Shown here: in pieces, positions 1-49,095 of the stretch | How the letters are laid out: each line of letters opens with the position of its first letter | Numbering within the stretch: the first letter of the stretch is position 1 | Source of the DNA: Octopus sinensis | Taxonomy: Eukaryota | DNA length: 49,095 nt | Reading direction: 5' to 3' | NCBI RefSeq assembly: GCF_006345805.1 | Contig: NW_021834361.1 | Coordinates: 1-49,095, forward strand | Notes under the pieces: generated by a model | The model's input: the letters and a program-made list of their open reading frames with translations, nothing else | Told to the model about the DNA's origin: nothing | Database searches by the model: none | Program-made: the position numbers and the translations under genes

Positions 1-2984
1 ATAGATATCCTTAAGAATGTAAACCCGGTGGTTTGATAGTTAGGCTTTAAAGACATGCCCAATTCGTCAATCTCCTGAAATTTCCACTTTTTTTGCACGT
101 GGACTGAAGAATAAATACCTCAAATCCGAAAACACGGACCACGCTCTTCTATGCAAAAAATGGTGACAAATTCGCTGACTATGCAGGTACGAGACCGCCC
201 AGGCTCTGAGTGAGGACCAGTACGACATAGTAAACCGTATAAATGTACTAACATTTGCTTACGCTCTCTGAGAGGACTTTTCTACTAAGGATAAGAAGGA
301 ATTGGGTTTTTGTTTGGGATTATCTCAGTTGCTTTGGTCAAGGACCGGGCTGTGAGTGGTCGAAATGATGAATATTGGAGTGCATCCACTCTCGTAGTAC
401 TATTCTGCATCATTGGCGAGTTCCGTAAAATCGAGTCTCACTTGAGTCTCATCGTTGAATACAGACCTTCGGAGAAGTTAACTTTGTCAATTCATTTTAG
501 GAAATTGTCTTCCCTTTTGAGGAACATTATGGTATTGACTCGGTTCAGTGGTGATTTGGGAATTGCGGATCGCTCAATTTTCAACAATTCGGTAATGTGG
601 ATATATCTAGTTTTAGTTCGCCCAGATAGTATAGAGAACTTTCTTCGGAACTACATCATGGACGTGTGCTCGATATATGTGATATTTGATTTTTACATAT
701 CAAGGCACTCACGGAAATGAGAAGGTCCATTTGCAAAGTGACCCCAGTTTCCGAAGACAACCATCTGGTCTGATTATCTTATCACATTTTTAGAGTGTTG
801 TGTTTGAAACGGTAGAGAGTTATCACCTTCTAGAGCAGAGGTTTCCAAGCTTTTTTTTACGCGCCTCCCTTAGAGAAAAAGTACAATCTTGCGCCTCCCT
901 TTATATTCCATAATATAATACAATTATTATTTTATCAAAAACAATTTTTTAAAACAAAAAGTTAATGAGATAATTTTTTTTCCATCTTGGCGCAAAGTTT
1001 TTCAAATCTTGGTGTCATCGCAGAGAGTGCTACTCTTAGCTCATTAGTCACTACTAAACGAGTTCGATATTTAGATTTAATTGCAGCTAGTGCAGAAAAT
1101 CCAGTTTCGCATAAATATGAAGTAGCAAATGGCAACAAAACTTTCATTGCTTTATTCGACAAAATTTCATATTCCGTTCTTACATTCAACCAAAAAGAAA
1201 TTAGCGGTTCTCTCTCAAATTTTTGTTTCAATAATGTATCGCATGACAATTCTATCAATTTTTCTTTTTCAAAAGTTGTCAATGCAAATTGATTATCTTC
1301 TTCATCAATAATGGATTCTGTATCCATTCGAACATTTTACAGTCGAGATCTTTAAAATAGTGAGCAAAATGCTTCAACAAACAATCCAAATGTTCAGCAA
1401 ATATGTCTTTGTTTGCTTCAATGTTCACTATGGCGCAAAAGTGTTTCCTAACAATAAGTAAGATGGAAAGTATTTTCTTGTCTTTGGAGTGGTATTGATT
1501 ATATTCCAATCATTTTGATTTTTTGAACCATCGTCAAAATCTTTATTATTCGTGAATTTTCTTTTGCAACCACTCAAGAATTTATTCATGTGTTAAAATT
1601 ATTTAATTGTCTAATAAATTAAATAAATTTTTGAAAAAATATAATTTTTAAATTAATAACTCTTATTATCGGAATATAGTCACGTTTTTTACATAGATAT
1701 AATTTTCTAAAAAATGTTTCTGAAATACTTTTCGCGCCTCCCTTGACACGAGTCAACGCCTCCCTAGGGAGGCGCGCCTCCCCATTTGGAAACCTCTGTT
1801 CTAGAGCAAGCAAAATTCACGTTATTTTTAATTCAGAGAATTTTAGGTTGAATGACAACACAGTCAAGATTTCCTCGATAACAGGTGACAAGACTCTGAC
1901 TTTTCTGACCTCTTCGAAGGCAGAAAGGTCAAGTAATATCTGTTCACTTGGAAGCATCATTGATTGGAGTGCAACTCATTCACAAAATCTTAACGTTCAA
2001 AAATCGTTTTTCGACACCGTTTTAATTATCAAAGACTGAGTTTAGGACTTTGTTTTTTCACCTATTGACTTTTCGTCCATTTCGAAAAATTCCTCGTTTG
2101 GCATTCAAATATTTCAAAGCGAAAAGGGAACATTGAAGATCATTCGCTGCGTCGATTTCAAGTTTTATCTTTGAGCATTGTGTTAGTGAGGCCAATGATC
2201 TCCATTCGCTAATAAATCTTGTACACAGCAGGAATATTGTTCACCAGCATATCTTTGGTTATTATGGAGTTTCGATTAACGATGTTTTCGTTTCGGTCGC
2301 CTTTAGTGGGTTTAAAAGTATGTTTCTCAGAATAATGGGTAAAGTGAATTCTTTGAGGGAATGCATGACGGTTAGTGAATTTAAATGCTTTGAAGTGATC
2401 AATTATGTCGAACAGCTGATCAATGCTCTCATTTTTTGGGTATTTTGTGCCAAAGTGTGTATCTTAGCATTCTCGTGATTTCATTCATTACTATATTTCT
2501 GCAGAGACAGTCTTTCTTTTAAATACACAAATCAAAATTGAGATTTTTGATATTTCTGTATTTTTGAACGTAGGGGCCTTGATGGTACAGTGCTTGACAT
2601 ACTTGGTAGCTTTCTTAAGTTCCTGGGTTCGAATCTCACTGTGTTGCACATGCGGGGCTATAAACATTATGGCTTTCGTGAAAAGTGCTATAATAATAAT
2701 AGTAGAAACAAGTAATTTACTGTGATGAATATCCTGCAATTGCTCCGGAAATCTGGAAAAATGATATCATCACTTTTCTAAAAAGGTTATGTTTTTTGAA
2801 TATCGACAGATTGACGTCTGGGGAGTGGGAACGGTGGTTTTGGAGTTGTTGGGGAATAAAATCTTCCACGCTTCCTTGGTTTGGCTGATATTTTTATTTT
2901 AGCTGACAAATGAAATTGAACTTGTTCCTGAAGCAAAAAATCCCAATTTTCGAGCTTCGTTGGAATCCTTGAAGGAAGACACAT
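1..2984 (-). CDS. Putative multi-exon gene of unknown function, interrupted by the hAT at 836-1798; exon structure unresolved
   Basis: Open minus-strand stretches (2787-2984, 2491-2739, ~2200-2450, ~450-680) are separated by short AT-rich GT..AG segments such as 1801-1820. No family recognised. Confidence 0.3.
836..1798 (-). mobile_element. Internally deleted hAT transposon (Buster/Charlie type)
   Basis: 13-bp TIRs CAGAGGTTTCCAA / TTGGAAACCTCTG. Perfect 8-bp TSD TTCTAGAG (828-835, 1799-1806) with central TA. ORF 962-1327 encodes the hAT dimerisation C-terminus (LISFW..LLPFATSYLCETGFSAL). Confidence 0.95.
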
Positions 2985-3550
2985 TTTTAAGTTAAGGAAT
3001 AAATGGAATTTTCAAGATGATCATAAGTGACTTTAAAATTATGTTTTATATTAATTTTTAAATAATTGATCATTTCTTTTTAACAAAATAATCTTAATAT
3101 TCAAGGTCATTACAAATAAAGCCTCAAGAGAGCTCTACACGACGAAACCTAGCATGAATGATCAAGTTTGAATATTCCATGGAAACTAACAAAAGTCCAG
3201 TTGATTGTATTCACAAAACGGAACAATGAGAACGTCAATACGAATACATTCCAACAGCTGTCAAAGTGCGTCAATATTTGTCCTGCCTATACTCCAATAC
3301 AATTCGCGAGCGTAAAGGAATTTTTTAATCTAAAAAATTGAGCCTAAACGTAAAGTGCAGGAATCCCTGATGGGGACTAGAATAGGTCCTGTTTTCCGTG
3401 CAAAGGGCAAGTCGTACCTTTTTAGCATTGGGTGCCTTCGAGACAGAATCATAGTATATTAATTTTTAGTTAAATGGTGAGAAATATAATATTTTTTTTA
3501 TATAATAAACATTAATTAATTATATTAAATTTGAATTACGTCCTTCCGAA

Positions 3551-4100
3551 ATGCTTGGTTTAAGTGACACTCAAAGTATTACAAAAAGAATACTTATAAA
3601 TCATCAACTTTATTTTAAATAATACTTTTCAGAAATAGGAATCTGGCTGGTGAGTTTTGGACTGATTTCACTCTCTTTGGGCCTTTTTTTGTTTCTCAAT
3701 CGAGGCCTTCTCACCATGGGCAATGTTTAGAGCAATGTTTAGTCACATTACAGGTGTTGATTGTTTCGGGGATTGTTTTGATTATTGGATTCGAAGGATC
3801 CTTCCGATTTTTTTTCCAACGAAATAAACTTACATCCACAGCTGCATTTCTATTCGGAATTTTTTGTATTTTTTTAAATTGGAAATTGATTGGAATTGTA
3901 ATCGAATTGTACGGCCTGGTCATGTTGTTGAGGTATTTTCGGACGTATTTTGTAGAGGGTTTTTCCCCGTGGTGCTGGGATATGTTTCCCGAGTCCCTCT
4001 GATCGGAGCCCTGGCCAGGATGCCCATTTGCACGAAGGTTGCACTCATTTCTTTACTCTAGTTTGTCGAATTGCTTTCGGGGAATGCGCCTATCCTTTAA
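3551..4100 (+). CDS. GOLT1: Golgi transport protein GOT1/GOLT1 (138 aa, 5 exons)
   Basis: Exons 3551-3575, 3633-3724, 3754-3932, 3956-4037, 4062-4100; GT-AG introns of 57, 29, 23 and 24 nt. Protein MLGLSDTQKIG..GNVLIVSG..FRFFFQRNK..LLRGFFPVVLGYVSRVPLIG matches the Got1 family. Confidence 0.93.
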
Positions 4101-4293
4101 TCACACATTTTTAATATTGTTTTTAAATATAGATTTATTTGGATGAGTTATTTATTGAGTGAAAATTAGTTTATTTTATTTCTAAAACTAAAAGGTTGAT
4201 TGAATTGACCAGATTTTGTAGGCCGTAACAAAAAGTTATTTGTAGGGCAAAAATATATTTATAGTTATTAAAAGTGAAATAAAATTACTATTA

Positions 4294-5198
4294 ATGGAAT
4301 GTGAACTGGTTGATGCGGTTATGGACACTCAGTGTTTTATAAATGAAAACTTTTCAAAGTTAACAATCGATGGAGTCAACATAATAAAGAGAAACTATCA
4401 CAAGACCAACAAAGTAAACATGTTTATAGAGGAGGTGGGCATCCACTGCTAAATAAATCAGGTCACCGACTCTCTGCTGTCCTCCATTCGTACACATTTA
4501 GACATGATCGATCCTTTTTCCGTAAAATGACCATTTTGTTGTTTATAGAGCGAAGAGACCCTTTATTTGGGAGATGGGTATGTCCTCAGTGATGACCACC
4601 CCCGAGATATGGAAATAACTGGTACACACTAAAATAAACAGTCAGTTAAATTGTTCGTCAACGAGCTGGAAACTGAGGCCATTTTGAGTGGAGAATTGAA
4701 TAGATGTATTCCTCGTTGATATTGCAGTGAGGGGGGTTCTCGGAGTGGGGTGCCTCAACAGGGTCATTCTCTCATATTCGGGGGATAAAAATGTGATCAG
4801 TGAAACATTCATGGCACATTGGAGAGAACTTGAGTTGTGTGGTGTGGCCAACTCGTTGGGGGTTGCTGATATGGACTTTGCTTTGCTCGTTCAGTTGTTC
4901 GAACGTGCTGCGGTCAAGCCCTGCGTAGTCCAATCCAACTTTGATGACTGTTGTGTCATTCCTGCCGAACTGACTACTTTTTGCAAAAATAATAATATTA
5001 AAATATTGACCCATCACGACCCGAAATGTAATGTTTGCTTTATTATGATTAGTTCCGCTGGTTGTTGGTGAATTAGAGGGTAATCTCCCGGTGGCCAAAA
5101 GTAATTGGGGGATAAAAGTCCTCATGCGACACAGCGCCATCATTCCTTCGAGGGGGCTCATTCTTCATAAGGGATATTCCGTCTATGCCTCACGATGA
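4294..5198 (+). CDS. GCLM: Glutamate-cysteine ligase modifier subunit
   Basis: Motifs EITVKLFV, SLGVADMD, AVKPCVVQSNFDDCCVIPAELTTFCKNNNIKILTHHDPK and RHSAIIPSRGLILHKGY join across ~22-27-nt introns (e.g. 4622-4645). Confidence 0.88.
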
Positions 5199-5277
5199 CT
5201 AATACAAATTTAATTATTAATAGTAATCACAATAATTTCTAATAAAATTACTTATTGTCAAGTATACAATTATTGCT

Positions 5278-6256
5278 ATGCATTATCGCTGCCTCACTTG
5301 TCGATATCCGGGCTCACTTATTTCTCGCTTTCCATTGGACAGGGCTACAGCTCAATGGAATGTGTCATTGCCGGAGTACAATCCTCCATACTACACATCC
5401 CCCCACATATTGGAGGACAATCCTCCCTGGGCCGACACAGAGTTATTCTTGTGGTCATAAAAACACAGAGATACTTCCAATATAGTATTCAACACACTAG
5501 AAAAGTCAATTAACCGAGTTAGTCATATGGGTCCTTTTGATGTGACCGAAAATAACATTCCTCTGTAAATTGTGTGTAGTAGTGGTAGTAATCCGGTTGG
5601 GAGGACAGGATTGGTAGGGAGGGGAAGACTGGGGAGATGGGGACCAAATCATGCTGCCGACCCAATCGTGACACGGTTCCAATCGGGAAATATTAAACAT
5701 TTAGTCAGATGGAAAAGGGATTCGAATTATGAAGTACTTGTTGATAATGACTCGGGTCTCCCCATTCTACAATTCGTGGCAATCATTAGGAGAGACTGCG
5801 GGGCCTGGGCTCTCCCTGGGGTTCCACTTAATTAACTATTTAAGGGAATGGTCGATCCTGGCGAACAAGTTTCCTGCACTTTAAAACGAGAGTTTTGTGA
5901 GGAGGCTGCCAACATTGAAATGAACCACAAAGTTATCGAAGAGTCACTCCAGAATGGGGTGGAGGCATATTTTACCAAAGCACTGATACCCAGATTTATC
6001 GAGGATATGTGGATGACCCCAGAAACACGGACAATTCTTGGATAGAGACAGTGGCCGTGAACTATCATGCGGACGAGTGGAACTCTCCTATCGCCCAGCT
6101 GAATCTCCATCATGGTTGTGATAGAGGATGACGCATTTGTCAGGGGATGACGCAGTGGGTGTCCAATGGATGGACTTTGTGCCTGGAATGGACATTTATG
6201 CTAACCATTCGTCCTTCATAACACAAGTGGCAGTTAATCGAAACGCCTTTAACTAA
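5278..6256 (+). CDS. NUDT9: ADP-ribose pyrophosphatase NUDT9 (Nudix)
   Basis: [93 protein letters not shown]; six mini-introns. Confidence 0.95.
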
Positions 6257-6349
6257 TCATTAGTACTAATTATGCTACTTTTTTCATTTGCTACTTATTC
6301 TTGTCCTTTGTTGCTTTATTGGATTAACATTTAATGATTTAATCAATTC

Positions 6350-7370
6350 TTCAAGTATGTGACATCGATTTTTGATACCTAAATGAACACTTGTTGTAAA
6401 TACCAGTGGTTGATATTCTTCGTGACCTCTCAATTCCTACTAAGCTTCTTAGTTGCCTTCTATGGAACGAATCCAGTTTCAATACTTCGTTGAGAGAACT
6501 TCCTCATGTCCCAGCGTTGACAGTAGGATCAGATCTTTCATGAGTAATATCGACTTGTCTTCTCATTTCCGTAGTTTCGGTTTTGAAACCATTTTCCAAG
6601 CTTCGCAGGTGCATTTTCTAGTAGGTGTTGGAGTGCGGACACAAAATCCACATCATAAGATGCCTCTTCTATGTCTCCTATATAGCATTTAGGGAGGTCG
6701 CGGAGTGCAGATTGAATGGAGTCACCCTGGAGTGTCCCAATCGTTGTTTTGAAACTGCGGGAAGTTGCTCTTTCTGTCATAGAAAATAGTCTTTGTTCTC
6801 AAGTAGTAGTCTGATTATCCTAACCGTCAATTTATTTGCTTAAGCACATTCATCAGCTTTGGTCTGTTAGAAAGCTCTGGAGAGATCTATTCCCAACACG
6901 GTCGTTGCCCAGCGACATCTGTGGCTCCAATGCCGTAGACCTCCCTTTTCAGTACCCATTTTGATAGATCTGTCACTCCCTTTATCCGTGTTTGCCAGCA
7001 CCTTGCGTATCGAATTCAAAAGTATTATCGGGCAAAGATTTTCTACTGATCCTTTTGATTTGTTCGGTTTTGTATGAGTATTAATTGTCCATTTCCAAGT
7101 CCTAGATCGGTGTTGGTATCAAAAAATGTCATATAGGATTTTTGCATTTGTGTCGTTTTTTGGTCCATATTTTAGAAGCTCAGGGCTTATGTTGGTTTAG
7201 TTTGACCTGTAAGACACATCTGATCGTTGATTTTTCAATAGCGATGTAGTTTTCTAAGATGATCCACATGTGGTGCAAATCCCGTGCAATAGTGCTTGCA
7301 TTCAGTCGGGAAGAGGATCAGTCGGTAGTTGTTCCATGAATAATTGCGTCCAAACTTTTCAGACCTGCAA
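6350..7370 (-). mobile_element. Degenerate RTE-type non-LTR retrotransposon relic, related to 40743-42168
   Basis: Decayed RT motifs (TVLGIDLSRAF, IGTLQGDS, SYDVDFVS, PAKLGKWF, PELLKYG) are colinear with the RTE at 40.7-42.2 kb; many stops. Confidence 0.75.
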
Positions 7371-7443
7371 GATAGAAGTAAGTAAAATAAAAATATTAGT
7401 AAATTTAATCCTAAAATATTTTTAAAGTAATAAACACGATAGC

Positions 7444-8931
7444 ATGTTAGGTGATTATAACTTTTGTTCATTCAACTGGACAAATATATGCACTCACGTG
7501 GCTAAATTTACAAAAAATGACATAAACGGATTTCTTATATCAAAAAAGAATTCCCCCGAAACGGTCATTGGGAGTGTCCCCGTTTTACATCTCAATTTGA
7601 CATTGTCCCCGACTATGGAAATGTGTTTGAAAAAAGTTAAATATATATTATTAATACAAGTTGGAGCAATTTTGTGATGACAACGACTACCAAATAACTG
7701 GATATTATGAAAAGATTAGTTTTTCTGATCCTCGAATGTAATATTCAATTATATATTATCAGAATACTCCCATCCTCGCTTAAACTAATGAAGAAACTAA
7801 ATATAAGTCTGTATGTCCAGGTAATGGAATTTTCTATATTCCAGGTAAGATTCACTAGAAACTTGCAAGTGGGTATATATGACTTGAAACCGAACGGTGA
7901 GCTGCTCAAGAGTGTTGGGTATACTTCTCTGCTTATTTTAGCGAGGATTTTTCTGACGAAATTGAGAATGTGTGGCTTAATATTATTGATAATCAATCTT
8001 TTCATGACTTTTTGGACTTTGACGATTACATCGACTGTCCTTCTGTTGAATGGCCGTTGGTTTGAATTGACTATTGTCCCTGTTCTCTAAAAATGTTAAT
8101 GTCTTGTATCTATTTATGATACAAAAATGAATACTATTAGTTAGCACTCAACATATTTTTGTCCTACTTGATGAGATTCATTAGCTTGAAAATGATTCGA
8201 AAAAGATTTTACAAAACGAATCATATTTTTGCTTCTGCACCGAATGAGTGGTTTCAAAATGACTTTATTTATCTGAAAAGGTTTAAAAACGTTAACGGAG
8301 GATCCAAATGGATTCTATCCGTTATCTGTTTTATGATTATAATTATCCTAGTTTTGCTTTTGCTAGGGCACTAATGAATAAGTCAGAAGTCGAGGTTTCA
8401 AAAAAATTCGAGTCCCTTTTTATCTCAATGATTCCTGTCAAATTCTACAATTGGACAATGGGACAGAATTCAAAAATTACGACAATATATTATTTTGTAG
8501 GAAATAGTTGAGCTCTTTAATCAATTGAAGTATCCTAATGTAAATGAATGAGTCTTAATTCTTGAATATTCAGTCCATTGCTAAAATATAACGATGCCCT
8601 CATTTTCAGATACCCTATTCAAGCATTATCAGGAATTTTAGGAACAAATCTGTTGCCGATAATCGAATGCGTAGAAAGTGACATATTTTAAGTAATCTTA
8701 GAATCGTCCGAAAAAACATTTTCTTTAATTTTGAAATACATCCGATTTGTAGTGATGATAAATAAGGCTTGGATTACAAAGGATTATGGGACGAATCCAG
8801 CTTTAATGTTGAATAAATTTGAATCCAAATATTCCGATACTTGCGAAATACTAAAAATACTGTTCAACGAAATTCATGTTTATGTAAAATTTTCAAATGA
8901 TGATAAAAAATCGGTGTTGATGTCTCGTTAA
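7444..8931 (+). CDS. Uncharacterised multi-exon gene (Cys/Trp/acidic segments)
   Basis: Mini-intron-like GT..AG segments on + (e.g. 7738-7762, 7821-7844, 7919-7941) join protein-like segments NGHWECPRF, LEQFCDDNDYQITGYYE and EDFSDEIENVWLNIIDNQSFHDFLDFDDYIDCP. Model incomplete. Confidence 0.4.
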
Positions 8932-8994
8932 AAAAATAGCAATTAAATGTCTATTTATTAATTTTTAAAGTTCGTAGCATTAATTTGTTAACTA

Positions 8995-9056
8995 TTTGCC
9001 ATAGTAACACGTAACGCACAGGCTGCCCATAGAGGCCTGGTTGCTAATGTCACATA
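8995..9056. mobile_element. Possible isolated TIR remnant related to the Ginger-like element at 16514-17364
   Basis: TTGCCATAGTAACACGTAACG..AGGCTGCCCATAG resembles TTGCCATGGAAACACGTAAAGG..GGTTGCCCATAG at ~17307-17342. Confidence 0.35.
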
Positions 9057-9790
9057 AGACCACCTCACTTCAATCAAAAGGGAAACATGACTGAGACCAA
9101 TGCCTTTACGAGACCTATCTCGATGCGAGAATTTATTAACAATGAGTGCTCAACCTATTTCCTCGTAACAAAATACCATTTTTCTTGTTAAGGAGGAATA
9201 AACTATGGCTATTGATTTTTTGTACCTCGGATTTTTTGATTATGATTTAAAAATTAAAATGAAAATTTTTTTTATGAATAAAATTAGCTTGCTAAGCAAC
9301 TATGAGTAACTATAAAAGTTATATTTAGAAAACACAGGGATACCAAATGAACCAAATAAAGACATTATTGCCACGTTAAAGTAGTTTAAAATTATAACAT
9401 TTCGAGATCTTCGGAAGCAGATAACAGAATAAAGTTCTTCAAGCACAGATGTCGCGAATCAATTGTTTGTCGATAAGAATAAATAACAGAATGCACAACT
9501 TAAGCACATCATTGGCTGCCTTCCCACCGCCCAAGAGGCATTTCATTTCGAAGCCATTCTTTCCGAACCATTTTCCCGAAACGTGCCAAGATCCAAAATA
9601 AATAAAACAAATGTATATAAAATATTATCACGTATATCAGTCCAACAGAATCGCTAAACTAATGCAAGACACCAACAATCATGATATAGTTCGACGAATA
9701 TAAATCACTTAACATTATATTGACTATTAAGAAGCTCTTAAGATTTTATTAAGACTTATCGAGAAATAAAGTAATGCCAACGTCGATAAA

Positions 9791-10701
9791 CTACTTCCGA
9801 ATGCTCACATTATTTAATAAATAGTCGATAGTCCTCATGGAATTGGGGGTGATGTAGTGGAGAGATATCAAATGCCGACTCACACCATTGCGCTCCTGCA
9901 TTAGTAAAATAAAGCAGACGAACTGGGTGTTTGTCCAACTCTCGAAATTGTTTATACCAATCCGGTGTATTTTTTGAAAACGTGTCGATCAGATTAAATG
10001 AAGAAAACCGAGGCAACTGGGATTCGTCGGATTTAATGTCAATTTCAAGACGATTTAAACAACGACCCATTTCCACGTCTTCCATGCCTGTCTTGGCGCT
10101 GCATTCCTTCACCTGGGAGTATATTTAAGCCACTACCTCTGCCTTATTGGCAGAAATCACTTTCTTTACAGCCTCTCTACTCAAAATATAGGAGGCTCCC
10201 CCACTGAAATATCCATTGGGGAAATATTTGTAGAATTTGAGTCCAAATGAAACAGGGCGACTGTGATCTTCAGAAACGAGGAATTGGCGAAGATTGTTCA
10301 CAATAATATATGTATCGTCGTCTGCTTTGACAATCCAGTCATATTCGTCGTGAAATTTGGCTTCGATATATTTCAGTCCGCCGTATGTTTTTGAAGGGAG
10401 ATGTTCGTAGTCATCGTTGATATTCAGCGAGGTTATGAAGGACTCGTTCGCTATGACTTTTCCGACAAAATAAAATGTCTTGTCACATCTTTTGCCCCAC
10501 GTATCCAAGACTGCACGTCCTCGGGTTTTATAATTGTTTTTTGATGTTAAAATCATACAAAATATGACATGTCGATGACTGTCAGTTCTTCCGAGGACGA
10601 CAATATTCTGAAAATAAAGAATGATTCCTAAGAGGATGACAGATGCGATAATCAGCAATCTATATATTTATGAATAAGCAGTGCCTTTTATACAAAAACA
10701 T
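9791..10701 (-). CDS. C1GALT1: Core 1 beta-1,3-galactosyltransferase-like (GT31)
   Basis: N-terminal TM, IFCMILT, DTWGKRCD, DWIVKADDDTY, YFSGGASYILSREA, EDVEMGRCL and ISLHYITP after joining two mini-introns. Start at 10701 is inferred through a short first intron. Confidence 0.85.
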
Positions 10702-11019
10702 TTGTGATTATAAAATTGTGTATTTTATTCAATTTTACTGCAATCAAAAAATCAAAAAATAATAATCCATATGTATAATAACAAAGGGACACAATAAAAA
10801 GTGACAAAATATTGAGAATGCAGAAGAGGAGATCTTTTTGAATCGAATTTTGAAAAACTCACTTAATAGGGGATTTGGCTGAACAAGGTCAAAGACTACT
10901 GTAAAGATTTATAAGTAATAAATGTAAAAAGTGAGTGTAAAAATAATGCTTAAGCATGACAGTCGGATTTTCTCGACAACTCAATAAAGAAAATAAGCCT
11001 AATTGATAATCGATATTTG

Positions 11020-12430
11020 GGTACATATGTAGTAGTTGGCGGCCACTTTTTAGCGAATTTTAAAAAAACTATATTTTTTTAGTTAAAAAAATATATAATT
11101 AAAAATAATACAATATAAAAATAATAAAATCCCACGCTACTTTAATTTAATGAGAAGTGAGGTCAATCTATTCAATCTACCCACAAATATGTCAGAATAA
11201 TCCGGTTTGTCTACCTGTGGGCAAAAAATATATCTTCTATGGAGATATGCATGGAAAATCTTGGTTGGGCTTCACATACAACCGTGGACTGGTCAATGTA
11301 CATGCGTGAAATTTGCATGCTATCATTGACATCTCGTCAGAGATCCAAAATAGGTGTGCGTAAATTTATAATATAATAGGCGGTGAAGGAATGATTGTGG
11401 AAATTGACGAAAGTCATTTTTCAAAAAGGAAATACAACAGAGGCAGAATGTTGCCTGAGCAATGGGTTTTCGGCGGAATCTGCAGAGAAACGAACCAATG
11501 CTTCTTAGAAGCAATACCTGACAGAACAATGAAGACCCTTACGAAGGCTATTCTTGAGAATGTAGAAGAAGGCACCATTCTCATATCAGACTGCTGGAAG
11601 GGTTATTCAACAAAAGATCTTCAGGATGCAGGATATCAGCACCTGCAAGTGAATCACAGATATTGTTTTGTTGATCCAACTACGGGTGCACACACCCAAC
11701 ATATTGAAAGGTTTCCAATTATATAATTATTCCTTAGAATGTGGAGTAGCGCCAAATGGCGTAATAGAAAACAAAGGGGAACAGTCAGACAACACCTTAA
11801 TAGTTATTTTACGGAGTTCATTTGGCGACAGACAGCCAAAAAGAAAGAATTTGAAACAATCATGGAGTGCATTGCCTTACATTGTCCCCCAGAATCAAAA
11901 CTAAAAGAAAAAAAATAATTAATAATTTTGTATAAAAATAATTAATTTTTTTGGTACTTGTAGATTTCATGCTGCACGAAATAAGGCTCTAACTTAATTT
12001 TGGAAAATTTTTTTGATTAAAAATATGATATTTTAAAAGAAATTACAATGCCGAATTTATAAATATTATTATAAATTTTTTAAAAAAAATTTTAAATTTG
12101 TAAGTGCGTTGCGGGTGTTTGGGGGAATCTGTCGAGGAAGTAATGAGTGTTTCCTGGAGATGGTTCCAGATCGCACGAAAAGAACTTTGACAGCCGCGAT
12201 ACAGCGAAATATCGCACCGGGTTCAGTGATATACTCTGACAAATGGAAGGGTAATTGTAATTACTTTATTCTTGTTAATAGGTTATTCAACGCCAGATCT
12301 TAATGCTCTTGCATATGTGCCATTACATTTTTTATAGTAATATTATTTAAAAAAGGTAATTATTCACCAAAAAAAATATAGTTTTTTTAAAATTCGCTAA
12401 AAAGTGGCCGCCAACTACTACATATGTACC
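11020..12430 (+). mobile_element. Merlin (IS1595-related) DNA transposon, non-autonomous/composite
   Basis: ~60-bp perfect TIRs GGTACATATGTAGTAGTTGGCGG..; flanking 7-bp direct repeat ATATTTG (11013-11019, 12431-12437). Transposase motifs KIGG..VEIDES.F.KRKYNRGR, WVFGG, SDCWKGY, HTQHIERMW, EFIWR; second fragment at ~12105-12330. Confidence 0.93.
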
Positions 12431-12680
12431 ATATTTGAAAAATAAAAATTGGCACAAAACAATCCCAGGGGTCGGAAAATAAAGCACAATAGCCAACTAT
12501 TTACGCAGAATAGACGCGTCAATAATGTACGCACTAATAATTAAAAAGTTCAATATATAAATTAATCTCAATTTATAAAAGAACGTCAAAACATTTATTA
12601 AACAATATTTTATATTATTTTTAAAATTGAATAAAAGATTAAAATAATATTTAAAAATATTAATAAACAAGGAGGTTGTC

Positions 12681-14473
<1,793 letters not shown>

Positions 14474-14567
14474 TCCAATATTTAAATAATATTTATTTTT
14501 ATCTGTAACTTTTCTTTTTATATCGGTTAATTCTTTACGTTACTTTTATATGAGTGTTCCTGGGAAT

Positions 14568-14654
14568 TATTGAAATCTCGGAGATTTCTAGTTATAAAAC
14601 TGATTGTTTAATAAACAAATAAGGCCACGATTAAAGTAGGATAGAAATCCCGTC
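14568..14654. repeat. Dispersed direct repeat, copy 1 (copy 2 at 20092-20166)
   Basis: TATTGAAATCTC.GAGATTTCT..GATTGTTTAA..AAATAAGG.CACGATTAAA.TAGGATAGAAATCCCGTC is shared by both; copy 2 lacks 12 nt. Confidence 0.85.
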
Positions 14655-16513
14655 ACATTTGACTTTACCAAATCTATAAAATTATTATAATAAGTGAGCA
14701 TACTCTGTCTGAGTGGCCAATGTGTAGTCTCTGGGAAGGATTCAAAATACTCTGCATTGACTGTATTCACAAGCACTTTGACCTACAAATCACCACTCTA
14801 ATCGACTTTATTCAAATAAGCCACTCGTCTCTGAAGAATTGACACAAATGAGAAATATGGATGGTCAATCAAAACCACTGTGGATGGAACGTGCGTTGTC
14901 TTTGTGGAGTATTTATACAACAGTGACTGTGTTATGACGGTGATGGTACAATTCCCGTTCACATCGATAAGGTAAAGTAGACAGACAAATGTACAAAGTC
15001 GACCGAGTTAGTCCTGGGGCGAATTTGACTGCCTTTTTAAGGATCTCAGTGCATCTCGACTGGAATATCGTGGCCGTTTCCTAACGTGAACAAATATGTC
15101 TACTTTTTGATCTGCATGGTGTTTTTCAAATCGAGGACACACGTGTCTACGATAGCACTGTGTGAGTCCAAATATCTCCCGACCTGTCAAATTTTATCAA
15201 CAACGGTCACGGAATTAGTCAACGTGTGGAATATATCCAACATTATTGTCAAAACATGTCTACTCCACAAAACCAGGGGAATTCTACCAATTTGAGTCCA
15301 TTCTACAAACTTGTTGACTAACTCTGACAGATGCGAGTCCGCTAACACACAAATTATCTTTCCCTCGAGTTGAATTTGACAAGGAGAAAAGTTCAGCGTC
15401 CTTTTCCCCCCACCAAATTCCCCACCAAACAGAACAGAACCAGCAGATTGAGACAATTATTGAAGAGTATGCAGGAGAGTGTCTTTATTAGTCGGTGTAA
15501 ACCTGTACATCACGATAAAACGAGTTTCACCCAGTTTGTCGCGTATAAAGTGCTTGTCTTCCACGTATGTATTGTCGGACTGCCCAACTCAGGTCCGCAC
15601 AACTTAGAGTCCTACACATCCAAGGACGGACTACCGCAAGTTTTCCAACAAAAAAATCCCCATTAAATAAGCACATGAAGACAAGTCGAGTCACGGAAGT
15701 GTCTGAATTATCGAGAATTTTAATCAATCTTCGGAAGAAGACAACACTGGTAAGTGACAGGCCACCACTCGAATGGCCGCATGGTGTTCCCCGGTCCAAT
15801 CATTTCCTACAAACTTCATCATTTAAATAAACCAATTCGTGTCGAATAAAGACCCAAAACTGCAATGATAATCCAAAAGTCACAAAAAAGGAAATAAAAG
15901 AGGGGTGATCGAGAATGTGAATCCGAGCTATGATCTGCCAAAAAACCCACACATGTGACCTTAGAGGACGAGAGAATTTATTTTGTGAGTCAGTATACTC
16001 CTCTGATACTTCTGCATTCGAGAACTTATCAGCGATGACCCTGATTTGACAATAATCTGTAAAAGTCTCACGAGAATGTCATTTTAAAGTTGACCACCAA
16101 TTATATTTCCCGCCAAAACATTTAAAGTTTCCAAAATAACATCAAATCTTAATAATAAAATGGTATGGTGTGTGTCTGTCTGTCTGTCTGTCTGTGTGTG
16201 CACACCAACTTCAAATTGGCAATACGATGTCCTCGACTTACATGATGAGGTCCTTAAAACCTTCCCCCCAAAAAAATTAAAAAAAAATTTTCTGCATTTT
16301 GGTTAAAATGAACAACTACGATCTCCTCGACTTACATGATGAGGTCCTTAAAACCTTCCCCCTAAAAAAAAAATTAAAAAAAAATTTCTCTGCATTTTGG
16401 TTAAAATGAACAACGCAAATGTCCTCGACATTCATGATGAGGTCCATTAAACTTCCAGGCAAAAATCTCACGTATTAAGAATATCCTTGATAAAAACGAC
16501 AGCGAGAATATTA

Positions 16514-17364
16514 TGTCACATGGGCGACTATGTCGCTATGGGCAGCCAGTCCTTTTACGTGTTTCTATGGAAACCGCAGAAAAGGTATTAAATATTGAAT
16601 ATAGCAATTTATATATGGAAGAGTGTAGATTAATCAATTATTCTAATTTAAAATTACATTTGAATTATCTTTTAAAAATGGCTTACCCAAAAGTATATTA
16701 ATTTTAACAGCGTGGTTACTCATACTTTGTGATGTCTGGGTTTAAGGGTTACGTCAGAAATATTAACGAATACAATCAAATTAAGGAAGCGTTAATCGGG
16801 ATATTCCCGGAGGATATGAATGCTCGAAGCAAACACCGGTTGGCCAAAAAGGCTTCCAATTTTTGTCAAAAATGTCTGAAGAATCGTCAGCAGAAACATC
16901 ATTTAATTTCGAGTTAGGGTTACGTTAGGGTTTGGGTTAGGGTTAGATTTTGAATATTTATGTTGTCACTTGCCAACGTTAGGGTTTGGGTTAGGGTTAG
17001 ATTTTGAATATATTTATGTTGTCACTTGCCAACGTTAGGGTTTGGGTTAAGGTTAGAGTTAAAGTTGTTACAAACTTTGCAAAAAATTTGATGTAAATTA
17101 TAATTTGCTAATGTTGCAATTTATATTATCAAAAATAAAAATAATTCACATTATAATTTGCTAATGTTGTAAATAATTTTACTATTTTAAAGCAAGCATG
17201 GTTCAAATATAAAACATCATTTTCTCAAAAATTTAAAGTTCAATCATTAGTTCGTATCGTTTGCCTTTATATTAGTTGGCCTTTTAGTAAATATTTTCTA
17301 TGTAGTTGCCATGGAAACACGTAAAGGCCAGGTTGCCCATAGGGGTCTTATCACCCATGTGACA
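16514..17364 (+). mobile_element. Ginger/TDD-like non-autonomous TIR element
   Basis: TGTCACA...TGTGACA ends with ~60-bp imperfect TIRs. TATTA duplicated (16509-16513, 17365-17369); empty site present in Helitron copy 2 (~25230). Internal ORF 16729-16917 resembles the GIN/Ginger N-terminus (GIFP..RSKHRLAKKASNF). Confidence 0.75.
16914..17060 (+). repeat. TTAGGG/TTTGGG telomere-like repeats in a ~55-bp tandem unit (2 full units plus a partial)
   Basis: GTTAGGGTTTGGGTTAGGGTTAGATTTTGAATAT..GTTGTCACTTGCCAAC repeated. Confidence 0.85.
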
Positions 17365-18959
17365 TATTAACAATGATGAACTCCCAATTATTCGCGATAA
17401 AGAAATTCAATTCATCCTATGTTTTTCTCTTTAAAATTAAATGCATATATCATTATCGACCATGAATCAAAATTAAAGCTAATATCATATTTGACTTTTA
17501 CAGAATGTGCAATCACAGATTGCACGACTTTGAATAGAGTGTGCAATTAACAGATTTTGAAAAACCACTTTGATAGTTGAAACCACATTAGCACAATCAT
17601 TAACACAATTTACCACCAATTGACGCACGACCTTGAATAGAGTGTGCAATTAACAGATTTTTAAAAACACTTTGATAGTTGAAACCACATTAGCACAATC
17701 ATTAACACAATTTACCACCAATTGACAGCGCAATCTGAAGAATTTGCGTAAAAATATTCACTATTTAGTTAAGTTTTTCGTAAAGATAGAATTTATTTTC
17801 GGTATGTCTCTTTTCCTAAACTTTGTTATTATTCAAAAATATTTTTTCATAGATAACCGAAGGAGGAAGACGACCTTAAGAAAATAGTTTTTCATAAGAT
17901 AGATTTATTTTCTGTATGCCTCTTTTTTCCTATATTTTTTATTATTCAAAAATAATTTTTAAATAGATAACCGAAGGAAGAAAAACGAAGCTGAAGAAAA
18001 AACGGGCACCTTAAGGTATTAATTAAATCTTTTTGTGTGTCGCTTTTTTGCTGCTGCTACTCTGCCTGCCCCATTTCCGCCAGTGGTTTTATTACGAAAT
18101 CTTGCGCCACCTAAATTATGCACGGAACGAGGTTAGTTATCAAAAATATAATGGCTAACGTAATAGAGGCGACGATATTAACAGGTAGTATGAGTGAGGA
18201 TGTTTATATTCCACGAATTCCGATAATTTCTGATGAATTACCATTTAGATTTAAAAGGCTGCAATTTCCTTTGAGGATGAGTTTTGCAATGACAATAAAC
18301 AAGGCCCAGTGACACTCATTAAAGGTAGTTGGTTATTTTTAGAGAATGAGTGCTTTTCACATGGACAGCTGTATGTGGGATGCTCGAGGGTAGGCAGAAG
18401 AGAAAATTTATTCATATATGCCAAGGAAGGACGGACGACAAACATCGTTTATCAACAGGCGATAGAATAGGGTTACATTTAACCAGGTAGTTTTATACAT
18501 CTACATAAACTTATAGTTGTTTGATGAAACAGGCCCTCCGCAGGAGCTAGGTCGCGGTGAGCGAAGCGAGCTGCCGAGCTAGTCTTCAATAAAATAAGCA
18601 CAAAAACCTATCATTGTCGACTTTTACAGATCCGGACGATTTCCTGGTAAATTCTGCCGTATGGTGGGACATAAAGTTTATTGCGGAGTCATATATACTC
18701 GTCTACAATACAAAACGAGGACAACACAGCCAGAGGTGACCAAATGCAATTGTCCGGTCAAGGAGGAGATTTAAATTAAAGTTGTGAGTCAAAATGTGGA
18801 AGACTGAGCTCACTATTTTGGGGATATTCGAGTGGAAATGGCAATTTCCGAACAAATGTGAATTGCATTGATAGCTTTCCTCGAATTTGCACTCTCTTCA
18901 CCAAAACATTTCAAAAATTCAAATAATGAGGATATCTCGTGAAGAAAAGCCACTAGAGG

Positions 18960-20056
18960 GGCCAATTTGGAAAGACATTTTAATTCCAAACATGGTGCAT
19001 TTTCGAAAAATTACCCCTCTGGTAAGGCTGTTGAGGAACTTAAAAGAAATGTTGGATGTTTAACGTCAACGTTTAAAAATTTAAGACAGTTATCAAAGAC
19101 TTCTACAATTGCTAGGTTTAAGAAAAAACCGGAGAGTATATAAAAACGTGTATTATTAAACCAGGTGAAGAAATCTTCCAAGAATTTGGAAACAACAAAG
19201 ACATCTTCAATTGTTTCAATAATATACCACTGTCTGGGTTTTCTCTAAGAAAAATTTCTGAGAATTTTTACCTCTTAAAGGCTTTTTACCTTTTAAAGGC
19301 TACACTTATTAAACAAATAAAAGCCACTTGAGCATCAACTCTTTAAGGATTTGCTAATTAAAACTGATTCAAAGCATATTGATCTTCTTCAATAGAAGAT
19401 GGCTTTCCAGGTGGGATATTCTTAATCGATTCACACCCCTTATTGAAGAGATTCAATATTTTCTTGGCATCAAAGGAATGGAATATTCTGAATTGACGAA
19501 CAAGTTATGGTTACAGAAGCTACATTTTATGTGAAAAATTCAATCAATTAAATTTAAAATTACAAGGAACTGGAAATATCGCATTATTTATGTTGGAGGA
19601 AATTGTCTTATTAAAAAAAACTATGCTTGTTTGTAGATGATGCAGATAATGGGATTTTATCTCATTTCCCTAAATTACATAAATATTCGATGGAGATTAA
19701 AACGATTGAGTTTATTTTATATTAAAGAAACTCTTTTATCAAACAGGTCAGAATTAAATTAAAAAATACAGCAGATTCCATGATTTTAGAAAAAAAATCT
19801 ACCTTATTGTTCGTTACTTCTCCTCTGACTACGAAAACAGAAGATCTAAATTTTGCACCATTTTGAATAAAATATTTCTGAATTCAAGATGCAATTACTG
19901 GAATTAAAGTGTAAAGAACTATAGACTTAAAAGTTTATCCACCTAACTACCGAATTAGAAGCTTAGTAAGCAAAAATATGGTGGATATTTAATTATGTCT
20001 AAATGCTGTTTAAGTAAAAAAGTGGCTCTTAGCCACAAAAATGTTGCCGACCCCTG
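18960..20056 (+). mobile_element. Degenerate hAT transposon (Charlie/Buster, GTF2IRD2-like) with right TIR
   Basis: ANLERHFNSKH BED-finger remnant, decayed RWLSR/NLKLQG segments, 3' end ..ATGTTGCCGACCCCTG. Left end missing. Confidence 0.7.
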
Positions 20057-20091
20057 CCCATGGACTATCTTACTTGTTTATTGCTGAGAAG

Positions 20092-20166
20092 TATTGAAAT
20101 CTCTGAGATTTCTGATTGTTTAACAAAAAAATAAGGTCACGATTAAAATAGGATAGAAATCCCGTC
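20092..20166. repeat. Dispersed direct repeat, copy 2 (copy 1 at 14568-14654)
   Basis: See copy 1. Confidence 0.85.
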
Positions 20167-20415
20167 CAAATAGCCTCTACCGGGAATATACGACATCCCC
20201 GCTGACGTAGAAACACACAAGTCCACACAAATACCGCAAATAATAGGAAAAAATGTTTCGACAAAACAAACCAATGTAAAACGGCCTCCTATTTTCCTAA
20301 TATGGAATAATTATAAAAACATTCCATAACTGGAAACGTGCAATTGTCTAATTAACAGACTCTCCGCCTTTTAATGACTTTATAATAACAAATAAAAAAC
20401 TCAAATAATATAAAT

Positions 20416-21850
20416 TTATTCAACTGCACTGGTTCGGACATTTTTGCCAAGAACTTTCATACAACGAGCATAACCTCCGCCCGCCCCACTTCTACTGTCC
20501 TCTAACACTACTGGCATCAAACCACGAGAAAAATTCTCAACAGGCGGGAGAGAATTCTCACGTGATATAAGAAGTGTAGAACCCAGTTCCACCAACGTAG
20601 TGGCCATCGAAGGAGTGAAAGTACAAATTCTAATAATAATAATAATCAGAACAACTAACTCAGACTCGACAGGCAACTCATCCTCAACGACAGCCTCCAC
20701 TGCCCTCTTCTCCCTATCAATATTCAGCCAAAACATACATTTCCTCACACTTTGTTTCTGAGTTGATCTGAGAAGGAATCCGTGCCAAATAATCAGCCAA
20801 ATACAGGCAGTAATTCTCCCTCGACCAATCGAGAGAATATGGAGGACACCCATAGAAGAGACACCTCTACAGTCGTCAATAAGCAGTACATCAATCGAGT
20901 TGGGCAGAGGAGGGGTATTAAATCCATGGTAGCTGATAACACGGTCAATCTGAATATTATTCCCCCATTTCTTCAACAAATCCTTCTCCCACCCCGGAGG
21001 ATACCCAAATACCCTCATTCGGTAAATATGCACTGCCAACTCCCCACGAGCAAGTCCGAGGGCCACCCGCAGGTCATCACTGCATAAATCAGCCAATCTA
21101 ATACGAAATGCAGCCCGGTCTATGCCCACTAAATCGAGAGGACTCATCCACATGAATGTCGCACAAAAACCGTCTAAAAAGTAATAAAAATGATAAATTA
21201 TACCTTTTATTGAAGGTCTTCTTTCCTTCCGAGTGGATTGGAGTAGTCTTGGCACTGCTGTCCACTCTCAGGAAGTATCGTGGAGGGGATGTCGAGGACC
21301 TAAACAAATATCCAACAAAATTTACTTTCTTTTACTATTTGAGACTGTAAAAGATTTACTGTAGTGGACAGAATATGGCTTTCGGTGTTTTTTAGAGGAT
21401 TTGTGTCTCTTTTTGGGGGAGATCAATTCGTCCAAAATTCTCTCTCTGCAATCCGAGTCGGAATTGGACTAAATATGGCCAATGGATGAAATACGGAGGA
21501 CTTGTCTTTTTTGGAAAATAATTTGTCGAAAAAATTATCAATTTTATATTTATATTTTCTTAAAATAAATAATAATTAATTTACTTTGAATCTTTATTAT
21601 CGAAATATATAACCACCACGCCGTCTTCAGGTGGGAGACTACAAATTATAAGTTTAGTCACCTCTCCTCATGTCCGCAGTAAATTAAATTCTTATAAAAC
21701 GTGTCTAAAATGATCTTTTTAACAATAAACTTTCTTCGTGTATTTTTTTAGTGATTTTTAACAATTCCTTTTCGAAAGGTCATTCCACGAATTGATATTA
21801 TCAGTTTTGTCGTTTGAAAAGTGGAGAAAGTCGGGCAAAGAATTGTCCAT
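20416..21850 (-). CDS. ZCCHC8: ZCCHC8-like NEXT complex scaffold with PSP domain
   Basis: PSP motif RPGCISDDLRVALG..HIYRMRVFGYPPGW..ISYHGFN; upstream GVVVIYFDNKDSKKYKYKIDNF; several mini-introns. Start at 21850 inferred. Confidence 0.8.
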
Positions 21851-21959
21851 TTAAGTAAAACCAACAAGGAGATAATGCTAATTAAATTTTATTAAATTAA
21901 AATATATATTCTAAATAAATTAAAAAAATATATTCTATTTCACTATAAACATCCAATCA

Positions 21960-22420
21960 TCGAGCAAATTATAAAAGACTGCGAAATTGTAAATCTGCCC
22001 TATCATTGAAAGTATTTTAAAAAATGTATATCTAGGTGTCGGATTCTAATTACCATGTAACTGCAGGAAAACCCAATGAAAGATTCCAGGCGGATCTTAT
22101 TGATATTAGAAGATATAAAGAGTTTAACGATGGATCTAATTGGATACTGACAATTATTGACATCGACAGTAAATTTGTTGTCCGCAAATCTTTAAAAAAT
22201 AAAACTGCTTCTGGTAAGACTTGAAATTTAATTGAAGAAGTGGTGAATAAATTCCAAAAATTGTTTTATCAAATTGGATATTCAGATCTTGCAAACGGAC
22301 AACGGGTTGGATTTCAAAAACCAAAAATACGTAAAAATTGGAAACAATTTTTAGACAAAGTAACTTTTTCCTATAATACGACCACCACTCGGCGATCAAT
22401 GAGACCCCCTTCAAAAGTTT
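21960..22420 (+). mobile_element. rve-type integrase fragment (Ginger/KRBA2-like) with two 24-nt introns
   Basis: KPNERFQADLID..WILTIIDIDSKF..LKNKTASEVVNKFQKLFYQIG after removing 22012-22035 and 22214-22237; 3' part decayed. Confidence 0.7.
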
Positions 22421-22437
22421 AGGGGTATTTCTGGAAT

Positions 22438-23559
22438 TTTTTTTTTTGTCAAAAAGTTAAATGTAATTAACAAATAGTTATTAACTAACTAAATTCCCGG
22501 CATCGTAAATGGAAACACAGTTTCCACGTACTATGGCCAAGGAAATCCTTTCGAAAAGCCACTTGGACTCGCGTGGGTCTCCCCGTTTATGGGAGATCAT
22601 GCGGCCAAGCTTTTTTAGAAAGGAAAGAGACTTTTCGCCGATGACGCCGGAAGTCTCGACGGCGATGGGAGTGAACAGATACCGTTCAGAGAGCTCCTTG
22701 TATTTTCCAATCTTCATCTTCTCGGTTTTGCGAGAGACTGAGCCAGGCTCGACAGCTGAAGAAGGAAGGTTGAGCTCCGAGAAAGTGTCTGAACACGTCG
22801 CATCCCATAACAGAGACTTGCCGAACTCAAACGGGAAAGTCGATAGGCCGTCGGGTCTTTTTCCGTCTCCCCTCGCAAGCCCGACGGGTTCGAGGATTGA
22901 TGGAATCCCAGCGGCCGTGAGCCCCCTCTGAATAACGTCGTTAAGTGCTGCATGGCGTGGTGCGCGCCCTGCACTGCGACGACAGAAAGGGGATGTAGAC
23001 CAAAACGGTCAATGACAGCACCACAACGACATTTGTGTATTTCGCAGATTTCCAATCCAAGACGCAATGATAAACCAATTCGTAGGCAATCTTTGTCTAG
23101 TAAGTTACCGGTGGAAGGGACAGGGAGAGCATCCAGCCAGGCCCCACTCCTGTGCAGCAGCCTGCGCGGAGACATGCAAGTCTGTGCTGATCGAAATTTT
23201 TGCGTAGATGTACGTCAAGAGCTTCACAAGAAATGGCATCCCATTGAGCTTGGATACACGGGTCACTGGGTCTTTTGTTGTACAATGAATCCCACAGGTC
23301 CAAAGCGGCCACGTGATCAACTGACATTTTTCGTTCGGGTAGGTTTCTGAGAACAATGTCAGTGAGGACACGGGATGATGCCGTTGACGAAAGGAAAGCA
23401 GGAAGAGCGATAGACACGGGAGAACGGAGTCCAATCCCACCGCGGCTTACAGGCAGGGTGGATTGAATCCAACCAGAGGGTCGAAACGTACGTTGCATAG
23501 CGACTCTGCTCCGGACTTCAGAATATTTTCAATAACGGAAAGGAGATTTTGTTCGTGAA
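22438..23559 (-). mobile_element. 5'-truncated CRE-clade (RLE) non-LTR retrotransposon
   Basis: TLPVSRGGIGL, zinc knuckle CRCG..GLHPLSC, RPDG, WDATC, PIAVETSG, RISLAIVRGN; A11 tail; 11-bp TSD ATTTCTGGAAT (22427-22437, 23560-23570); frameshifts. Confidence 0.88.
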
Positions 23560-23603
23560 ATTTCTGGAATTAACACTGTGATTCGTAAAATACCAGGTTA
23601 TAA

Positions 23604-26242
23604 TCTTAATAATAAAATGGTATGGTGTGTGTCTGTCTGTCTGTCTGTGTGTCTGTCTGTGTGTCTGTCTGTCTGTGTCTGTGTGTGCACACCAACTTCA
23701 AATTGGCAATACGATGTCCTCGACTTACATGATGAGGTCCTTAAAACCTTCCCCCCAAAAAAATAAAAAAAAAATTTTCTGCATTTTGGTTAAAATGAAC
23801 AACTACAATGTCCTCGACTTACATATGAAGTCCTTAAAACCTTCCTCATAAAACCTTAAACCTTCCCCCCAAAAAAAATTAAAAAAAAATTTTCTGCATT
23901 TTGGTTAAAATGAACAACTACAATGTCCTCGACTTACATGATGAAGTCCTTAAAACCTTCCCCCCCAAAAAATTAAAAAAAAATTTTTCTGCATTTTGGT
24001 TAAAATGAACAACTACAATGTCCTCGACTTACATGATGAAGTCCTTAAAACCTTCCCCCCCAAAAAAATTAAAAAAAAATTTTCTGCATTTTGGTTAAAA
24101 TGAACAACTACAATGTCCTCGACTTACATGATGAAGTCCTTAAAACCTTCCCCCCCAAAAAAAATTAAAAAAAAATTTTCTGCATTTTGGTTAAAATGAA
24201 CAACTACAATGTCCTCGACTTACATGATGAAGTCCTTAAAACCTTCCCCCCCAAAAAAATTAAAAAAAATTTTCTGCATTTTGGTTAAAATGAACAACTA
24301 CAATGTCCTCGACTTACATGATGAAGTCCTTAAAACCTTCCCCCCAAAAAAAAAAAAAAAATTTTCTGCATTTTGGTTAAAATGAACAACTACAATGTCC
24401 TCGACTTACATGATGAAGTCCTTAAAACCTTCCCCCCCAAAAAATTAAAAAAAAATTTTCTGCATTTTTTTAAAATGAACAACTACAATGTCCTCGACTT
24501 ACATGATGAAGTCCTTAAAACCTTCCCCCCCAAAAAAATAAAAAAAAATTTTCTGCATTTTGGTTAAAATGAACAACTACAATGTCCTCGACTTACATGA
24601 TGAAGTCCTTAAAACCTTCCCCCCAAAAAAATAAAAAAAAATTTTCTGCATTTTGGTTAAAATGAACAACTACAATGTCCTCGACTTACATGATGAAGTC
24701 CTTAAAACCTTCCCCCCAAAAAAATTAAAAAAAAATTTTCTGCATTTTGGTTAAAAAAAACAACTACAATGTCCTCGACTTACATGATGAAGTCCTTAAA
24801 ACCTTCCCCCCCAAAAAATTAAAAAAAAATTTTCTGCATTTTGGTTAAAATGAACAACTACAATGTCCTCGACTTACATGATGAAGTCCTTAAAACCTTC
24901 CCCCCCAAAAAAATTAAAAAAAAATTTTCTGCATTTTGGTTAAAATGAACAACTACAATGTCCTCGACTTACATGATGAAGTCCTTAAAACCTTCCCTCC
25001 AAAAAAAATTAAAAAAAAATTTTCTGCATTTTGGTTAAAATGAACAACTACAATGTCCTCGACTTACATGATGAAGTCCTTAAAACCTTCCCCCCAAAAA
25101 ATCAAAAAATTTTCTGCATTTTGATTAAAATGAACAACGCGAATGTCCTCGACATTCATGATGAGGTCCATTAAAACCTTCAAGGCAAAAATCTCACGTA
25201 TTAAGAATATCCTTGATGAAAACGACAGCGAGAATATTAACAATGATGAACTCCCAATTATTCGCGATAAAGAAATTCAATTCATCCTATGTTTTTCTCT
25301 TTTAAAATTTTGCATATATCATTATCGACCATGAATCAAAATTAAAGCTATTATCATATTTGACTTTGACAGAATGTGCAATCACAGATTGCACGACTTT
25401 GAATAGAGTGTGCAATTAACAGATTTTGAAAAACCACTTTGATAGTTGAAACCACATTAGCACAATCATTAACACAATTTACCACCAATTGACGCACGAC
25501 CTTGAATAGAGTGTGCAATTAACAGATTTTGAAAAACACTTTGATAGTTGAAACCACATTAGCACAACCATTAACACAATTTACCACCAATTGACAGCGC
25601 AATCAGAAGAATTTGCGTAAAAATATTAACTATTTACTTGAGTTTTCGTAAAGATAGAATTTATTTTCGGTATGCCTCTTTTCCTAAACTTTTTTATTAT
25701 TCAAAAATAATTTTAAATAGATAACCGAAGGAGGAAAAACGAAGCTGAAGAAAAAACGGTCAGCTTAATAAGGTAATTAATTAAATCTTTTTTGTGTGTC
25801 GCTTTCTTGCCTGCCGCATCTCCCCCTGCCCCATTTCCGCCAGTAAAAAACAAAAAAATAAAAAAAGAAAAAAAGGAAATTACAAAGGAAAAATGAAAAA
25901 ATTAAATATAAAAAAAATAGACCACAAAAAATGAAAAAAAAAGTTTGCAATGACAATAAACAGGCCCAGGGACAGTCATTAAAGGTAGTTGGGTTATTTT
26001 TAGAGAGTGAGTGCTTTTCACATGGACAGCTGTATGTGGGATGCTCGAGGGTAGGCAGAAGAGAAAATTTATTCATATATGCCAAGGAAGGACGGACGAC
26101 AAAACTCGTTATCAACAGGCGATAGAATAGGGTTACATTAAACCAGGTAGTTTTATACATCTACATAAACTTATAGTTGTTTGATGAAACAGGCCCTCCG
26201 CAGGAGCTAGGTCGCGGTGAGCGAAGCGAGCTGCCGAGCTAG
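23604..26242 (+). mobile_element. Non-autonomous Helitron, copy 2, with expanded internal minisatellite
   Basis: Same A|TC..CTAG|T ends, hairpin and helicase remnant (GQSLKVVG..FSHGQLYVGCSRVG) as copy 1. Confidence 0.93.
23705..25175 (+). repeat. ~94-bp tandem minisatellite: 16 unit heads versus 3 in Helitron copy 1
   Basis: Unit AATGTCCTCGACTTACATGATGAAGTCCTTAAAACCTT(C)n(A)nTT(A)nTTTTCTGCATTTTGGTTAAAATGAACAACTAC; variation is mainly in homopolymer length. Confidence 0.97.
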
Positions 26243-26680
26243 TCTTATTATAATTTAGATGAAAATAACGAGGCATCGTTTGTCGAAGATGAACTTAATG
26301 GTAAATTTACGATGTATTTATTTTTAGAAACGAATAATAAAAGATTGTGGGACGAATCCGTCATTGAAGCTACACAGATTTGAATCCCCATATGAAGAAA
26401 AGGGAAAAGTAAAAAATATAATGTCTAAATAAGATTCATGGTTAGTTGTCTTTCCTAACAAACATTTAGTTCGAATTACGAAATAGTTACTATGAATAGA
26501 GATAAAAATGTTAAGTTTTTTGATTTTTTAGCAATTATCTTTAGTCAAGTAATTAGGTCAAACTATGTAGGTCGCCCTGTCAATCTTGTCAACAATGAAG
26601 GTCGCTCTGGTCGCCAGCGTGGGATGGTCGCCAGCGTGGGTCGCGACATAATATATTTATTTAAATATAATTTTTTAATA

Positions 26681-28641
26681 GAATAGAATAGAATAGTGTT
26701 TATTGAGCGAAAAGAAAAAGAAAAACAAGGAAGAAAAACATCGGCGGGGAGATAAAAACAAGGCACCGAAGTGTCTCTTTCCATGCGTATCCCCAATACT
26801 AGTCATGTTTGACGACAATTCTCCAAGACCATCCGGATCGTGGGCACAGAGGATTCTTGTGAGTCTTTTAGCCTTCCGTCAAGTTGTACTCCGTAAGCCA
26901 ATTTCATAGCGAAACGTCTTGTCTTTTCCAACTGTTCGATCAGGTAGTCACTCTCCTCCGTACCGTACCAGCCCTCGTAGCCATATGTGAGGACTGGCTG
27001 CACACACGTTTTGTATACGTAGATGTACGTTTCCGGATCCAGATGGAACCTGGTTAAGCTTTTGAGGATCCTCACACTCCTCTTTCTCTGATTTGCTATA
27101 TGCTCTACGTACGAGCCACGACAGTTGATGGTTGCTCCCAGGTAAGAAAGATTTTTGCTTTTCGGGAGATCCATCACATAGCTACTCATCGCATATGCAC
27201 ACGACTCCGCATAGCGACTCCCTCTCCGCAACCATGAAATGGTGCTCTTCTCCGGTGCTAGGGTCAAACCCTTCTCTATAGTCCACATCTTTAGCGTTGC
27301 AATGTATGATTTCAGTCGTCTCCAAGACTGCGATATCCTTTTCGAGGTATCCATAACCAGGATATCGTCAGCATAGATAACGAGCTTGCCAGTACGTGTC
27401 GACGGCAGAGGAATGTCCGCCAAGAAGAGGTTGAACAGAAGTGGACTCAAGATAGATCCCTGCGGGACTCCCCTTCTAAGTTCCACACACCCCGATAGGC
27501 GGTTTCCACAGCGGACAAATGATTGTCTTCCTGACAAGAAGCTCTCCAGCCATCGATAGGTCTTTATCCCGGCTCCGATGTCATGGATTCTGGAGAGTAG
27601 GCCCAGGTGCCACACGCTATCGAAGGCTTTGGCCAGATCCAGACACACCACAGTTAGCCATGCTTCATTGCTGTCAGCACGGGATAATTGGTGCTCTAAC
27701 TCCCTGAGGCAGTCCCCTGTGGATCTTCCTCCACGAAATCCCCATTGTTCAGGTAAAAGCAAATTTTGTGATTCTATATGACCAGAGAGTCTGTTAAAGA
27801 CAATCTTTTCCATTGTCTTAGAGAAAGCACAAATGAGGCTAATTGGCCGGTAGTTCTGTGCCAGCAGTGTCGATTTACCAGATTTTGGAATCATTCGAAC
27901 AATCGTATGCTTCCACGCCGATGGAAGGTGTCCGAACGTCCAGCTGGCGTGAAACAACATAGTCAATGCTCGTATCAAGATTTCAGGGGCCTTCTTTAAC
28001 AACTTCGGAGGGATGTAGTCGAAGCCAGGCGCCTTGTTCTTCAACCCAGCAATTGCCCTTTCAACCTCTTCCTGTGTTATCGCCCCACATAATGGTCCCT
28101 CCGATAATTGCGAAGAGCCAAGCTTCTTCACAATTCGGTCATAAGTCCCTCGTGGAACGGTAGATTCGACCTCTTGAACCTGATTAAGTTGGTTCCTGAG
28201 TACTCTCCGGGATACGATCAGAGGAAATATATTTCCCGTCTGGTTCTTTTAGTGAAATTTCAAATCCTTTGGCATCATTTCTGGTAAGGCGTTGATATGT
28301 TTTCCAGAAATTAGGGTTTCGCTTATCCAGTTTTCTGCATTCAGACCTCCATTTACTTTCGACCTCAGTCTTGGCCATTTTTGCAATAGTAGATTTTATC
28401 TTGTCGATCTCCAATTTTAGGCGGCATTTGATTGACTCAACCCGACATCTTCTCCTGCGATTTTCCAGGTACCTTTCGTTCTGATCAGAGTGACAAGTTT
28501 CGAATTCATCCGCTTTTGCGTTCCTTTGGGTTTCCATACATTTTTTAATGCATAAACATCCAGGAATTTTATGATTGACGATCTAAGGTGATCATCGAGA
28601 TTGTCAATATCATCTCTGCTTCTCAGAGGCTGGGACACGAC
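26681..28641 (-). mobile_element. 5'-truncated non-LTR retrotransposon (I/Jockey group)
   Basis: RT motifs KAPGFD, YRPISL, QWGFR, LDLAKAFDSVWH, GVPQGSILSPLLF, YADD; AATAAA then (CTATT)n tail; 12-bp TSD AATTTTTTAATA (26669-26680, 28642-28653). Confidence 0.9.
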
Positions 28642-28702
28642 AATTTTTTAATAATTTAGTAAATAAAAATATTAATTAAAAACATAAATAATAATTAGTC
28701 TT

Positions 28703-28967
28703 TCCGAGAAGATGAAGATTGGAAAGTACAAGGAGCTCTCTGAACGGTATCTGTTCACTCCCATCGCCGTCGAGACTTCCGGCGTCATCGGCGAAAAGTC
28801 TCTTTCCTTTCTAAAAAAGCTTGGCCGCATGATCTCCCATAAACGGGGAGACCCACGCGAGTCCAAGTGGCTTTTCGAAAGGATTTCCTTGGCCATAGTA
28901 CGTGGAAACTGTGTTTCCATTTACGATGCCGGGAATTTAGTTAGTTAATAACTATTTGTTAATTACA

Positions 28968-29003
<36 letters not shown>
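28703..29003 (+). mobile_element. Very recent 3'-end CRE insertion with 35-nt poly(A)
   Basis: Almost identical to the 3' end of 22438-23559; poly(A) 28971-29005; 13-bp TSD AATAATTAGTCTT (28690-28702, 29004-29016). Confidence 0.93.
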
Positions 29004-29007
<4 letters not shown>

Positions 29008-29021
29008 ATTAGTCTTGTTGA

Positions 29022-29769
29022 ATGGGTTTTCACGTATTGACACCGCCGATATATTTGTGCTCAATAATTTCCTTCTTTGTGGGTAAGACATTTATATTTT
29101 AGTTTATTAAGGAACTGCCCTTCTCCTCAATCAGAGTGGAGTCCGTTTCGACCTTGGATGGTGGTCCTGTCTGCCATATTTGTAGGTTCCTCACTTCAGT
29201 GACTCCAGCAATGTGGGCCACTACTGGAGTGGGTCTCACCATCGGACTCTCAGTCATTGGAGCTGCCTGGTTAGTCCGCCTGCCTTATCCAAGGGGCATT
29301 TTCCTGACGGCTTCCAGCATAATGAGTGCCGGAGTCCGCGAACCTCGAATTCGGACGCGGAATTTGATAAGCATTGTCTTCTCGGAGGCTGTGGCCATTT
29401 ACGGAATTGCGGTTTCGATGGTGATGATCAACACCTACACTGTGCCTGCCTTGTGACTATTCCAGCGATTTGATTTGAGTACAGCCAGTGACTACGTGCT
29501 GAGGGTGAACTACTACGGGGGATATGCCTTCATGGGGGCTGGACTGCTTGTCGGATTTGCGAATTTGTTTAGTGGGATATGTGTGGGCATTATTGGGTCG
29601 TCCATTGCTCTATCTGACGCACAGAATCCGTCAGCTTTCTTGAAGTTGATAATTATGGAAATATTTGCCACTGCTTTGGGCATTTTTGGAGTCATTTCTG
29701 GGATTCTGATGGTTTTGTTTGTCCGACTGATTGTAGATATCCCGTGTCAAGTTTGGCAATATAGTCTAA
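29022..29769 (+). CDS. ATP6V0B: V-type ATPase 21-kDa proteolipid subunit c''
   Basis: [65 protein letters not shown]; four introns of 25-29 nt. Confidence 0.95.
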
Positions 29770-30621
29770 TCGAGCTAATTTTACTTACTTTCTATGTTTA
29801 TTTATTAAATTTTGTTAACAGTGTGTGTTTTATAACAAATGGGAATTTTCTGACCGATCGACTTTTTGATGATTACAGTATTTATAAATTAGTCGAATTA
29901 TACAAAATTGAATTGACAAAATGATAATTTGTCACATGTATATTTCATTCCGAATACAAAAGTCTTGTAGGGAAGTAATCTAGTGTATAAATTCAGGCAA
30001 ATTTATTTAAAATAGTGCTGTTGAGACCTGCCTATAGCCTTTTCACGAGAGCAATAGTACTTTATAGCTCCGGATAGGCAGGAGGCACACTTTATTATAC
30101 GTAAAATTAGTTAAGGTTTGTTGATCGTAGGACAAATGAAATAATTTTATTTTTTTGTTTCTTTTTCTTGCGTGTCACTTCTTAAACCCTTATAGAACCT
30201 CTCATCGGATGAGCAGCAGCCAGAATCATTTTGAAAATCACTATTACATATACGAAAATAATCTTTAAATAAAATTATATAAAATTTCCAAGGAAGATAC
30301 TCTTCTCTAGCTGGCATTTATTTGTATTGACAAATTGTACTTTAGCGTTATTCAAAATAGCATATGAAGTAGCAAATCAAACAAGCCTCTTAATAAGTTG
30401 TGTGATTAAAAACAGTTCTGGACGCGTCACAAAACATAAATAATTGTAGCCGTGATAGAAATAATTGGTTGGTAATGGTAAAAATTAGTTTCGAACATTC
30501 AAATATGAATTCATCTAATTTAATTTCAAATAATTAACTTTAGTTTAATAATCTCGATAAATATACTATTGTAAAAAACACACCTCGATTTATTGCTGTG
30601 TGCTATTTAATTTAGTTAAAA

Positions 30622-31704
30622 ATGAGTAAAGATGAATCATACGTGTATTCCGACGTGGAAGAACGAGAGAGAATGGAACTAATGTTATACCAGCAGCATT
30701 ATTACGGCACACACACCAACCATTCATCTCCAAACTCCACAGTCGAGAATAAAAACCAAGACTCCCCAATATATGTATCATCAGGAAGTGAGAGTTGCCA
30801 ACTACACTTCACTCCAATCAGAAGAAAGTCACTTTTATCCACTCTTTCCCCATTTCCGAAAACACGTCCCGACCGCGAGGCTCGTCAACGTGATATAAAA
30901 AAACTGATGGTGACTATAAAACAGTAATAGAGCAGACTGGGTGCCTGTGTTGTGGGTCGAATGAGCATTTTTTGCATTCCTGTCCGAAATGTGTGTGCGG
31001 AATATGCGGGAGTGTCGGCCATAGGATTTCCCACTGTAAACATCGGGCGGAATTGTCGAAGGAGTGTCTGCGTTGTCACAAAATGGGTCACATCGCCAAG
31101 AAGTGTCCTGAGTTGTGGAGGCAGTATCACGTTACAGTTCTCTCTCTTTTTTATGTTTAGACACTCTACGGACCCCCCGTTCCCCTCGTATTTGACAAAA
31201 AACCCAACAAAATGAGTCACACGTGTGGAATCTGTGCAGGAAAACATCACTACTCGGTTTTTGTAGTTATGATATTTGAAGGACTGTTCTCGGAAGCCTA
31301 AAAAGTCTTTATCTGCGATTTTCTCTCCGTTCATGTCCTCTTATGATTCGCATGATGTGTATGCCAGCAATACAAATGGTTGTTCGGTTGAAAATGTCAA
31401 TTCCTCAAGAAGACAATCTAAGCAGTTGAAATCTGAAACATCCGCCGATTCGTCACGTGGCAGTTATAAAAGAGGAAGGTCGCCTGATAGAAATAAATCG
31501 AGGTTTCAGGATGTTTCTTTCAGTAAAAAGCAACAGAAGAAATTTGGTTTTAAAATTGAAAAACTTAAAAACAAATCAAGTTTGAATTTTGATGGCCATC
31601 CGATTCAGAAATTTTCAAAGTTTATCAAAAATAATAAACCACTGTTAAATAAAACGGAAAATTATAGTTCACACAATAATCCGCGTGGTTATGTTCGAAA
31701 ATGA
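30622..31704 (+). CDS. ZCCHC7: ZCCHC7/Air1-2-like zinc-knuckle protein (TRAMP subunit)
   Basis: Tandem CX2CX4HX4C knuckles (CLCCGSNEHFLHSC, CGICGSVGHRISHC, CLRCHKMGHIAKKC), the Air signature CPELWRQYHVT, SPFMSSYD and a basic C-terminus; mini-introns. Confidence 0.8.
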
Positions 31705-31869
31705 GCATTCTTGAATATATTTGTATTCTTATGATATTTCAATCTATAATTTTGTCTGAATGTATTATTTGAAATAGAATAAAATGATTTTTTTTAAACT
31801 TGCCGAGTGGCAAGGTTCTTGGTACTTTTCACCTTTGCGTGCTTCCTCAATAATTATATCTCAATTTCC

Positions 31870-31970
31870 CTGAGAAGCGAACGACTAGCTAGTATTAATA
31901 CGTTCCCTTTCCGTGAAGACAAGCCTCTTGTCTGGGATGTCACATTCTCCGACACTGCCCTTGTCGGAGA
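31870..31970 (+). mobile_element. Short CRE RLE-domain relic
   Basis: Translates as TFPFREDKPLVWDVTFSDT. Confidence 0.55.
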
Positions 31971-32336
31971 CGGGTGGGAGACATGTCTGTTCTAAGTCCA
32001 TTAACAGCACAATGATCAGAGGTGAAAAAATCTTCCTACAGTATATCTCTATTGATTTCAACTTCTCCCAGTGTTCTGTTGTCCAAATTTATACTGATTT
32101 TCCATTTGGTAGTAAGTTCCTGAATAAACATTACCATTCAACACGGGAGGCCAGAGTTTTGCAGGGTCTGGATTAAGAATTCGTGGTCGACTGAGTCAGA
32201 TGCTTTGTTCACATCAATCCACATACAAGATAACTTATTCCCATTTTGCTGGTTGATGCACTGATTTACGATTGCATGTTCCTTCACTCCCCGACACATT
32301 CTTCGTGTTCCAAGTTGATTGTCGCTAACGAGGCTA

Positions 32337-33811
32337 CAGTCCCGTCCAAATGTTAGAGGCACCCTATTTTTTCCCTAAAAAAGGCACTTATTTGTCATTT
32401 TTTGAAAAATGTTTTTTGTTAATAACAAACTATTGAATAAAAAATCTTAACCTAAAATTTTTGAGCACATTTAGTTTATAATGTGTATTTACTAAGAAAC
32501 TCAAAATAATACATCGTTCATATGTTAGAAGCACATTTCAATAACGAAAGACAAAATTATCCAAAAATTTAATATTTAGTCATTCCTCCATTATTTATGA
32601 CTACCGAAGATATTCTTCTTGGAATTGACTCAAAAAGCTTAATAACCACACCTGTATCAATGTTTTCCCAGGCCTTCTTTGTTTCATTCCATAATTCTTG
32701 AATCGTTGATGCTCCACATTTTTTAACTTCTTTTTTTAAAATTGCCCATAGATTTTCAATTATATTTAAGTCAGGAAATTGACTTGGCCATTTTTACATG
32801 AGTTTTATGTTGTTTTCGGCCATAAACGCTCTAGTGGATTTTGATGTATGACATGTTGCTCCATCTTGTTGAAGAAAATAATTTTCTTCATAAAAATTTT
32901 CAAATCCTTCTTTTATAACGCGTTGATATTCGGCGGAGTCGACTGTTTTTCGGCAAAGGACAATTGATCTTTGCCCATTGCTTTTAATTGCTCCCCATAT
33001 CGTAATTGATAAAGGAATTTCACAGTTTCAATTGAATATTCTTTCTGTAATTTTGATCCAGGGGGTCTTCTTATGTATTGCCTAGACATCTGATTTAACT
33101 GAATCCGACATTCATCAGAAATATCACTAAATTCCAGTCGTCTTGATTCCACGGAATTTTAGTAAGACACCATGTATATCTTTTATCAACCTGAGATGCA
33201 GTCAATTTTGGTTTTTTCACTGCAATGCGTCCGAATAATTGTTGCGTCTCAAAATTCGTTTAATTGTCGAAAGACTCACTTTTCCGGAAAAGTTACAGCA
33301 TATAAGAAGATCGTTGGCGGTCATTTTTGGTGTAATTTTGACATTCTGATAAGATAGCGTTCATCATTTTTGGTTAATTTTTTGTTCCTTCCCTTTTTTG
33401 GCATATCGTTATATAAATATCCGTGTAAAAATCGCTTTTTAATTTTTTGAATGGCCAACGAGAGATTCCCAAATCTTTGGATATTTTCACCTGAGATTCG
33501 CCACATTTTAATTTTTCGATGACGAGAAACCTGTTATAAGCTGATACACTAGGCATTTGAATTTTTTATTAGAATTAATAATAATAAATTATAGAATTAT
33601 TGCTTTTTACATAAGTGCCTCTAACTTACGAGCAACCAATTATTTTTTGTTTTCAAGTTTGAGAATACTATCGGTCGAATATTTATAAAAACTTTGGAAA
33701 TGTTTAATTTCTTTTAAAAACTTAATTTATTCTTTAAAATCTTTCGAAAAATAATAAATAAGTGCCTTTTTAGGGAAAAAATAGGGTGCCTCTAACATTT
33801 GGACGGGACTG
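32337..33811 (-). mobile_element. Tc1 transposon with IR/DR-type ends; frameshifted transposase (33556 to 32569)
   Basis: ~56-bp TIRs CAGTCCCGTCCAAATGTTAGAGGCACCC.., TA on both sides; DGATCH, WPSQFPDLNIIENLW motifs; inner repeats at ~32522 and ~33614. Confidence 0.93.
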
Positions 33812-33813
33812 TA

Positions 33814-49095: not shown

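What the first reader, a model, noticed from the sequence alone, without database searches (positions are those of the whole stretch)
16146..18607. Helitron inserted one base into an exon rebuilds the splice acceptor and could be spliced out as a 2.46-kb intron
Seen: the empty site on the minus strand is ..GAT AG|GT(24-nt intron, 18607-18584)AAG|A TTT GAT GTT (R-F-D-V). The Helitron sits after the first exon base. Its 5' end read antisense is CATTTTATTATTAAG|A, recreating AAG|A TTT GAT exactly. Splicing 18607 to 16148 would restore the same codons. Inference: in antisense orientation the element end acts as a portable 3' splice site. Caveats: this PI4KA copy has other lesions, and a spliceosome tuned to ~25-nt introns may not span 2.4 kb or may still use the original AG.
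Basis: partly seen in the sequence, partly recalled or inferred. Interest (0 to 1): 0.75.

Follow-up and report, generated by a model that had tools for sequence, protein, structure and literature searches.

The report
Helitron inserted beside a mini-intron acceptor
A 2.4-kb rolling-circle transposon (Helitron) has landed one base past a 24-base intron in a truncated PI4KA-like gene fragment, in what looks like a dicyemid parasite contig inside an octopus assembly. The "rebuilt" splice site is a by-product of the transposon's end sequence and target choice, and nothing shows that the element is spliced out.

Summary
The sequence-level observation holds. A non-autonomous Helitron occupies 16147-18582 (+ orientation; 5'-TCTT..., ...CTAG-3', host A|T). 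It lies antisense to a PI4KA-like reading frame, one base after a 24-nt GT-AG mini-intron (18607-18584). Its far end reads ...TTATTAAG|A, so joining 18608 to 16147 would restore the empty-site codons.

- The original acceptor is intact and still 24 nt from the donor. The element duplicates AAGA rather than rebuilding it. Use of the near AG gives ...VDNDR-LARQLASLTAT-stop.
- AAGA follows from the TCTT 5' end plus an A|TCTT target. The second copy in the window (23604-26242) has the same TCTT flank at a non-genic site. A third copy on a sister contig has TTGG instead.
- The host "gene" covers only about residues 280-1080 of PI4KA. It has no kinase domain anywhere on the 49-kb contig, and stops sit in the homology-supported frames.
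- Transposons that carry a 3' splice site (introners, some Helitron-derived) are already described.

The window is contig VCDQ01013100.1 of the Octopus sinensis assembly. Its 21-24-nt introns and 36.7% GC point to a dicyemid parasite. Overall this is an ordinary insertion with a neat coincidence, and interest is low.

The parts
16147..18582 (+). Non-autonomous Helitron, copy 1 (2436 nt), antisense to the PI4KA-like frame.
   Evidence: 5'-TC(TT), 3'-CTAG, host A|T, no terminal inverted repeat (7/40 matches). Boundaries shared with copy 2 and the L005 copy.
16147..16163 (+). 5' terminus TCTTAATAATAAAATGG. Its reverse complement ends ...TTATTAAGA, which gives the distal AAG|A (AG at 16149-16148, A at 16147).
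   Evidence: Identical in copies 1 and 2.
16227..16451 (+). 94-98-nt satellite inside the Helitron: 2.3 units here, about 14-16 units in copy 2.
16514..17363 (.). Nested ~850-bp insertion that is absent from copy 2. It has imperfect 66-nt inverted ends and telomere-like 56-nt repeats at 16922-17057.
18083..18470 (+). Frameshifted remnant of the C-terminus of a Helitron (PIF1-like) helicase.
   Evidence: 623 proteins at E<=1e-5, best 3.4e-47 at 66% identity. Hits carry PF21530 and are named PIF1 helicase. A direct Pfam scan of the remnant gave nothing.
18545..18582 (+). 3' end: a G+C-rich imperfect palindrome (AGCT..TCGC GGTGA GCGA..AGCT), then GCCGAGCTAG.
   Evidence: The fold is no better than shuffles (z=0.38).
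18584..18607 (-). 24-nt GT-AG mini-intron GTTTTTGTGCTTATTTTATTGAAG, with an in-frame TGA. It is intact.
   Evidence: Same length as the V-ATPase c'' introns.
18583..18583 (-). First exon base (A), cut off from the rest of its exon by the insertion.
18608..19920 (-). Upstream part of the PI4KA-like fragment, roughly human residues 280-705. Homology is weak here and no long stop-free path exists above about 18900.
14994..16146 (-). Downstream part of the PI4KA-like fragment, human residues about 706-1080. Homology ends here and no kinase domain follows.
16084..16086 (-). In-frame TAA inside the best alignment next to the junction (...AGNIIGGQL*NDILVRLLQIIVKSG against human 709-741).
   Evidence: By inspection of the sequence, the only GT-AG pairs spanning it are 28, 31, 38 or 41 nt long, none of which keeps the frame; one search's stop-free path uses the 28-nt one.
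23604..26242 (+). Helitron copy 2, at a non-genic site next to retroelement debris. Its flanks are also A|TCTT.

Best explanation
This is an ordinary insertion of a recently active, non-autonomous Helitron into a truncated, probably defunct PI4KA-like gene fragment.

Shown: the element entered at a host A|T that is the first and second base of an exon, directly after a 24-nt mini-intron. The family begins 5'-TCTT and this target read A|TCTT, so the antisense strand now carries AAGA twice: once at the untouched original acceptor and once at the far end of the element.

Inferred: if the locus is transcribed, the spliceosome still removes the 24-nt intron at the near AG. The message then runs into antisense Helitron sequence and stops after 11 codons.

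Inferred: the likeness between the element's antisense end and the intron's 3' end reflects the transposase preferring A+T-rich targets that resemble the element's own 5' end. It is not an adaptation for splicing.
For: - Helitron anatomy and three copies.
- Intact proximal intron, and read-through product ...VDNDR-LARQLASLTAT*.
- No GT within about 50 nt upstream of the distal AG.
- Copies 1 and 2 both have a TCTT 3' flank. Only 1.9% of A|T sites in 142 kb of this genome do, so P(>=2 of 3) is about 1.1e-3. The copy 1 flank is within 3 edits of the element's first 15 nt (0.27% of A|T sites) and copy 2 within 4 edits (2.7%).
- Helraiser also prefers A+T-rich targets, most strongly on the 3' side of the element (PMC4778049).
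- The PI4KA-like chain covers only residues 279-1080. No kinase-domain match exists anywhere on the contig, and a copine gene on the other strand occupies the next 2 kb.
- Homology-guided frames contain stops. They hit PI4K_N at E=0.0024, while the stop-free path hits nothing.
- In dicyemids and myxobolids the 3' splice signal is reduced to AG (PMC13644364), so an AG at an element end is nothing special.
Against: - No RNA data were available, so the choice of acceptor is inferred.
- A stop-free path through 20-30-nt GT-AG introns spans 18897-14589 once the Helitron is removed. Its score is 438, against 155+-62 for shuffles and 77-347 for other regions. The fragment may therefore have been open until recently.
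- Introns above 100 bp do exist in such genomes, and the mean D. japonicum intron of 38 bp is well above the 21-24-nt introns seen here. A long intron is therefore not impossible.
- The target-preference argument rests on three copies, one of which (TTGG flank) does not fit.
Confidence: 0.75

Rival explanations
1. The antisense 5' end of the Helitron serves as a 3' splice site. The donor at 18607 is joined to the AG at 16149-16148, and the whole element plus the old mini-intron is removed as a 2460-nt intron. The reading frame is restored, as with an introner.
For: - The join restores the empty-site codons exactly.
- The last ~15 nt before the distal AG (CATTTTATTATTAAG) resemble the intron's own 3' end (TTATTTTATTGAAG).
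- Introners that carry a 3' splice site and borrow the 5' site exist (PMC9860276), and about 1% of classified introner families are Helitron-derived (PMC12130899).
- Longer introns occur in mini-intron animals.
Against: - The proximal AG is intact, 24 nt from the donor, and is the first AG after any branch point of the old intron.
- There is one locus only, in a truncated fragment with stops in its homologous frames.
- The AAGA identity is also seen at a non-genic copy.
- The antisense element holds 96 other AG dinucleotides.
- No expression evidence exists.
Confidence: 0.06
2. There is no intron or exon here in any working sense. The flanks are a dead, untranscribed relic, and the 24-nt GT-AG is a chance pair or a fossil. 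The position 'one base into an exon' then has no consequence.
For: - The upstream 'exon' has no homology of its own.
- By the base frequencies of this contig, roughly half of AG dinucleotides should have a GT 20-30 nt upstream; the copy 2 site shows a 26-nt GT...AAG|A as well.
- No homologue was found in 5.8 or 1.84 billion proteins.
- No open path exists upstream of about 18900.
Against: - The length is exactly 24 nt, as in the V-ATPase c'' introns of the same contig, one of them confirmed by an exact 8-residue gap.
- Removing it keeps the upstream open frame in phase with the PI4KA-like downstream exon and removes a stop.
- The spacing of the collinear chain is nearly 1:1 with human PI4KA.
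Confidence: 0.17
3. The boundaries are wrong. TCTT is a 4-bp target-site duplication or part of the 3' end, so the element is not a canonical Helitron and the empty site lacks the AAGA acceptor.
For: Copies 1 and 2 both have TCTT at the start of the element and immediately after CTAG.
Against: - The third copy ends ...GAGCTAG|TTGGCCC, so TCTT is neither part of the 3' end nor a constant flank. No TSD test was possible for that copy, because its 5' end is missing.
- With shifted boundaries, the empty site would lose the only AG that keeps the PI4KA-like exon in frame.
- There are no terminal inverted repeats, and a Helitron helicase remnant lies inside.
Confidence: 0.02

Closest known systems
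Canonical (Helitron1-type) non-autonomous Helitrons, e.g. Helibat/Helraiser (PMC4778049)
   Same: 5'-TC and CTAG-3' ends, insertion between host A and T, no TSD and no TIR. A G+C-rich palindrome lies ~11 nt before the 3' end. The 3' flank is A+T-rich. An internal remnant of the PIF1-like helicase is present.
   Different: The palindrome is short and imperfect, and no more stable than shuffles. No Rep domain is left. The element carries a 94-98-nt satellite of variable copy number and a (GTCT)n tract. Two of three targets resemble the element's own 5' end (A|TCTT...). I did not find that reported for Helraiser in the passages read.
Introners: transposons that create introns, some carrying the 3' splice site and borrowing the 5' site (PMC9860276). 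About 1% of classified families are Helitron-derived (PMC12130899).
   Same: On paper, one splice site would come from the element and the other from the host, and removal would leave the mRNA unchanged.
   Different: Introners are defined by many spliced copies in expressed genes. Here there is one copy in a truncated fragment, no transcript evidence, an intact competing acceptor 24 nt from the donor, and no donor brought or created by the element. It would enlarge an existing intron, not create a new one.
HelibatN3, a Helitron carrying a captured splice donor that makes chimeric transcripts (PMC4778049)
   Same: A Helitron-borne splice signal affecting host transcripts.
   Different: In HelibatN3 the signal is a captured host promoter plus donor, shown to work experimentally. 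Here it is only an AG in the terminal TCT read antisense, and it is untested.
Ultra-short spliceosomal introns of Dicyema japonicum and myxobolid myxozoans (PMC13644364, PMC6736024)
   Same: GT-AG introns of 21-24 nt, with splice signals reduced to GT and AG. The contig's GC (36.67%) and repeat load match D. japonicum (36.7% GC, 49% repeats), and the host species also matches.
   Different: Species identity was not tested against a dicyemid sequence. The record is labelled Octopus sinensis.

Membership tests
Helitron (canonical) | 5'-TC and 3'-CTRR termini | tested here: met
   TCTTAAT... and ...GAGCTAG in copies 1 and 2. The 3' end is also the same in the L005 copy.
Helitron (canonical) | Insertion between host A and T, without target-site duplication | tested here: met
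   Flanks are A|...|T in copies 1 and 2, and |T in copy 3. TCTT recurs after two copies but not the third, so it is not part of the element's 3' end or a constant flank. A stricter TSD test on copy 3 was not possible, because its 5' end is missing.
Helitron (canonical) | No terminal inverted repeats | tested here: met
   7 of 40 positions match between the 5' end and the reverse complement of the 3' end.
Helitron (canonical) | Subterminal 3' hairpin about 10-12 nt from the end | tested here: inconclusive
   An imperfect 4+4-bp palindrome is present. Minimum free energy is -9.1 kcal/mol, z=0.38 against shuffles.
Helitron (canonical) | RepHel protein or a remnant of it | tested here: met
   A helicase C-terminal remnant lies in the element's orientation. 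Best hit E=3.4e-47, and hits carry PF21530. No Rep part remains, and a direct Pfam scan was negative.
Introner | The element is removed from mRNA as an intron | not testable with these tools
   No transcript data. The prediction from sequence is use of the proximal AG and a stop after 11 codons.
Introner | Many near-identical copies acting as introns in different expressed genes | tested here: not met
   Three copies were found in about 142 kb. One is in the PI4KA-like fragment, one is non-genic and one is 5'-truncated. The sample is very small.
Introner | The element supplies or recruits both splice sites so that excision is exact | tested here: inconclusive
   The distal AG plus the pre-existing donor would be exact. 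However, the donor belongs to an older intron whose own acceptor is intact.
Dicyemid/myxobolid-type mini-intron | GT-AG, about 20-30 nt, lying between homologous coding segments in phase | tested here: met
   24 nt, GT-AG, with an internal stop. It is in phase with a PI4KA-like downstream exon. The upstream exon rests only on an open frame and collinearity.
Dicyemid/myxobolid-type mini-intron | Spliced in vivo | not testable with these tools
   No RNA data.
PI4KA (phosphatidylinositol 4-kinase III alpha) | N-terminal solenoid region (Pfam PI4K_N) | tested here: inconclusive
   PI4K_N at E=0.0024-0.0073, below the curated cut-off. Human PI4KA is the top PDB hit at E=0.005, with three collinear stretches. 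The chain statistic was reached by 0 of 150 shuffles.
PI4KA (phosphatidylinositol 4-kinase III alpha) | C-terminal PI3/PI4-kinase catalytic domain | tested here: not met
   tblastn of PI4KA against the whole contig gives no collinear or significant match past residue 1080, only chance-level hits with E>2. No Pfam hit on either strand around the locus.

The most novel reading that the evidence does not exclude
This Helitron family preferentially enters sites that resemble its own 5' end (A|TCTT + A/T-rich). Read antisense, that sequence is a T-rich tract ending AAG|A, which is what the 3' ends of this animal's mini-introns look like. Antisense copies would then land at intron-exon borders more often than chance. 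Each would carry a look-alike acceptor that lets at least some transcripts skip the element. Mini-introns could become kilobase introns this way, giving a Helitron route to intron expansion in a genome otherwise locked at about 24 nt.
Probability: 0.04. Interest if true: 0.6.

Novelty: new member of a known kind. Interest (0 to 1): 0.2.

Why it matters
If the element were spliced, it would show how an animal whose introns are about 24 nt tolerates transposons in genes, and it would add a Helitron case to the introner picture.

As things stand, the value is practical:
- It documents a young Helitron family, with a variable internal satellite, in what appears to be a dicyemid.
- It gives a small but non-random hint that the family's targets mimic its own 5' end.
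- It flags that the Octopus sinensis assembly holds parasite contigs of 49-668 kb, labelled and annotated as octopus. This matters for anyone using that assembly or its proteins.

Tried and rejected
- **Pfam on all six frames, 14400-21400 with the Helitron removed.** Only a PSP domain (ZCCHC8-like ORF, 20419-21267) was found. PI4KA is invisible at this level.
- **Word-indexed search of 5.8 billion proteins with 306 aa of PI4KA-like exons.** Nothing found.
- **Full HMMER search of 1.84 billion proteins.** The single hit, P0121, is a 6565-aa bacterial repeat protein matched in 23 weak stretches. I rejected it as spurious.
- **Exact scan of metagenome contigs for the Helitron 3' end.** No match.
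- **ORF-maximising mini-intron search.** It threads long stop-free paths through wrong frames and gave an unrecognisable product for the copine gene. I used it only as a control statistic, not as a gene model. Its stop-free PI4KA path has no Pfam hit.
- **3' hairpin fold.** No better than shuffles.
- **TCTT as a TSD or part of the element.** Rejected on the third copy.
- **The 100-nt repeat at 14557-14654 / 20081-20166 as borders of a duplicated segment carrying the PI4KA fragment.** It is only about 80% identical over about 100 nt, and I did not pursue it.
- **More Helitron copies in the same genome.** Only four sister loci could be fetched, which yielded one more copy.
- **Rfam and tRNA scans.** Nothing found.
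- **Supplements of the two genome papers.** No repeat-class or intron tables are held.
- **Caveat.** The PDB alignments reproduce its residues and numbering at 771-825, 988-1022 and 1055-1081.
Full report
**What is in the sequence**

On the + strand the element starts at 16147 (...ACATCAAA|TCTTAATAATAAAATGGTATGG...) and ends at 18582 (...GCGAAGCGAGCTGCCGAGCTAG|TCTTCAATAAAA...). A second copy in the same orientation lies at 23604-26242. It has identical termini and is 96-97% identical over the shared parts. A third, 5'-truncated copy lies on a sister contig and ends ...GAGCTAG|TTGGCCC.

The element has these features:
- The ends are 5'-TC and CTAG-3', and the flanks are A and T.
- There is no terminal inverted repeat (7 of 40 matches).
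- The region 18083-18470 is a frameshifted remnant of the C-terminus of a PIF1-like helicase, in the element's orientation. It matches 623 proteins at E<=1e-5, the best at 3.4e-47 and 66% identity.
- The expected 3' hairpin is only a short imperfect palindrome, no more stable than shuffles.

I therefore file it as a non-autonomous canonical Helitron, with the hairpin criterion left open. Copy 1 differs from copy 2 in two ways. It has 2.3 rather than about 14-16 units of a 94-98-nt internal satellite. It also carries a nested ~850-bp insertion at 16514-17363.

**The insertion site**

On the minus strand the sequence reads ...GAC AAT GAT AG|GTTTTTGTGCTTATTTTATTGAAG|A. The antisense Helitron follows, ending ...CATTTTATTATTAAG|A, and then TTT GAT GTT ATT TTG.... 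The 24-nt GT-AG stretch (18607-18584) contains an in-frame TGA. Removing it keeps the upstream open frame in phase with the downstream one.

Introns of this size are real on this contig. The V-ATPase c'' gene (29022-29923) aligns to solved homologues at E=2.7e-45, with an exact 8-residue gap where a 24-nt GT-AG segment lies (29270-29293). A second 24-nt GT-AG segment with an in-frame stop lies at 29442-29465, in the gapped part of the same alignment. A third, at 29079-29102, is predicted from the reading frame only. The galactosyltransferase gene has a predicted 21-nt one at 10133-10113.

The insertion did not destroy the acceptor, so the element does not rebuild it. It places a second copy of AAGA 2.4 kb further on.

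**Is the host sequence PI4KA?**

No single test is strong:
- Pfam on raw frames sees nothing.
- A word-indexed search of 5.8 billion proteins and a full HMMER search of 1.84 billion find no true relative.
- Human PI4KA is the top hit among solved structures, at E=0.005 with three collinear stretches.
- Pfam PI4K_N scores E=0.002-0.007, below its cut-off.

The collinear evidence is strong. Nine weak tblastn matches run in order from human residue 279 to 1080 across 19920-14994 (Helitron removed), at almost one codon per residue. The chain score is 186, against 65+-14 (maximum 120) for 150 shuffled queries. The match nearest the junction (ILETLNVLAGNIIGGQL*NDILVRLLQIIVKSG against human 709-741) starts three codons after the insertion point, and 1 of 500 shuffles reaches it. 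The exon upstream of the intron has no homology of its own.

**State of the host gene**

The homology stops at about residue 1080 of 2102. No kinase-domain match exists anywhere on the 49-kb contig. A copine gene on the other strand (Pfam Copine E=1.8e-46) fills the next 2 kb. The fragment therefore cannot encode a kinase.

The frames that carry the homology contain stops. One is a TAA at 16086-16084, inside the best alignment. By inspection of the sequence, the only GT-AG pairs spanning it are 28, 31, 38 or 41 nt long, none of which keeps the frame; one search's stop-free path uses the 28-nt one.

A stop-free path through 20-30-nt GT-AG segments can be threaded from 18897 to 14589. It scores well above controls (438 against 155+-62 for shuffles). 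However, it leaves the homologous frames and has no Pfam hit, whereas the homology-guided reading does. Upstream of about 18900 no open path exists. I conclude that it is a truncated fragment that is probably decaying. I cannot exclude that the middle part was open until recently.

**Why the antisense end looks like the acceptor**

Any canonical Helitron read antisense ends ...GA followed by the host T, and this family ends ...AAGA. The acceptor-plus-first-base is duplicated whenever the + strand flank after the element begins TCT.

- The flank is TCTT for both copies in the window, and copy 2 is at a non-genic site next to retroelement debris.
- Only 1.9% of the 26,498 A|T sites in 142 kb of this genome are followed by CTT. 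Two of three copies gives P of about 1.1e-3.
- The copy 1 flank (TCTTCAATAAAAT) is within three edits of the element's first 15 nt (TCTTAATAATAAAAT). Only 0.27% of A|T sites are that close. Copy 2 is within four edits (2.7%). Copy 3 is unremarkable.

The simplest reading, which is an inference, is that the transposase favours A+T-rich targets resembling the 5' junction it cleaves. Helraiser likewise prefers A+T-rich DNA, most strongly on the 3' side of the element (PMC4778049). The resemblance between CATTTTATTATTAAG|A and TTATTTTATTGAAG|A then follows from target choice, not from selection for splicing.

**What splicing would do**

All of this section is inference.
- The donor, the 24-nt spacing, everything upstream of the near AG and the first exon base are unchanged.
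- In dicyemids and myxobolids the 3' signal is reduced to AG, with a few A residues upstream, and the 5' signal to GTa (PMC13644364). The near AG keeps every feature it had.
- Using the near AG gives ...VDNDR LARQLASLTAT-stop.
- The far AG has no GT within about 50 nt upstream, because the (GACA)n tract lies there. It can only pair with the distant donor, across 96 other AG dinucleotides.
- Introns above 100 bp do occur in such genomes. Use of the far AG is therefore not impossible, but nothing favours it.

**Comparison with what is known**

Transposons that provide one splice site and borrow the other are the defining feature of introners, including families that carry the 3' site (PMC9860276). 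About 1% of classified introner families derive from Helitrons (PMC12130899). A Helitron carrying a working, captured splice donor is also documented (HelibatN3). What would be new is expansion of an existing mini-intron in an animal with 24-nt introns. Membership in that class fails on the criterion I could test (many spliced copies in genes) and cannot be tested on the decisive one (splicing).

**Origin of the window**

One ORF of the window (33975-35894, a reverse transcriptase) is an annotated NCBI protein. Its only contig is 49,095 bp long: VCDQ01013100.1 of GCA_006345805.1. Related proteins on sister contigs of that assembly are named [Octopus sinensis]. Those contigs share 94-100% identical repeats with the window.

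Several facts point to a dicyemid parasite rather than the octopus:
- The introns here are 21-24 nt.
- Among the 51 animal genomes compared in PMC13644364, introns under 30 bp were found only in myxobolids and Dicyema japonicum.
- D. japonicum lives in octopus renal sacs and was collected from O. sinensis. Its genome is 36.7% GC and 49% repeats.
- The window is 36.67% GC and repeat-rich.

I infer that this is a dicyemid contig inside the host assembly. I did not test it against dicyemid sequence.

**Verdict**

This is an ordinary Helitron insertion with a coincidence that has a simple cause. Interest is low, and the side observations (parasite contigs in the octopus assembly, targets that look like the element's own end) are the more useful products.

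Noticed in passing
window 1-49095 (whole contig); L002-L005: The window is the entire contig VCDQ01013100.1 of GCA_006345805.1, labelled Octopus sinensis. Its genes have 21-24-nt introns, and its GC (36.67%) and repeat load match Dicyema japonicum, a kidney parasite collected from that octopus. Sister contigs of 58-668 kb share 94-100% identical repeats. Parasite contigs therefore appear to sit in the host assembly and to be annotated as octopus.
   Followed up: partly
window 18583-18601, 26243-26261; L005:379-397: Two of three Helitron copies are followed by TCTT, the element's own first four bases. Their 3' flanks lie within 3-4 edits of its first 15 nt (0.27% and 2.7% of A|T sites do as well). 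The third flank (TTGGCCC) does not fit. This hints at a preference for targets that resemble the element's own 5' end.
   Followed up: partly
window 16514-17363; L005:3632-4090; L003:2829-3057: An ~850-bp element is nested in Helitron copy 1. It has imperfect 66-nt inverted ends (16509-16574 / 17305-17369) and 56-nt repeats containing TTAGGG/TTTGGG-like runs (16922-17057). The same element sits at a different place and in the opposite orientation in the L005 Helitron copy, so it is mobile in its own right.
   Followed up: partly
window 16227-16451 and 23739-25181: A 94-98-nt satellite lies inside the Helitron: 2.3 units in copy 1 and about 14-16 units in copy 2. It is preceded by a (GTCT)n tract. 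This looks like satellite DNA carried and spread by a Helitron.
   Followed up: no
window 29022-29923 (+): A V-ATPase proteolipid c'' gene (E=2.7e-45 to solved structures) with three introns of exactly 24 nt: 29079-29102, 29270-29293 and 29442-29465. The middle one matches an exact 8-residue gap in that alignment. The NCBI annotation calls no gene here.
   Followed up: yes
window 12648-14510 (+), 9813-10667 (-), 20419-21267 (-): Other host genes: a copine (Pfam Copine E=1.8e-46, plus C2), a core-1 galactosyltransferase/Fringe-like gene with a 21-nt intron at 10133-10113, and a ZCCHC8-like ORF with a PSP domain (E=1.8e-10). The copine 3' end abuts the point where PI4KA homology stops.
   Followed up: partly
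window 22437-22725 and 28704-28992: A 289-nt inverted repeat (96.5-99% identical) brackets a 6-kb segment. That segment holds Helitron copy 2 and a reverse-transcriptase ORF (26803-27960). The arms are pieces of a retroelement that also occurs on L003.
   Followed up: no
window 14557-14654 and 20081-20166: A ~100-nt direct repeat (80% identical) lies on either side of the PI4KA-like fragment. It could be two unrelated MITE-like insertions or the edges of a duplicated segment.
   Followed up: no
window 32335-33813; 45564-46643; 47693-48221; 11364-11723: Further transposons:
- a 1.48-kb element with perfect 47-nt terminal inverted repeats and mariner/Tc1-like ORF pieces (family judged by eye);
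- pogo/Tigger-like DDE_1 and HTH_Tnp_Tc5 ORFs at 45564-46643, 99.5% identical to L004;
- a second pogo-like ORF at 47693-48221 (judged by eye);
- an ISXO2-like transposase fragment.
   Followed up: partly
window 16147-18582: Helitron copy 1 is exactly 2436 nt (812 codons), so read-through would stay in frame. In practice the antisense strand hits a stop after 11 codons.
   Followed up: yes
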